From NCBI GenBank assembly GCA_963810095.1, contig CAWEMM010000014.1, forward strand, positions 1-64,000: a stretch of DNA of 64,000 nt. The letters are read 5' to 3'. Positions 1-64,000 of the stretch are shown piece by piece. Each line of letters opens with the position of its first letter. The stretch's first letter is position 1. This DNA comes from an uncultured Chloroflexia bacterium. GTDB taxonomy: Bacteria > Chloroflexota > Anaerolineae > CG2-30-64-16. Both the position numbers and the translations under genes were made by a program. The notes beneath the pieces are model-generated. The model saw only the letters and a list, made by a program, of their open reading frames with translations, made no database searches and was not told the origin of the DNA.

Positions 1-28
1 CACCGGGGGAAGCGGCGGCCGGCTGGAG

Positions 29-498
29 TCATCTATTGCACTGGTCTTCGATGTACTGCATGACCGCAACTGCCCGTCGGTAGTAATCCCGTAGTCTCAT
101 CAGCGTAATGCCCGTGTTCTTGCCGTGTGCGATGGCATGACGCGTCGCCACTATCGAATCGATCGCCTCGCGTCGCCCATCATCGTTTAGGTAACGTTCA
201 AGCTGGTCTCCCCAGATTCCCTTGAAGTTGTAAGCAGTCTCGGACAGCTTGGCTGAGTTCGCATTCTGAATCTTGGACAACATCGACCGCGCGATATCTT
301 GCCACAGGTTCGCTCGCCGTACGAGTCACGAAATCACTATAGATCTCTGTGATCGCATTTTCGATAAACCCTGCTGTGAGACGCAAAGTATCGCGCCCAG
401 TGGGCAAGCATTTCCATGTCAGCGCCACATGCTTGTGGCGTGCGTTGGAACAGGTCGTCCAGGACCTGAAGCTGTCGGCTAAGGTCGCGGTTCCTCAT
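29..498 (-). CDS. HEPN domain protein (RiboL-PSP-HEPN/MAE_28990-like), frameshifted
   Basis: ATG at 498 overlaps the upstream stop (TAATG). Reads MRNRDLSRQL...HWARY / LTAGFIENAITEIY / SKIQNAN...IDSIVATRHAIAHG across three frames. RxxxxH HEPN motif RHAIAH at 125-142. Confidence 0.8.
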
Positions 499-1620
499 TA
501 GGCGCCCGACATATACTCTGTAGCTAGTCGAATACGTGTAGTGACGCTGTTCTCGTCCGATGTTGCCTTCGATGTGGCGGCCAGGTAGGCGTTGTCACCT
601 AAGAGCTTAGTGTAGGCATCTCGAAGGGATTCCAACTCGATGTGTGGCTTACCCTCGAGCCGGCGAACAAGCCCTACCATCACTGAATCGAAGACTGCCG
701 CGTATATGCCGCGGTCCGGCTTGAATGCGCGTATACCGACGCTGCCAAACATCGCATCGATGCAGTTGCGAAAGACCTCTTGCGAACGTAGGTGAAAAAC
801 TGCGTCTGCCAAGCGGTGGTTTTTAGCGAAGACGTTCAGGAATTCCCCCATCGGGCGCTCGTACTCATCCAGGTCGTAGTAAAGAGCGAAAAATCGGAGT
901 ATCAACTCCTGATCCTTAAGAGTTCGCTCGGGGGGTCCGAAAACTGTCCGCCACTGCGGGTAGCTATTTGATTCGCGAACGCATCGATAGCCGCTCCTGG
1001 GTAGATCGCAACACGGATTTGTTGCGGTGTGAGCTTTCTACCGGAGGTATTGAGACGTTCGAATATGTGATAGATGCTCGTATCATCGTCGGGGGGTGAT
1101 TCTTGTTTTACGATCGTGGCATGAATGATGGTGTCGTTCAGCACGACCTTATCGCTGCCCTTCAAGCCGGCATAGGTTCGTCCCGAAAAGGCTTCCTGAA
1201 CCTCAACCAAACGGAACACGCGCTGGGTATCTCGCCTTCTTTCGGATTGAAGTAACCGTTGTAAAAGAACTGAAGGGTTCTAAGCGCTGTTGGCCGTCGA
1301 TAACGAACATCTTTTTCGATTCCCAGCGTACGGAGAGAAACACCCGGCACGGGAAGCCCGAGAAGCAAGCTCTCTATGAAGCGCGAAGCTTCTTTTAGCG
1401 TCCAGACGTACGCTCTCTGGAACTTTGGAATGAAGATGTCTTCTCGGTCTAGGCGTTTGACGAGTCCCTCCACGTCCAAGTCGGCTCCGTAGCTGCTGAT
1501 GTCGTACTTGACTGCAGGCGCGGTTGGATCATTTTGAGCTTCGTCGACAACCCGTGTGCGTCGTCCGCTGGTCCGTCTCATTTCACGGCCATTTTCATCT
1601 TCCTGTCTCTGAATCGCCAA
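498..1620 (-). CDS. DUF262 (GmrSD N-terminal/ParB-like) domain protein, frameshifted
   Basis: IPKFQRAYVW...FIESLLLGLPVP in ORF 1162-1620, MFVIDGQQRL read at 1281-1310, and IFERLNTSG in ORF 902-1219 are the QR, DGQQR and FxxxN motifs of DUF262. Start position is approximate. Confidence 0.85.
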
Positions 1621-1961
1621 TTGGCTGGCTGAAGGATTCCCGCGAACGGGCCTCGATCTCGAGGAGGGTGCTTGCTGTCTTAGCGTAGATTACTGAAGTC
1701 TATCCAAGTTCGCTGAACCGCATCCGCCAATTTTGCCACATTTCTTCTCCAGAGTCGTCGATTGGACTAGATTCCACCAGTCGTAACGCCGCCCCTATCG
1801 CTGTCTTCTCGGCCAACAGCGAGTTTGAGAAGCGAACTCGGTTCGTTGTAGGCTGTGCTGTTCCTGCACAACAAACTTGTGAAACGTGGTTTTGCCAGTA
1901 ACGCTGTTACTGGCGAATCTCGCCACCAGATGCAGCAGTGACGGCGTTTTGAAATACTAAA

Positions 1962-2045
1962 TAGGGCGGGTGGGACTCGAACCCACAAAGTCTCTCGACC
2001 CTCGGTTTTTTAAGACCGATGCGTTTGCCATTTCGCCACCGCCCC
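1962..2045 (-). tRNA. tRNA-Leu (anticodon TAA), long variable arm, no encoded CCA
   Basis: Reverse complement GGGGCGG-TGGCGAAATGGCAAACGC-A-TCGGT-CTTAAAAA-ACCGA-GGGTCGAGAGACTTT-GTGGGTTCGAGTCCCAC-CCGCCCT-A gives a full cloverleaf with a T-loop GTTCGA. The anticodon loop has one extra A. Confidence 0.93.
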
Positions 2046-2106
2046 GCGCGATTACGGGTTATTATACCCGCTCTCCGCACTCCAGTCCACCGGGCTTCGT
2101 ACGTCC

Positions 2107-3642
2107 TTAGCTGGCTCCGCCGGCCCGGCCCAGCTCCGCAAACCGCTCCTTCAGCGCCGGGTACAGCCCGAGAAACACGCCGTACAGGTCATCATAGATC
2201 TGCCGGTTGGCCGGGTTGGGCAGGAAATCGCACTGTACGGCATAGACTGCCGCTCGGGCCTCCGCAAAGTCGCGATACACCCCCACCCCGACTCCCGCCA
2301 TCATGATGTCGCCCATCGCCGCACCCAGTCCTGCCCGCAGCTGGCGCACCGGCTTGCCCAGCACGTCCGCCTTGATCTGGTTCCACAGCGCGCTCCGAGC
2401 GCCCCCGCCCACGCATCCCATCCCAGACACGGCGAACCCGGCGCTTGCGGCAGCCTCCACGTTGTGCCGCAGGCCGTACGCCGCGCCCTCGAGGATCGCG
2501 CGCACCATGTCCGCTTTCGTCGTGGACAGCGAGAGGCCGAAGAAGACGCCCCGCGCGGCGCCGTCCCAGATCGGCGAGCGCTCGCCGAACATGTAGGGCA
2601 GGAAGACGAGCCGGTTGGCCCCGGGCGGACTGGCGGCCGCCAGCTCGTCCAGCAGTTGGAAGGGATCGCGGCCTGCTTGCTTGCCCCGCTCCCGTTCCGC
2701 GTCCGCCAGCGCGTCGCGCCACCAGCGCAAGGAGCCGCCGCCTGCCGACGACGCGCCGACCGCGAGATACTTGCCGGGCACCCCGTGAACCAGCGAAATC
2801 AGGTCGCGGCCCAGGTAGGGCCGGCTCGAACAGACCAGGACTACCGTCGACTGGCCGGTCATTTCCACCGCGTCGCCGTCGGCCAGCAGCCCGCCTTCTA
2901 CCGCGGCCGCCGTGCCATCGATGGACCCGGCAATGACCGGCGTCCCTTCCGCGAGGCCCGCTTCCCGGGCTGCGGATCGGGTGACGTGCCCGATGACCTC
3001 GTCGCAGGCTGCCAGGGGCGGCATGTGGGCCAGGTCGAGGCCCATGCGGTCCGCGAGGGCCTCCGAATAGGCCAACTTCGCGCTGTCGAAGAACAGCGTC
3101 ATCGGTCCGCTCGAAACGTCCATCCGCCGCGCGCCCGTCAACCGCATGCCGACGTAGCCGTTCGACTGCAGCACGGCGGCCGTCTGGCGGTACACCTCCG
3201 GCTCGTGCTCCTTAACCCACAGCCACTTGGGTGCGAAGTAAGAGGAGTCGATGCGCCCGCCGTTGATGCGCGTGATGTCCGCCTCGCCCACCCGCTCGGC
3301 CAGCGCACGGCACTGCGCGTCGCTCCGGCGATCCAGCCAGATGATCGCCGGGCGCAGAGGCGCGCCGCCCGCATCCACCGGCACGGCGCCGATGCCCTGC
3401 CCACTCACCCCGATCGCGGCGATGTCGCTGGCCGAGACGCCCGCGGCCGCGAGCACCTGGGGCACGACCGCGCAGCAGGCGCGCCACCATTGCTCCGGAT
3501 CTTGCTCGGCCCAGTTCGGATGCTCGAAACTCGTACCGTATTCCTGGCTCGCTTGCGCCAGCAGCGTGCCGTCGGCGTGGGCCAGAACGGCCTTAAGCCC
3601 GGTGGTGCCGGCGTCGATGCCCAATAAGTGCGTAGCTGTCAT
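2107..3642 (-). CDS. FGGY-family carbohydrate kinase (xylulokinase-like)
   Basis: LGIDAGTTGLK, EQDPEQWW, AIIWLDRR, FLPYMFGERSP, RAILEG and GGGARS motifs. Confidence 0.9.
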   Translation of the reverse strand: MTATHLLGIDAGTTGLKAVLAHADGTLLAQASQEYGTSFEHPNWAEQDPEQWWRACCAVVPQVLAAAGVSASDIAAIGVSGQGIGAVPVDAGGAPLRPAIIWLDRRSDAQCRALAERVGEADITRINGGRIDSSYFAPKWLWVKEHEPEVYRQTAAVLQSNGYVGMRLTGARRMDVSSGPMTLFFDSAKLAYSEALADRMGLDLAHMPPLAACDEVIGHVTRSAAREAGLAEGTPVIAGSIDGTAAAVEGGLLADGDAVEMTGQSTVVLVCSSRPYLGRDLISLVHGVPGKYLAVGASSAGGGSLRWWRDALADAERERGKQAGRDPFQLLDELAAASPPGANRLVFLPYMFGERSPIWDGAARGVFFGLSLSTTKADMVRAILEGAAYGLRHNVEAAASAGFAVSGMGCVGGGARSALWNQIKADVLGKPVRQLRAGLGAAMGDIMMAGVGVGVYRDFAEARAAVYAVQCDFLPNPANRQIYDDLYGVFLGLYPALKERFAELGRAGGAS

Positions 3643-3776
3643 CTGGGAATACCTCAGGACCCTTTCGGGCGCACGGCCGCGGCGTGCAGAGGCGGCGCGC
3701 TCTCGGCGGATGATAGCACAATCTTGCCCCGTAGCCCGCCCACGACTGACCGCCTATGTGCGCCTGACAAAGACCG

Positions 3777-3823
3777 GTCGTGTAAGGGCGAGACATCCCT
3801 CAGATGCCTCGCCCTTACACGAC
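3777..3823. repeat. REP-like palindrome (GGGCGAG(G/A)CAT...ATGCCTCGCCC family)
   Basis: gtcgtgtaagggcgagacatc-cctca-gatgcctcgcccttacacgac; the same core occurs at 56233-56268. Confidence 0.75.
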
Positions 3824-3943
3824 GGTTGGGCTCAGGGGCACGGTCAGAGACCGGCCCCAGCTGATTCTCGAAGCGTTACTGAGGCTTCGCGTTCCCAACC
3901 GCTCCGTGCTAAACTACGGCCACCGCGATCAAGGAGGCAGACC

Positions 3944-4714
3944 ATGGCCTGGCTACCCGACGGCACTCCGCTGCCCGGCCGGCTATTCATCGTCGAGGGC
4001 ATCGACGGCTCGGGCAAGAGCACCCAACTCGACCTGCTCCACAAGTGGCTCGTCAGCGAAGGTTATCTCGTCGTCTTCACCGAGTGGAACTCGTCGCCGA
4101 TTGTCCGCCGCACCACCCAGCGGGGCAAGAAGGAGCAACTGCTCACCCCGCTCACTTTCAGCCTGATCCATGCGGCCGACCTGGCCGACCGCATGGAACG
4201 CCAGGTGATCCCGGCGCTCCGGGCCGGCGCCGTCGTCCTGGCCGACCGGTACATCTACACCGCGTTTGCGCGCGACGGTGCGCGGGGCGTGGAGCCGAAA
4301 TGGGTCCGCAAGATCTACTCCTTCGCGGTCCGCCCCACGGTCGCCTTCTATTTCCAGGTCCCGCTCGACGAGGCGCTGCGCCGCATCCTGGTGGGCCGGC
4401 CCGCACTGAAGTGGTACGAGGCGGGCATGGACTTGGGCCTGAGCCCCGACCCCTACGAGTGTTTCCGTCTCTTCCAGAAGCGGATCCTCGGCCAGTACCA
4501 GGGGATGATCGAGGAGTTTGGCCTGACGGCCATCGACGCGACGCTCCCGCTCGTGTACCAGCAGCAGCAGGTGCGCACGTTGGTCATGCCGCACCTCCGG
4601 AACGTACCGAAGATCAACCCGGCGCCGTGGCGTGAGGTGTTGGCGAAGGAAGGGCTCTACGGACGCTACCTCAGCCTGGGGCAACCCGAGGCGCAGTCGA
4701 GGAGCGAGCCATGA
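3944..4714 (+). CDS. Thymidylate kinase-like P-loop kinase, copy A
   Basis: AAGGAGG SD then ATG 3944. Motifs FIVEGIDGSGKSTQ and LADRYIY; TEWNSS replaces the canonical TREPGG; WYEAGMDL. Confidence 0.88.
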   Translation: MAWLPDGTPLPGRLFIVEGIDGSGKSTQLDLLHKWLVSEGYLVVFTEWNSSPIVRRTTQRGKKEQLLTPLTFSLIHAADLADRMERQVIPALRAGAVVLADRYIYTAFARDGARGVEPKWVRKIYSFAVRPTVAFYFQVPLDEALRRILVGRPALKWYEAGMDLGLSPDPYECFRLFQKRILGQYQGMIEEFGLTAIDATLPLVYQQQQVRTLVMPHLRNVPKINPAPWREVLAKEGLYGRYLSLGQPEAQSRSEP

Positions 4715-5412
4715 CGCGCATCCACTATCACGGCGCGGGAAGCATCCCCGGTTTCGACGCGACCGAGCTGCCCGGCCGCCTCATCGTGTTGGAAGGTACG
4801 GACGGCGTCGGCCGCACCACGCAGGTGGCGCTGCTGCACGAATGGCTGGAGGCGAACGGCTATGCGGTGACGCAGACCGGGCTCGCGCGGTCCTCGCTCG
4901 TCGGGCCGGGACTGCAGCGGGCGAAGCAGGGGCACACCCTCGGCGACGTCACAATGAACCTGTTCTACGCTACAGACTTTGCCGACCGGCTGGAGAAGGA
5001 GATCATCCCCGCGCTGCGGGCGGGCTTCGTCTGCCTCACTGACCGCTACATCTACTCGCTGATCGCCCGCGCACTGGTGCGCGGTGTGGACCGGACGTGG
5101 CTGCGCGACCTGTTTGGCTTTGCGCTGGCGCCCGACGCGGTGTTCTATCTCGAGGCTGACCTCGACCACCTCGCGCCCCGGGTACTGGCCGGCGAGGGGT
5201 TCGACTACTGGGAATCCGGGATGGACCTATACCGCGGCGACGACATCTATCAAAACTGGCGGCAGTACCAGGAGCAGTTGATCGCCCAGTTCCGGGCTAT
5301 CGGCAAGGAATACAACTTCATTCCCATCGACGCCAACCGGTCGGTGCACGAGATCTTCAACGACCTCCGCAAACGCCTCCAGCCCATCGTGCGGGGGATG
5401 AAGCCGCAATAA
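4711..5412 (+). CDS. Thymidylate kinase-like protein, copy B (variant P-loop)
   Basis: ATGA overlap with copy A. Motifs IVLEGTDGVGRTTQ (Lys to Arg in Walker A), LTDRYIY and YWESGMDL. Confidence 0.88.
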   Translation: MTRIHYHGAGSIPGFDATELPGRLIVLEGTDGVGRTTQVALLHEWLEANGYAVTQTGLARSSLVGPGLQRAKQGHTLGDVTMNLFYATDFADRLEKEIIPALRAGFVCLTDRYIYSLIARALVRGVDRTWLRDLFGFALAPDAVFYLEADLDHLAPRVLAGEGFDYWESGMDLYRGDDIYQNWRQYQEQLIAQFRAIGKEYNFIPIDANRSVHEIFNDLRKRLQPIVRGMKPQ

Positions 5413-5492
5413 CGAGGCTGCCACGATCAAGAAACCAGAGATTGTCAACGCGCCAGCCTTCGCTGGCGCAAAACTGTGGTTTCTGCGATCCG

Positions 5493-6423
5493 TCAATATA
5501 CTTCCGGCACAAAGGTCTGGTCGGTGATGGGCGGGCGGACATAGCCGCCGTCGGCCTGGCGCGGGGGCAGGGAGATCGGCTCAGGCGTCAGGTCCTCGTA
5601 CGGAATCAGGCTCAGCAGGTGACGGATCACGTTAAGCCGGGCGCGCTTCTTGTCGTCCGCGTTAACGACGTACCAGGTGGCCTGCTTGATGTCGGTCGCC
5701 GCGAACATCGCGTCCTTGGCCTTCGAATACTCCACCCACTTGGTCCGCGACTGCAGGTCCATCGGGCTGAGCTTCCAGCGCTTGGTCGGGTCTTCGATGC
5801 GCGCCTTGAACCGGCGCTCCTGTTCGTCGTCGCTGACCGAGAACCAATACTTGATCAGGATGGTGCCTGAGCGCACGAGCATACGCTCAAACTCGGGGCA
5901 GGAGCGCAGGAACTCGCGGTACTCGTCCTCGGCGCAGAAGCCCATGACCCGTTCGACGCCGGCCCGGTTGTACCAGCTGCGGTCGAAGAGCACCATCTCG
6001 CCCCCGGCCGGCAGGTGTTGGACATACCTCTGGAAGTACCACTGGGTTTTCTCACGCTCGGTCGGCACACCCAGGGCCACGACGCGCGCATAGCGGGGAT
6101 TGAGCGGCGCCGTGATGGTCTTGATCGCACCGCCCTTGCCGGCGGCATCACGGCCTTCGAAGACGATCACCACCTTCAGCCCTTGCGCCTTGATCCACTC
6201 CTGGAACTTGACGAGCTCGATATTCAGCTTGGCAAGCTCCGCCTCGTATTCGGCTGCCGACATCTTTTTGCGGTGTTCCAGCTTTTCCGGTGCGGCTGCC
6301 TGATCGAGGGCGGCGGGTTGCGCGGCTGGCTCGGCCTGGTTGCCATTTCCGTGCCGCGTCATGAGCGTGCGCATGCTGGGCGTCATCGTGTTTTTCCGCA
6401 TGCTTGTCCTTCTGTTTCGACAT
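5493..6423 (-). CDS. ppk2: Polyphosphate kinase 2
   Basis: FEGRDAAGKGG, WYFQRY, FDRSWYNRAGVERVMGF and KRWKLSPMD motifs. Likely start is ATG 6423 (GGAGG SD), with an N-terminal frameshift. Confidence 0.95.
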
Positions 6424-6463
6424 GAGAACACCTCCGCGTGCGAAAGAGCCTTCTAAGTGGGGC

Positions 6464-9202
6464 TTACGGGGTGGCCAGCGCCAACCCCAGCGAACGACGA
6501 AATTCGACGCCGGTGAGCGCGGCCCACGGCGCGTCGAACAGGCCGAGCAAGTCCGCCTGGATCTGCTGCTGGGTCAGCAGGTAGGCTTCGACGCCCGGCA
6601 TCGGCTCGGGTTTCTTGCGGCTGCGCTGCGCGGTCAGGAAGTCGACGATCAGCCCTTCGGCCACGTGCGCGTCCTGCATGGCGCCCAGATGCTCCTGCAT
6701 CGCCGTGACCTGTTTGATCACGTCCCCTCCGCCCGCCCCCAGCAGCTTGGCGAAGAACTCGAGCGCGTAGCGCAGCCGTTTGCAGTCGATGCGCAGCATG
6801 TGGTACGTCGTAATCGGCGCGGTCGACAGCACCACCTCGTACGCCCGCACCTGCTCGTACCGCTCCATGATCAGGCGCGGGATGACATGCCGCACCTGGT
6901 GTGCGATGGGCTCGCCGGGCGGGACGGCGTTCGCACCCGCGCCCGGTGTCAGCAAAAACGTCCGGAAGTTTTCCACGAAGCGCTGGTAGCCTTCGCCGTT
7001 CAGGTAGTCCAGCAGCTCTGCCGCGCGCCGCCTCACGCTGCCCCGCCCACTGGCCGAGCAGCGGCGCGAGGCTGAGGCCCGTTTCCGGCGCGAGGCTCGC
7101 CTCATAGGTGCTCGCCTTTTCGATGAGCACGTCGAGGTCGCGCACCGCCCCCAGCGTCGCGCCGGCCCGGCGCAGCTCCTTGTTGAACCTGGCGATCGCG
7201 GGCTTTTCGTAGAATGGCTCGAAGACCCGGTAGGCGGCGCGCAGCCGGCGGGTCGAAACGCGCATATCGTGCAGGAACTCGATGTCCTCGCCTTTGCGTG
7301 TCCCGTCCTCGTTCGCCAGCATTTTCATGAAGTGCGTGAACATCACCTTGCGCCCGGCTTCGGCCATGGGCTCGTCGGGCTCGACCGGCGGCAAGGTGGC
7401 GACGGGTCCCGCCGGTTCTGCCGGGGCTTCGGGCGGGGCAGCCGCGGGTTGCTCGCCGGCGGCAGCTTCGGCGGCGCGCCGCGCAGCCGCGAACGTCAGC
7501 TCGTGCTTCAGGTTCTCGCGCCAGTAGCGCGCGCGGCCATTGGCGCGGCGTGTGTCGGCCTCGGCCGCTGGGCCCTCGAGGGTGAGGGTGCACGTTTCGG
7601 ATCCCTTGCACTCTGTGGCAAGGATGCGCGTGCTGCGCTCGCCGTCGTACGTCAGCGCCGACGCGATCTGCAGGAGGCAGGCGAGGGCGATGACTTCCTT
7701 GCGCCGCTTCGGCTCGAGGGCCTCCAGCGCGGGCTCCTTGTTCGGCTTCATCTTGTCGCGCTGCAGCGCCACGATGCAGGCGAGCTCCAGACGGTCCTCG
7801 GTGCTTACGTCGTGCAAGGGCTGCGCGAGGATCAGGTCGCGGCCTGCGCGTTCCGGCTCGACGCTGTCTTGGGACGCTCCCACAGTGGCCAGGAGGGCCG
7901 CAGTGCGCACCAGCTTGCGGCGCTTGCGGGGCAGCCCGTGCACCTTGCGGAGCGCGTCGAACAGGACCAGCGCATTCTCGCAGACGACCCGTGCCGCGCG
8001 GGCCGTTGACCCCGTGCACTCGGCTAAAATCGCCCACGGTCGGGAGACCCTCTTTCGCAGCCCGCTGGCCCTTCTTGCTCTTGGGCGATGGGTCCGGCTC
8101 TGCCTGCGGCGCGGTCCGGGGTCTCGGGCGCCCGGCGTGCCGGTTCAGTTACAGGCGGGGGCGTCGCAGGCGTTGCGACGTGGGCCGGGGCGGCGGCCGG
8201 CTGCGACGGGCTTGCGGGGGGCGTGTGGCCGGCGCACCGACGTGCCCTTGACGGCCGCGGGCGCTGCAGGCGACGCGACGACCGCCGGCTCAGCCGCCGC
8301 AGCCAGTTCCTCGCCCTCCGCCGCGCCCGGCGCAAAGATGCCCATCCGCTTTGCGCGGAACTCGCGTATCCAGAACCGGATCCGGCCCGACGACAGACCC
8401 GTGCGGGCGACGATGTCGCCGGGTCGGCAGGCCGCTGGCCCAACTCAGCACCGCAGCCGCCCGCCGGGCCAGCTCGGCGTCTGCTCCCGCCTCGTAGGCG
8501 GTCAGGTGGCGCCGTTCTTCGTCCGACAGGCCGCCTTCGACCGCCGTTCCGCGCAGGCGAAGCATCTCGAGCGCCCGCACGAACTTGGAGCAGGGCTCCG
8601 GCTGCAGGCCGTGCTCGCCCAGCAGCGCCTCGGCCACCCTTTCGAGGTCGCTCTCGCGTCCGTCCGGCCCCAGCTCGATTTCCAGTTCGTAGTAAAAGGC
8701 GGGCCGCTTGCCCACCACCGCCCGCACTTCGTCCAGGCTCCATTCGCCGACGACGCGTTGGCCCTCGACGAGGTTGGCTTTGGCGCGGGATTGGTTCAGG
8801 TCGAAGAGCGGTTGGAGAGGGGCGCCCCGGGTGATGTCGAGCGCCAGCCGGCGCGCGTCGCTTGGCGGCCAGTCGCGCGGGGTCCAGCTCCAGGGACGCC
8901 AGCGCAACCTCGTGCTCGTCCCGGCGGTGTAGGGCGCTGGCAGGGGCGCCGCCAGCTGCCGCCGCCTCGGCGTCCGGTGCGCTGCCCAGTCCCTTGAGGG
9001 TAGCCAGCACCCGGCCGCTCTGCATGCGCAGGCGACAGGAGAAGCCGGCTCCGAGAAGCCGCCCGTCCGCTGTGTCGTAGTAACGGTCGACGACGTCTAT
9101 GCGTCCGGTCCGCACAATGTCATACCCGGCAACGCTCCGCAGCCGGAGTAGGTTACGGTGCGCCTCTCGATTCGGCACGCGGAACTTGGCTTCGATCTCC
9201 AT
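6464..9202 (-). CDS. CYTH + HTH + Ppx/GppA-type degenerate HD + CHAD multidomain protein, frameshifted
   Basis: CYTH: MEIEAKF...DRYYDT...CRLR...ATLKG...YELEIEL...SKFVRAL. HTH at about 8335-8530. Ppx C-terminal-like: LVLFDALRKVHGL...LVRTAALLATVG. CHAD: LHDMRVSTRRLR, LGAVRDLDV, HMLRIDCKRLRY, LGAMQD. Joined across about 5 frame changes. Confidence 0.8.
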
Positions 9203-9434
9203 GCACGTCCCCTGTTCACCAACGAATAACACGGGCAGTATAGCATACGCGAATGTTGCGGATCAAGGCCGGATTTGCGTACGGCCGCTTTGCGGGATCC
9301 TGCCCTCGCACCCTTACAGCTTCACCGCGCGGCGCCATCCGAGGCGTGCACAAGAGCCCTGCTGCCGCTGTCACCCGGGCCGGGCAACCATGTATAATGA
9401 CGCCACTCCTGACGCCTTTCATTCGCGGGGTTTC

Positions 9435-10596
9435 ATGCTTATCATCACTCACGCTGACTGTGGTTACGCCCGCCGGTAGACAGCCGGATCGAGTGGTCGT
9501 GGTCGAGAACGGCCGGATTGCCGCCGTCGCGCCCGCCGGGGATGCAACACGGCTGGCCGGCGCCGAGGTCGTCGACGCGGCGGGTTTGGTCGTCGTCCCC
9601 GGGTTCATCGACCTCCAGGTGAACGGCGCTTTCGGCAAGGATTTTACGGCCGACCCGACTGCGATCTGGGACGTCGCGCGGGAGTATGCCCGCTATGGCG
9701 TAACGAGCTTCCTGCCCACGATCATCACCTCGCCCCTCGACAACATCGCGGCCGCACAGGCCGTCGTTTGCCGCCCGCCCGCGGGCTTTCGCGGCTGCGA
9801 GCCCCTCGGGTTGCACGTCGAAGGACCTTTTCTGAACCCCGCGCGCAAGGGCGCGCACAACCCCGACTTCCTCCGCCCGCCCACGCTCGACGCGGTCGCA
9901 AACTGGGCCCCGAAAACGGGCGTGCGGCTGGTCACCCTGGCCCCCGAGCTGCCGGGCGCGTTGGAGGTCATCCGCTCGCTGGCGGCCCGAGGGGTCGTGG
10001 TCAGCGCGGGACACAGCATGGCGACGTATGCCGAGGCGCTGGCCGGATTCGACGCCGGCATACGCTACGGCACGCATCTCTTCAACGCCATGCCGCCGCT
10101 GGCACACCGGGAGCCCGGCCTGCCCGGCGCGCTGCTCACGGATGAGCGCGTCGCAGCCGGCTTCATCCCTGACGGCGTCCACACGCATCCGGCGATCATC
10201 CGCCTGGCCTGGAAGCAGCTCGGCCCCGGGCGCTTCAGCATGGTCACCGACTGCATGGCCGCACTCGGCATGGGCCCCGGCCGGCATATGCTCGGCGACT
10301 TCGAGGTGCTTGTGGACGGAACCAGCGCCCGCCTCGCGGACGGCACGCTGGCAGGCAGCATCCTGTCGCTCGATCAGGGCCTGCGCAACCTCGTGCGCGA
10401 AACCGGCTGTACGCTCGAAGACGCTCTCGCAACGGTGACGACGCTCCCTGCCCGGCTCCTCGGCGTTGGGCACGAGCGCGGGCGCATCGAGCCGGGCTAC
10501 ATTGCCGACCTCGTGCTGCTGTCGTCTGACGGGGAAGTCAGCGCGACGATTGCCAGGGGTGAGATCGTCTATCGCGCGCCGGGTGACCTCGCGTAA
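9435..10596 (+). CDS. nagA: N-acetylglucosamine-6-phosphate deacetylase
   Basis: [41 protein letters not shown] and LAGS motifs. Probable start ATG 9435 with an early frameshift. Confidence 0.93.
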
Positions 10597-10606
10597 AGGA
10601 GATCTC

Positions 10607-11667
10607 ATGCCGCTCATCGACAAAAACACGCTGCATGTCTACCGGGAGATACACGAACAGCCGGAAGTGCTCAGGCGGCTGTTGGGTGAGGAGCAGGCCG
10701 CGGTGGACGCGCTCGCTGCCGCCATCGAGCAGCGGGGCGTCTCGCACGTCATCATCGCCGCCCGCGGCACCAGTGATAACGCGGCCCGCTACGCCCAGTA
10801 CCTGCTCGGTGCGTACAACCGGCTGCCCATCGGCCTCGCTGCGCCCAGCCTGTTCTCCATCTACGACGCGCCCCGCGCTTTGGCAATGCGCTCGTGCTCG
10901 GGGTGAGCCAGTCGGGCAAGAGCCCCGACATTGTGTCGGTGCTGGCTGAAGGCGCCGCCGGCAGGGTGCGTTGACGGCGGCTATCACCAACTTCCCGGAG
11001 TCGGACCTGGGGGACGCGGCCGAACACGTGATCGCGCTCCGCGCCGGCGAAGAACGCTCGGTGGCCGCGACCAAGACGTACATGGCCGAACTGGCGGCCA
11101 TCGCCATGCTGAGCGTGGCCCTGGCCCGCGATCGCTGAGCGGGCATCCGTGCTGGCCGGCATCCCCGTGAAGGTGCGCGAGGCGCTCGACATGCATGAGA
11201 GCATGGGCCGGGTTGCAGAACGGTATCGCTACATGACTTCGTGCGTGACGATCGGCCGGGGGTACAACTACAGCACGGCGTTCGAGCTGGCGCTCAAGAT
11301 GAAGGAAATGACCTACACGGTCGTCGAGCCATATTCCAGCGCGGATTTTCTGCACGGTCCGTTTGCGCTGCTGGCGCCGGGCTTCCCGGTCTTTGCGATC
11401 GCGCCCTCGGGGAAGATGCTGCCCGAGCTGCGGACGTTCATGGGCCAGGTGCAGGAGCGCGAGGCCGAGCTCGTGGTCATCAGCGACGATGCGGACGCGC
11501 TCGCGGCCGCCCGGGTGCCACTGGCGCTGCCTGGGGGCGTGCCCGAGTGGCTCTCGCCGCTTCCGGCCATCGCGGTCGGCCAGCTTTTTGCGATGGAACT
11601 CGCGGTGACGCGCGATCTCAACCCCGACCAGCCGCGCGCCCTCCGGAAGGTCACCGAGACGAGATAG
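10607..11667 (+). CDS. SIS-domain protein (GlmS-isomerase-like, probable glucosamine-6-phosphate deaminase), frameshifted
   Basis: [47 protein letters not shown] and [14 protein letters not shown] motifs across frames. AAGGAG SD; directly follows nagA. Confidence 0.88.
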
Positions 11668-11675
11668 AGAATGGA

Positions 11676-11757
11676 GACGCAGATGAGACTGGTTGAACTG
11701 ATCGTCGTGATTTCAGCAGCAATCAGGGAGATCAGTTCAATCGGTTGAATCAGCGTC
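11676..11757. repeat. Periodic palindrome, GACGCAGAT family (9-nt period), copy 1
   Basis: gacgcagat-gagactggt-tgaactgat-cgtcgtgat ... atcagggag-atcagttca-atcggttga-atcagcgtc, between convergent genes. Confidence 0.75.
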
Positions 11758-11762
11758 CCAGC

Positions 11763-14700
11763 CTATTTCCCCTTGGGCGGCTTTTTCGGGGGCTGGGGTG
11801 TGCCGGCAGGAGCCGGCCCATCCGGCGGGAGCAGTGTCATCTGGCCGCCGGCCGGCGGGGTGGGGCGCGCCATGACGCCCGGCTTGCCCTCGCGGCTCAC
11901 CACGTCATCCGGCTCGGCCTTCGCGATGGGAAGCTCGCCGGGCTTCTTGCCGTGCGTCACCTTGGGCCCAGGCGAAGCGGCGGGCGGCTCTTCAGCCGCG
12001 GCCTGAGCTTTCGCCTCGGGCTTGGCCTTCGCCGCAGCCGACTCGGTCTGGCCCTTAGCCGCCGGCTTGGGCTCTGATGCTGCCTCTGTCTTGGTGTTCG
12101 CAGCCGGCTTGGCCTTTGTTGCCGGGGCTTCGGGCTTCGGAGCACCCGCGCTTGGCTTGGCGGGCGCTGCAGTTTTTGATTTGGCCGCTGTGGCTTTGAC
12201 CGGCGTGCCCGCAGGCTTTGCGCCGGCGGTGGGGATGTCCGGCTTGGGCGGCGCGGGCTCGGCCTTGACGGCCGGCGCGGCGTCTTCCGGCTTGCCGGCC
12301 GCCGTCGCGCATGTCGCGCGCGCTGCGGTCCCGGTCTTGCCCGGCGCCGGTTCGGACTTCGCGGCCGCAGCCTTCGTCTTGGGCGCCTCGGCTTTCGTGC
12401 TGCGCTTCGATTTTTCGGCAGCGCCCGAGCCGTTTGTCTTCGGCCCCTCGGGTGCGACGCCACCTTCGGGCAGCAGAATGGCGCCGCTGGCCTGCAGCGC
12501 GCCCAGCACCAGTACGACTTTGCCCGCCCCCGTACGCGGTGCGGCCGGGATCGCCTTCGCGGTCAACGGCTTCGGAGCCCCGTCGCTGACTGCCACCAAC
12601 AGCTTGTCGACCGGCTTGACCAGCAAGCTAGCCACAATTGGCCCGCTCTTGGTTGCCAGCTTGGCGCCGACGCCCTGCGTCCCGCGGCCCTTGGCCGGGA
12701 AGTCGGCCAGCGGCGAGCGGCGGCCGTATCCCGCGCTGGTGAGCAGCGCCAGCTCCCGGTCCGTGTTTTCGTGGGTGACCACTGCCCCGCCGACCACTCG
12801 GTCGTCCCCTTGCAGCTTGATCCCCGCGATGCCGCCTGCGGGCAGCCCCATGGGTCGGACATCATCCTCGGCGAAGCGGATGACCTGGCCCGCGGCTGTG
12901 ACGAGCATAATCTCGCCGCCGCCGCTGCTGACGCCGGCCCAGGCAAGCGTGTCGTCGTCCAGCTTGATCACGTTGGGATTGGCCTGCGCCGCCGCGGCCA
13001 GGTCGGCCATGTTGATCCGCTTGATCGCGCCCTTTGCCGTCGCCAGCACCAGGAAACCTTCCACGGGCTCGCCGTTGGGCTTCTGCGCAGTAAAGGCCGC
13101 GGCAATATGATCCCCTCGCTTCAACCCACCCAGGTCGAAGTGGTTTGCGCCCGCGCCGTCGGGCAGCTGGTGCACGCCGATCCGCGTGGCCTGCCCCCGC
13201 CGGTTGATCAAGTACAGGTCGCAGTGGGTGTTGGCCTCGAGCACGAACAACGGGGCGGCTGTTCCCGCGGGCAAGCGCTCGGGCGCCCGGCCCACGGTCC
13301 CGTCGCTCCGCACGGTCACCCACACGTCCTCTTCGGGCAGCACGTCATGGACTGTCAGCGCGCCGCGGGCCTGGTCGGTGATCTGGGTGCGCCGCGCGTC
13401 GCCGTAGGTGGCCTTAAGATCGACCAGGTTCTGCCGGATCAGCGCAAGCACCCTTTTTGGCGATGCGATCAAGGCTTCCAGTTCCTTGATCGAGCGCGAT
13501 CACCTCCCGGTACTCGTCCTGCAGCTTCTTCCGTTCGAGGGCCGCCAGCCGGCGCAGCTGCATGTCGAGAATGGCCTGCGCCTGGAGCTCGCTGAACTCG
13601 AACTGCTTCATCAGGCCCTGCCGCGCGACGTCGGCGGTCCGCGACGCCCGGATCAGCGCGATCACCTCGTCCAGGATGTCGAGCGCCTTGAGCAGCCCTT
13701 CGAGGATGTGGGCGCGTGCCTTGGCCTTCTTCAGGTCGTGCTTTGCACGGCGCAGAATGACCTCTTGCCGGTGCTCGATAAAATGCAGGAGCATGCGCTT
13801 GAGGCTGAGCAGCTTTGGCTCGCCGTCGACCAGCGCCAGGAGCGAGATGCCGAAGGTCTGCTGCAAGGGCGTGTACTTGTACAGCATCGCCAGGACGTCG
13901 CGCGGCTCGACGGTGCGCGTCATCTCGATGCAAAGCCGCATCCCGGTGCGGTCCGACTCGTCGCGCAGGTCGGTCAGCCCTTCGATACGGCCCTCGCGCG
14001 CCAGCTCCGCGATGCGTTCGATAATGTTGGTCTTGTTCGCCGTGTAAGGCAGTTCGGTCACGACGATGCGGCTGCGGTTGCGGCTCATCTCTTCGATGTG
14101 AGCGCGCGCCTGCATCGTGACCATACCCCGGCCGCTCGCATACGCCTGGGCAATCAGGTCCTCGCGCTCGCCTTCTGCGCCCGGCGCGCCGTAGCGGAAA
14201 GCCACACCCCCGGTGGGGAAGTCGGGGCCGGGAATAAACTTCATCAGGTCCTCGACCGTCACGTCTTCGCGACGGTCGTAGTTGTCGATCAGGTGGCACA
14301 GCGCATCGCAAACCTCGCCCAGGTTATGCGGCGGGATATTAGTGGACATGCCGACGGCAATGCCGCTGGAGCCGTTCACGACGAGATTGGGCAGGGCCGC
14401 AGGGAGCACGAGCGGCTCCTTGAGGGTGCCGTCGAAGTTGTCGCCCCATTCGACCGTGTCCTTCTCGATGTCGTTCAGCATCTCCATTGCGATCTTGGCG
14501 AGGCGGGCCTCCGTGTACCGCATGGCTGCCGCATTGTCGCCGTCGATCGACCCGAAGTTGCCCTGCCCGTCGACCAAGGGATACCGCAGCGAGAAGTCCT
14601 GGGCCATGCGCACCATGGCCTCGTAGACGGCCGCGTCGCCGTGCGGATGATACTTGCCCAGCACCTCGCCGACGATGCGCGCCGATTTCTTGTACGGCAG

Positions 14701-14874
14701 CTCGGGCCGCAGGCCCAAGTCATACATCGCATACAGGATGCGGCGGTGCACCGGTTTGAGCCCGTCGCGCACGTCGGGCAGCGCCCGCGCCACAATCACG
14801 CTCATGGCGTAATCGAGATAGGACGCTTGCATCTCCGCGTCGATGTTGATGCGCTTGATCGTTCCTAGTTCCAT
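11763..14874 (-). CDS. Type IIA topoisomerase subunit A (GyrA/ParC family; lacks a canonical GyrA-box), frameshifted near 13480
   Basis: [42 protein letters not shown] (catalytic Tyr), [14 protein letters not shown], beta-pinwheel repeats and a Lys/Ala/Pro-rich tail. Confidence 0.92.
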
Positions 14875-14943
14875 TGAGTGCCTTATATCTAGGGCTTATG
14901 AGGCCTTCGAGTCGTCACCTTTGGTGACGGCCGAACGTTGTGG

Positions 14944-17025
14944 TTATGCCTCGTCCCGCAATTGTTCCCACACGGGCCGGTTGTCCTGCACCTGCAACGC
15001 TTGGCGCAGCTCGATAATCTCGTCGCGCAGGATGGCGGCCTTCTCAAACTCCAGGTTCTGTGCGGCCGTCTTCATCTGCTTTTCCAGATCCTTGATCAGC
15101 CGGGCGGCCTCGTCCTTCGGCATCGTCGAGGGTACCCCTGCGGGTCCCGTCCGGTATTCCGGGCCGCCTTCAGCGACCGCACCGCCCGGCAGCCCCCGCA
15201 AAGCGCGGGCTGGGTGAGCCCCGCTCAGCCTGCAGTCGCTGGGTCAGGTCGCGCACGGCCTTGACGATAGACTGCGGCACGATGCCGTGCGCCTTGTTGT
15301 AGTCCTCTTGCTTCGCCCGCCGGCGGTTGGTTTCCTCAATCGCCCGCCGCATCGAGTCCGTGAGATTGTCCGCGTAGAGGATCGCCGTGCCTTCGACGTG
15401 GCGGGCGGCCCGGCCGATGGTCTGGATCAGCGCCTGCTCGGAGCGGAGGAACCCTTCCTTGTCTGCGTCAAGGATCGCCACGAGGCTGACCTCGGGCAAG
15501 TCCAGGCCCTCGCGCAGCAGGTTGATGCCCACTATCACGTCGTAGATGCCCAGCCGCAGGTCCCGTAGGATCTCGATGCGCTCCAGGGTCTGCACTTCGG
15601 AGTGCAGATAATGCACCTTCACCCCCACTTCCTGCAAATAATCGGCCAGGTCTTCTGCCATGCGCTTGGTCAGCGTGGTCACCAATACCCGCTGGCCGTT
15701 CGCCGTCCGCTTGCGGATCTCCTTCAGCAGGTCGTCCACCTGGCCCTTGGTCGGCCGGATCTCCACCTGCGGGTCGACCAGCCCGGTTGGGCGGATGATC
15801 TGCTCGACAACCTGGCTCGACTTGCTCAACTCGTAAGCCGCAGGCGTGGCCGACGTATAGATGACCTGGTTCAGCGTTTCCTCGAACTCCTCGAACTTCA
15901 AGCGGCCGGTTGTCGAGTGCGCTGGGCAGGCGGAAACCGTAGTCCACGAGCACCATCTTGCGCGAACGGTCGCCGTTATACATGCCGTGGACCTGCGGGA
16001 CCGTCATGTGCGACTCATCCATGATCAGCAGCCAGTCCTTCGGGAAGTAGTCGAGCAGCGTGAAGGGCCGCGAGCCCGCGGGGCGCAGGGCCAGGGGTCT
16101 GCTGTAGTTCTCGATCCCCGAGCAGAACCCCACCTCGCGCAGCATCTCGATGTCGTACCGCGTCCGCTGTTCCAGCCGCTGCGCTTCGAGCAGCTTCCCT
16201 TCGTCCCGAAACTTCTTGAGTTGCTCCTCCAGCTCCGCCTCGATCAACTGGATGGCCTCGGTCAGCTTCTCCTGCGGGGTGATAAAGTGCTTGGCGGGGA
16301 AGATCTCGATCTCGTCCAGCTTGCGCAGCACCTCACCGCTCAGCGGGTCGATCTCGGTGATGCGGTCGACCTCGTCGCCGAAAAACTCCACCCGGTATGC
16401 CAGGTCGGCGTACGCGGGCATCAATTCGAGCGTATCGCCGCGTACCCGGAACTTGCCGCGGCGCAGCTCAAAGTCGTTGCGCTCGTAGAAAATCTCGACC
16501 AACTCGCGCAGGACCAACTCGCGGCGGTAGCCCTCGCCCACCTTGAGCTTGACCGTGACCCGGCCGTACTCTGCAGGATCGCCCAGGCCGTAGATGCACG
16601 AGACCGACGCAACGATCAGCACGTCACGGCGGCTCAGCAGGGCGGACGTGGCGGCGAGGCGCAGCCGGTCGATCTCGTCGTTGATCTGCGAGTCTTTCTC
16701 GATATAGGTGTCCGTCCGGGGCAGATAGGCCTCGGGCTGGTAGTAGTCGTAGTAGCTGACGAAGTACTCCACCGCGTTGTTCGGGAAGAACTCCTTGAAT
16801 TCGCTGTAAAGCTGCGCGGCCAGGGTCTTGTTGTGTGCCAGTATGAGCGTGGGGCGGTTCACGTTCTCTACGATCGCGGCCATGACATAGGTCTTCCCCG
16901 TGCCCGTCGCCCCGAGTAGCGTTTGGTGCGGTATACCCCTCGCGCAGGCCCGCCGTGAGGCGCGCAATCGCGTCCGGTTGGTCGCCGGTGGGCTTGAAAT
17001 CCGATACCAGCTTGAAATCCGGCAT
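14944..17025 (-). CDS. uvrB: Excinuclease ABC subunit B, frameshifted
   Basis: [58 protein letters not shown] and a C-terminal UVR motif ([11 protein letters not shown]). About 3 frame changes. Confidence 0.96.
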
Positions 17026-17060
17026 GCCATCCCCCAGTTAGTTACGCCTTAACTGCTTAT

Positions 17061-17089
17061 ATCATACTCGATCGACGAGGTTTCTGCAA
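17061..17089 (-). promoter_or_regulatory. sigma70-type promoter for uvrB
   Basis: Minus strand TTGCAG-N17-TATGAT. Confidence 0.65.
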
Positions 17090-17108
17090 GATATCGGACC
17101 AAGAAATC

Positions 17109-17120
17109 GAACGAAAGTTC
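17109..17120. promoter_or_regulatory. LexA (SOS) box, GAAC-N4-GTTC type
   Basis: GAAC-GAAA-GTTC 84 bp upstream of uvrB; this is the motif used by Firmicutes, Actinobacteria and Chloroflexota LexA. Confidence 0.8.
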
Positions 17121-17153
17121 CACGGTTGGCGCATACCAGCGCCGGCTGTCACG

Positions 17154-17182
17154 TTGACGATCCTCTGTCAAAACGTTACAAT
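17154..17182 (+). promoter_or_regulatory. sigma70-type promoter for the GH3-like gene
   Basis: TTGACG-N17-TACAAT, 30 bp before ATG 17213. Confidence 0.7.
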
Positions 17183-17212
17183 AGTCGTGCCGGTCCACAG
17201 CCGGCTCTGCCC

Positions 17213-20200
17213 ATGCGCAAAGTGCCCTGTTTGCTCTCTCTGGTCGTTCTGCTGGTTAGCTTGGTCCTGCCGCCGGCTGCGTTCGCGTTCGGCACGGATC
17301 CGGCTCCCGCGCGCCCTGCAGGGGCAACCGCCCGAGCCAAGCCCCACGGCCCCTGCCGCTTCGGCCGTTCTCGACACCAAGACAATCCTGAAGCGGATGA
17401 CCGTAGCGGACAAGGTCGGCCAGCTCTTTCTGGTTTCCTTCGAGGGTCGCGATGTCGGCCCTGACTCCGATATCGCCACCCTCGTCCGTGATTATCGGGT
17501 CGGCGGCGTGGTCCTTCAGCCTGCCAACGACAATTTCCGCAATGTGCCCGTTCCGGCACAGCCGGTCACCGGCACGAACGAGGCGCTCAACGATCTGCTG
17601 ACCACGCCGGTCCAGATCGCGCTCCTGGCGAATACGCTGCAAGGCTTCGCACTCACGCGCGCCCCGGCCACTCTCGGCAGGCAGCGCCATCACCGCGACC
17701 GCACCGGTTACGGCCAGCGGCGGGCTCACCGGCACTGCGCCGGTCGCGCCGACGTCTGCAGCACAGCCCCCCGCGGCCGCAGTCCCCGTCACGGCGACGA
17801 TTCCGGCAGCGGCGGTGGCCCCCGAGCCCAATCCTACCGCCACCGGGACGGCGGCGGCCGTTCGGGGTGCGCGCGGGGCGACTGCCCGCCCAACCGCCAG
17901 CGGGCCAGGCGCGGCCGAGGGCACGCCCGTGGCGGGCGCGGGCGAGCCGGACGAGACTGCGGCGAACGGGCTGCCTCTATTCGTGGCGCTAGACTGGGTG
18001 GGCGACGACAGCTCATTCCTCAACGGTCAGGGCGGTTTTACCCCCCTGCCCAGCTCGATGGCGCTCGGCGCGACCTGGTCGCCACAACTTGCAGAGCAGG
18101 CGGGGCAGGTGATGGGCCGGGAGCTCGAGGCGGCGGGCGTCAACCTGCTGCTGGGACCGACGCTTGACGTCTCGGACGTGCCGCGGCCGGGCAGTCGTGG
18201 CGACCTCGACACGCGAACGTTCGGCGGCGATCCCTTCTGGGTCGGCCAGATCGGCCAGGCGTTCATTCGGGGGGTGCAGTCCGGGGCCGCCGGTGGCGTG
18301 GTCACTGCGGCCAAGCACTTCCCCGGGCAAGGCGGCTCGGACCGCGGCCCCGAGGACGAGGTCGCCACGGTCCAGAAGTCCGTGGAACAACTGCGGCAAA
18401 TCGAGCTCGCGCCCTTCGCCACCGTAACGGACGGCGGAGACCTGTCGGCGCCGGGGATCACCCCCGCGCTGATGACCTCCCACATCCGCTACCGCGGGTT
18501 CCAGGGCAACATCCGGGAAACGACGCCCCCGATCAGCCTGGCGCCGCAGCTGCAGGACCTGATGGAACTGCCCGAATTCGCCGCATGGCGCTCCGCGGGC
18601 GGCGTGCTCATCAGCGACCAGCTCGGCGTGCCGGCGCTCCGCCGCTACTACAGCCCCAACCTGAGCGAATTCCCGCACCGCCGGGTGGCCCAGGACGCTT
18701 TTCTTGCGGGCAACGATCTCCTGTATCTGGGCCGCTTTGCGCTCACCGACAACGCGGCTGACCAGGTCACGGCGATTAAGGAAACCATCCTCTTCTTCCA
18801 GGAAAAGTACAAGAACGACAGCGCGTTTGCGGCCCGGGTAGACGCCGCGGTCGAGCGGATCGTGGCCTTGAAGCTGCGCACCTACAACGGCGACTGGCAG
18901 CTGAGCAAGCTCGAGCGTGACCCGCAGACAGTGGCCGCGAGCGTCGGTGAGGCAAGCACCGTCACGCGCTCGGTCGCCCGGGCGGGCATGACCCTGATCT
19001 ACCCCGGCCGGGATCAGTTCGCCGACCGGCTGCCTGCCGCCCCGCTGGCAAATGAGAAGATCGCTCGTCTTCACCGATGCCCGGGAGGTGCGCGAGTGTT
19101 CTGGCTGCGAGCCTGCGCCCGTGATCGACCGGGAGGCTTTGCAGAAGATCATCCTGCGAGCTGTACGGGCCGGACGCGACCGCGCAGGTCGACCCGGCCA
19201 ACGTTCGCAGCTTTACCTTCGCGCAGCTCGCCGAAACCCTGGACGAGCCGGGCAAGAACGCCGGCATTGAGAAGGCGATTGACGACGCCCGCTGGATCGT
19301 CTTCGCACAGCTCGATCAACGGCCGCAGGAGTTGCCTGCTTCGGCCGCGCTGAGCGAGTTCCTCGCGAAGCGTTCGGACGGCCTGCGGGATAAGCGGCTG
19401 GTCGTCTTTGCATTTGCCGCGCCCTATTACCTCGACACCACCGAGATCAGCAAGCTGACTGCGTATTTCGGCGTGTATGCGCATACCGGTCCGTTCCTCG
19501 AGACCGCGGTTCGAGCGCTCTTCCGCGAGTTCACGCCCGGCGGCGCACCGCCGGTGACCGTGTCGGGAATCAACTACGAGCTGATCAACCAGCTCGAGCC
19601 CGCGCCGGGCCAGATCATTTCGCTGTCTCCGGTGAGCAGCGGCGACGTTATCAGTGGGAGCATCAAGGTCGGCAGCCAGATCGAGCTGGAGACGGGCATC
19701 ATCCTGGATCAGAAGGGCCACCCGGTGCCCGACGGCACGCCGGTCGAGTTCAGCCTGCGCTATCCTACCGAATCGCTGGCGCTCGCGCCGAAGGTGGAGA
19801 CGACCGCCGGCGGGCGGGCACGCACGATCGTTGCCCTGGATCGGGCGGGTGAGCTCTGGATCACGGCCGCGTCGGGCGAAGCAAAGAATTCGACCCGTAT
19901 TGAGCTGCGGGTCGGCGGAGACACGCCCGGCACCATCGCGACGGTCGTCCCCTCGCCTACGCCCTCGCCCACGCCCCAGCCCACCGTCACCTCCACGCCG
20001 ACGGCTACGGCCACGCTCACGCCCGAGCCGACCGAAACGCCGGCTCCCGTTGTGGCCGCGCTGCCCCCGCCCGCAAAACCGCGCGTCGCCTTCGGCGCGT
20101 TCTTTGCGGCCTTGCTCGGCGCGGCGCTGTCGGCGGGCGCGGTGTTCATGCTGCGCAAGCGAGGTCAGCCCTTGGGCGGAGACGAGGCGAACGACGTGCA

Positions 20201-20384
20201 GGCGCTGGTGGCGGCTCTGTGGGCCACGGCCATCGGATGGATCGCTTATTTGTTGTACGCGTTTGGTTGGCTGCCCGGCGCCACGACGGTGCAGGCTCGA
20301 GGATGGGTGTGGGCCGCGGGAGCGGTCACCTTTGTTGCCGGCCTGCTGACCCTGTTCTGGACCGGGCGCAGACGCGAGGCGTAG
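17213..20384 (+). CDS. Secreted, C-terminally membrane-anchored glycoside hydrolase family 3 (NagZ-like) protein, frameshifted
   Basis: Signal peptide MRKVPCLLSLVVLL...AFA. GH3 motifs KVGQLFLV, VGGVVL, MALGAT, LLLGPTLDV, RTFGGDP, AKHFPG, ELAPF, ISDQL and AGNDLL. Ig-like segment (DQKGHPVPDGTPVEF), PT-rich linker and about 3 C-terminal TM helices. Confidence 0.8.
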
Positions 20385-20473
20385 GGCTTTGCCAGGGCGG
20401 GCGAAGAGAGCGCAGCGGGGATGTCTGCCTTACAGCCTTTGCCGCGCCCCTGTGAGCTCCATGGCAGACCGTT

Positions 20474-21493
20474 CTAGGGCAGTTGCGGCGAAAGAAGCGT
20501 GACGAGCAGCGCGGTGGCGGTCAACAGCACGACGGTGGCGACGAGCGCAGCGTGTTGGGCCAGCAACTCGCGCCACAGCCCCTGTGTCTCGCTGAAGCTG
20601 GGCAGCCGGCCCGTACTGCCCGGAGCGGCTTTCTCGGGATCGTCGGCGAACAGCAGTTGGCGGAAAGCCTCCACCGTGGGGGGACGGTCGTCGGGGTGCT
20701 GCGCGATGGCCGCAAGGATCGCCCGCTCGGTGCGGGGGGAGACGCGGGCGTTGATCTCGCGGGGCGGCACGAGGCTGCCCGGCCGCAGGAATCGCTGCTT
20801 GGCGTCCGCCGGCGGCTGGCCGGTCAGCAGGTGGAACAGGGTCGCCCCAAGCGAATAGACGTCCGAGCGGATGTCGGTGTGGCCCGAATCGCCGCCGTAT
20901 TGTTCGAGTGGCGTGTACGCGACGGTACCGCGGCCCTGGACGACGGTCACGGTCCGGTTCTCGTCCGGCTGGAGCAGCTTGACAAGCCCAAAATCGACCA
21001 GCTTGACCACACCCCTCGGTGTGAGTTTAATGTTCGATGGTTTGATGTCGCGGTGGAGGACGGGCGGCTCTTGCGTGTGCAGATACGTCAGGGCATCGCA
21101 AAGCTGGGTCGCCCAGCCGAGGGCTTGTTCTTCCGGGATGAAAGTGTCCTTACGCCGGGCCTCTTCGACAAGCTGGCGGAGGTCGGACCCGGGGACGAAG
21201 TCCATGACGAGGTACTGCCGGCCGTCTTGCTCGAAATAGTCCGAAACCTTGGGCAGGTTAGGGTGGTCGAGGCGGGCAAGGACGCTCGCTTCACGATAGA
21301 ACTGGTCCAGGCTCTGGTCCTCCCCCGTCGAGGGGCCCATGGCCTCGGGGAGGACTTCCTTGACCGCGCAGACCCGGCCGCGCAGCCGCAGGTCGTTGGC
21401 CTTGTAGACCGCGCCCATGCCGCCCTGGCCGACCAGGTCAATGATTTCATAGCGCTCGCGCAGGACTGCGCCAACGGTGAGTGGTTGAGACAT
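20474..21493 (-). CDS. Hanks-type Ser/Thr protein kinase with a single C-terminal TM helix
   Basis: [25 protein letters not shown] and [10 protein letters not shown] motifs; hydrophobic C-terminus; no PASTA domains. Confidence 0.93.
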
Positions 21494-21509
21494 AAGTATG
21501 ATCGATCTT

Positions 21510-21582
21510 ACCACAAAGGCTTGAAGACACGAAGACCCGCCGAGGTCCTTCCTGCGCCTTTGCGCCTGCGTGTCTCCGTGGT
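21510..21582. repeat. Periodic palindrome, ACCAC-AAG family (8-nt period), copy 1
   Basis: accacaaaggcttgaagacacgaag ... ctttgcgcctgcgtgtctccgtggt. Confidence 0.7.
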
Positions 21583-21624
21583 GAAAGCGCGATCAGTTTC
21601 TCGGGGTCGGGGGTGCGACGGGGC

Positions 21625-22293
21625 ATGAACGATTTATCCAGTGTGCGTGAGTCCGCCATGATCATCCTGCAACGAGGCGGGGAGAACGGCCTGACCTGGC
21701 CGCTCGAGCACCGGACGCTCACGATAGGCCGCAGCGACGACTGCGATATTGTCCTCGACGACCGGCAGATCTCGCGGCTGCATGCACGCGTCGTGTGGCG
21801 TGAGGATCATTACGAGATCGAGGACCTGGGCAGCAAGAACGGCACTCACCTGAACGGTCGCGACGTACTCACCCCGCAGGCGCTGCACGATGGCGACGAG
21901 ATCCAGGTCGCGCTGCGCTTCAAGCTGGCGTTTGTCGATGCCGGTGCGACTGCCCCGCTCTCACTCGATACGCCGCAGCTGCCGCGCGGCCTCCGCCTGG
22001 ATGCGGCCGGGCGCCGGGTGTACCTGAACGGCAAGCCGCTCGAGCCGCCGCTTTCTGCCCAACAGTACCGGCTGCTGGAAGTCCTGCTCGCTGCGAGCGG
22101 CGTGGTCGTGCGCGACGACATTGTCCGAGCCGTGTGGCCCGACGCAGTCGACGGCGGCGTCTCTGAGCAGTCGATCGACGCGCTGGTACGCCGCCTGCGT
22201 GAGCGGCTGGCCGAAGCCGATCCGGAGCACCAATACATCGTGACGATGCGCGGGCACGGGTTCCGGTTCGAAAACCGGGCGGCGCCCGATTGA
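21625..22293 (+). CDS. FHA domain + OmpR-type winged-helix transcriptional regulator
   Basis: FHA motifs [22 protein letters not shown]. Trans_reg_C-like VWPD...[12 protein letters not shown]...[11 protein letters not shown]. Confidence 0.9.
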
Positions 22294-23550
22294 TCTCCTC
22301 CCCGCTCTCCCTCTACGTCCACGTCCCGTTTTGCGCGGTGCGCTGCCACTACTGCGACTTCAACACGTACGCCGCGGCTCGACGCGCTGTTTGAGCCGTT
22401 CACCGTCGCGCTGCAGGAGGAAATCAGGCAGGCGGGGATGAGAACGGTGCTTAGCCCAGAAAGCACTGCCGAAACCGAGAAGCGGGAGAGGCCGGGAACC
22501 TCTTCCGCTCTCCAGAGTCGATCTGAGTCCTCTGGGTCGGCCACGGCCGGCAAAGGTCTTGTCGTCCCCACGATCTTTTTCGGGGGCGGCACCCCGACGG
22601 TGCTGCCCCACCGACTGCTGGCACAGGTTCTGCAGACGGTGCGTGACTCCTTCCCGGTCGATGCAGACGCCGAGATCACGAGCGAGGCCAACCCCGGCGC
22701 CACCGACGCCGAGATCTTCGCGGCCCTGCGTGCGATGGGGGTGAACCGGCTGAGCATGGGCGTGCAGAGTTTCGACGATGCGGAACTGGCGTGGCTGGGG
22801 CGCATGCACGGAGCGGCCGAAGCTGTGGCCGCTTACGACGAGGCGCGGCGGGCAGGTTTCGACAACATCAACCTCGACTTTATTTTTGGCTTGCCAGGGC
22901 AGAAACTTGAGACGTGGGCGAGCACGCTCGACCGGGCGCTCGCGCTGGCACCCGACCATATTTCCCTCTACAGCCTGACCGTGGAGCACGGCACGCCGCT
23001 GTATGACGCAGTGCGGCGGGGCGTGCAGGCGCCGCCCGACGACGACACGGCGGCCGATTTCTACCTGCTGGCCGCAGACCGGCTGACGGCCGCGGGGTAC
23101 GAGCAGTATGAAATCTCGAACTGGGCCCGGCCGGGAAGAGCCTGTCGACATAACCTTGTCTACTGGCGGCACGAGCCCTACCTGGGGTTCGGTCCGGGCG
23201 CACACAGCTTCGACGGGCGCCGGCGTTGGTGGAACGTCAAGCCCGTGCCCCAGTACATCCAGCGCCTGGCTGCCGGCCAGTCGCCTGAGCGCGACGGCGA
23301 GTCCATCGACGATCGGCTCGCCATGGGCGAATTCATGATGTTGGGGTTGCGCCTGGTCGAAGAGGGCGTGGCGGACGAGCGGTTCCGGCGCCGCTTTGGC
23401 GTTTCCCTGTTCGAGGTGTTCGCCGGGGAGCTTGACACGCTCGTGCGCCGGCAACTGCTCGAGCGCCGGCCCGACCGGGTGCGGCTCACGGCCAAGGGCC
23501 GGCTCCTGGGCAACCAGGTTTTTGCCGAATTTCTGCCAGCAGGTGAGTGA
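22290..23550 (+). CDS. hemW: Radical SAM heme chaperone HemW (HemN-like), frameshifted, with an internal insertion
   Basis: TTG 22290 [27 protein letters not shown] (CxxxCxxC), then [27 protein letters not shown] and HNLVYW. Confidence 0.9.
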
Positions 23551-23552
23551 AG

Positions 23553-24395
23553 ATGCTTGAGTTCGTGTCGCGTGTGGCGCCACCGGCCGAGGCCGATGGC
23601 CCAAGCTACTGGTTCATGTTTGCAGGCGAGAAGCTGCTGGTGCGCCGGGTGGGCGAGCGGGTCGTGGTCCCGCTCATCGCGGCGCCCGGCGAGCTTGGCC
23701 TGGCGTCCGACCGCGAAGTGTATCTCGGCCATCTGGAGGAAGGCGGCGAGGTAACCCGCTGCTTTGCGGCCGAGATGGCTGCCGAGACGCCGTTGCCCGA
23801 GGGCATCGAGGCCGAAGGATTGCGTGCGCTGTATGCTGCGCTCGACGAGCCATTCATGGGCATTGCCGGCCGGGCCGTCCAGTTGGTCGCCTTCGACCGT
23901 ACCAACCAATATTGCGGCCAGTGCGGGACGCGCATGATAGACCAGGCGCACGAGCGGGCGAAGCGCTGCCCGCAGTGCGGGCTCATCAATTACCCACGCC
24001 TTTCGCCCGCCATCATCATCGCCGTCACCCGGACCATCGACGGGAAGCCGCACATCCTGCTGGCGCGCAACCACCGCTTCCCGACGGGGCGCTACAGCGT
24101 ACTCGCGGGGTACGTCGAGCCGGGCGAGACCCTGGAAGAATGCGCGGCCCGGGAGGTGTGCGAGGAAGTCGGGGTGGACCTGCGGAACATCACGTACTTC
24201 GGCAGCCAGCCGTGGCCCTTCCCGAACTCGCTGATGATCGGCTTCACGGCCGAATACACGGGCGGCGACATCAGGCTGGAGGAGAGCGAACTGGCCGAGG
24301 CGCGCTGGTTCGCCGCGGACGAGCTGCCCGGCATCCCCCCACCCTTCACCATCGCCCGGAAGTTGATCGACTGGTTCCTGCAACAGGCAGGCTAA
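23553..24395 (+). CDS. nudC: NAD(+) diphosphatase / NADH pyrophosphatase
   Basis: Zn ribbon CGQCG...CPQCG, Nudix box GYVEPGETLEECAAREVCEEVG and SQPWPFPNS signature. Confidence 0.95.
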   Translation: MLEFVSRVAPPAEADGPSYWFMFAGEKLLVRRVGERVVVPLIAAPGELGLASDREVYLGHLEEGGEVTRCFAAEMAAETPLPEGIEAEGLRALYAALDEPFMGIAGRAVQLVAFDRTNQYCGQCGTRMIDQAHERAKRCPQCGLINYPRLSPAIIIAVTRTIDGKPHILLARNHRFPTGRYSVLAGYVEPGETLEECAAREVCEEVGVDLRNITYFGSQPWPFPNSLMIGFTAEYTGGDIRLEESELAEARWFAADELPGIPPPFTIARKLIDWFLQQAG

Positions 24396-24468
24396 CCACA
24401 AAGACACGAAGACACAAAGGCCCACGAAGCTCTCTTTGTGCGTCCTGGTGTCTTTGAGCCTTCGTGGT
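24395..24468. repeat. Periodic palindrome, ACCAC-AAG family, copy 2
   Basis: accacaaagacacgaagacacaaaggcccacgaag ... ctttgtgcgtcctggtgtctttgagccttcgtggt. Confidence 0.8.
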
Positions 24469-24477
24469 GAGGCGAGT

Positions 24478-24942
24478 CTACACCGGCAGCTCAATCACTT
24501 CGGCGCGGACCGTCGCGCCTTCGACTTCGAGGATTGCGAGCGTTGCCGGCAGCGTGAAGCGTCGCGGGCCGGCCGCGCCGGGGTTCAGGTAGAGCACACC
24601 GCCCTTGGTCGTGATGTCTGCCCGGTGTGAGTGGCCGCTGATGACGGCGCTGAAGCCGCCGCCCGCGGGGTCCAGGTCGAGCTGGTGCAGGTCGTGGAGC
24701 ATGTAGATCCAGGCGCCGCCAATCTGCGTCGTCTGTGTCTCGGGCAACGCATTCGCCCACGCGCCCCCGTCGACGTTGCCGCGCACTGCCAGCACGGGGG
24801 CTACCCCCGCAAGCCCCGCCAGCACTTCCGGCGCACCCACGTCGCCCGCGTGCAGGATCAGCTCGACCCCAGCCAGCGCAGCCAGGGCTTCGGGCCGCAG
24901 CAGCCCGTGAGTGTCCGAAATCACGCCAACCCGGTGCTTCAT
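24478..24942 (-). CDS. YfcE/MJ0936-family metallophosphoesterase
   Basis: ISDTHG, HAGD, VRGNVD, GHSH and NPGAAG motifs. Confidence 0.92.
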   Translation of the reverse strand: MKHRVGVISDTHGLLRPEALAALAGVELILHAGDVGAPEVLAGLAGVAPVLAVRGNVDGGAWANALPETQTTQIGGAWIYMLHDLHQLDLDPAGGGFSAVISGHSHRADITTKGGVLYLNPGAAGPRRFTLPATLAILEVEGATVRAEVIELPV

Positions 24943-25031
24943 CTCGCCATCCTCAAATCAAGTATAGCGCCAAATCAAGTATAGCGTTGCCCGCTTTTGG
25001 CACTCGCCCTTCTTTTTGATACCATGCGCCT

Positions 25032-26309
25032 ATGTCCCAAGTACCCGTCGCGGCTCGGGCCTCCAACGGTCACGACGCGCCGCTCTGGCAGGTGTTCTTC
25101 CGGCCTGGCTCACGCGGACAAATCAATCAGCGTAACGTCCTGATCGACGGAATCGGCGTCGGCATCACGGCCGGCGTCGGCAGCTTCCTGTCGGTTTTCC
25201 TCGTGCGCCTCGGTGCGACGCCCTTCCAGGTTGGGCTGCTGACCGCGATGCCGGCCCTGACCGGGATCCTGCTCTCGATCCCCGTTGGCGAGTTCCTGTC
25301 GCGGCAGCCCAACATCGTTCCGTGGTTCGCCCGCTCGCGCTTCCTGGTCCTCTCCTGCTACGTCCTGACCGGCCTGGTGCCGTTCCTCGTCCAGGGTTAC
25401 CAGACCGAGGCGATCATCCTCATCTGGGCCCTCGCAACCCTGCCGCAGACATTTGTCAGCGTCGCTTTCACCGTGGTGATGGGCGGTGTGGCCGGCCCCG
25501 GCGGCCGCCTGACGCTAATGAGCCGGCGGTGGACGATCCTGGGCCTGACCAACTCGTTGACCGTGCTGATCGTCGGCCAGCTTCTGACCCGTTTCGCCTT
25601 TCCGCTCAACTACCAGGTGGTCTTCATCGGTTCGGCGGTGGGTGCGCTCATCAGCGTGGTCTTTTCGTCCAGCCTGAAGCTGCCGACTCAACATGTGCCC
25701 CAGCAGCAGGTAGGGCTCATCGACGGGCTGCGCCAACACGGCGGGACGATCCGCCATCACAAGCCGTTCCGCAACTTCCTCGTCGCCGGTTTTGTGTTCC
25801 GTTGGGGCATGACCTTGGCGATTCCGCTGTTGCCGCTGTACTGGGTGCGCTCGGTGGGTGCGACGGATGCACAGATCAGCGCGATCAACTCGGCCAACAC
25901 CTTCGTGATGATGCTGTCGTACTTCTTCTGGACCAAAGTGGCGGCGCGGCGGGGTGAGCGGCTCGTGCTCTTGATCTCGGCGTTCGGCGTCAGCTTCTAT
26001 CCTATGATGACTGCCTTCACCCACACGCCCCAGCTCCTGCCCATTTGGGCCGCGATTGCCGGCTTCTTCGTCGGCGGCACCGACCTCGTCTTCTTCGACG
26101 TTCTGCTCGCCACCTGTCCCCGAGAACATCAGGCCACCTACGTGGGCATCTACCAGACGACCGTGCAGGCCGCCGTCTTCCTGGCGCCGCTCGTCGGGAC
26201 CGCGCTTTCGGGCATGGTTGGCCTCTCGGCCGCGCTGGTTGTGGCGACGGTGCTACGCTTCGCCGGAGCCGGTCTGCTCACCTACCTGAAAGTGGGCAAG
26301 GGTATGTAG
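25032..26309 (+). CDS. MFS transporter
   Basis: About 12 hydrophobic helices in two halves; LGATPFQVGLL and AARRGER loop motifs. Confidence 0.88.
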   Translation: MSQVPVAARASNGHDAPLWQVFFRPGSRGQINQRNVLIDGIGVGITAGVGSFLSVFLVRLGATPFQVGLLTAMPALTGILLSIPVGEFLSRQPNIVPWFARSRFLVLSCYVLTGLVPFLVQGYQTEAIILIWALATLPQTFVSVAFTVVMGGVAGPGGRLTLMSRRWTILGLTNSLTVLIVGQLLTRFAFPLNYQVVFIGSAVGALISVVFSSSLKLPTQHVPQQQVGLIDGLRQHGGTIRHHKPFRNFLVAGFVFRWGMTLAIPLLPLYWVRSVGATDAQISAINSANTFVMMLSYFFWTKVAARRGERLVLLISAFGVSFYPMMTAFTHTPQLLPIWAAIAGFFVGGTDLVFFDVLLATCPREHQATYVGIYQTTVQAAVFLAPLVGTALSGMVGLSAALVVATVLRFAGAGLLTYLKVGKGM

Positions 26310-26416
26310 GGTCGAGCGCCGGTCCCCTTGCTTGCAACAGAGGTCGCAGAGGACTCTGATACGGTCGCCAAGACCTCAGCAGCCACTGGGCAATGGCGCT
26401 GCCTTCAAAAACAAGA

Positions 26417-27016
26417 TCACATCTGGGGTGATGAGCGCTCGAGCAAGAACACGCCCGTGGTCGACATCAGGTTCGTCACCTTGATGACGTCGATCCGCCG
26501 GCCGTTTGCCAGGTAGGCCTTGCCCGCGATCGTGATCCCGTTGCCCTGGCAAAACCGGCCGAAATCGGTGATCGTAAGCGCCTGCCAGCGCGGTTTGTCG
26601 TACCAGGCTTGCGGCAGGTCGGGTGCGTTCGGCATGCGGCCGGTCAGCAGCAGTTCGAGCCGGCAGCGCCAGTAGCCCCAGTTCGGGAGACTCACCACCG
26701 CCCGGCGGCCCACCCGCAGCATCTCGGATAGGATCATGCCCGGATCGTCGAGGTAAGGTAGAGTCTGGCTTAGGATCACGTAATCAAAGCTCGCCGCCGG
26801 GTAATCGCCAAGCCCTTCCTCCAGGTTGCCCTGGCGCACACTCAGTCCCCGGCGCACGCAAGCGAGCACGCCCGCCTCGCTCAGCTCGATCCCGCGACCC
26901 TTCACGCCCTTGTCGGCGATCAGGTGTTCCAGCAGGGCCCCATCGCCGCAGCCCAAGTCAAGCACCCGTGCGGCCGCCGGGATAAACTCCGCAATCGCCT
27001 GTAGATCGGGCCTCAA
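26417..27016 (-). CDS. metW: Methionine biosynthesis protein MetW
   Basis: MRPDL...VLDLGCGDG...FDYVILSQTL...PNWGYWRCR...GRMP; directly downstream of metX. Confidence 0.92.
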   Translation of the reverse strand: MRPDLQAIAEFIPAAARVLDLGCGDGALLEHLIADKGVKGRGIELSEAGVLACVRRGLSVRQGNLEEGLGDYPAASFDYVILSQTLPYLDDPGMILSEMLRVGRRAVVSLPNWGYWRCRLELLLTGRMPNAPDLPQAWYDKPRWQALTITDFGRFCQGNGITIAGKAYLANGRRIDVIKVTNLMSTTGVFLLERSSPQM

Positions 27017-27041
27017 TGTGTGCTCCTGTCAGCGTGCGTTC

Positions 27042-27113
27042 ACCACAAAGACTCAAAGCCACAAAGCTCACGAGGGAAGGCTTGTGCAACTTCGCGACTT
27101 CGCGACTCTGTGG

Positions 27114-27114
<1 letters not shown>
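27042..27114. repeat. Periodic palindrome, ACCAC-AAG family, copy 3
   Basis: accacaaagactcaaagccacaaag ... cttcgcgacttcgcgactctgtggt; abuts the metX stop. Confidence 0.8.
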
Positions 27115-28229
<1,115 letters not shown>

Positions 28230-28257
28230 GTTGTCTCTCGCAGCTGCAATCCTATGC

Positions 28258-28328
28258 ACCACCAAGACACGAAGTCACAAAGGTTCACGATAATCCTGTG
28301 CAACTTCGTGTCCCTGTGTCTTTGTGGT
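28258..28328. repeat. Periodic palindrome, ACCAC-AAG family, copy 4
   Basis: accaccaagacacgaagtcacaaagg ... cttcgtgtccctgtgtctttgtggt, in the metX leader. Confidence 0.8.
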
Positions 28329-28384
28329 TAACAAAAAACGACGCCTTCATGCGGAGGAGAGGGCGTCGCGGCGCTGGTGCCAAT

Positions 28385-28428
28385 AAAAAACCCCGGGAAA
28401 AGCGGCCTCAGATGAGGCGGGCCCGGGG
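28385..28428 (-). terminator. Intrinsic terminator, expression platform of the SAM riboswitch
   Basis: Minus strand CCCCGGG...CCCGGGG followed by TTTTTT. Confidence 0.75.
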
Positions 28429-28453
28429 AGGTGGCGGCAGCATTGCACCTTTC

Positions 28454-28570
28454 CTCTCATCTTCCAGATCTAAGACTTGCTACTGACAAGTCCTCTGCCG
28501 GAATTGGCACCTTGTTTACAGGTTGCCGAGGCTTCACCGGGCCGGTCCCTCTGCCTCTCTGGATGAAAGT
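28454..28570 (-). ncRNA. SAM-I (S-box) riboswitch
   Basis: Reverse complement TTCATCCAGAGAGGCAGAGGGACCGGCCCGGTGAAGCCTCGGCAACC...GGTGCCAATTCCGGCAG...CTGGAAGATGAGAG matches the SAM-I consensus; upstream of metXW. Confidence 0.95.
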
Positions 28571-28595
28571 GCGGGCTTATTCGGTTGTAGCGGGG

Positions 28596-28624
28596 ACTAT
28601 AACCGGGAGAACGGGAAAAGTCAA
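28596..28624 (-). promoter_or_regulatory. sigma70-type promoter for the SAM riboswitch-metXW transcript
   Basis: Minus strand TTGACT-N17-TATAGT. Confidence 0.75.
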
Positions 28625-28656
28625 GCGTGAGCGAACTTGCAAGGGTGGGCTTTGGA

Positions 28657-28845
28657 GCGCGAAGACGTTGGAACGCGAAGGCGTTGGAACGCGAAGACGC
28701 GAAGCAGCATGAAGCCGCGAAGACGCGAAGGCGGGTTCCAAGACTCGTCACGAAGACGGCTGAGACAAGGCTGAGAAAGGCGAAAGGCGGTATAATCGGG
28801 CGCGTGTACACGGACCCCGAAGGGTTCGCAAGCCTTCGAGGTCCG
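28657..28845. repeat. Tandem CGCGAAG(A/G) repeats followed by a GACCCCGAAGG...CCTTCGAGGTC REP-like hairpin
   Basis: gcgaagacgttggaac/gcgaaggcgttggaac/gcgaagacgcgaag...; hairpin at 28811-28845. Confidence 0.65.
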
Positions 28846-28867
28846 AAACTGCTAGGGGAATGAGCAC

Positions 28868-30703
28868 ATGGCGTTGATGAGCATGCGGGATGTCAGCATC
28901 GGCTTCGGCGGGCATCCGGTTCTGGAGCACATCGACCTGCAGATCGAGCGCGGCGAGCGTCTGGGCCTGCTGGGACGGAACGGCGCGGGCAAATCCACGC
29001 TGCTGAAGCTGATCGTGGGCGACCTCGAGCCCGAGGTCGGGGTCGTCGTACGCGAGCGCGGCGTGCGCGTCGCATACCTGCAGCAGGAGGTGCCCGAAGG
29101 GCTGGCCGGCTCGGTCTACGACGTGATCGCCGGAGGTCTGGGAGACGTGCAGCAGGTGGCCGAGGGCGCCGAAGATGGGTCATGGCGCGACCGGCTGCTC
29201 ATGGACACGATTCTGGCCCGCACGCAGCTCGATCCGGCCGCCCAGTTCGCCGAGCTCTCGGCCGGGCTCAAGCGCCGGGTGATGCTGGCGCGCGGCCTCG
29301 TACGCGATCCGGACATCGTGCTGCTCGACGAGCCGACGAACCACCTGGACCTGGACGCGATTGCGTGGATGGAAGGCTTCCTCTCGCGCTACAATGGAAC
29401 GCTCGTGTTCGTCACCCACGACCGCATTTTCCTGCGCCGGCTGGCAACGCGGATCATCGAAGTCGAGCGGGGCCGGCTCATCGACTGGGCCTGCGACTAC
29501 GACACCTTTGCCGCCCGGAAACAAGCCGTGTTGGCAGCCGAAAGCACGCAACAGGTCGAGTTCGACAAGAAGCTGGCGCAGGAGGAGGCGTGGATCCGGC
29601 AAGGCATCGAGGCCCGGCGCACCCGGAATGAAGGCCGGGTGCGTGCGCTCGAGCGCATGCGAGCGCACCGCCGCGAACGCCGCGAGGGGCCGGGTGCGCT
29701 GCGGATGCAGCTGCAGGAGGCGGAGCGTTCGGGCAAGCTTGTGATCGAGGCGAAGGGCGTCGGCTTCGACTATGCTGCCGGGTCCACCGGAGGTGGACAC
29801 CCGGTGGTCGCGGGCTTTTCGTCCACGATTGTGCGAGGCGACAAGCTCGGCATCGTGGGCCCTAACGGCTCGGGCAAGACGACCTTGCTGCGCCTGCTCC
29901 TGGGCCAGCTGCCGCCCGCGGCCGGCAGCGTCCGGCTGGGTGCAGGCGTCGAAATCGCCTATTTCGACCAGCTGCGGGCCCAGCTTGACGAGGACGCCAC
30001 CGTCTTCGACAACATCGCGGACGGGCGCGATTTCATCACCCTCAACGGGCAGCGTCGCCACGTGATGGGCTACCTGCAGGAATTCCTCTTTCCGGCCGAA
30101 CGCGCGCGCGCCTATGTCGGCACGCTGTCAGGGGGCGAGCGGAATAGGCTGCTGCTGGCGCGTCTCTTTGCCAAGCCGGCCAACCTCCTGGCGCTGGACG
30201 AGCCGACCAACGACCTGGACCTCGAAACCCTGGAGCTCCTGGAAGACCTTTTGTTGGCCTTTGAGGGCACGCTGCTGCTGGTCACTCACGACCGCGAGCT
30301 GCTGAACAACGTGGTGGACGGAACGCTGGCCATGGAGCCCGGGGGCAGGGTGGGGGAGTACGCGGGCGGATATGATGACTGGGTGCGCCAGCGGCCCGCG
30401 CCCGACGAGCGCCCGGTCCAGGAGAAGGCGGCGCCTGCGGCCCGCCCGCGCGAGGCGGCGCCCGTTCGCCAGGTCAAGCTGACGTACAAGGAGCGGCAGG
30501 AACTGGACGGCCTGCCGGCCCAAATCGAGGCGCTGGAAGCGGAGCAAGCGACGCTGTACGCGGAAATGGCCGATGCGTCGACCTACCAGGCCGGCGGGGA
30601 GGAAGTCACGCGCCGGACCGCGCGCCTTGCCGAAGTCGAGGGGCGCCTGGCCGAGTTGTACGCCCGTTGGGAAGCGCTGGAGGCGAAGGCGCCGGGCGAG
30701 TAA
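28868..30703 (+). CDS. uup: ABC-F family ATPase Uup
   Basis: Two ABC domains (GRNGAGKST, LDEPTNHLD; GPNGSGKTT, LDEPTNDLD), linker EEAWIRQGIEARRTRNEGRVRAL and C-terminal KLTYKERQEL...RWEALE. Confidence 0.92.
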   Translation: MALMSMRDVSIGFGGHPVLEHIDLQIERGERLGLLGRNGAGKSTLLKLIVGDLEPEVGVVVRERGVRVAYLQQEVPEGLAGSVYDVIAGGLGDVQQVAEGAEDGSWRDRLLMDTILARTQLDPAAQFAELSAGLKRRVMLARGLVRDPDIVLLDEPTNHLDLDAIAWMEGFLSRYNGTLVFVTHDRIFLRRLATRIIEVERGRLIDWACDYDTFAARKQAVLAAESTQQVEFDKKLAQEEAWIRQGIEARRTRNEGRVRALERMRAHRRERREGPGALRMQLQEAERSGKLVIEAKGVGFDYAAGSTGGGHPVVAGFSSTIVRGDKLGIVGPNGSGKTTLLRLLLGQLPPAAGSVRLGAGVEIAYFDQLRAQLDEDATVFDNIADGRDFITLNGQRRHVMGYLQEFLFPAERARAYVGTLSGGERNRLLLARLFAKPANLLALDEPTNDLDLETLELLEDLLLAFEGTLLLVTHDRELLNNVVDGTLAMEPGGRVGEYAGGYDDWVRQRPAPDERPVQEKAAPAARPREAAPVRQVKLTYKERQELDGLPAQIEALEAEQATLYAEMADASTYQAGGEEVTRRTARLAEVEGRLAELYARWEALEAKAPGE

Positions 30704-30805
30704 ACGGGCGCCCGATTGCGTCTCCGACATTATGACGCCGCGTGCGACCTCTGGTACAATGCGTTGGCGTTCCCCCGCGCATCCTTCATCACCGGAGTTC
30801 GCTCA

Positions 30806-31566
30806 ATGCGCCTATGCTGCATCGCCTGCGAGGTCCTGGCGCGGCCGCTGTATCTTTCGGCCGCCCGCTCACCCCACATTGTCGACATTCAGCTCTTCCG
30901 CCGCGGCCTGCATAACAACCCGGCCGACCTGCGCTCGCGCCTGCAAGCCGCGGTCGATGAGGCTTCGGCGCGCTCGCTTTCCCGATGGCCGCCGGGAGTA
31001 TGATGCGGTCGTCATGGGCTACGGCTTGTGCGGTCAGGCCACAGCGGGACTGACGGCGCGGGATATCCCCGTCGTCGTGCCGCGCGCACACGACTGCATC
31101 ACGCTCTTCCTCGGCAGCCGCCGCGAGTACCAGCATCAGTTCGAGGATTTCTCGGGCACCTACTGGTATGCGCAGGATTACGTGGAGCGGGACGATGGGA
31201 GCGGCGGCGCACTTGCGCTCGGCGCAGGTTCGGATACGGACCTCGACAAGGTCTATGACCAGTACGTCGCAAAGTACGGCAAGGACAACGCCGATTATCT
31301 GATGGAAGTGATGGGTGCGTGGCAGCAGCATTACAAGCGCGGCAGGTGTCATCGACATGGGCATCGGCGACATTTCTGAGACTCTCGCCAAGGCAGAGGC
31401 CGATGCCGGCCGCCGCGGGTGGGTGGTCGACCGGGTGGCGGGCGACGCCGTGCTGATGCGGCGGTTGCTCGAAGGTGATTGGGCTGAGGATTTCCTGGTC
31501 ATGCAGCCGGGCGAGCAACTGCGCATGACCTACGATCACGACGTCATTGACTGCAGCCGGCACTAG
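30806..31566 (+). CDS. DUF1638 domain protein, frameshifted
   Basis: MRLCCIACEVL...GLHNNP...YDAVVMGYGLCG...PRAHDCITLFLGS...KYGKDNADYLM...LLEGDW. Confidence 0.82.
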
Positions 31567-31573
31567 GCGGGCA

Positions 31574-33319
31574 ATGGGATTCAACTGGACGATGACTGAA
31601 AACGACAATGTCAAGGTGGTGGCGGCCGAGGGCCGCAGCACTGCACAGGTGAAGTTCTCCGACCGTGGCATTTACGAAGCGCCGCTGCGCACCGAACTGC
31701 GCCACTATGTCGACGCGGCCGGCGCGGACCAACCCTGGCCCTTCCCGATCGTGGCTGCGCTTGATCGACGACGAACTCCGCGAACTGACGTACCACATCG
31801 ACCGGGACGTGGAAGTCGACGGCGTTGGGCACGGACGACCGCGACGGCAGCCGCATCTACCGCCGTTCGCTCACCTTCCTCCTCGTCGTCGCGGTGCACC
31901 AGCTCTTTCCCGACGCGATGGTCACAGTCGACCATTCGGTGACGTTCGGCGGCTACTACTGCGAGGTGCAGGGCCGGCCGCCGTTCACCGCGGAGGAGTT
32001 GGCCGCGATCCAGGAGCGCATGTACAGCATCGTCGCGGCGGACTCGCCCATTGACAAGGAGCGTGTGCCCCTGGCCGAGGCCATCGAGTTGTTCCGCGGC
32101 CGGGGCGAAGAGGACAAGGTGCGGCTGTTGCAGCACCGGCACAAGGACTATCTCGTCCTCTACGAGCTGTGCGGCTTCCGCGGCTATTTCCACGGCTACA
32201 TGGTGCCGTCGGCCGGCTACATCACGTCTTTCGCTTTACAGTACTACGCCCCCGGCTTTCTCCTGCGCTTCCCCCAGCGGCAAAGCATGGAGCTGGAGCC
32301 CGTCGTCGAGTACCCCAAGCTGGTGGGCGTCTTTCGCGATTACGGCGCGACGCTGCGCCTGCTCGGGCTGGAGGACGTCGGCTCGCTAAACACCGCAATC
32401 ACGGCCGGCCGCGCGAACGAGATCATGCTGGTGGCTGAAGCGCGGCACGAGCACGGCATCGCCTCGCTCGCCTCGCAGATTGCGAATGGCGGCGACTGCA
32501 AGAAGCTCGTGTTGATCGCGGGCCCTTCGTCTTCGGGCAAGACGACGTTTTCGAAGCGGCTGGCCGTCCAACTACTGGCCAACGGGATCCGCCCCATCGC
32601 GATCGAGATGGACAACTACTTCCTCGACCGGGAACTGACGCCGAAGGACGAGGCGGGCAACTACGATTTCGAGTGCCTGGAGGCGCTGGATCTGCCGCTG
32701 TTCAACCAGGACCTCGCCCGCTTGATGGCGGGGGAAGAGGTGCAGCTTCCGCGCGTACAACTTCCTTACCGGCAAGCGTGAGCCGGGCAGCACCATCCAG
32801 CTCGGCCCGGACCAGATCCTGCTGATCGAGGGCATTCACGGGCTCAACCCCAAGCTGGCGCCCGACGCCGCCCGCGACAGCGTTTTCCGCATCTACATTT
32901 CGGCACTCACCCAGCTCAACATCGACCGCCACAACCGGGTCTCGACGACCGACAACCGGCTGATTCGGCGGATCGTCCGCGATGCCCGGACGCGCGGCTA
33001 CACTGCGGCAGACACGATCGGCCGCTGGGAGAGCGTTCACCAGGGCGAGCGCAAGTACATCTTCCCGTACCAGGAGAACGCGGACGCCATGTTCAACTCC
33101 GCGCTCGTGTACGAGCTGTCTGTGTTGAAGACGTACGCCGAGCCGCTGCTGCTGCAGCTAGAACCGGGTAAGCCGGGCTATGTCGAGGCCCACCGGCTCT
33201 TGGCGTTCCTGAATTGGTTCGAGCCCATGCCCTCCGAGATGATCCCCTACAACTCCATCCTGCGCGAGTTTGTTGGCGGGGGCAATCTGGAGCGTTTCGA
33301 GCCCTGGCGCAAGGCGTAG
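31574..33319 (+). CDS. Nucleoside (uridine) kinase with an N-terminal ThrRS-like domain, frameshifted
   Basis: IYRRSLTF, YFHGYMVPS, IAGPSSSGKTT, DNYFLDRE, IEGIHGLNP, RLIRRIVRD, IFPYQENAD and FNSALVYEL motifs. Confidence 0.88.
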
Positions 33320-33324
33320 GTTCT

Positions 33325-33384
33325 GATGTAGCCGAACAAAAAGAGCCCGGAGGCGCCTCCGGGCTCTTTTTGTTCGGCTACATC
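33325..33384. terminator. Perfect 60-bp palindrome, bidirectional intrinsic terminator
   Basis: gatgtagccgaacaaaaagagcccggaggc|gcctccgggctctttttgttcggctacatc between convergent genes. Confidence 0.85.
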
Positions 33385-33390
33385 TGTTGC

Positions 33391-35284
33391 TCAGGCAGGT
33401 ACGGCCATCGCCGGCAGGGCGACGGGTATTGCGGCCGGCGCAGCCTCAAACTGGCTGTTGTACAGCTCGGCGTAGAACCCGTCGGCCGCCAGCAGTTCGC
33501 CGTGCGTCCCCTGCTCCACGATGTCGCCGTCCTTCATGACCAGGATCAGGTCGGCGTTCCGGATCGTCGAGAGGCGGTGCGCGATGATGAAGCTGGTACG
33601 GTTCTTCATCAGCTCATCCATCGCCTTCTGGATCAGGACCTCGGTGCGGGTGTCGACCGAGCTGGTCGCCTCGTCCAGGATCAGGATTTTCGGGTCGGCC
33701 AGCACGGCGCGGGCGATGGTGAGCAGCTGCATTTCGCCTTGCGACACGTTGCTGGTTTCCTCGTTGAGCACCATGTTGTACCCGTCGGGCAGCGTGCGGA
33801 TGAAGTGGTGCGCGTGGGCTGCTTTTGCCGCCGCAACCACCTCCTGGTCCGTCGCTTCCAGCCGGCCGTACCGGATGTTCTCCATGATCGTGCCGTTGTA
33901 GAGCCACGTGTCTTGCAGCACCATGCCGAACTGCTTGCGCAACTCCTCCCGGGTGAACTCGCGGATGTCGTGCCCGTCGACCAGGATGGCGCCGCTGTTC
34001 ACGTCGTAGAACCGCATCAGCAGCTTCACCATCGTCGTCTTGCCCGCGCCCGTCGGGCCGACGATGGCCACCTTCTGGCCGGGCCGGATCTTGGCGCTGA
34101 AGTCGTTGATGATGATCTTCTCCGGGCTGTAGCCGAAGTGCACGTCGCGGAACTCCACCGCGCCACGCACGGTCTCCAGCTTGCACCGGCTCAGCTGCTT
34201 CCGCCACCTCTTCGGGCTCGGCCAGGAACTCGAAGACCCGTTCCGCGGCCGCGCCGGCCGACTGGAGCACGTTCGAGATCTGGGCGAACTGTGCGATAGG
34301 CTGGGTGAAGGAGCGGACGTACTGGATGAACGCCTGGATGTCGCCGACAGTGATCATGCCGCGGGTGGCCAGCCAGCCGCCCAGGATGACGACGGCCACG
34401 TAGCCCAGGTTGCCGATGAAGCCCATGATGGGCATCATCATGCCCGAGAGGAACTGCGACTTCCAGGCCGCGCCGTAGAGCACCTCGTTGTAGCTGTCGA
34501 ACGTCTCGAGGCTGCGCTGCTCGCCGTTGAATGCCCTCATGACGACGTGCCCGCTGTACATCTCTTCCACGTGCCCGTTCACGTGCCCGAGATAGTCCTG
34601 CTGCTGCCGGAAGTATTTCTGTGACCGCTTGATGACCTGAGTGATGAAGAGCATGGACAGCGGCACGATGCCGAGCGCCACCACCGTCATCAGTGGACTG
34701 ATGGTGAGCATCATGATCAGCACGCCGACGATCGTCGTCACCGACGTGATGATTTGCATCAGGCTCTGGTTGAGCGTCTGGCTGATCGTGTCCACGTCGT
34801 TCGTGATGCGCGAGAGTACCTCGCCGTGGTTTGTGCCGTCGAAGTAGCGCAGCGGCATGCGGTTGATCTTCTCGGCAATGTCCTTCCGGAAGCGGTAAGT
34901 CACCTTCATCGAGATGCCGGCCATCACCCAACCCTGGATGGTGCCGAACAGGGCCGAGAGCAGGTACAGCCCCATCACGGTCAGGAGGATCTGGCCGATA
35001 TAGGCGAAGTCAACCGCCATGCCCGCGCCGCCCAGCCCGGCCATGACCCCGTTGAAGAGTGCGGTGGTCGCGCGGCCGAGGATCTTGGGACCCAGGATCG
35101 AGAAGACGGTCGAGGCGATGGCGAAAATCACGACCACGCCGATCGAAATCGTGTACGGCCCGAGATAGCGGACCAGCTTGAGCATGGTCCCTTTGAAGTC
35201 GCGGGGCTTCTCGCCGCTGCCCCCGAAGGCGTGGCCCCCCGGCCCGCCTCGGCCAGGTCCACCTGGTCTGCCACCAAACATCAT
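33391..35284 (-). CDS. ABC exporter permease/ATP-binding subunit (heterodimer partner), frameshifted near 34180
   Basis: TMD (LSRITNDVD) plus [29 protein letters not shown] and IAHRLSTI. Confidence 0.92.
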
Positions 35285-37532
35285 GCCAGTTCCTCCTTGC
35301 TGAGCTGGGAAGACGCGATCTCACGATAGGTTTCGCAGCTCTGCAACAACTCGCGGTGAGTGCCCTTGCCCACGATGCCGCCATCGTCCAGCACGATGAT
35401 CTGGTCCGCGTTCTTGATCGTCGAAACCCGCTGCGTCACGACGAGCAGCGTACTGTCCGCGGTGTGTTCGTGAAGCGCGCGGCGCAAGGCCGCATCGGTC
35501 TTGAAGTCCAGCGCGGAGAAGCTGTCGTCGAAGATGTACACCGGCGGTTTTTTGACCAGCGCCCGGGCGATAGAGAGGCGCTGTTTCTGGCCGCCCGACA
35601 CGTTCGCCCCGCCCTGGGCAATCTCCGCCGTCATCCCTTCGGGCCGGGCGGTGATAAACTCGGCCGCCTGTGCGATCGCCGCGGCCTCCGCCAGGATGCC
35701 CTCGTCCGCGTCTTCATCGGCATAGCGCAGGTTGCTCTCGATGGTGCCCGAGAACAGCATAGCCTTCTGCGGTACATACCCGATCCGGTCGCGCAGGTCT
35801 TCCTGGGTGACCGCCCGGATATCGACGCCGTCCATCCGGATCGAGCCGCCGCTTACGTCATAGAAACGCGGGATCAGGTTGACCAGCGTGGACTTGCCCG
35901 CGCCCGTCGGCCCGATGAACGCGGTCATCTGGCCGGGGAACGCGGTGAAGGTGATGCCCTGCAGCACATCTTCTTCGGCGCCGGGATAGCGAAAACGAAC
36001 ATCCTTGAACTCGATCGCGGCGCCTGCTTTGCCCGGTTCCAATACCGGCAGGCTCTGCGGCTGCTCGGGGTCCTTGATGCTCGCCTCCGTCGCCAGCACC
36101 TCTGCCACCCGATCCGCAGAAACGGACGCGCGGGGCAGGATGATGAACATGAACGACAGCATCAGGAATGAGAAGAGGATTTGCATGGCGTACTGGAGGA
36201 ACGCCATCATGTCGCCCACTTGCATGTTGCCGAGCGCCACCTGGTGGCTGCCCACCCAGATGATCGCCACCGTCACTGCGTTCATGACGAGCATCATGAG
36301 CGGCAGCATGAAGGCAAAGACCCGGCTGACAAACAGCATCGTGCTCGTCAGGTCGGTGTTGGCCCGGTCAAACCGCTGCAGCTCGAACGCCTGGCGGTCG
36401 AACGCGCGGATCACCATCATGCCGGACAGATTCTCGCGCATAACCAGGTTCAGCCGGTCGACCAGGGTCTGCACCTTGCGGAACCGGGGCATCACGATGG
36501 AGAACACGGTCAGGATCAGGCCCATGATGACGACCACCGCCAGTGCGATGATCCACCACATGGACAGGTCTTTGTTCACCGCCCGGATGATGCCGCCGAC
36601 CGCAATGATGGGCGCATAGAAGACCATGCGGATCATAATGATGACGACCATCTGGAGCTGTGTAATGTCGTTTGTGGTCCGCGTGATCAGCGTCGCCGGG
36701 GAGAAGTGGTCGAACTCGGCGCTAGAGAAACCTTCGACCTTTGCGAACTCAGCCCGGCGTAAGTCACGGGCGAAGCCGGCGCCCGCCTTGGCCGAAAGGA
36801 AGGCCACCGCAACCGCGCAGATGCCGCCCAGCAGCGACACGAGGATCATAATTGCGCCGATGCGCCAGATGTAGAGCGACTGGATCCGGTTTACATCCAT
36901 GCCCAGCGCGAGATACTCGCCCTTGACCACCTGCGCGGCCGCCGGCGTCAACATGCTTTCGCTCAACGCGCCGAACTGCTTGTTGATCGAAGTCATGATC
37001 TGGTTCTTCTGGCCGGCCGGCAGCTTGCCGAGCAGCGCAAAGACGTCGGTTCCCGGGGAACGCGGGAGAGATCGATGCCCGACGCCTTGCCGGCCGCGGC
37101 GGCCTTTGCGGGATCGGCCAGCATCTGCTCCAGGTTGCCGGTGATCAGGAGGGCCTTGCCAAAGACGGGCTCGAGCCACGCGGTCTCGGCCTCGGAGATA
37201 GACTTGCGAATGTACGCGGGCCCATTTGCCAGGCCCGGGTAATAGGCTGCAAGCGCGTCATACGCGGACGAGTTGCGATCGACGAGCACATAGTCGTCGA
37301 GGACGCGTCGTCCATCTTCCGCGCTCAGGAACACCAGCACCCGATTCATCTCGCTCTGGCGAATCGCGGCAGGCGCCGCTTCGGTAATGCCGGCCCCCTG
37401 GATGCCGTAATTCACGATCCTCGACATCAGGTCGGGCAGCGCCAGGTCACACATCGCCTGCACGAACAGGAGGACGATGGACAACGCGATGATCGCGCGG
37501 TATGGCTTGAGATACTTTAACAGTCGTCGCAT
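35281..37532 (-). CDS. ABC exporter permease/ATP-binding subunit with degenerate site, frameshifted
   Basis: DLALPDLMSRIVNYGI, LITRTTNDI, GPTGAGKST, VSGGQKQR, IFDDSFSALD and VTQRVSTI motifs. Confidence 0.92.
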
Positions 37533-37583
37533 AGGGTATTTCCTTGGGGCGGATAGCGCGGCGGGTGGACGGCCGCACGATCC

Positions 37584-38042
37584 CTATAGCTTCTCGATGT
37601 TTGCGCGCATCTGCGCCATTGCGCGGCGCATGCACGCCAGGTCCTCGTCGGTGACGCCTTTCAGCGCTTCGAGTGCAAACTGCCTGGCCGTCGACACGGC
37701 CTCACGCACCGAGCTTTTCCCGGTTTCTGTCAGCATCACCAGCGTAAAGCGGTTATCTGCCGGGTCGGCACGGCGCGAGAGCAGGCCCTCAGATTCCAGT
37801 TGCTTCACCATCCGCGTCACGGCCGCGCCGTCAACGTCCAGCCGCCGCTGCAGCTCATTCTGGCTCAGCTCGCCGAAGCGGTAGAGCATACCCATCGCAT
37901 GCATCCGGGCATCCGAGATGCCAACACGGCGTTGAAACGCCGCCTTGGCCGCCCGCATCAGGGCCCCCTGCTCGAATAGGAAGGTGTCTGTGGGCGTACT
38001 CGCCGGCGACCACAGCCCCTCGCCTTGATCTTCAACCTTCAC
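37584..38042 (-). CDS. MarR-family transcriptional regulator
   Basis: LSQNELQRRLDVDGAAVTRMVKQLESEGLLSRRADPADNRFTLVMLTETG. Confidence 0.9.
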   Translation of the reverse strand: MKVEDQGEGLWSPASTPTDTFLFEQGALMRAAKAAFQRRVGISDARMHAMGMLYRFGELSQNELQRRLDVDGAAVTRMVKQLESEGLLSRRADPADNRFTLVMLTETGKSSVREAVSTARQFALEALKGVTDEDLACMRRAMAQMRANIEKL

Positions 38043-38090
38043 GGTCTGGCCTCCCGCGCTCCGGACGTTAGTCGTCCGAATCGATTCGCG

Positions 38091-38119
38091 ATTGTACGCC
38101 CGAAGCGATGATTAGTCAA
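38091..38119 (-). promoter_or_regulatory. sigma70-type promoter for the marR-ABC operon
   Basis: Minus strand TTGACT-N17-TACAAT. Confidence 0.75.
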
Positions 38120-38212
38120 TAATTGGGGCATCAATGCTTGAGGGATCAACGGTTTGGGTGTTGTTCCTGCACCGAAGGTCTTCTCTTTCAGGAGCAGCGG
38201 GTTTTTCCCCGG

Positions 38213-38437
38213 CTATCTCACGTCTTTGCCGAACCAGAGCATCGCGCTTTCCACCCGGTCGCCGGCCGACTCCGCCGCGGCTCGCATCGCCGTGTTGCTG
38301 CTGCTCGTGCCCAGCCGTGCCCGGGTCGCACCCCGCGCCTTCAAATGCGCGCAGCCTCCCAGCCGTCCATCGGCGAGGAGCAGGTCAATCATGGGCTGCA
38401 AGTCCGCTGCCCCTGCAGATGCTTTGGAAGTCAGCAT
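38213..38437 (-). pseudogene. Probable internally deleted GNAT acetyltransferase remnant
   Basis: 74 aa; DLQPMIDLL is joined directly to LKARGATRARLGTSSSNTAMRAAAESAG, which resembles a GNAT C-terminal motif B. Confidence 0.45.
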
Positions 38438-38440
38438 GAA

Positions 38441-40033
38441 TCACTCCACGGGAAAGGCCAGGCCTGCACCATCCGCGGGTCCTACAGAGGGGCTGACGCT
38501 TTTCAGGACCGCAGCCAAGGGCGATCCGTCACGGACGAAAACGGCCGCGGCCCGGTCGGCATAGGCCAGCGTCCAGCCCGGCTTCTGGCGCATCAGCTCG
38601 TACACGGGGCGCTCCACGTCGACCAGGGCCAGCTCGGTTTCCGGCCGGTCGACGAGCCGGTCCCATTGGCCCTGGCCGCGCATGAAGTCGAGGTTCTCCC
38701 GGTACACCGCTTCCAAATAGACCGTTTCACGCCGCCCGTCTACCGACACCTGCACCGCCGGCCCGAGCTGCCAGATCACGTACTCGCCCCAGTTGAACTC
38801 GGTCGCCATGTTGCCGCGCGCGCCCGCTGCCTTCAGCGCTGCGACTGCATCGACCGGAAAGCCGGCGGACCGAGGCTCCACGACGATCGCTTGCAGGCGC
38901 GGGAGCGCCAATAGCAGGCAACCCAGGGCCGCAGCAGGCAAGACAAGCATCGCAGCCCGGTCGACGATCTGCGACAGCCGCCAGGGGATGCGGACGCTGC
39001 CGGAGATGCGATCCCACAGGTCTGCAAAGTGATCCGCGGCGAGCACCGGCGCGGCGACCGCGAAAAGGGGGATGTGCCGGATGGCGCTGAGGGGCAGGAG
39101 TGCAATCACTGCCAGCGGGACGAGGAGGCAGAGGCGCCGCGGCCGGCGACTGAGCCCCACGGTTGCCAAGGTGAGCCCGACGGCGATCAGCCAGCACTGG
39201 CTCCAAGGATCGGCGAGACGCGCCGAATGCCATTCCACCACTTCGGGGCGGGCCACCGTGGCAGTGCGGAGGAGGAAGGCCAAGAGTTGTCGGCCATACG
39301 GGTTGAGCAGCACGGCCAGCGGCGCGCATGCGAGCGCGACGACTACCTCGCGCTGCGGGGATCGCCCGAGCGGCGCCACCGAACGCGTGCGAAGCAGCGC
39401 TCCGCCGAGGTAAAGCAGGCCCCACAGGGTGAGGATGCCCAACCCTGCGAGAAACCCGCCGTGCAGGTTGGCCCACAGCGCCAGAAGCAGCGAGGTCGCG
39501 ATGGGGAACCACAGCTTGCGGCCCCCGCCCCGGGGGAGAGGCAACGCGGCCGGCATGGTGGTGTACCCGTCGATCAGGAGCAGCAGGACCAGGAACAGCA
39601 GGTAGGTGAAGACCTGGGGACGCACGTTGAGCACCGCAGGTCGCAGCACAAAGCTGGCGCCGAGGGTCAGCAAGAGGGCGCCAGTCGCGTTCATGCCCGC
39701 CCGCTGCAGCCGCCAATAGATCAGGCCGGCGATGAGCAGGCTCACCACCGAGTTTAGGGCGATCAGGCCGCGGGTGCCCGCCGAGTTGTAGACCAGCGCG
39801 TCGACGACTTCGGTCAGCCACTCGTGATTGATCCAGGGTTGGCCCGCAGTGAGGTAGGAGTAAGGGTCTGCACGCACGACCTGGCCGGTCAGGAGCGTGT
39901 CTTGCCCGAACCGCACGTGGCCCCAGAGGTCCGGGTCCGCAATCAACGGAGAGAAGAGGAGCAGCGCGGCCGTGAGGGCAAGGATGAAGTAGGACGCAGA
40001 TTGAACGGATCGAACCGATTTGCCTGATCTCAT
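38441..40033 (-). CDS. Polytopic membrane protein, GT-C glycosyltransferase-like
   Basis: DPDLWGHVRFG, DPYSY, WINHEWL, RPQVFT, WANLHGGF, NPYG and C-terminal WGEYVIW...VDGR motifs; about 11 TM helices. Confidence 0.72.
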   Translation of the reverse strand: MRSGKSVRSVQSASYFILALTAALLLFSPLIADPDLWGHVRFGQDTLLTGQVVRADPYSYLTAGQPWINHEWLTEVVDALVYNSAGTRGLIALNSVVSLLIAGLIYWRLQRAGMNATGALLLTLGASFVLRPAVLNVRPQVFTYLLFLVLLLLIDGYTTMPAALPLPRGGGRKLWFPIATSLLLALWANLHGGFLAGLGILTLWGLLYLGGALLRTRSVAPLGRSPQREVVVALACAPLAVLLNPYGRQLLAFLLRTATVARPEVVEWHSARLADPWSQCWLIAVGLTLATVGLSRRPRRLCLLVPLAVIALLPLSAIRHIPLFAVAAPVLAADHFADLWDRISGSVRIPWRLSQIVDRAAMLVLPAAALGCLLLALPRLQAIVVEPRSAGFPVDAVAALKAAGARGNMATEFNWGEYVIWQLGPAVQVSVDGRRETVYLEAVYRENLDFMRGQGQWDRLVDRPETELALVDVERPVYELMRQKPGWTLAYADRAAAVFVRDGSPLAAVLKSVSPSVGPADGAGLAFPVE

Positions 40034-40086
40034 CGCAGGGGTCAGAGGAATCATAATGATCAGTTCAATCAGTTCGATCTGCGTCC
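39992..40086. repeat. Periodic palindrome, GACGCAGAT family, copy 2
   Basis: ggacgcagat-tgaacggat-cgaaccgat-ttgcctgat ... atcataatg-atcagttca-atcagttcg-atctgcgtcc. Confidence 0.8.
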
Positions 40087-40104
40087 AGTCACGCGCCCGG
40101 GCGA

Positions 40105-41301
40105 TCAGCTCAGCACGGCCTCGATGTGCTCCAGCGCCCAGTCCACCTCGTCCTTCTTGATGACGAGGGGCGGCGCGAGGCGGATGACGTTCTGATGCGT
40201 CTCCTTGCACAGCAGCCCGCGCTGCATCAGCGTCTCGCAGAAGCGCCGGGCGCCGCCGGCCTCGGGGTGCAGCTCCACGCCGATCATCAGGCCCTTGCCG
40301 CGCACTTCCTTGATGTAGGGGCTTTCGATGCGCGCCAGGCAGCCCAGCATGTACTCGCCCATCGTGGCCGCGTTCTCGATCATGCCTTCTTCGACCAGCA
40401 CCTTGAGCGCCATGCGGGCCACTGCACACGCCAGCGGATTGCCCCCGAACGTGCTGCCGTGATCGCCGGGCTGGAAGACGCCGAGGATTTCTGTATTGGA
40501 GAGGACCGCCGAGACCGGGTAGAGCCCGCCCGACAACGCCTTGCCGATCATGGTCAGGTCGGCTTCGATCCCCTCATGCTCTTCGGCCAGCAGCTTGCCG
40601 GTGCGGCCCAGGCCCGTCTGGATTTCGTCCGTCATCAGCGCGATGTTGTGCTCGGTGCAGATGCGGCGCACGTCGCGCAGGTAGCCTGCGGGCGGGATGA
40701 TAATGCCGGCCTCACCCTGGATCGGCTCGACCATGAACGCGACGGTGTTCGGGCCGATGGCGTCTTCGAGCGCGTGCGCGTCGCCGTACGGGATGATCTT
40801 GAAGCCGGGCGTGAAGGGGGCGTAGCCATCGCGATACTGCGACTCGGTGCTGAAGCCGACAATGGTGACGGTGCGGCCGTGGAAGTTGTTCTCACAAACA
40901 ATGATCTCGGCCTGGCCCTCGGGCACACCCTTGACCTTGTACCCCCACTTGCGCGCGGCCTTGATGCACGACTCGACGGCTTCGGCGCCGCTGTTCATGG
41001 GTAGGGCGGTGTGCGAATGGGTCAGCTCGCACAGTTCCTTGTAGAAGAGTCCCAGTTGATCGTTGCGGAACGCGCGGGAGGTCAGGGTGATCTTGGCCGC
41101 CTGTTCCTGCATGACCTGCACGATCTTAGGATGGCAGTGCCCCTGGTTGACCGCAGAGTAAGCCGACAGGCAGTCCATGTAGCGTTTGCCGTCCACGTCC
41201 CAGACCCAGATCCCCTCGCCGCGCGTCAGCACGACGTCCAATGGCTTGTAGTTGGTTGCGCCGTACTGCTTTTCCAGCGCGATATAGTCCTGCGTGTTCA
41301 C
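40105..41301 (-). CDS. rocD: Ornithine--oxo-acid aminotransferase
   Basis: [66 protein letters not shown] and HGSTFGGNP motifs. Confidence 0.95.
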
Positions 41302-41461
41302 AGAAAGTGACCCCCTTGTCGGATAGTGAAGTGAGTGTAGCACAGCAACGGAGGCAACTCAAAAGCAAGGCGCGAATGCCACCCCGCCCGCTGCGTATCT
41401 TCCCGGCCGGTGCTATACTATCGCCCACAGGGACTTTCCTGCTGCCGAATCCGGATGGAGT

Positions 41462-42121
41462 ATGTACAAACGCGACTACATCATGCGCATGATCGAACAG
41501 TTGGGGGTGGCCTTCCAGGCAATCCTGGGCCTCAAAAGCCAGGGGGAGTACGACGAGGCGGAGCGGGCTCTCTCGCGCACGGGCCAGCAGTTGCTCGGCT
41601 TCGATATGGACTTGCTCCGCACACTCTCGGAAGAAGCGATCATCTCGCTGCTGCGACGCCCGGACCCCTCGGACGTGGGCGCGTATGTCGTGGCCGCGGA
41701 GCTCCTGCGCGAGCAGGGGCAGATCGACGAAATCCGGCGCGGGTCAGATGCCGGCTATGACTGCAACCTCAAGGCGTTGGCCTTGTATCTCGAGGCCTGC
41801 ACGAACGCGCCCGAGTGGTGTTCGGAGGACGTCGTCGTCAAGGTGCACGATTTGACGGATCGGCTGGCTGGCTACGACCTGCCCGAGCCCATCCGGCGCA
41901 AGTTGTTCGCCTACTATGAACTGATCGGCGACTATGCAGAAGCCGAAAACGTCCTCTTTGAGCTGGCCGAAGCGGGCGCAGTCGATGCGCCGGAACTGGG
42001 CGCCGCCTTCTATGCCCGGCTAGGGTCCATGACCGATGCGGAGTTGGCGCAGGGTGGGCTGCCCAGGGACGAGGTGGAAGAGGGCCACGAGGCGTTCCGA
42101 GAGTTGATCCATCCCCGCTGA
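41462..42121 (+). CDS. DUF6483-like helical protein
   Basis: N-terminal MYKRDYIMRMIEQL and C-terminal G(D)YAEAENVLF...FYARL...LAQGGLPRDEVEEG. Confidence 0.7.
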   Translation: MYKRDYIMRMIEQLGVAFQAILGLKSQGEYDEAERALSRTGQQLLGFDMDLLRTLSEEAIISLLRRPDPSDVGAYVVAAELLREQGQIDEIRRGSDAGYDCNLKALALYLEACTNAPEWCSEDVVVKVHDLTDRLAGYDLPEPIRRKLFAYYELIGDYAEAENVLFELAEAGAVDAPELGAAFYARLGSMTDAELAQGGLPRDEVEEGHEAFRELIHPR

Positions 42122-42235
42122 CACGGATCATGCAGCGATGGGAAGTGGAGTCGGTGGAGAAAGTGGAGTGAGCGCTAACGTTAGAGGCTTGGAGTGACGG
42201 CGACGACAAGTCGCAGCTCTTGACACTCGCTTGTG

Positions 42236-42276
42236 AATTCGGCTATCATGCAGTCGCACTGCATGATAGCCGAATT
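42236..42276. promoter_or_regulatory. Perfect 19-bp inverted repeat upstream of the AAA ATPase gene
   Basis: aattcggctatcatgcagt-cgc-actgcatgatagccgaatt, 19 bp before ATG 42296. Confidence 0.65.
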
Positions 42277-42295
42277 TTATGATCAGGGAACTGCG

Positions 42296-43517
42296 ATGTA
42301 CGCACCGCGCACTCTTGAACCCACGATCCGAACGGTCACCGGGCAATTTCCGGTCGTACTGCTCACGGGTGCAAGGCAGGTCGGCAAGACCACGCTTCTG
42401 AGACATCTCAGTGAGGGCGCCCGCAACTTCGTCACGCTGGACGACCCTCTCGTCCTGAGCCTGGCGCGAACGGATCCGGCCCTCTTTATGCAGCGGTTTT
42501 CGCCGCCCGTGCTGATCGACGAAATCCAACACGCGCCCGGGCTCCTACCTTACATCAAGATGGCGGTCGATCAGAGCGAAGCGCCGGGCGCGTTCTGGCT
42601 CACCGGCTCACAGCAGTTTCATCTCATGCGCGGCATCTCGGAGTCGCTGGCAGGTCGCGTGGCAATCCTGCAACTGCTCCCGCTCTCGCGGCAAGAACTC
42701 GCGGGAGAAGGCCTGACGGCGGCTCCGTTTCTGCCCATGCGACAGGACGCTGCGCGGGCGGGAAACCGCACGGGGGCCGGCCTGCTCGACCTGTACGAAA
42801 TCATCTGGCGCGGCGGCTTGCCGCGCCTCGCGCTAAACCGCGACATTGCGCCCGACCTTTTTTACAGTTCTTACGTTCAGACCTATCTCCAGCGCGACGT
42901 TCGTGACCTGGCGCGCGTGGGCGACGAGCTTGTGTTCCTCCGCTTTCTGCGAGCGGCGGCGGCTCGCACGGCGCAGTTGCTCAACCTCACCGACCTGGCG
43001 CGGCGACGCGGACGTTTCGCCGAATACGGCCAGAAGCTGGTTGTCCATCCTCCAGGCATCGGGGGTCGTCCACCTGCTAGAGCCGTACTACAATAACGTG
43101 ACACAGCGGCTGGTCAAGACGCCCAAGCTCTACTTCCTCGACACAGGGCTGGTCGGCTATCTGACACAGTGGGCGACGGCGCAGACGCTGGAGGCCGGCG
43201 CGATGTCAGGGCCCATCTTCGAAACATGGGTGATGGCTGAGTTGCTCAAGAGCTACCTTCACAACGGCTTAACCCCACCTTTTTACTTCTACCGGGACAA
43301 GGAGGGACGAGAGATCGACCTCCTCGTTATGCGGGACGGTGTCACCTATCCGGTGGAGATCAAGAAGACGGCTTCGCCGGGCCGGGAGGATGTCCGCCAC
43401 TTCGGGGCACTGGCGAAGGCGGGCTTGTCGATTGGTGCGGGAGGAGTCATCTGCCTCGCTGCTCAATCGCTGCCCCTGACGGCCACAGACCGGTCAATCC
43501 CTGTGTGGGAGATATAG
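42296..43517 (+). CDS. AAA_14 ATPase with DUF4143 (PD-(D/E)xK-like) C-terminus, frameshifted near 43003
   Basis: TGARQVGKTT, IDEIQ, LTGSQ, ESLAGR, TYLQRDV, KTPKLYFLDTGL and EIDL...PVEIK motifs. Confidence 0.9.
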
Positions 43518-43599
43518 TAACTTTGCCCCAGACGCGGCTGCGTCGGGCCGCCCACATGGACGGCCCGACGCAGCTTCATCCGCTCAGGGTGCGTCTCGC

Positions 43600-44853
43600 T
43601 TACGCCTGCACCGTCTCGGGCTCTTCCTCGGCCGGGAAGACCGGCAGGAACTTCGTCGCGACGGCAAACACTGCGATGCCAAAGGTGAACAGCGCCGCCG
43701 TCACCGCAATTTCGAAGATCGACGGGATGTAGACCGGGCCAGTGTAGCCGTACATGCCGAACATGTTGACGTTCAGCCGGTTCAGGATGCCGCCGAACAC
43801 GACCAGGCCCGCTACCGCAAAGAGCATGTTCTTGCTCTCCCGCACCCTCGGCCGCGACAGCAGGATTGCGGGCACCAGCGCGCACAGCCCTACCTCGATC
43901 CAGAACAAGACGGCCTGCAGGGTCGGCTCGGTCAGGCGCCACGCCTGTCCGCGCCACACCAGGTCGAGCAGCTTGGCGATCACGTAAACCGCCATCAGGA
44001 TCGAAGCCGCCTTTGCCAGCCGTGCCAGCAGGTCCTGCTCCAGCCCCCGCTTGAGCCCGCGTGAACTGAGGTTCGACTCGACCGCCACCATGCTCAGGCC
44101 CACGAATACTGCGGAGACCCAGAAGAAGATCGGCAGCAGCGGCGTGTACCACAGCGGGTCAAGCTTGCCGGGCGTAATCAGCCACATCGAGCCGAGCGAC
44201 GACTGATGCATGGTCGAGAGCAGGATGCCGATGATGACCAGCGGCAGCGTGATCTTGTGCGTGATGATCCAGGCCCGCCGCCAGCGCAGCCGCTCGAACA
44301 CGGCGGGCAGGAACTCCAGCGCCAGCACGGTCGTGTAGCACAGCACGCACATCGCCACTTCCCAGAGCACCGAGTGGATGTTGGGGAAGTAGACCGGGCG
44401 GGCCAACATGATGTTCTGCGGCCGCCCCACGTCGATTAGCAGCGCCACGATCAAGAGCGAGTAGCCCAGGAAGGCGGTCAGGATGGTCGAGCGCAGGATC
44501 GGCCGGTAGTGCTCGAGACCGAACACGTACACCAGGCCGGCCAGCACGAACGCACCGCCGCCCAGCATCGCGCCCGCCATGACGTCGAAGCCGATCCACA
44601 TACCGAGCGGAAACTGGTCCGACAGGTTCGTCACCGCGCCCAGGCCGTTGGTCAGGCGGAGGACAACCGCGATGGCCGCGACCGCCCAGAGGCAGAGCAC
44701 CAGGCCGACCATGGTGAAGAACTTCGGCGAGAAGTTCAGCTTCACGCCCGTCCAACGCTGCGCCAGGGTATAGCCGACGCCGGCAACGAGCAGCAGGGGC
44801 ACGCCAATGCGCAGGATGAACAGCGCAGCCAGCATAAGGAGATCTTGAAACAT
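43600..44853 (-). CDS. NrfD/HybB/HmcC-family quinone-interacting membrane subunit
   Basis: GLGAVTNLSDQFPLGMWIGFD, DVGRP, SVLWEVAMC, LSTMHQSSLG, LPIFF and LNRLNV motifs. Confidence 0.92.
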   Translation of the reverse strand: MFQDLLMLAALFILRIGVPLLLVAGVGYTLAQRWTGVKLNFSPKFFTMVGLVLCLWAVAAIAVVLRLTNGLGAVTNLSDQFPLGMWIGFDVMAGAMLGGGAFVLAGLVYVFGLEHYRPILRSTILTAFLGYSLLIVALLIDVGRPQNIMLARPVYFPNIHSVLWEVAMCVLCYTTVLALEFLPAVFERLRWRRAWIITHKITLPLVIIGILLSTMHQSSLGSMWLITPGKLDPLWYTPLLPIFFWVSAVFVGLSMVAVESNLSSRGLKRGLEQDLLARLAKAASILMAVYVIAKLLDLVWRGQAWRLTEPTLQAVLFWIEVGLCALVPAILLSRPRVRESKNMLFAVAGLVVFGGILNRLNVNMFGMYGYTGPVYIPSIFEIAVTAALFTFGIAVFAVATKFLPVFPAEEEPETVQA

Positions 44854-44867
44854 GGTTTGGCTCCTGT

Positions 44868-45815
44868 CTACTCGTGCTTCGACTCGGGCCCGTGGGCTCC
44901 CGGCTCGACTCCGTGTTCGCCGGTTCGCTCCCAGGGCGGCGTGTCGTCATGATGGCCGTTGCGCTTGCCGGTGACGATCGCGGATCCCGTCAGGACCACA
45001 GCCAGGCCGCCGACGACGAACGGCAGCTTGCTCATGATGTCCCAGGTATAGCCCGGCACTTCCCGGGTCGTTACGTCGGTGCGGAAGCCGAGCTGCTCGA
45101 ACGGAACGTCCGAGATGTACAGCATCGAGGTGCCGCCGGCTTCGTGCTCGCCAAAGACATGGTCCACGTACTTGCCGTTCCCGGCCGCGATGCGGGCCTT
45201 GGCTTCCTTGAGCAGCTCGTCGCGCGTGCCGAACTTCAGCGCGCCCGATGGGCAGTTGGAGGCGCAGGCGGGTCCCTGGCCCTCGCGCTGGCGCTCGATG
45301 CAGAACATGCACTTGCGAATCTCGGGTGTCAGGCCGTCGTCCCACTGGAAGGTTGGGACATTGAACGGGCAGCTGGACATGCAGTAACGGCAGCCCAGGC
45401 AGCGGTCGGCCCGGTACGCGATCGGCCCTTCCTTCGTCTGGTGGAGCGCCGACACCGGGCACGCCGACGCACAGGCGGCGTCGAGGCAGTGCATGCACTG
45501 GCGCTTCACAAAGCGCGTCTCGCCGTTTTCGAGATCCACCTTCTGCAGGAAGGTAAAGTTCTCCGCCTGCAGCTTGCCCATGTTCTCCGTGGTCGGGTGC
45601 AGGTTGTTCGCCTCAATGCACGAGCGCTGGCAGTTGCCGCACCCGATGCACCGGCTGATGTCGATCAGCATCGAGGGCACGCCGGCCGGATTGACACCGG
45701 AAGAAGCCCCGGGTGCGGCCAGTGCGGGCTTCGCCGCATTGGCCACGACTGCTGCACCGCCGAGGGCCGCTGCCGACAATTTCAGGAACTGGCGGCGGGA
45801 TACCTGGGCGGTCAT
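44868..45815 (-). CDS. Tat-exported 4x[4Fe-4S] ferredoxin-like subunit (HybA/HmcB-like)
   Basis: SRRQFLK Tat motif; CIGCGNCQRSC, CMHCLDAACASACP, CLGCRYCMSSCP and CMFC...CASNCP; C-terminal TM. Confidence 0.93.
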   Translation of the reverse strand: MTAQVSRRQFLKLSAAALGGAAVVANAAKPALAAPGASSGVNPAGVPSMLIDISRCIGCGNCQRSCIEANNLHPTTENMGKLQAENFTFLQKVDLENGETRFVKRQCMHCLDAACASACPVSALHQTKEGPIAYRADRCLGCRYCMSSCPFNVPTFQWDDGLTPEIRKCMFCIERQREGQGPACASNCPSGALKFGTRDELLKEAKARIAAGNGKYVDHVFGEHEAGGTSMLYISDVPFEQLGFRTDVTTREVPGYTWDIMSKLPFVVGGLAVVLTGSAIVTGKRNGHHDDTPPWERTGEHGVEPGAHGPESKHE

Positions 45816-46714
45816 TGCGCTTTCCTCCGGTTCACGAGCGCCATGGCGCCCACGCCGATGATCAAGCCGAATACTGCACCCAGCCCCATCATCAGGCCCA
45901 TGCTGACGACCGCTACATTGCGCAGGTCGGTAATGCGCTGCTGATCCGCGTTCACCTGGGCTTCGAGCTCGGCGATGCGCTGCGTCTGCGCGGCCACCTG
46001 CTGCACGGTCTGCTCGGCCTTCGAGCTCACCTGCTCGGCCTTAGCACTGTTCTCGGTGTGAATGCTGCCGCTGTGGCACCCCGCGCACACGTCGGAGGCA
46101 ACCAGGAAGCTGTGGTTGCTCATCGAGGTCATCCCGGAGGCGTCGGCGGTTCCCACCTTCTCAGGCTTCATGTGGCAGGACACGCAGTCGATGCCGCTGA
46201 TGCCGTGGACCTCGTGGCTGAGCTTGGTCTGCTCGTCGGTGTGGCAAGCCGAGCAGAGCTTTTCGGCCGGTTCGAGCCGCAGGCCCTGGCTGTGCGCCAC
46301 GTGGCAGTCGAAGCAGTCGACGTTCTTGCTGCCGTGCTTGCTGGCTTCCCACTTGGTGAAGATCTCGCCGTGGCAGGTGCGGCAGGTCTTGGATTCCATG
46401 GGGAGCGTCATCGTCTCGCCCGCCGGATGGCCCTGCTTGTACTCGCCGTGGCACGACTCGCACGTAGCGCCCGCCTTGGCATGCGTGCTGGCTTCCCAGG
46501 CGGTGCTTTCGACCGCATGGCAGCCCTTGCAGATGGGCGCCTGGTCCTGCTGGCCCACGCTGGCGGCAGTGGCGCCGGCCGGCGCTGCAGGCGGCGCTGC
46601 GTTAGCGGGCGCGGCCACGGCGGTGAGCACCAGGACCAGCGCCAGGATGGCTGCTACGGGGGCCAGGACAAGCCAGTCCCGTTTCGACATAAGTGCCGAC
46701 AAATGCCGGTTCAT
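45812..46714 (-). CDS. Heptaheme cytochrome c with C-terminal coiled coil and membrane anchor
   Basis: Signal peptide; 7 CxxCH motifs (CKGCH, CESCH, CRTCH, CFDCH, CSACH, CVSCH, CAGCH). Confidence 0.92.
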   Translation of the reverse strand: MNRHLSALMSKRDWLVLAPVAAILALVLVLTAVAAPANAAPPAAPAGATAASVGQQDQAPICKGCHAVESTAWEASTHAKAGATCESCHGEYKQGHPAGETMTLPMESKTCRTCHGEIFTKWEASKHGSKNVDCFDCHVAHSQGLRLEPAEKLCSACHTDEQTKLSHEVHGISGIDCVSCHMKPEKVGTADASGMTSMSNHSFLVASDVCAGCHSGSIHTENSAKAEQVSSKAEQTVQQVAAQTQRIAELEAQVNADQQRITDLRNVAVVSMGLMMGLGAVFGLIIGVGAMALVNRRKAQ

Positions 46715-46738
46715 GAGTGGTCTCCTCCTTGAGATGGA

Positions 46739-47242
46739 CTACATCGATGGGTAGCGCTGGAAGACGTCACAGGTGACGCACTCCTCAGGAACGTGACCCT
46801 CGGCATTGAAACGGGCTTGCCAGCAGGGCTGATCCGGGTGGGACGGCGCCGCGCACTTGGCCTTCTTGTTCTCACTGCAGCCCTTCTCGTCCCAGCATTG
46901 CTTGCCTGCGGCCGACAGGCCCGCGGAGGCGGCTACACCTGCCTGTGCATACAGGCCGGGGCGCTGTTCCTTGGAGGCCGGCTGCGGCGGGATGAAGGGG
47001 AGCGGCTGCGGCGTGACAGGCTGCTTGCCCGGGCGGCGGCTCGGGACGGCCGGCTGGGGCGCTTCCGGCTGAACGGCCGGCTGCTCGGAGGCTACCTTCG
47101 CCTGGTAGGCACGAGCCTCGGCCTCCCAGCGGGCGTCCAGCCGCTTGAGCAGATAACCTACGCCCAAGACAACCAGTGCAGGGACACCGATCCGCAGGAA
47201 CAGCATTCCGATGAAAACAGCGACGTCAGTGAAGTCGATCAT
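46739..47242 (-). CDS. Membrane-anchored protein with an LRIGVP helix and a C-terminal six-Cys (two-CW-like) domain
   Basis: GAGGAGG SD; FLRIGVPALVVLGVGYLLKRLDARW; CWDEKGC...C...PCW...CVTC. Confidence 0.8.
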   Translation of the reverse strand: MIDFTDVAVFIGMLFLRIGVPALVVLGVGYLLKRLDARWEAEARAYQAKVASEQPAVQPEAPQPAVPSRRPGKQPVTPQPLPFIPPQPASKEQRPGLYAQAGVAASAGLSAAGKQCWDEKGCSENKKAKCAAPSHPDQPCWQARFNAEGHVPEECVTCDVFQRYPSM

Positions 47243-47283
47243 AGGGTCCTCCTCTTTGATCTGCGACGAAGGGAACGGTGATC

Positions 47284-47394
47284 CTAAATCCGGTGGGCAT
47301 CCCAGCGGCGCAAGCCTGCGCTTGCCAGCGCCAGTAACCCGAGTGGAACGGCTAATCGGATGAGGATGCCGAGCGTCATTGCCAGACTTTCCAT
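47284..47394 (-). CDS. 36-aa single-TM small protein with an IRLAVP helix
   Basis: GAGGAGG SD before ATG 47394; MESLAMTLGILIRLAVPLGLLALASAGLRRWDAHRI resembles the N-terminus of the next gene. Confidence 0.7.
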   Translation of the reverse strand: MESLAMTLGILIRLAVPLGLLALASAGLRRWDAHRI

Positions 47395-47640
47395 AGATGC
47401 CTCCTCGAGCGTCGGTTGTCGGGGTGAGCCCTTGAACCCATACGCTCCCATCTGGCTACAGCTTACTACTTCGGAGCGTGCGGAATAAATCGGGTAGAGC
47501 ACCCATCTTTGGGGTAGGGTGAATGTCCCATGGTTGGGTGGGTGAGGAGCGTCGGGGCCTTTGCCGCGGGTGCGGAAGTCGGGATATAATCGCGTTACGT
47601 GCCCGCCCCACCCGACTCCATACGTTAGGAGAAGCCAACT

Positions 47641-48655
47641 ATGCCCCCTCGTGCCACCGACCGGAGAATCCCCTGGTACCGGTCGCCCGTCCCGCGCGAC
47701 GTCCTGCCCGCTGCTAAACCAGCGCAGCGATTGGAAGGGCTTGCAGCAGAGCCTGGGCCATCTTGGCCTGCTCGTGCTGACCGGGGCTGCGACCTGGTTC
47801 GCCGCGTTTAACCTGCCCCTGATCGTGTTCCTGGGTCTCCTGTACGTGCACGGCGCATGTTGGGCGTTTCTGCTGAACGGCTTCCACGAGTTGTGTCACA
47901 AGACCGTCTTCAAGACCAAGGCGTTCAATACCCTGTTTCTCGACGTCGTCAGCTTCCTGAGCTGGTACAACCCGGTCTTATTCTGGGCCAGCCACCAGGA
48001 GCACCACAAATACACGCTGCATCCGCCCGACGATCTCGAGGTCGTCTTGCCCGCAGCGCTGACGGTCCAGGACTTCTTGAAGGTTGCGGTGGTCAATCCG
48101 TGGGACTTCTTGACGCGGCTTAAAGGGTACGTGCGGTTGAGCCTGGGGAAGCTGGAAGGGGAGTGGGAGAACGCGCTGTTCCCCCCGACCGCTGTGGCAG
48201 AGCGCCGTGCATTGTTCCGGTGGGCCCGGCTGCACCTGCTTGGTCATGCGGTGATCGTGGCGGTCTCGCTCTATTTCGGCCTGTGGCTCGTGCCGGTCCT
48301 CATCACCTTGGCCCCGTTCTACGGGGGCGGCCTGCAGTGGCTCTGCAACAACGCGCAGCACACGGGGCTGATGGATAGGGTCTCGGACTATCGGCTGTGC
48401 TGCCGCACCGTCCTTCTTAACCCGTTTCTGCGGTTTCTGTACTGGAACATGAACTATCACACCGAGCATCACATGTACGCCGCGGTGCCGTGCTACAACC
48501 TGGGGAAGCTGCACGAGCAAATCGCGGCCGATCTGCCGCATTGTCCGTCGGGCCTGGTGGAGACGTGGCGGGGAATCATTGCCATTTTGAGGCGGCAGAG
48601 GGTTGAGCCGGGGTACCAGTACACGGCGGAGCTGCCGCCCCGCGCCGCGGTGTGA
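47641..48655 (+). CDS. Fatty acid desaturase-family di-iron membrane enzyme (MocD-like), N-terminal frameshift
   Basis: His boxes HELCH, HQEHH and NYHTEHH; GGAG SD before ATG 47641. Confidence 0.85.
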
Positions 48656-48714
48656 ACGACGGCGACTAGCTCTTGGCGAGGGCGAGCCCCTGTTCGAGGC
48701 TGCTTCTTCTGTTC

Positions 48715-49033
48715 TTTGGCGAGGGCCGGCCGGCCCCCGCCGCCCCCGCCTCAGGGGCTGCGCCCCCGAGACCCCCAAAGGCTACGCTCCTGACGGTGCT
48801 CACTACAGGGATCGAGCGGGCCTGCTGAACAAAGGGTACTTTGTGGAAGATGCGCCCCACAGAACTTGGTCTTCCCCGAGCCCGTGGCTGGCGGACCGCA
48901 CCGGTCAGGGGGCCCCAGGCCGGCAGCTTGCGGACGCATCATCCCCCCGACTCAATTTGGGGTTCAAAGGGGCTGCCGCCGCAGCGGGTTCCCCCTGTCG
49001 GGGGCTGTTGGGGGCCGGATGGCCCCCAACAAA
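48715..49033. mobile_element. Putative MITE-like non-coding element with imperfect GC-rich terminal inverted repeats
   Basis: Left end tttggcgagggccggccggcccccgccgcccccgcctcagggg resembles the reverse complement of the right end, tttgttgggggccatccggccccaacagcccccgacagggg. Confidence 0.45.
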
Positions 49034-49082
49034 TAGACTTGAGTAGCTTACCCGTGTCCCGACGGCCCACAAGAAAGAAAAG

Positions 49083-49745
49083 CTATCTGATCTCGATCAA
49101 GCCCTTCTCGATCGCGTAACGGACCAACTCGACCCGGCTGTGCAGGTTGAGCTTCGCCATAATATTCTCGCGATGGCGGTTCACCGTCTTGACGCTGATC
49201 ACCAACGCGTCCGCGATCTCCTGGTTGCTCTGACCTTCTGCGATCAGCGCCAGCACCTCGCGCTCGCGCTCCGTGAGTTCCTCGAGTCCCTGGCGCACGG
49301 CTCCGCCGGGCTGCTCGCGTCGATGCAGGTAGTCCTGCACCAGCGTTCTTGCAAGTGACGGGAACAGGAACATGCCGCCCCCGCGCACTGCGTGAATCGC
49401 GCTCATCAGGTCGTTCGGCGCGGCCCGCTTCGGCACGTACCCGGACGCGCCCGCCCCCAGCATCTCGAAGAAGTATTGGTCGTCTTCGTGCATGGTCAGC
49501 GCGAGCACGGCGATCTCCGGATGCTCCGCCTTGATGCGCCGGGTGGCCTCGATCCCGTTCATGTCCGGCATCGAGATGTCCATCAGGATCACGTCCGGCC
49601 GGAGTTCCTCGGCCAGGCGGATGCCCTCCGCGCCGGTTTCGGCCTCCCCGATGATCTCCAGCTCGGGATCGGCCCCCAGGAGCATCTTGAGTCCCCCTCG
49701 GATCACCGCGTGGTCGTCGACCAGCAGGATGCGTGTGTGCGCCAT
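49083..49745 (-). CDS. NarL/LuxR-family response regulator
   Basis: LVDDH, MDISMP, GYVPK and HTH LTEREREVL...GQSNQEIA...SVKTVNRHRENIMAKL. Confidence 0.95.
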   Translation of the reverse strand: MAHTRILLVDDHAVIRGGLKMLLGADPELEIIGEAETGAEGIRLAEELRPDVILMDISMPDMNGIEATRRIKAEHPEIAVLALTMHEDDQYFFEMLGAGASGYVPKRAAPNDLMSAIHAVRGGGMFLFPSLARTLVQDYLHRREQPGGAVRQGLEELTEREREVLALIAEGQSNQEIADALVISVKTVNRHRENIMAKLNLHSRVELVRYAIEKGLIEIR

Positions 49746-49763
49746 CAGCCTATCTCGCTCTGC

Positions 49764-51810
49764 TCATGTGATCGGCAGCTCCACCGTGATGCAGGTGCCT
49801 TCTCCTGGCGCGGAGTCAATCGCCAGTCGCCCTTCTACCAACCCGACCCGCTCGCGCATGCCCGGCAGCCCCAGCCCCGACCCCGGGCGCATGGCGCGGC
49901 GGCTGCTTGGGGTCAAAGCCCACGCCGTTGTCTTCGATGCGCAAGCGGACGCCCTCGCCGTTTTGAGAGAGCCGCAAGCACACCCGAGTGGCCTGCGAGT
50001 GCCGCTGCACGTTGGTGAGCGCCTCCTGGGTCACCCGGAAAAGCACGGTTTCGTGCTCCGGCGGCAGGCGGTTGGGCAGCTTTTCGACCTCCAGTTGAAC
50101 GTCGACCTGGGGGTTGGCCGCCAGGTACTGCTTGACGTACCAGCGCAGCGCGGGCACGAGGCCCAGGTCGTCGAGTTGGGCCGGTCGCAGGTTCGCCATG
50201 ATATTGCGCAGCTCGCTGATCGCTTGGTCGCTCATGCTGCGTAAGCTGCGCAGCAGCGCAGCGGCGCGTGCCTCGTCGTCTGCGTCCAGCGCGGATTGGA
50301 GCGCAGCCAGGCCCATGCCCAGCGCGGTCAGCTTCTGGCCCGTGTCGTCGTGCAACTCGCGCGCGATCCGCCGGCGTTCGTCCTCCTGCGCGTGGACCAG
50401 CTTGCGCACAAGATCTTCGAGCTGCGCCTCGCGCTCCTGCACCACCTGGTACAGCCGCACGTTGTCCATGGCCGTGGCAAACTGCTGCGCAAACGCAGTC
50501 AGCAGCCGGAGCTCATCCTCACCCAGCGGCTCTTCCTCGCTGGCCGACGAGAGCGCCAACGCACCGAAAGTTTGGTCCTTCACCCGCAGCGGGACGCCCA
50601 GCGAGCGGTATCCTTTCGCCCCTCCAAAGCTCTCCGGTCCGAGGACGACGACCTTGCCGTCCAGGCCTGCCCCGGTCGGCCCGGAAACTTCGGCTGCGCG
50701 CACGCTCAACTCGGTGACGGGTGGGGGCAGAGTCGGCACGGGGGTCTGCGGCCGGCGGTAGGCCCGCAATAACTCGTACCCGCCGTCGGGCCGGCGCAGG
50801 AATGCCACCGCGCAGCATGCCTTTTCGAAGCTGTGTACCACCTGTCGGAGCGCGTCGCCCGCCACCTCGCCGAAGTTGAGCGTCGACGAAAGGATACGGG
50901 ACATGTCGACCAGCGCCGCGAGTTCGCCCGCGGTGAGCTGGAGTTCCAGGTTCAACGCTTCGACCTCGTCGGCCCGCCGCTGCTGCGCCTCGAGAGCCGC
51001 GGCTTGCGCTTCGATACGCGCCTTGTTTGCGCGTGCCAACCGGATCCGCCCTTCGGCCTCGAATGCGCGCAGGGCCTTGCCGAGGTGGAAGGCAATCCCC
51101 GCGGCGGCGGCGGCGCGCACGATTTGGATGGGGAAGCTGAACGTGCGCAGGAAGAACGCGGAGTTGAGGGTTTGGGACGGCCAGACCAGGCTGGCCTTGA
51201 CGAACGTCTGCCCGATGACGCCGTACACCGCAAATGCCAGGCCGGCCCACAGTAGCGAGCCGCCGTACTGGCTCATGCCGCGGGCGTGGAAGTCGCGGCG
51301 CTCGCGCAGCAGGGCCCAGGCCGCCAGCAGCGCGCCCGGAATGGCGAGGCTGTAGCGGGCCAGCACGTCGCCGGCCGCGAACAACTGGCCGATGCCCGGG
51401 CGGTAGCGCCAGGCGACGTAGGCGAGCGCGATCGCCCAGAGCAGGGTCATCGCGGCCACCTGCACCGCACTGGCGCGCGGCCGGCGTTCCGCGCCCGGCA
51501 GCAGCCGGGTGCCAAACAGCAGCAGGCAGACGAACGACGCGACAAGCGTGCCGAGCCGGATGACGTCGACGACGAGCCCGGGGACATAGTCGACGTTGGC
51601 GGCCGCAAAAAGCTGGAACATCTCGAACCACTCGTGCGCGCCGTGAAGGAGCCCGAACAATGCCAGGGGCACGAGGGCGCGTGCGAAGCGGAATTCCGAG
51701 GCCCGTCCCGATTCCAGGAGGACGACCAGTCCCAGCCCGACGAATGCCAGTCCGTAGAAGAAATAGACAAACACCAGGTTGTCGGTGAAGAACTTCGCGA
51801 CGACATCCAT
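49764..51810 (-). CDS. Sensor histidine kinase (multi-TM sensor + GAF + HisKA_3), C-terminal frameshift
   Basis: About 6-7 TM helices with FGLLHGAHEW, a GAF segment, ERRRIARELHD, QEALTNVQRHS, DNGVGF and GLGLPGMRER. Confidence 0.92.
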
Positions 51811-51938
51811 AGCGTGTATTATAGCACAAAGATCGTCGCTGTTTCTCGGCGTCGACATTCTTCATCTCGCCGGCCAGGCTTATTCATACTCGCTTAATCT
51901 CCGACAATTATCTTCTGTCTCGACGCTCAGGAGCCCCC

Positions 51939-53585
51939 TTGCCCAAACCGCGACAGCGCGAACTGCTCTTTCTGATGGCGGTCGTCATCCTCGCGATGAC
52001 GGTGCGTGCCGCGTTTACCGCCCTGCCGCGCGTCGTCCGGTGGGACGAGGCCGGCTACCAACTCATCGCCCGCAGTTTGCTTGCCGGCCACGGCTACGTG
52101 GAAGTGGTCGGCGCCCGCGATCTCCAACAACCGCCGGTCGTCGCCTACCTCTCCGCGGCGGGGCAAGCCCTGGGGCTGCCCATTCCCTGGTCGACTGCCG
52201 CGCTGGCTCACGTGTTGCTCGGCGCGCTGACGGTGGTCCCCGTCTACCTGCTGGGTCGCGACCTCAAATCGCGCCGGGTCGGTGGGATCGCAGCCCTGTT
52301 GGTCGCGCTGCACCCCGCGCTGGCCGTCAGCCCGCTCTATTGGAGCACGATGACGGAGCCGCCTTACGTCCTGTTTATGCTCTGTGGAACGTACGCGGCG
52401 TGGCGGGCTGCGCGCGATGGCGGCTGGTCGTGGTTCGCAGGCATGGGATTAGGGTTTGGCCTCGCCTACCTGACGCGGCCCGAAGCAATGGCGTATCTGG
52501 TGGCGCTCGTGGCGTATGTTCTGTTGTACCGCGGACGTGCGGCGCTGCGCAGCGGGCAGGGTTTGCGCCTCGCCGGTCAGGCAGCCGCGGCCATCGCCGT
52601 CTTCGTCCTCGTCTGCTCTCCTTACATCATGTATGTGCACCGGGTGACGGGCCGCTGGACGATATCCGGCAAGCAGGGCATCACCATGGGGATTGCCTGG
52701 GCCTACGTGCAGGGGAGCCAGGCCGAGCACGACCGGGCGACCGCCGGCCTTGACGCGTCGGGCAAGGAAATCGCGTGGCTCTCGAGTGAGCAGTATGATT
52801 TCTCGCTCGTCGGGTGGATTCGGGAAGATCCGGGCCGTTTCCTGAGCCTGGTGCGCCACAATGCACAAGCGTTTGCCGCCGCCCTCTTCAGCCAGGACCT
52901 CTTTCAGCCGTGGCAGATCGTGTTGATGGCGCTTGGGCTGTTCGCGGTACCTTGGACACGGCGCCGAGGGGTGCGTGAGGCCTTCCTGTTCTTTGCACTC
53001 GCGCCGACGCTGGCCATCATTCCGCTGTTTGTGCTCAGCCGTTTCATGGCATTCGTCGTACCCCTTGGCATGATTTGGGCGGCCGAGGGCGTCGAGACGC
53101 TGCGGCACTGGGCGAGCGCGACGGGACGTCTGTGTTCGGAAGACGGGCGGACCGTGGCAGGGCGTCTTTTCGCCGCGGTAGCTGGGTTGGTCCTGCCCGC
53201 GATAGCCCTGCTGCTTTTGCTCGAGGGCGCATCGGTCGCGGTCCACGAGCGCCCGGCCCAGCCCTTCTTTCGCGTACGGGCGGCCGAGTGGCTGCAAAAG
53301 AACACGCCTCCCGGCAGCCCCGTAATGCTTCGTGATTCCGAAATCAGCCTGTACGCGAACCGGCCCCAAGTGGCCTTCCCGAACGCATCCTGGGAGAAAG
53401 TTGCGGCGTATGCGCGGGCCCGCGGCGCAGCCTACGTCGTGGTCGACGACCGGGAGATTCACTCGGTGCGTCCCGACCTCGAAGCCCTCCTCGATCCAAC
53501 GGCCGGCCAGCCCTTGCCGGGCCTGACTCCGCTCGTCCGGCTTGCCGGCGGCGGCCATACCTTGTTGGTTTTCACCTTCCGTTAG
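51939..53585 (+). CDS. GT-C fold glycosyltransferase (ArnT/PMT, GT39-like)
   Basis: WDEAGY, QPP, MTEPPY and LAYLTRPE motifs; multiple TM helices. Confidence 0.82.
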   Translation: MPKPRQRELLFLMAVVILAMTVRAAFTALPRVVRWDEAGYQLIARSLLAGHGYVEVVGARDLQQPPVVAYLSAAGQALGLPIPWSTAALAHVLLGALTVVPVYLLGRDLKSRRVGGIAALLVALHPALAVSPLYWSTMTEPPYVLFMLCGTYAAWRAARDGGWSWFAGMGLGFGLAYLTRPEAMAYLVALVAYVLLYRGRAALRSGQGLRLAGQAAAAIAVFVLVCSPYIMYVHRVTGRWTISGKQGITMGIAWAYVQGSQAEHDRATAGLDASGKEIAWLSSEQYDFSLVGWIREDPGRFLSLVRHNAQAFAAALFSQDLFQPWQIVLMALGLFAVPWTRRRGVREAFLFFALAPTLAIIPLFVLSRFMAFVVPLGMIWAAEGVETLRHWASATGRLCSEDGRTVAGRLFAAVAGLVLPAIALLLLLEGASVAVHERPAQPFFRVRAAEWLQKNTPPGSPVMLRDSEISLYANRPQVAFPNASWEKVAAYARARGAAYVVVDDREIHSVRPDLEALLDPTAGQPLPGLTPLVRLAGGGHTLLVFTFR

Positions 53586-53705
53586 GGGCGTCAGGCGTTC
53601 CACGCTCCGCCTCGCGCCGCACGCTTTTAGCTTGCGCACGCTCCCCGGTGCCATCCGTTTCAGGTGCGTTGCGCGACGCACGGCCCCGTGCTATCATCGG
53701 GACCT

Positions 53706-56188
53706 ATGAGCACCGTACCCTACCTGACTGACGCCGAAGCCGCTGCGCGCCGTGCTTCAGGCCAGGGGAACCCGCCGCCCCCGCCCTCCGGCCGGTCGTA
53801 CCTGCGCATCGTCCGTGAGAACGTCTTCACCTTCATCAACAACGCCATCTTTCTCTTGGGCATTGGCCTGGTCCTCGTCGGCCGGCCCATGGACGCGGTC
53901 ATCTCCGTCGGCATCATCCTCACCAACGTCGTGGTGAGCGTGGTCCAGGAAATCCGCGCCAAGCGCATGCTCGATCGGATCGCGCTGCTGACCCGGCCGA
54001 CCGCGACCGTGCTGCGCGACGCCGGCGAGCGGGTCGTCTCTCCCGAAGAATTGGTGATCGGGGACACGGTGAAGCTGGGCCCGGGCGACCAGGTGCTGGT
54101 GGACGGCGAAATGCTCGAGGGTGTGCTCCAGGTCGACGAGTCGCAACTGACGGGCGAGTCGGACGCGATTCGGAAACAGCCGGGCGACGAGGTACGTTCC
54201 GGCTCGTTCGTCGCCGGCGGCGCCGGCTACTTCCGCGTGATTCGGGTTGGGCAGGAAAGCCTGGCCGGCCAGTTGGCTCAGGGCGCGCGGGCTTACCGCC
54301 GCATCCTGACCCCGCTCCAGCAGCAGATCAACCTCACGATCCGCGTGCTCCTGTTGATGGTGATCTACCTGGAGATGCTCGTCGTCGCGAACGGGTTGGT
54401 GCACGCGCTGCCCCTGCCGCAGGGGGTCCAGCAGGCCACGGTCATCGTCGGCCTCGTGCCCAACGGCTTGTTTGTGGCGATTGCGGTCGCGTATGCGCTC
54501 GGTGCGGTGCGCATTGCCGGCCAGGGCGCGCTCGTGCAGCAGGCGAACGCGGTGGAGTCGTTGAGCAACGTCGACGTGCTGTGCCTCGACAAGACCGGGA
54601 CGCTGACCACAAACAAGCTGAAGTTCAAGGACATCTACTGCGCAGACGGCGGCCCCGGCCCTGAGCAGGTGGCCGGAGCGCTCGGCCTGGTCCTGGCGTC
54701 TGCCGGGGCCAGCAACAAGACGTCCGAGGCGCTCGCCGCCGCTTTCCCCGGCGAGAAAATCGAGCTGAGCGCGGAGGTGGCCTTCTCGTCAGCCCGCAAG
54801 TGGAGCGCCGTCGCTTTTGATGGAGGCGCGATAGGGGCGCGGCCGACCGCAAGATGGGCGACTGGCACGTGGGCGTTGGGCGCGCCCGAGATGCTGCAAC
54901 CCTACCTCTCGGACGGCTGGCAGGGTATGAGCCCGTGCGCGGACGAGTGGACAGGCCAGGGCTTGCGCGTGCTCGTCTTCTGCCACCACCCCGACCACAC
55001 GCTCCTCGAAGACAAGGGCGATGACTCGGTTCTGCCCTCTCCGATGACCCCCGTCGCCGTGCTGTGCCTCTCGGACGAACTGCGGCCAGACGCGCGGCCG
55101 ACGCTGGAAAGCTTCGTCGCAAATGGCGTCACCCCGAAGATCATTTCAGGCGACAACCCCGAGACCGTCGCCGCATTGGCCCGGCAGGCCGGCTTCGTCG
55201 CGGCGGGCAAGGTGGTTTCAGGGCTGGAGCTTGCCGAACTGCAGGACGGCGCTTTCGCCCAATCGGCCGTCGAAGGCAGCATTTTCGGCCGGATCACACC
55301 CCAGCAGAAGGAGCGCCTGGTCCATGCGCTGCGCGCCCGGGGCCACTACGTGGCGATGATGGGCGACGGGGTAAACGATGTGCTCTCGCTGAAGAAGGCC
55401 AACCTGGGGATCGCGATGCAGTCTGGCACGCAGGCGACGCGCGCGGTCGCCGACATCGTGCTGCTCAACGACTCGTTCGCCTCGCTCGCACCTGCAGTGT
55501 CGGAGGGCCAGCGCATCGTCAACGGGATGCAGGATATTCTCAAGCTGTTCCTGGCGCGCATCGGCACCATGTCCCTGATCATCCTGTCCGCGCTCGTCGT
55601 CGGGGCGTTCCCGATCAACCTGCGGCACGGCTCGCTGACGACCTTCTTCACCGTGGGCATCCCGACGGTCTTGCTGGCCCTGTGGGCGCGGCCCGGCCGG
55701 CAGGAGCGCCACGACTCGCTGCGCGCCGGCTCGCGCATTTCGTCGTCCCGCCCGCGATTCTGGGCAGTTTCCTCGGACTGGTGGTTTTCTACAGCACCAT
55801 CTTCCTGCGTGCGACGGGGATCGGGCCGCTGCAGGTGCTCGGGAACCCGCTCGAGTTTGGCCAGGCCGTTGCGGTCGGTCAGACCTCGCTCGCGGTCTTC
55901 CTCGTGTTGACCGGGCTGCTGCTGATTGTGTTCGTCGAGCCACCGACGCGTTGGTGGACCGGCGGCGACGTGCTCAGCCGTGACCGGCGGCCTGCCTTCC
56001 TGGCGCTGAGCCTGGCCATCGCCTTTGTCGCGCTGCTCGCGATACCGGGCTTCCGCACCGCGTTCGAGCTGCAGACGCTTGACTGGATCGACGGCGTCCT
56101 GATCGCGTCAGCGACGGTCGTCTGGCTCATTGCCGCGCGTTTCACCTGGCGGCGCCGCCTGCTCGAAAAGTTCTTCTCGGTGGGCTAA
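53706..56188 (+). CDS. P-type ATPase, CtpE-like, frameshifted near 55720
   Basis: DESQLTGES, DKTGTLT, SGDN and GDGVND motifs; TM4 reads VPNGL. Confidence 0.92.
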
Positions 56189-56198
56189 GAGGGTGCCC

Positions 56199-56296
56199 AC
56201 CACAAAGACACGAAGACACGAAGGTTCACCTAGCAGGGGCGAGGCATCTTAAGATGCCTCGCCCCTGCGCGATCAGCGTCTTTGTGCCTTGGTGGT
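56199..56296. repeat. Periodic palindrome, ACCAC-AAG family, copy 5, with a nested perfect 36-bp REP palindrome (56233-56268)
   Basis: accacaaagacacgaagacacgaagg...[gcaggggcgaggcatcttaagatgcctcgcccctgc]...gtctttgtgccttggtggt. Confidence 0.82.
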
Positions 56297-56299
56297 TGT

Positions 56300-57502
56300 T
56301 CAGCTCTCCAGGAAAGCGGCCAGAGCCAGGGCGATTTGGGCGACCTTTAGGGGGTCCACGATGTCGGGCGCGTCTTTTGGTGTGTGGGTGACCTCGGCTG
56401 ACACCTCCGCGATGTCGGAAGTGATCGCAACGGCCGGCCGTCCCGCCATCACAAAGATCGAGTGATCTCCCTGGTACCACTGCGGCCCTTCGGCCAGGCC
56501 GTGCTCGCCCAGCACCCGGCGCACCCCGGCGGCCACTTCGTCGGAGCACCCGTACAGTGAGAAATGCGAGCCGCCCTTGTAGTAGCCCGCGCCGTCGATG
56601 TTGATGACGAGCTCGATGGCCGTGAGGTCCTCGTTTTCCTGCAGGTATAACCGCTCACCCGGCGCAGCGTAATAGTCCTCGCCGTTGAGCGCGGCCAGTT
56701 CCACCATCCGCTCGCCCTTATACCCCGCCAGCAACTCGCCCAGCAGCAGCAGGACGATCACGCCCGTGCCGTCGTCGACCGCGCCCGGCGTCCCCCGCTT
56801 GGCATCGATGTGCGCAGTGACCATGGTGCGCCCCCGCCCGTCGGGTTGTCCGCCGAGTCGGGCGACGACGTTGAAGCCTTCCGCCATCGACCGGGTCGCC
56901 CGAACCTCGAGGTTGACCTCGCGGCCCGCATACACGGCCAGCTTCTGGCCCTCTTCCTCCGTCATGTATGCGGACGGGATATCGAAGTCGCCGTCCTCGA
57001 TGAGGGGGAAGGGGTAGACTGCGCCGGCCGTCTCCGGGTTCCGACTCGTCGCGGCCAGCACGGCAGCGGGCCCGCCTTGCTCCAGCAGCGCAATAATCCG
57101 CTGGTGTTCCTCGGGGTTCCACCAGGGAAAGTTCTTGGGCGCCAACTGCTCGGCCGCGAGGTCGCCACGAATGAGCACGACCTTGCCGGCGAGTTCGGCG
57201 GACTTCAAGTCGTCGACGCTGCTCAGGACGACAAGCGGTGCGCTGATCAGCACCGGCCGGGTGTAGGGGCTCGGGAGCACTTCGAAGGCAACGGTGCCGG
57301 CCGTGAGGTCCGCACCGGACTCGCTCCAATCCATGCACTGGAACGCGGGCGTTTCGACCTGCCAACCTTGGCCGCGCAGCGCGGCCGAGACGTAAGCGGT
57401 GGCGTCGCGGTTACCTTGCGAGCCGACCGCCCGTGTCGGGATGTCGACACAAAGGCGTTGTAAATGCTCTGTCGCTCGGACGGTGAGATGGTCCAGGTCC
57501 AT
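56300..57502 (-). CDS. M28-family aminopeptidase with PA-like insert
   Basis: TAHIDAK, GAVDDGTG, NGEDY, INIDG, GDH and HTPKD motifs. Confidence 0.88.
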   Translation of the reverse strand: MDLDHLTVRATEHLQRLCVDIPTRAVGSQGNRDATAYVSAALRGQGWQVETPAFQCMDWSESGADLTAGTVAFEVLPSPYTRPVLISAPLVVLSSVDDLKSAELAGKVVLIRGDLAAEQLAPKNFPWWNPEEHQRIIALLEQGGPAAVLAATSRNPETAGAVYPFPLIEDGDFDIPSAYMTEEEGQKLAVYAGREVNLEVRATRSMAEGFNVVARLGGQPDGRGRTMVTAHIDAKRGTPGAVDDGTGVIVLLLLGELLAGYKGERMVELAALNGEDYYAAPGERLYLQENEDLTAIELVINIDGAGYYKGGSHFSLYGCSDEVAAGVRRVLGEHGLAEGPQWYQGDHSIFVMAGRPAVAITSDIAEVSAEVTHTPKDAPDIVDPLKVAQIALALAAFLES

Positions 57503-57675
57503 GGGGACTCCTTTCCTGCCGTTCTGGCACGACAGTATACGCTCGGGGGGAATGAATGGTTGCGCAGTGTGCGCGCCCACAGTGCCGGCCGGGTTATCCG
57601 GTGCGATAAGCCGTACAGACACGAACGCCCGCGCCGACAGGCCGGGCGTTTTGACTCCGTGCCGGCCAAGGCGGA

Positions 57676-58684
57676 TTATGGGAGGGCCGGCGTGTTCTCC
57701 GCGAAGTACTCGTGGTTATCCGCGTTTTTCACTGCGTTGTCCGGGTTGCTGATCGCCAGGCTTTTCGCGCCGCTCTGGCCGTAGACGTAATCGTCTGTGC
57801 TGGCGACGACATAGAAGTGGCTCATCTCATGGACAAGCGTTCCCGCCTGCGAATCGGTGCCGAGGGCCGGCGCGCCCCAGTACACGCTGCAGAGGTAGAT
57901 CTTGTACGGCTGGTTGGGATAGACGTAGGCGTAGTACTTCTTCTTGCAGCCGCAGTCGAACGTGACGGACGCGGTATCCATCGCATTGCCGATGCTCGCG
58001 AAATGACTCGTCACGGTGTTGTAGCGGCTGTCGGTCACCGTGCCAAACCAGGTCGTATACCGGGGGCCTGTCTTGCCGGCCTTAAGGTAGGCCGAGGCGT
58101 CGGCCGAGTACGTGCTGGCGTTGCTCCGCGCCGTCAACAGCGTGGACTGCTGGGTGCTGCTGCACTTATTGAAGGTGGTGGAACCCGCGGTGGCGCCGGG
58201 CGCCGCCTGCTCGGTCGGTCCACTGGCGCGGTCCTTCGACCAGCAGGGTCAGGCTTGCCGAGCTGAGCCGGGCGATGTCGTAGGCCACGACGTACGCGCC
58301 GGTCGTGGACAGATCGTAGATCGAGGCCAGGTCCACGTCGTAGGTGATCGATTCGCCGGGCGCAACGATGACGAAGTCCGCAGCGTTGGCGGGCGGGCGC
58401 TTGACGACCGGACCCAGGTAGGGTACGGGCTGCCCATCGCGCACGACATTGAAGAGGGGCTCTTCAACGCCGTCGGCTGGGGTGAACCACCGCAAAATGC
58501 GCATCGTCCGACCGGTCGTGTTGGTGATGGTCGTGTGTACGATGACGGGTTCTGCGGCGCTGAAGGCAGCCTTGTCCGCGCTCAGGACGACGGCGTGATC
58601 GTTCTGGGCCGCCGAGGCGGCTGGGACGAGGATCAACGACAGGACGAACGCGAAGGCCAAGAGCAAATGGAGACGGTTGCGCAT
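57676..58684 (-). CDS. Secreted M35 metalloendopeptidase (aspzincin, peptidyl-Lys metalloendopeptidase-like), frameshifted
   Basis: Signal peptide, propeptide, then HEMSH, STDDYVYG and NADNHEYFAE. Confidence 0.9.
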
Positions 58685-58788
58685 GGTTCCTCCTTGGTGG
58701 TGGCTGGGCGCAGTGTACTGGGGGCGCCCGTGTATGTCAAGACGCCGCGCGCCCCGGAGCCATACGCCCGAGCCGGCAATCCCCGGCC

Positions 58789-60365
58789 CTATCGCCGGGT
58801 TAGAGGCAGGAACACCTTGATCTGGTAATCCCCCGGCCTCATTTCGACCGCTCCTACGTCGCACGCCGCGCCCTGGGGCCGCCCGACGCCCCGTTGGTCC
58901 GTTGCGGGGCAGCCCAGCCCCGTCCCCGAGTCGCTCGCAGGGCTGCCCTTGATCAAAAGGTGCGTTTGCGTATAGCCGCCGTTGCTGGCCAGGGGCCGCA
59001 AGGGGAGGGCGACGTTGTCCCGGCCGGCGCCGAGCGAGCAGGTGGAGTCGCTCGACAGGCTGAAGCTGGCGCCGGCGAGCGCCTTGTTGCAGTTCCATTT
59101 CTGGCCGTTGTCCGTCTTGAAGTTGCCCGATAGCAGTGTGTTTTTCAGCGTCAGCGTGCCTCCCCGGCTCGCGACGCCACCGGCGTTGAACAGTGCGTTA
59201 TTGCCGGTGAGCGTGACATTCGTGAGCGAAACGCTGCCGTTCGCCTGGTCGAAGCCCCCGCTGCCCACCGCAGCGTTGCCGCTTATGGTCACGTTTGTCA
59301 GCGTGGCCGCGCCCGTTCCATCGTGGTCGAAGCCCCCACCATAGCTGGCCCAGTTGTTGCTGATCGTCACGTTAGCGAGTGTCGCCACGCCCCCGCCGAA
59401 GCTGAGCCCACCGCCGCCCGTCGTGACCTTGGTGCCGCCGGGCGCAAAGCCGTTTCTGTCGATTGTGACGTCCGTCAGGCGCAGGTCACCCCCTTCGCAG
59501 CGCACGGCGCCACCGTAGGCGCCCCAGTTGCCCGCCATGGTGCTCCGCGTCACCTTCGTCGTGCCGCTGCCCACTGACAGCGCGCCGCCCCGGCTGGCGC
59601 TGTTGGTTGAAAAGCTGCTCTGCGTGATTGTCACATTTCCTTCAGCCCGAACTGCTCCGCCTTGCGCGAAGGTGTCGGTAGCCTTATTGCCCGTGAACTG
59701 GGTCCCGTCGATCGTGCTGCCGGCTGCGGTGGTCCGCGCACCGCGCCGCCCGCACCCGCTGCAGTGTTGCCGTCGAACGTGCTCGCACTGATCGTGACGG
59801 TTCCGCCGTCTGCGAAGATTGCTCCCCCGGTCTGTGCAGCCGAGTTGCCGCTCAGTGTAGAGCCGCTGATGTTCAATTCGCCGTAGGAGGTGATGGCGCC
59901 CCCGGAGGTCGTCGAGGCATTGTTTGTGAACTGGCTATTCTTGATCACCAGCTTGCCAAAGTTCTCGATTGCGCCCGCGGGGCCATAGGCGCGTGTCAGA
60001 ACTATGCGGTCCAGGGTCAGGGTTTGGGCCGAGTAGACCTGGAAGAGTGGGGTTGCGTTGGCGCCGCTGAGCGAAATGAGGCCCGCGCCGCGGAGTTCCG
60101 TGTTGGTCGATACCGTCTTCTGCGTGGAAAAGACGATGGTGTGCGGGGCCGCGCCGCAGTTGAACGTGATGATGCCGCCCCCTGACGACTGCACGGCATA
60201 GAAGGCCGTGTCGAACGCCGTGTCGTTGCAGCTTCCGGGCGTGCCGGAACCGACGACCCCGTTCGCAGCCAGAGCCGGCCGGGGCGAGCTTACCAGGACG
60301 AGGAGAAGAAATGTTACGAGTGCGAGACGCGAGACCGGCCAGCGAAGAACGCGGAGCGCGAGCAT
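58789..60365 (-). CDS. Secreted beta-helix repeat protein (GGA(I/L) repeats, choice-of-anchor Q-like C-terminus), frameshifted near 59730
   Basis: Signal peptide; repeated FxxNxA..GGAI; LASNGGYTQTHLL..GSPA..DQRG..RPQG..CDVGAVE; ends VFLPLTRR. Confidence 0.82.
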
Positions 60366-60540
60366 GAGAGTACCTCCGAGCCGCGGGTGGGCGGCGCACC
60401 GGGTCAGGGTTACTTGGGTGGAGCAGTCGCTCCAGGATGCAAGGCTGGCGCAGCCATTTCACACTGAAACCGTCGCCACGTCAGTAACGCGGCGTCCCGC
60501 ACGCCCACGCACGGGTGAATCGGCATACGTCCGGCGCCGC

Positions 60541-60569
60541 TTGTCAGCGCCGCGCCTCTCGTCTACAAT
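60541..60569 (+). promoter_or_regulatory. sigma70-type promoter for proBA
   Basis: TTGTCA-N17-TACAAT. Confidence 0.65.
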
Positions 60570-60625
60570 AGGCCGGTCCACCGCCGCACTCTCCGCGTCG
60601 CCGCGAGTTCACTCCAGGAAACCCG

Positions 60626-61726
60626 ATGTACAAACGGATTGTCATTAAGCTGGGCACGAGTGTGCTCACCGGCGGCAGCCAGCGCCTCGACCGGGCCGGC
60701 ATGGTGGAGGTGGCGCGGCAGTGCGCGCAACTCCACGCGCAGGGCTGCGACGTGATCGTCGTGACTTCGGGCGCGATCGCGGCGGGCCGGGAGCAGTTGG
60801 GTCACCCCGCGCTCCCCCAGACGATCGCCGCAAAGCAGATGCTGGCGGCCGTGGGGCAGAGCCGGCTGATGCGCGTTTGGGAAGGGCTGTTCGAGATCTA
60901 CGGCCTCGTCGTGGGGCAGATGCTGCTCACCCGGGCCGACATCGCCCACCGCGACCGGTATCTCAACGCGCGCGACATGCTGCAGGCACTGCTCGAACAC
61001 CGCATCGTGCCGGTCATCAACGAGAACGACGCAGTGGCGACCGCCGAGATCAAGGTGGGCGACAACGACAACCTGTCCGCGATGGTGGCGATTCTCGCGG
61101 AAGCGGATTGCCTGCTCCTCCTCACCGACCTCGACGGGCTCTATACGGCCGACCCCCGCACGCACCCCGATGCGCAGCTGATTCCCGAGGTGCGAACGAT
61201 CGACGCGACGCTCGCCGCAGTCGCGGGGGGCAGTGTGAGCGGATTGGGCACCGGCGGCATGACGACGAAACTCCAGGCGGCGGATGCTGCCCGCCGAGCG
61301 GGTGTCGACGTGGTGATTGCGGGCGGTCGTGCGCCCGACGTGATCCTGCGGGCCGCAGCGGGCGAGTCGGTCGGGACCCGGTTCCCCGCGCTCGACTCGA
61401 CGCACGAGAGCCGGAAGCGCTGGATCGCCGGAAGTGGCAGGCCGGAGGGCCGGCTGGTCGTGGACCAGGGCGCTGCCGCGGCGCTGCGCGACAAGGGGGG
61501 CAGCCTGCTGCCCGCCGGAATAACCGGCATCGAGGGTCACTTCGAGCGGGGCGATACGGTGCTGATCGTCGACGCCACGAATTCCCCGCTCGCACGGGGG
61601 ATCGCACGTTATGACTCGCTCGACATGCGGCGAATCGCGGGGTGTCAGTCGAGCGAGATTGCCGAGCGGCTGGGCTACACGGCAGGGCCGGTCGCGGTGC
61701 ATCGCAACGACTTGCTTCTTTTGTAG
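60626..61726 (+). CDS. proB: Glutamate 5-kinase
   Basis: [29 protein letters not shown] and GTGGMTTK motifs; PUA domain. Confidence 0.96.
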
Positions 61727-61738
61727 GGGGACACGGGC

Positions 61739-62995
61739 ATGACCGATCTGGTAGCAATGGGGAAGGCTGCCCGGCAGGCAAGCCGCCGGCTGGCCACGCT
61801 GCACCGTGGCGAGAAGGATGCCGCGCTGCTGGCGATTGCCGCGGCGCTCGAATCGGGTGCGGGCCGAGTGCTGGCTGCAAACGAACGCGACCTGGCCGAC
61901 GGGCGGGCGAAGGGGCTCAGCCCCGCGCTGCTGGACCGCTTGTCGTTGGACGAGAAACGGCTGGCGAGCCTGGCCTCCGACGTGCGCAAGGTGGCGAGTC
62001 TGCCCGACCCGGTGGGCGAAGAGTTCGGCGGGCGAGTGCTGCCCAACGGAATGCGCCTTAGCAAGCGGCGCACACCCATCGGCGTGATCGGCGTGATCTA
62101 CGAGGCGCGGCCCAACGTTACGGTCGACGTCGCGAGCCTCTGCCTCAAGACGGGGAATGCGGCGATCCTGCGCGGGGGCAGCGAGACGCTGCGCAGCAAC
62201 GTTGCGCTCGCGGCGCTGATTCGCAGTGCGCTGGGCGCATGCGGGCTGCCAGAGGATGCGGTCCAGTACGTGGACGCCCCCGACCGGGATCTCGTGACCC
62301 AGTTGTTGCGCCTCGATCGCTACGTCGACATGATCATTCCCCGGGGCGGCGCGTCACTGCACAAACTGTGCCGCGAGCAAGCCACCGTGCCGGTGATCAC
62401 CGGCGGCATGGGCATCTGTCACATCTTTGTCGACGAGAGCGCAGACCTGGCGCGGGCGGTCGACATCGTGGAGAACGCCAAGGTGCAGCGGCCCAGCGTG
62501 TGCAACGCGCTCGACACGCTGCTCGTGCACCGGGCGGTCGCGGCCGAGTTCCTGCCGCGTGTGGTCTCACGGTTGCGGCTCGACGGGGTAGAGATACGGG
62601 CGGAGCCCAACGCGCTGGCGCTGCTGAGGGTGGCAGAGGGGATCGCACCGGCCGGGCCGGGCGACTTCGATACCGAATGGATGTCGCTGGTGCTGGGTGT
62701 CAAGGTGGTGCCGGGTCTGGACGAGGCCATCGAGCATATCCAGGAGCACAGCACGGAGCACTCGGATAGCATCCTGACGAACGACTGGACGAACGCCAAC
62801 AGGTTCGTGAACGAGGTCAACTCGTCGGCGGTATACGTCAACGCCAGCACCCGGTTTACCGACGGCGGCGAGTTCGGGCTGGGCGCCGAGGTGGCGGTGA
62901 GCACGCAGAAGCTGCACGCCCGCGGTCCGATGGGGCTGGAAGAGCTGACCACCTACAAGTGGATCGGCATCGGTGAGGGGCACATCCGGGAGTAA
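61739..62995 (+). CDS. proA: Gamma-glutamyl phosphate reductase
   Basis: [32 protein letters not shown] and KLHARGPMG motifs. Confidence 0.96.
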
Positions 62996-63018
62996 GCAAT
63001 CGAACGGTCACTTGCCTC

Positions 63019-63051
63019 AGGAGCCCGGCACCTTCAAGGCGCCGGGCTCCT
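63019..63051. repeat. REP-like hairpin / possible terminator between convergent genes
   Basis: aggagcccggcacctt-c-aaggcgccgggctcct. Confidence 0.6.
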
Positions 63052-63062
63052 CCATTCGAGAC

Positions 63063-64000
63063 TCACGCAAGCTCCAACGCGTCGATCAGGCTCAGGGCGG
63101 TGTGATAGCCCGGATCTGCATCCGGGTAGGCCGGCATGAGGTCGAGCGCCTGTCCGTCTGCACCGCGCAGCTTGACCGCCATGAGGTGCAGACCGGGGCG
63201 GACGTAATGCTGCACGAAAGCGTTGTGCGACAGGGCCAGAATCTCCAGGCACTCCGCCCGGTCCGCGTCTGTCTCAGCCACCTGCGCCGCGGCCAATCCC
63301 GCTCGAATCGTCTCCGGCAGGCTCCACCACGGCATCGTGTCGTCGACCGGCCGGCGTGTGAGCAGGTCGACGGTCTTGCAGATGCCGCCAACGTCCGCTC
63401 GGTAGCCGTTTGCGAACGCGCGGGCGAGCAGGCCCGGCATCGCACGCTCCATGTCTCCCATCTCGGCAAGTTGCGCGCCGGTGGCGCCACCGTAGCGGCG
63501 GACGGCTTGGCTGAACTTCAGGAACAGGCCGGCAAATTCTAGCGAGTGGCCGGGATCAGAAATCACCCGGCCCGATTCGTCGAGCAGCGGCTTGCCTTCC
63601 TCGTCGACGTATTCGACCAGGTCGTACTCTTGCAGTTCGGGCCATTTCTGTCCCAGGTTGACATGGTTTTCAATGACATAACGGGCCAGCGATAGGCCCA
63701 TGGCCGTGCTCTCCGGGCCCGGTTCGAATTGCGCGAAGAGGGCAGCCATCCCCAGGGCAATCATGGCCGGGCCATGCGTGAAGGCGCGGTCGACCCAGGC
63801 CCGAGCCCCGAAGGTGGGCTGGGGCTGGTCGCTGCGGAAGGTCCGCGCCAGGATGTCGCGATAGACGTCGAGGCAGAAGGCCCGTGCTTCTCTGGCGGCC
63901 GCCGCGTTGCCCACCAGGTTCGCCGCCGCAAACATCCCCTTGGCGCCGAACAGGTCGCTGTAGCCGTACGGTGAGCCGGCCTGCAGGTGCAGCGGCAAGC
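63063..64000 (-). CDS. AGE-family (N-acylglucosamine 2-epimerase-like) protein, 5' end outside the window
   Basis: DPGHSLEFAG, WWSLPETIRA and DPGYH motifs of the AGE (alpha/alpha)6 barrel family. Confidence 0.75.
   Translation of the reverse strand, partial: LPLHLQAGSPYGYSDLFGAKGMFAAANLVGNAAAAREARAFCLDVYRDILARTFRSDQPQPTFGARAWVDRAFTHGPAMIALGMAALFAQFEPGPESTAMGLSLARYVIENHVNLGQKWPELQEYDLVEYVDEEGKPLLDESGRVISDPGHSLEFAGLFLKFSQAVRRYGGATGAQLAEMGDMERAMPGLLARAFANGYRADVGGICKTVDLLTRRPVDDTMPWWSLPETIRAGLAAAQVAETDADRAECLEILALSHNAFVQHYVRPGLHLMAVKLRGADGQALDLMPAYPDADPGYHTALSLIDALELA

Follow-up and report, generated by a model that had tools for sequence, protein, structure and literature searches.

Polyphosphate kinase 3 (PPK3) has so far been characterized in one archaeon only. 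SaPPK3 of Sulfolobus acidocaldarius, the subject of a 2024 preprint (10.1101/2024.08.28.610084) and of a journal paper of February 2026 (Hofmann et al., J Biol Chem 2026, PMC12995831), is reported to consist of a catalytic subunit, cPPK3 (Saci_2019), and a regulatory subunit, rPPK3 (Saci_2020). By the account given in PMC12995831, Saci_2019 makes polyphosphate (polyP) from ATP, shows no dTMPK activity and forms no dTDP; Saci_2020 is inactive alone and boosts activity. The reaction is described as reversible, with the direction in which ADP and polyP yield ATP favored, and the complex as alpha2beta2 by size-exclusion chromatography, its published model placing a dimer of the regulatory subunit in the center. 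The same source attributes the inactivity of rPPK3 to loss of the DRX arginine, states that most PPK3 hosts are without PPK1 or PPK2, places PPK3 in "a few bacteria," and already lists some Chloroflexota with PPK3 in its Data S1. It also names 5h70 (STK_15430) as a cPPK3 homologue, and the discussion of the preprint recalls that this S. tokodaii homologue was originally reported as an unusual thymidylate kinase.

We analyzed a window, by which we mean the whole stretch of 64,000 nucleotides from an uncultured Chloroflexia bacterium, that contains two adjacent thymidylate kinase-like genes, here called A and B (Table 1). The best explanation, to which we give a probability of roughly 0.8, is that A and B together encode a bacterial family-3 polyphosphate kinase, one subunit each, the activity and the complex being predicted from homology.

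Table 1. Features of the A/B locus, in positions of the window
Feature	Positions	Strand	Basis or context
Hairpin of 47 nt with a 20-pair stem	3777..3823		Lies in the 301-nt gap between a divergent FGGY sugar-kinase gene and A
Shine-Dalgarno-like AAGGAGG, 6 nt 5' of the A ATG at 3944	3931..3937	+	Read directly
Gene A, predicted cPPK3-type catalytic subunit, 256 aa	3944..4714	+	Profile, structure-match and tree evidence
AGGAG (4700-4704), then ATGA start/stop overlap (4711-4714)	4700..4714	+	Read directly
Gene B, predicted rPPK3-type subunit, 233 aa	4711..5412	+	Profile match, tree, motif counts
Single-domain (class I type) PPK2	5493..6431	-	PF03976 353.6 bits; TIGR03707 380.2 bits against a cut-off of 301.8
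CYTH-HTH-Ppx/GppA domain III (HD)-CHAD homologue	6453..9232	-	tblastn of the 851-aa ORF of the nearest relative, L005

The two proteins share 39% identity over 216 residues (E 6e-56), and the B start codon ATG (4711-4713) overlaps the A stop codon TGA (4712-4714), bearing out an earlier note on this DNA that had described paralogues overlapping by ATGA. The order of AGGAG and ATGA is the one predicted if translation of B is coupled to that of A, and an independent contig of short reads, taken from public data and covering 4514-4794, crosses the overlap with 1 base differing and 0 gaps. Both genes are under purifying selection, with dN/dS values of 0.16 (A) and 0.12 (B) against the nearest relative, locus L005. 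Nor is the pairing a matter of chance, since it recurs in 79 of 80 related loci, the 80th being truncated by a contig end; B lies directly downstream of A in 76 of these loci and upstream in 3.

Sequence 5' of the pair has features of its own. The hairpin, probably a small palindromic repeat, has one more copy, with 3 mismatches, on another contig of the genome, and a search of positions 3600-4000 returned no Rfam family at gathering score. A promoter scan of positions 3500-5700, uninformative for this phylum, found 0 sigma-70-like sites. Farther out, 2 to 3 kb upstream of the pair, GC drops to 0.52-0.55 and split GmrSD fragments occur.

Both proteins match the Pfam family Thymidylate_kin (PF02223), A with 74.2 bits and B with 73.4 bits, and both remain below the cut-off of 83.25 for the NCBIfam dTMP-kinase equivalog TIGR00041 (75.5 and 78.1 bits, respectively). 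Assignment of either protein to PPK2 is ruled out, with no match to PF03976 at E <= 0.01. Among proteins of known structure, S. tokodaii 2plr/5h70 matches A with an E value of 2.2e-50 and B with one of 1.9e-34; canonical Tmk structures do no better than 4e-16 (A) and 6.5e-13 (B). The exact 213-aa 2plr chain (STK_15430) is encoded at one of the related loci, L098, where an rPPK3-type gene adjoins it. A tree of 104 rows (91 A/B-type and 13 canonical tmk) was built with a quick IQ-TREE search, with rows taken from every third locus among the relatives listed and the STK_15430 gene included. In this tree all A/B-type rows were split from the 13 canonical tmk rows (SH-aLRT 100), and window A fell among A-type rows from bacteria. 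A single clade (SH-aLRT 100) took in all 45 B-type rows, window B and nine Sulfolobaceae-like rPPK3s among them. Given the sequence matches, the tree, the conserved pairing and the polyP neighbors described below, A and B are most likely orthologues of cPPK3 and rPPK3.

The motifs that had been claimed for the pair (the P-loops, DRY, the GMDL of the lid and the absence of TREPGG) are all present as written. The P-loop reads GIDGSGKST in A, with Lys25, and GTDGVGRTT in B, where Arg35 replaces the Walker lysine. DRYIY is common to both proteins, its DRY arginine being Arg102 in A and Arg112 in B, and the lid region reads WYEAGMDL in A and YWESGMDL in B. Every family-invariant residue is present in A and in B. 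A also carries the signature of a catalytic subunit: Lys25 of the P-loop, Arg102 of the DRX motif and the further basic residues Lys62, Arg83, Arg110, Arg114, Arg147 and Arg152 are invariant in a 44-row alignment and are kept in at least 97/99 sequences in a wider count. The Walker lysine and DR[YF] were each found in 98/98 A-type relatives. The basic residues of the A lid are Arg147, Arg152 and Lys156; among A-types, the Arg152 site holds Arg in 97/99 and Lys in 2/99, and Lys156 is kept in 94/99. Alignments also show A to end in a C-terminal tail, about 35 aa long, not present in Sulfolobus-type cPPK3.

These features suggest a model in which A (cPPK3) would be the catalyst, binding ATP or ADP at its intact P-loop, positioning the terminal phosphates with the DRY arginine and the conserved basic residues, and moving phosphate reversibly between polyP and ADP/ATP, a reaction that in the archaeal enzyme favors ATP. 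B (rPPK3), a paralogue in which the Walker lysine and a pair of basic lid residues have been lost, would have its synthesis coupled to that of A by the ATGA overlap, would bind A and, in a hetero-oligomer that is alpha2beta2 in Sulfolobus, would raise the activity of A. Both genes would belong to a small polyP island together with the class I PPK2 and the CYTH-HD-CHAD gene. Homology to the archaeal system is our ground for inferring that the pair is active and in which direction, that B is inactive and that a complex forms. The earlier note had proposed an active/regulatory heterodimer that acts on polyP rather than on dTMP, possibly an unrecognized PPK class. Orthology to Saci_2019 and Saci_2020 favors the division of labor and the substrate; the published complex is a heterotetramer rather than a dimer, and PPK3 had already been published as a class.

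The role of B deserves closer attention. The arginine whose loss is published as the cause of rPPK3 inactivity is kept in B as part of DRY (Arg112), which makes inactivity of B a less secure conclusion than it is for the Sulfolobus subunit. One alternative accepts PPK3 and holds that B is not an inert scaffold, its phosphate-binding site still working and instead holding the polyP chain or sensing nucleotide or energy charge, so that regulation in the bacterial/Nitrososphaeral type would differ from the Sulfolobus model. Conservation among the non-Sulfolobaceae B-types besides the window fits such a role, with a Walker Arg in 86/86 (77/77 plus 9/9) and DRY in 85/86. B-types also retain equivalents of A's Arg110, Arg114, Arg147 and mostly Lys62, and an arginine, Arg60, has been gained where A has Ser50 (84/87 B-types, the window included). 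Purifying selection is as strong on B as on A, and it is the Sulfolobaceae-like rPPK3s that are divergent: 9/9 have DGY, the Walker site holds Lys (4/9) or Arg (5/9), the Arg120 site is occupied by Trp or Tyr, and the stem leading to them in the tree measures 1.97 changes per column. However, the conserved arginines may serve structure or the A-B interface, and the basic lid residues have been lost: B is without equivalents of A's Arg152 (a gap) and Lys156 (Asp165), and at these sites the non-Sulfolobaceae B-types mostly have a gap (45/87) or Asp (75/87). Unlike the A alignment, which keeps Asp198, Gln206 and Gln207, the B alignment (44 rows) has no invariant column past Gln187. The lost lid residues and the lack of invariant columns in this part of B argue against normal ATP binding, and we consider a sensing or chain-holding B improbable in the window. 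A broader proposal, which we put forward tentatively, is that in most PPK3s, bacterial and Nitrososphaeral and that of the window among them, the regulatory subunit may be a conserved second phosphate-binding module that grips polyP or reads ATP/ADP, and that the Sulfolobus rPPK3, from which these residues are gone, may be a derived, degenerate form.

A second alternative would make A and/or B NMP kinases for modified or non-thymine (d)NMP, with the polyP genes nearby incidental. The matches to Pfam Thymidylate_kin, the public annotation of relatives as "dTMP kinase" and the first publication of the S. tokodaii homologue as an unusual thymidylate kinase are all in keeping with this reading. 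Yet the position of TREPGG is occupied by TEWNSS in A and by TGLARS in B. Motifs of the TREPGG type bind dTMP. The genome also has its own canonical tmk with TREPGG (G000:C6:1316499-1317074, PF02223 164.3 bits), which rules out that the pair is the only tmk of this organism, a circumstance that the earlier note had named, together with phosphorylation of dTMP with ATP only, as fatal to its proposal. The Sulfolobus orthologues, moreover, are reported to form no dTDP (PMC12995831).

Gene neighborhoods speak in the same direction. A PPK3 is expected to have polyP genes such as PPX, CHAD, SixA, Nudix or Pst nearby. Among the 80 related loci, PPX was found near the pair in 50 (by the PPX N-domain profile), CHAD in 37 and PPK2 in 5; PPX or CHAD was present in 57, a linkage to polyP genes that had been anticipated and that far exceeds chance for single-copy genes. 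A higher figure, 73/80 loci from a single-linkage ORF cluster represented by PPX, was rejected as inflated by shadow ORFs over B and by CHAD/HD links. PhoU, PstS-like and PstC-like genes lie near the pair in some relatives; where a related locus has flanks of 5 kb or more on both sides (48 loci), a profile search found no PPX, CHAD or PPK2 in 14. Natural fusions extend the association, joining A and B in a single chain (P0125 and P0065) or two Tmk-like domains to a Ppx/GppA domain III (HD) (P0146, P0173 and P0175), and the latter count against incidental neighbors. The single-chain A-B fusions and the conserved pairing lend the predicted hetero-oligomer indirect support. We regard NMP kinases at this locus as very unlikely.

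A PPK3 in the window would have polyP genes of its own beside it, namely the PPK2 gene and the out-of-frame CYTH-HD-CHAD gene. PPK2 is convergent with B, with 80 nt separating the stop codons, and L005 has PPK2 in the same position and the same gene order as the window. The CYTH-HTH-HD-CHAD homologue, a single 851-aa ORF in L005, is split here into five separate matches that lie in three different frames; Pfam finds a partial CYTH and a partial CHAD in separate ORFs, with CHAD in two frames. Of the two convergent neighbors described earlier, ppk2 stands, and the CYTH-CHAD gene is not in one frame in this assembly. The split reflects either a frameshifted pseudogene or the effect of assembly indels; positions 8063-8786 lie outside the cover of contigs from four low-depth public DNA runs. 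Because this gene is out of frame, the polyP island may be partly decayed. No ppx adjoins the pair, and a profile search of the genome found a single PPX match, which lies on a different contig. The genome further encodes PPK1 and four PPK2s, three of them outside this locus, and PPK3 is therefore not needed here to account for polyP synthesis. That the locus is a decaying remnant, disused in an organism relying on PPK1 and PPK2, could draw on these kinases, on the out-of-frame CYTH-CHAD gene, the lack of an adjacent ppx and the low GC and GmrSD fragments upstream, but A and B are intact with ribosome-binding sites and all family-invariant residues, the dN/dS values against L005 are 0.12-0.16 and the gene order is the same, and we give this reading scarcely any weight.

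Recognition of A and B as a probable PPK3 bears on more than this one genome. Relatives are encoded by at least 465 of at least 600 pattern hits in species-representative genomes, and of 301 genomes sampled from this phylum, 55 have an A-type match. The spread of bacterial PPK3 thus looks much wider than the phrase "a few bacteria" in PMC12995831 implies. Public databases still label these genes "dTMP kinase," with the result that many genomes carry a wrong annotation of their polyP metabolism. In addition, the signature of the bacterial-type rPPK3, a Walker Arg with DRY kept, means that the published explanation of inactivity fails for most of the family. A genome that combines PPK1, four PPK2s and a putative PPK3 is a good setting in which to ask what PPK3 adds, energy buffering, proposed for Sulfolobus, being one example of a possible contribution.

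Among known systems, the locus most closely resembles SaPPK3. Each consists of adjacent Tmk-fold paralogues, one with an intact P-loop and DRY and the other altered at the catalytic site, and each falls in a clade apart from canonical tmk, occurs with a separate canonical tmk and is linked to CHAD. TEWNSS is common to A and STK_15430, and the lid of the SaPPK3/STK_15430 type is, like that of A and B, longer than the lid of the genome's canonical tmk. In contrast to SaPPK3, window B keeps the DRX arginine and is altered instead at the Walker lysine, which is Arg here, and window A bears the additional C-terminal tail. The surroundings also differ, with PPK2 and the CYTH-HD-CHAD gene at the window locus and no adjacent ppx or sixA, and the host is a bacterium that has PPK1 and PPK2 as well.

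Canonical Tmk (TIGR00041) has the fold family PF02223, the P-loop and DRY in common with A and B, whereas A and B score under the equivalog cut-off, are without TREPGG, have a lid insertion and form a separate clade. PPK2 (PF03976) is likewise a P-loop kinase that uses polyP. Its two-domain class II form, with an inactive N-terminal domain, pairs an active with a degenerate paralogous unit, an analogy drawn in PMC12995831; in contrast to class II PPK2, A and B have no PF03976 match, and the units of PPK3 are separate proteins.

The two overlapping thymidylate-kinase-like genes A and B, on contig C14 of a 6.1-Mb genome in 16 contigs, encode proteins that are 39% identical across 216 residues, and every motif that the earlier note quoted was found in them, including TEWNSS (A) and TGLARS (B) in place of the TREPGG of true dTMP kinases. 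AAGGAGG lies 6 nt 5' of the gene A ATG, AGGAG at 4700-4704 lies upstream of the gene B start, and that start overlaps the gene A stop as ATGA; in public sequencing data, one short-read contig crosses the overlap without gaps. Against Pfam Thymidylate_kin both proteins score about 74 bits, and both miss the NCBIfam dTMP-kinase equivalog cut-off of 83.25 (A, 75.5; B, 78.1). The best solved relative of each is the S. tokodaii "probable thymidylate kinase" 2plr/5h70 (E of 2.2e-50 for A and 1.9e-34 for B), ordinary Tmk structures reaching at best 4e-16 and 6.5e-13, respectively.

Features of the A/B pair and its surroundings
Feature	Position	Strand	Remarks
FGGY sugar kinase gene	2107-3642	-	upstream of A; closest to xylulokinase, under that cut-off
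Hairpin, 47 nt, 20-pair stem	3777-3823		in the 301-nt gap that separates A from the divergent FGGY kinase gene
Gene A	3944-4714	+	256 aa
Gene B	4711-5412	+	233 aa
Single-domain PPK2	5493-6431		convergent with B; TIGR03707, 380 bits (cut-off 301.8)
CYTH-CHAD gene homologue	6453-9232	-	beyond PPK2; tblastn with the 851-aa ORF of the nearest relative
Pieces of the CYTH-CHAD homologue	9211-8876, 8892-8422, 8417-8328, 7994-6873, 7048-6473	-	tblastn

Hofmann et al. (J Biol Chem 2026; PMC12995831) report that neighbouring "thymidylate kinases" of S. acidocaldarius form a heteromeric polyphosphate kinase, PPK3, an alpha2beta2 complex. Its catalytic subunit, cPPK3 (Saci_2019), makes polyphosphate from ATP and lacks dTMP kinase activity, while the regulatory subunit, rPPK3 (Saci_2020), is inactive by itself and increases activity roughly ten-fold; catalysis runs in both directions, with ATP formation from ADP and polyphosphate preferred (PMC12995831). 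The same study names STK_15430 (5h70) as the cPPK3 homologue of S. tokodaii.

A 104-row tree, from a quick IQ-TREE run in which SH-aLRT is the sole branch support, was used to examine how the window pair relates to PPK3; besides window A and B it holds every third locus of the bacterial set, the 18 archaeal pairs in full and 13 canonical tmk. Canonical tmk stood apart from every A and B row (SH-aLRT 100), and the 45 B-type (rPPK3-like) rows, window B and Sulfolobaceae-like rPPK3s among them, all grouped in a single clade (SH-aLRT 100). The sister of each window protein was its counterpart from L005, the locus of the nearest relative (support 99 each). Our conclusion is that A is orthologous to cPPK3 and B to rPPK3. 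The earlier note had read the pair as an active/regulatory heteromer acting on polyphosphate, which is the mechanism of the S. acidocaldarius enzyme, and that interpretation gains support from orthology to an experimentally characterised enzyme; its suggestion of an unrecognised PPK class does not hold, since PPK3 is already known (PMC12995831). PPK3 activity of the window pair is predicted, with support from that same orthology. Against L005, with dS near 1, dN/dS is 0.12 for B and 0.16 for A; purifying selection on B is as strong as on A. The C-terminal tail of A (residues ~222-256; W..VL..EGLYGRYL) is a conserved feature of Anaerolineae-type cPPK3s; by alignment comparison, Sulfolobaceae-like and other short cPPK3s lack it.

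The pair is not the only tmk of its genome, because a canonical gene carrying TREPGG (164 bits) is present elsewhere. At G000:C1:16990-17460, elsewhere in the genome, part of a 635-aa open frame gives a fourth, weak match to Thymidylate_kin (25.9 bits). The genome also encodes one PPK1, four PPK2s (the window's included) and one PPX on another contig; CHAD occurs in the window only.

Related loci were surveyed as the best 80 of at least 465 relatives (600 pattern hits) in species-representative genomes. Both A-type (cPPK3-like) and B-type genes were present in 79 of these 80, the last being broken off at a contig end, with B directly 3' of A in 76. Three Planctomycetota/Phycisphaerae loci (L008, L010 and L012) have the order B-CHAD-PPX-A, and their subunit genes are therefore ~2.6 kb apart. 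Many of these loci are linked to polyphosphate genes: PPX or CHAD occurred in 57 of the 80 loci (PPX, by its N-domain profile, in 50; CHAD in 37), PPK2 in 5 and CYTH in 1. Where at least 5 kb was available on each side (n=48), 34 loci had a PPX-, CHAD- or PPK2-type gene, and 14 had none detectable by the profiles used. Some loci also encode PhoU, PstS-like or PstC-like proteins or a PhoR-like kinase (Pfam, cluster representatives). Fusions of A and B in a single chain exist among the relatives, and three B-related proteins of 650-696 aa (P0146, P0173 and P0175) join two Tmk-like domains to a Ppx/GppA domain III/HD. In a longer B relative, P0268 (794 aa), a Tmk-like domain is combined with an SPX domain and DUF2252/APH-like parts; because SPX domains sense phosphate, this fusion may merit attention.

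L005, from an Anaerolineales MAG, shares the gene order A, B, PPK2, CHAD, CYTH with the window, and its A and B are 82-86% and 80-81% identical to the window's by alignment. Its CYTH-CHAD gene is a single 851-aa ORF encoding CYTH, HTH, Ppx/GppA domain III (HD) and CHAD, an architecture itself unusual. The window homologue is split into five tblastn pieces over three reading frames, so that Pfam finds only partial CYTH and CHAD, in separate ORFs; the region is either a frameshifted pseudogene or the effect of assembly indels. The hairpin upstream of A has one further genomic copy (G000:C6:659831-659877, 3 mismatches) and matched no Rfam family at gathering score. Positions 1-2000 have a GC content of 0.52-0.55, against 0.63-0.73 across the remainder of the first 14 kb, and a GmrSD_N restriction-endonuclease domain is split there across two minus-strand ORFs (1162-1620 and 902-1219), possibly a defence gene that is foreign or has decayed.

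The abstract of the PPK3 paper places the enzyme in "a few bacteria", and its Data S1 lists PPK3 in at least four Chloroflexota, three also with PPK2 and two with PPK1 and PPK2 (PMC12995831), so neither PPK3 in this phylum nor its coexistence with PPK1 and PPK2 is new. The bacteria among our best 80 loci span Chloroflexota, Planctomycetota, Acidobacteriota, Armatimonadota, Nitrospirota, Thermodesulfobacteriota, Verrucomicrobiota, Bacteroidota, Gemmatimonadota and Actinomycetota, and Nitrososphaerota are also included. Of 301 genomes sampled from the window's phylum, 55, the window's own among them, had an A-type match at E <= 1e-40 (46 of 244 high-quality genomes), with very patchy occurrence across families. 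A protein search gave at least 8000 candidate relatives of A, called "dTMP kinase" where named by the source, and 226 cluster representatives related to B at E <= 1e-30. Where close relatives of A carry a source name, it indicates Chloroflexota/Anaerolineae. These homologues suggest that PPK3 may be spread more widely than "a few bacteria".

In rPPK3s, the DRX arginine is reported to be replaced or absent, explaining their inactivity (PMC12995831; preprint 2024). Our archaeal set of 18 pairs, drawn from 301 sampled genomes of the phylum to which a Nitrososphaerales locus belongs, comprised nine Nitrososphaeria-type and nine Sulfolobaceae-like pairs, one of the latter (L098) including a protein identical to the 2plr chain at 213/213 residues. 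Loss of the DRX arginine was seen only in the nine Sulfolobaceae-like rPPK3s (DGY, 9/9), whose Walker position is Lys in 4 and Arg in 5. Among B-types of bacterial and mixed loci (77 of 79 ORFs, two being left out by a 170-aa length filter), the Walker position is Arg in 77/77 and DRY is retained in 76/77; the Nitrososphaeria-type proteins have both (9/9 each), and window B belongs to this majority. Term searches of the main text of the paper and preprint found no mention of the Walker Lys-to-Arg change, which the supplementary alignments may show. By joint alignment, non-Sulfolobaceae B-types retain the equivalents of A's Arg110, Arg114, Arg147 and mostly Lys62, and have gained, at the position of the second-to-last Ser in A's TEWNSS, a conserved Arg60; they have lost A's Arg152, mostly to a gap, and Lys156 (Asp in 75/87). 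Asp198, Gln206 and Gln207 are kept in the A alignment; the B alignment has no invariant column past Gln187. In our reading of this pattern, B has probably lost normal ATP handling but kept much of the phosphate-clamping side, and it may be a mere scaffold or more than one.

A and B are a further pair of a known class. Their interest is modest and local: an rPPK3 with a Walker Arg and DRY, a PPK2 and a CYTH-HD-CHAD gene adjoining the pair in place of ppx, the out-of-frame state of that multidomain neighbour, and PPK1, PPK2 and PPK3 together in one genome. Compared with the published rPPK3, window B retains the DRX arginine and is altered instead at the Walker position.
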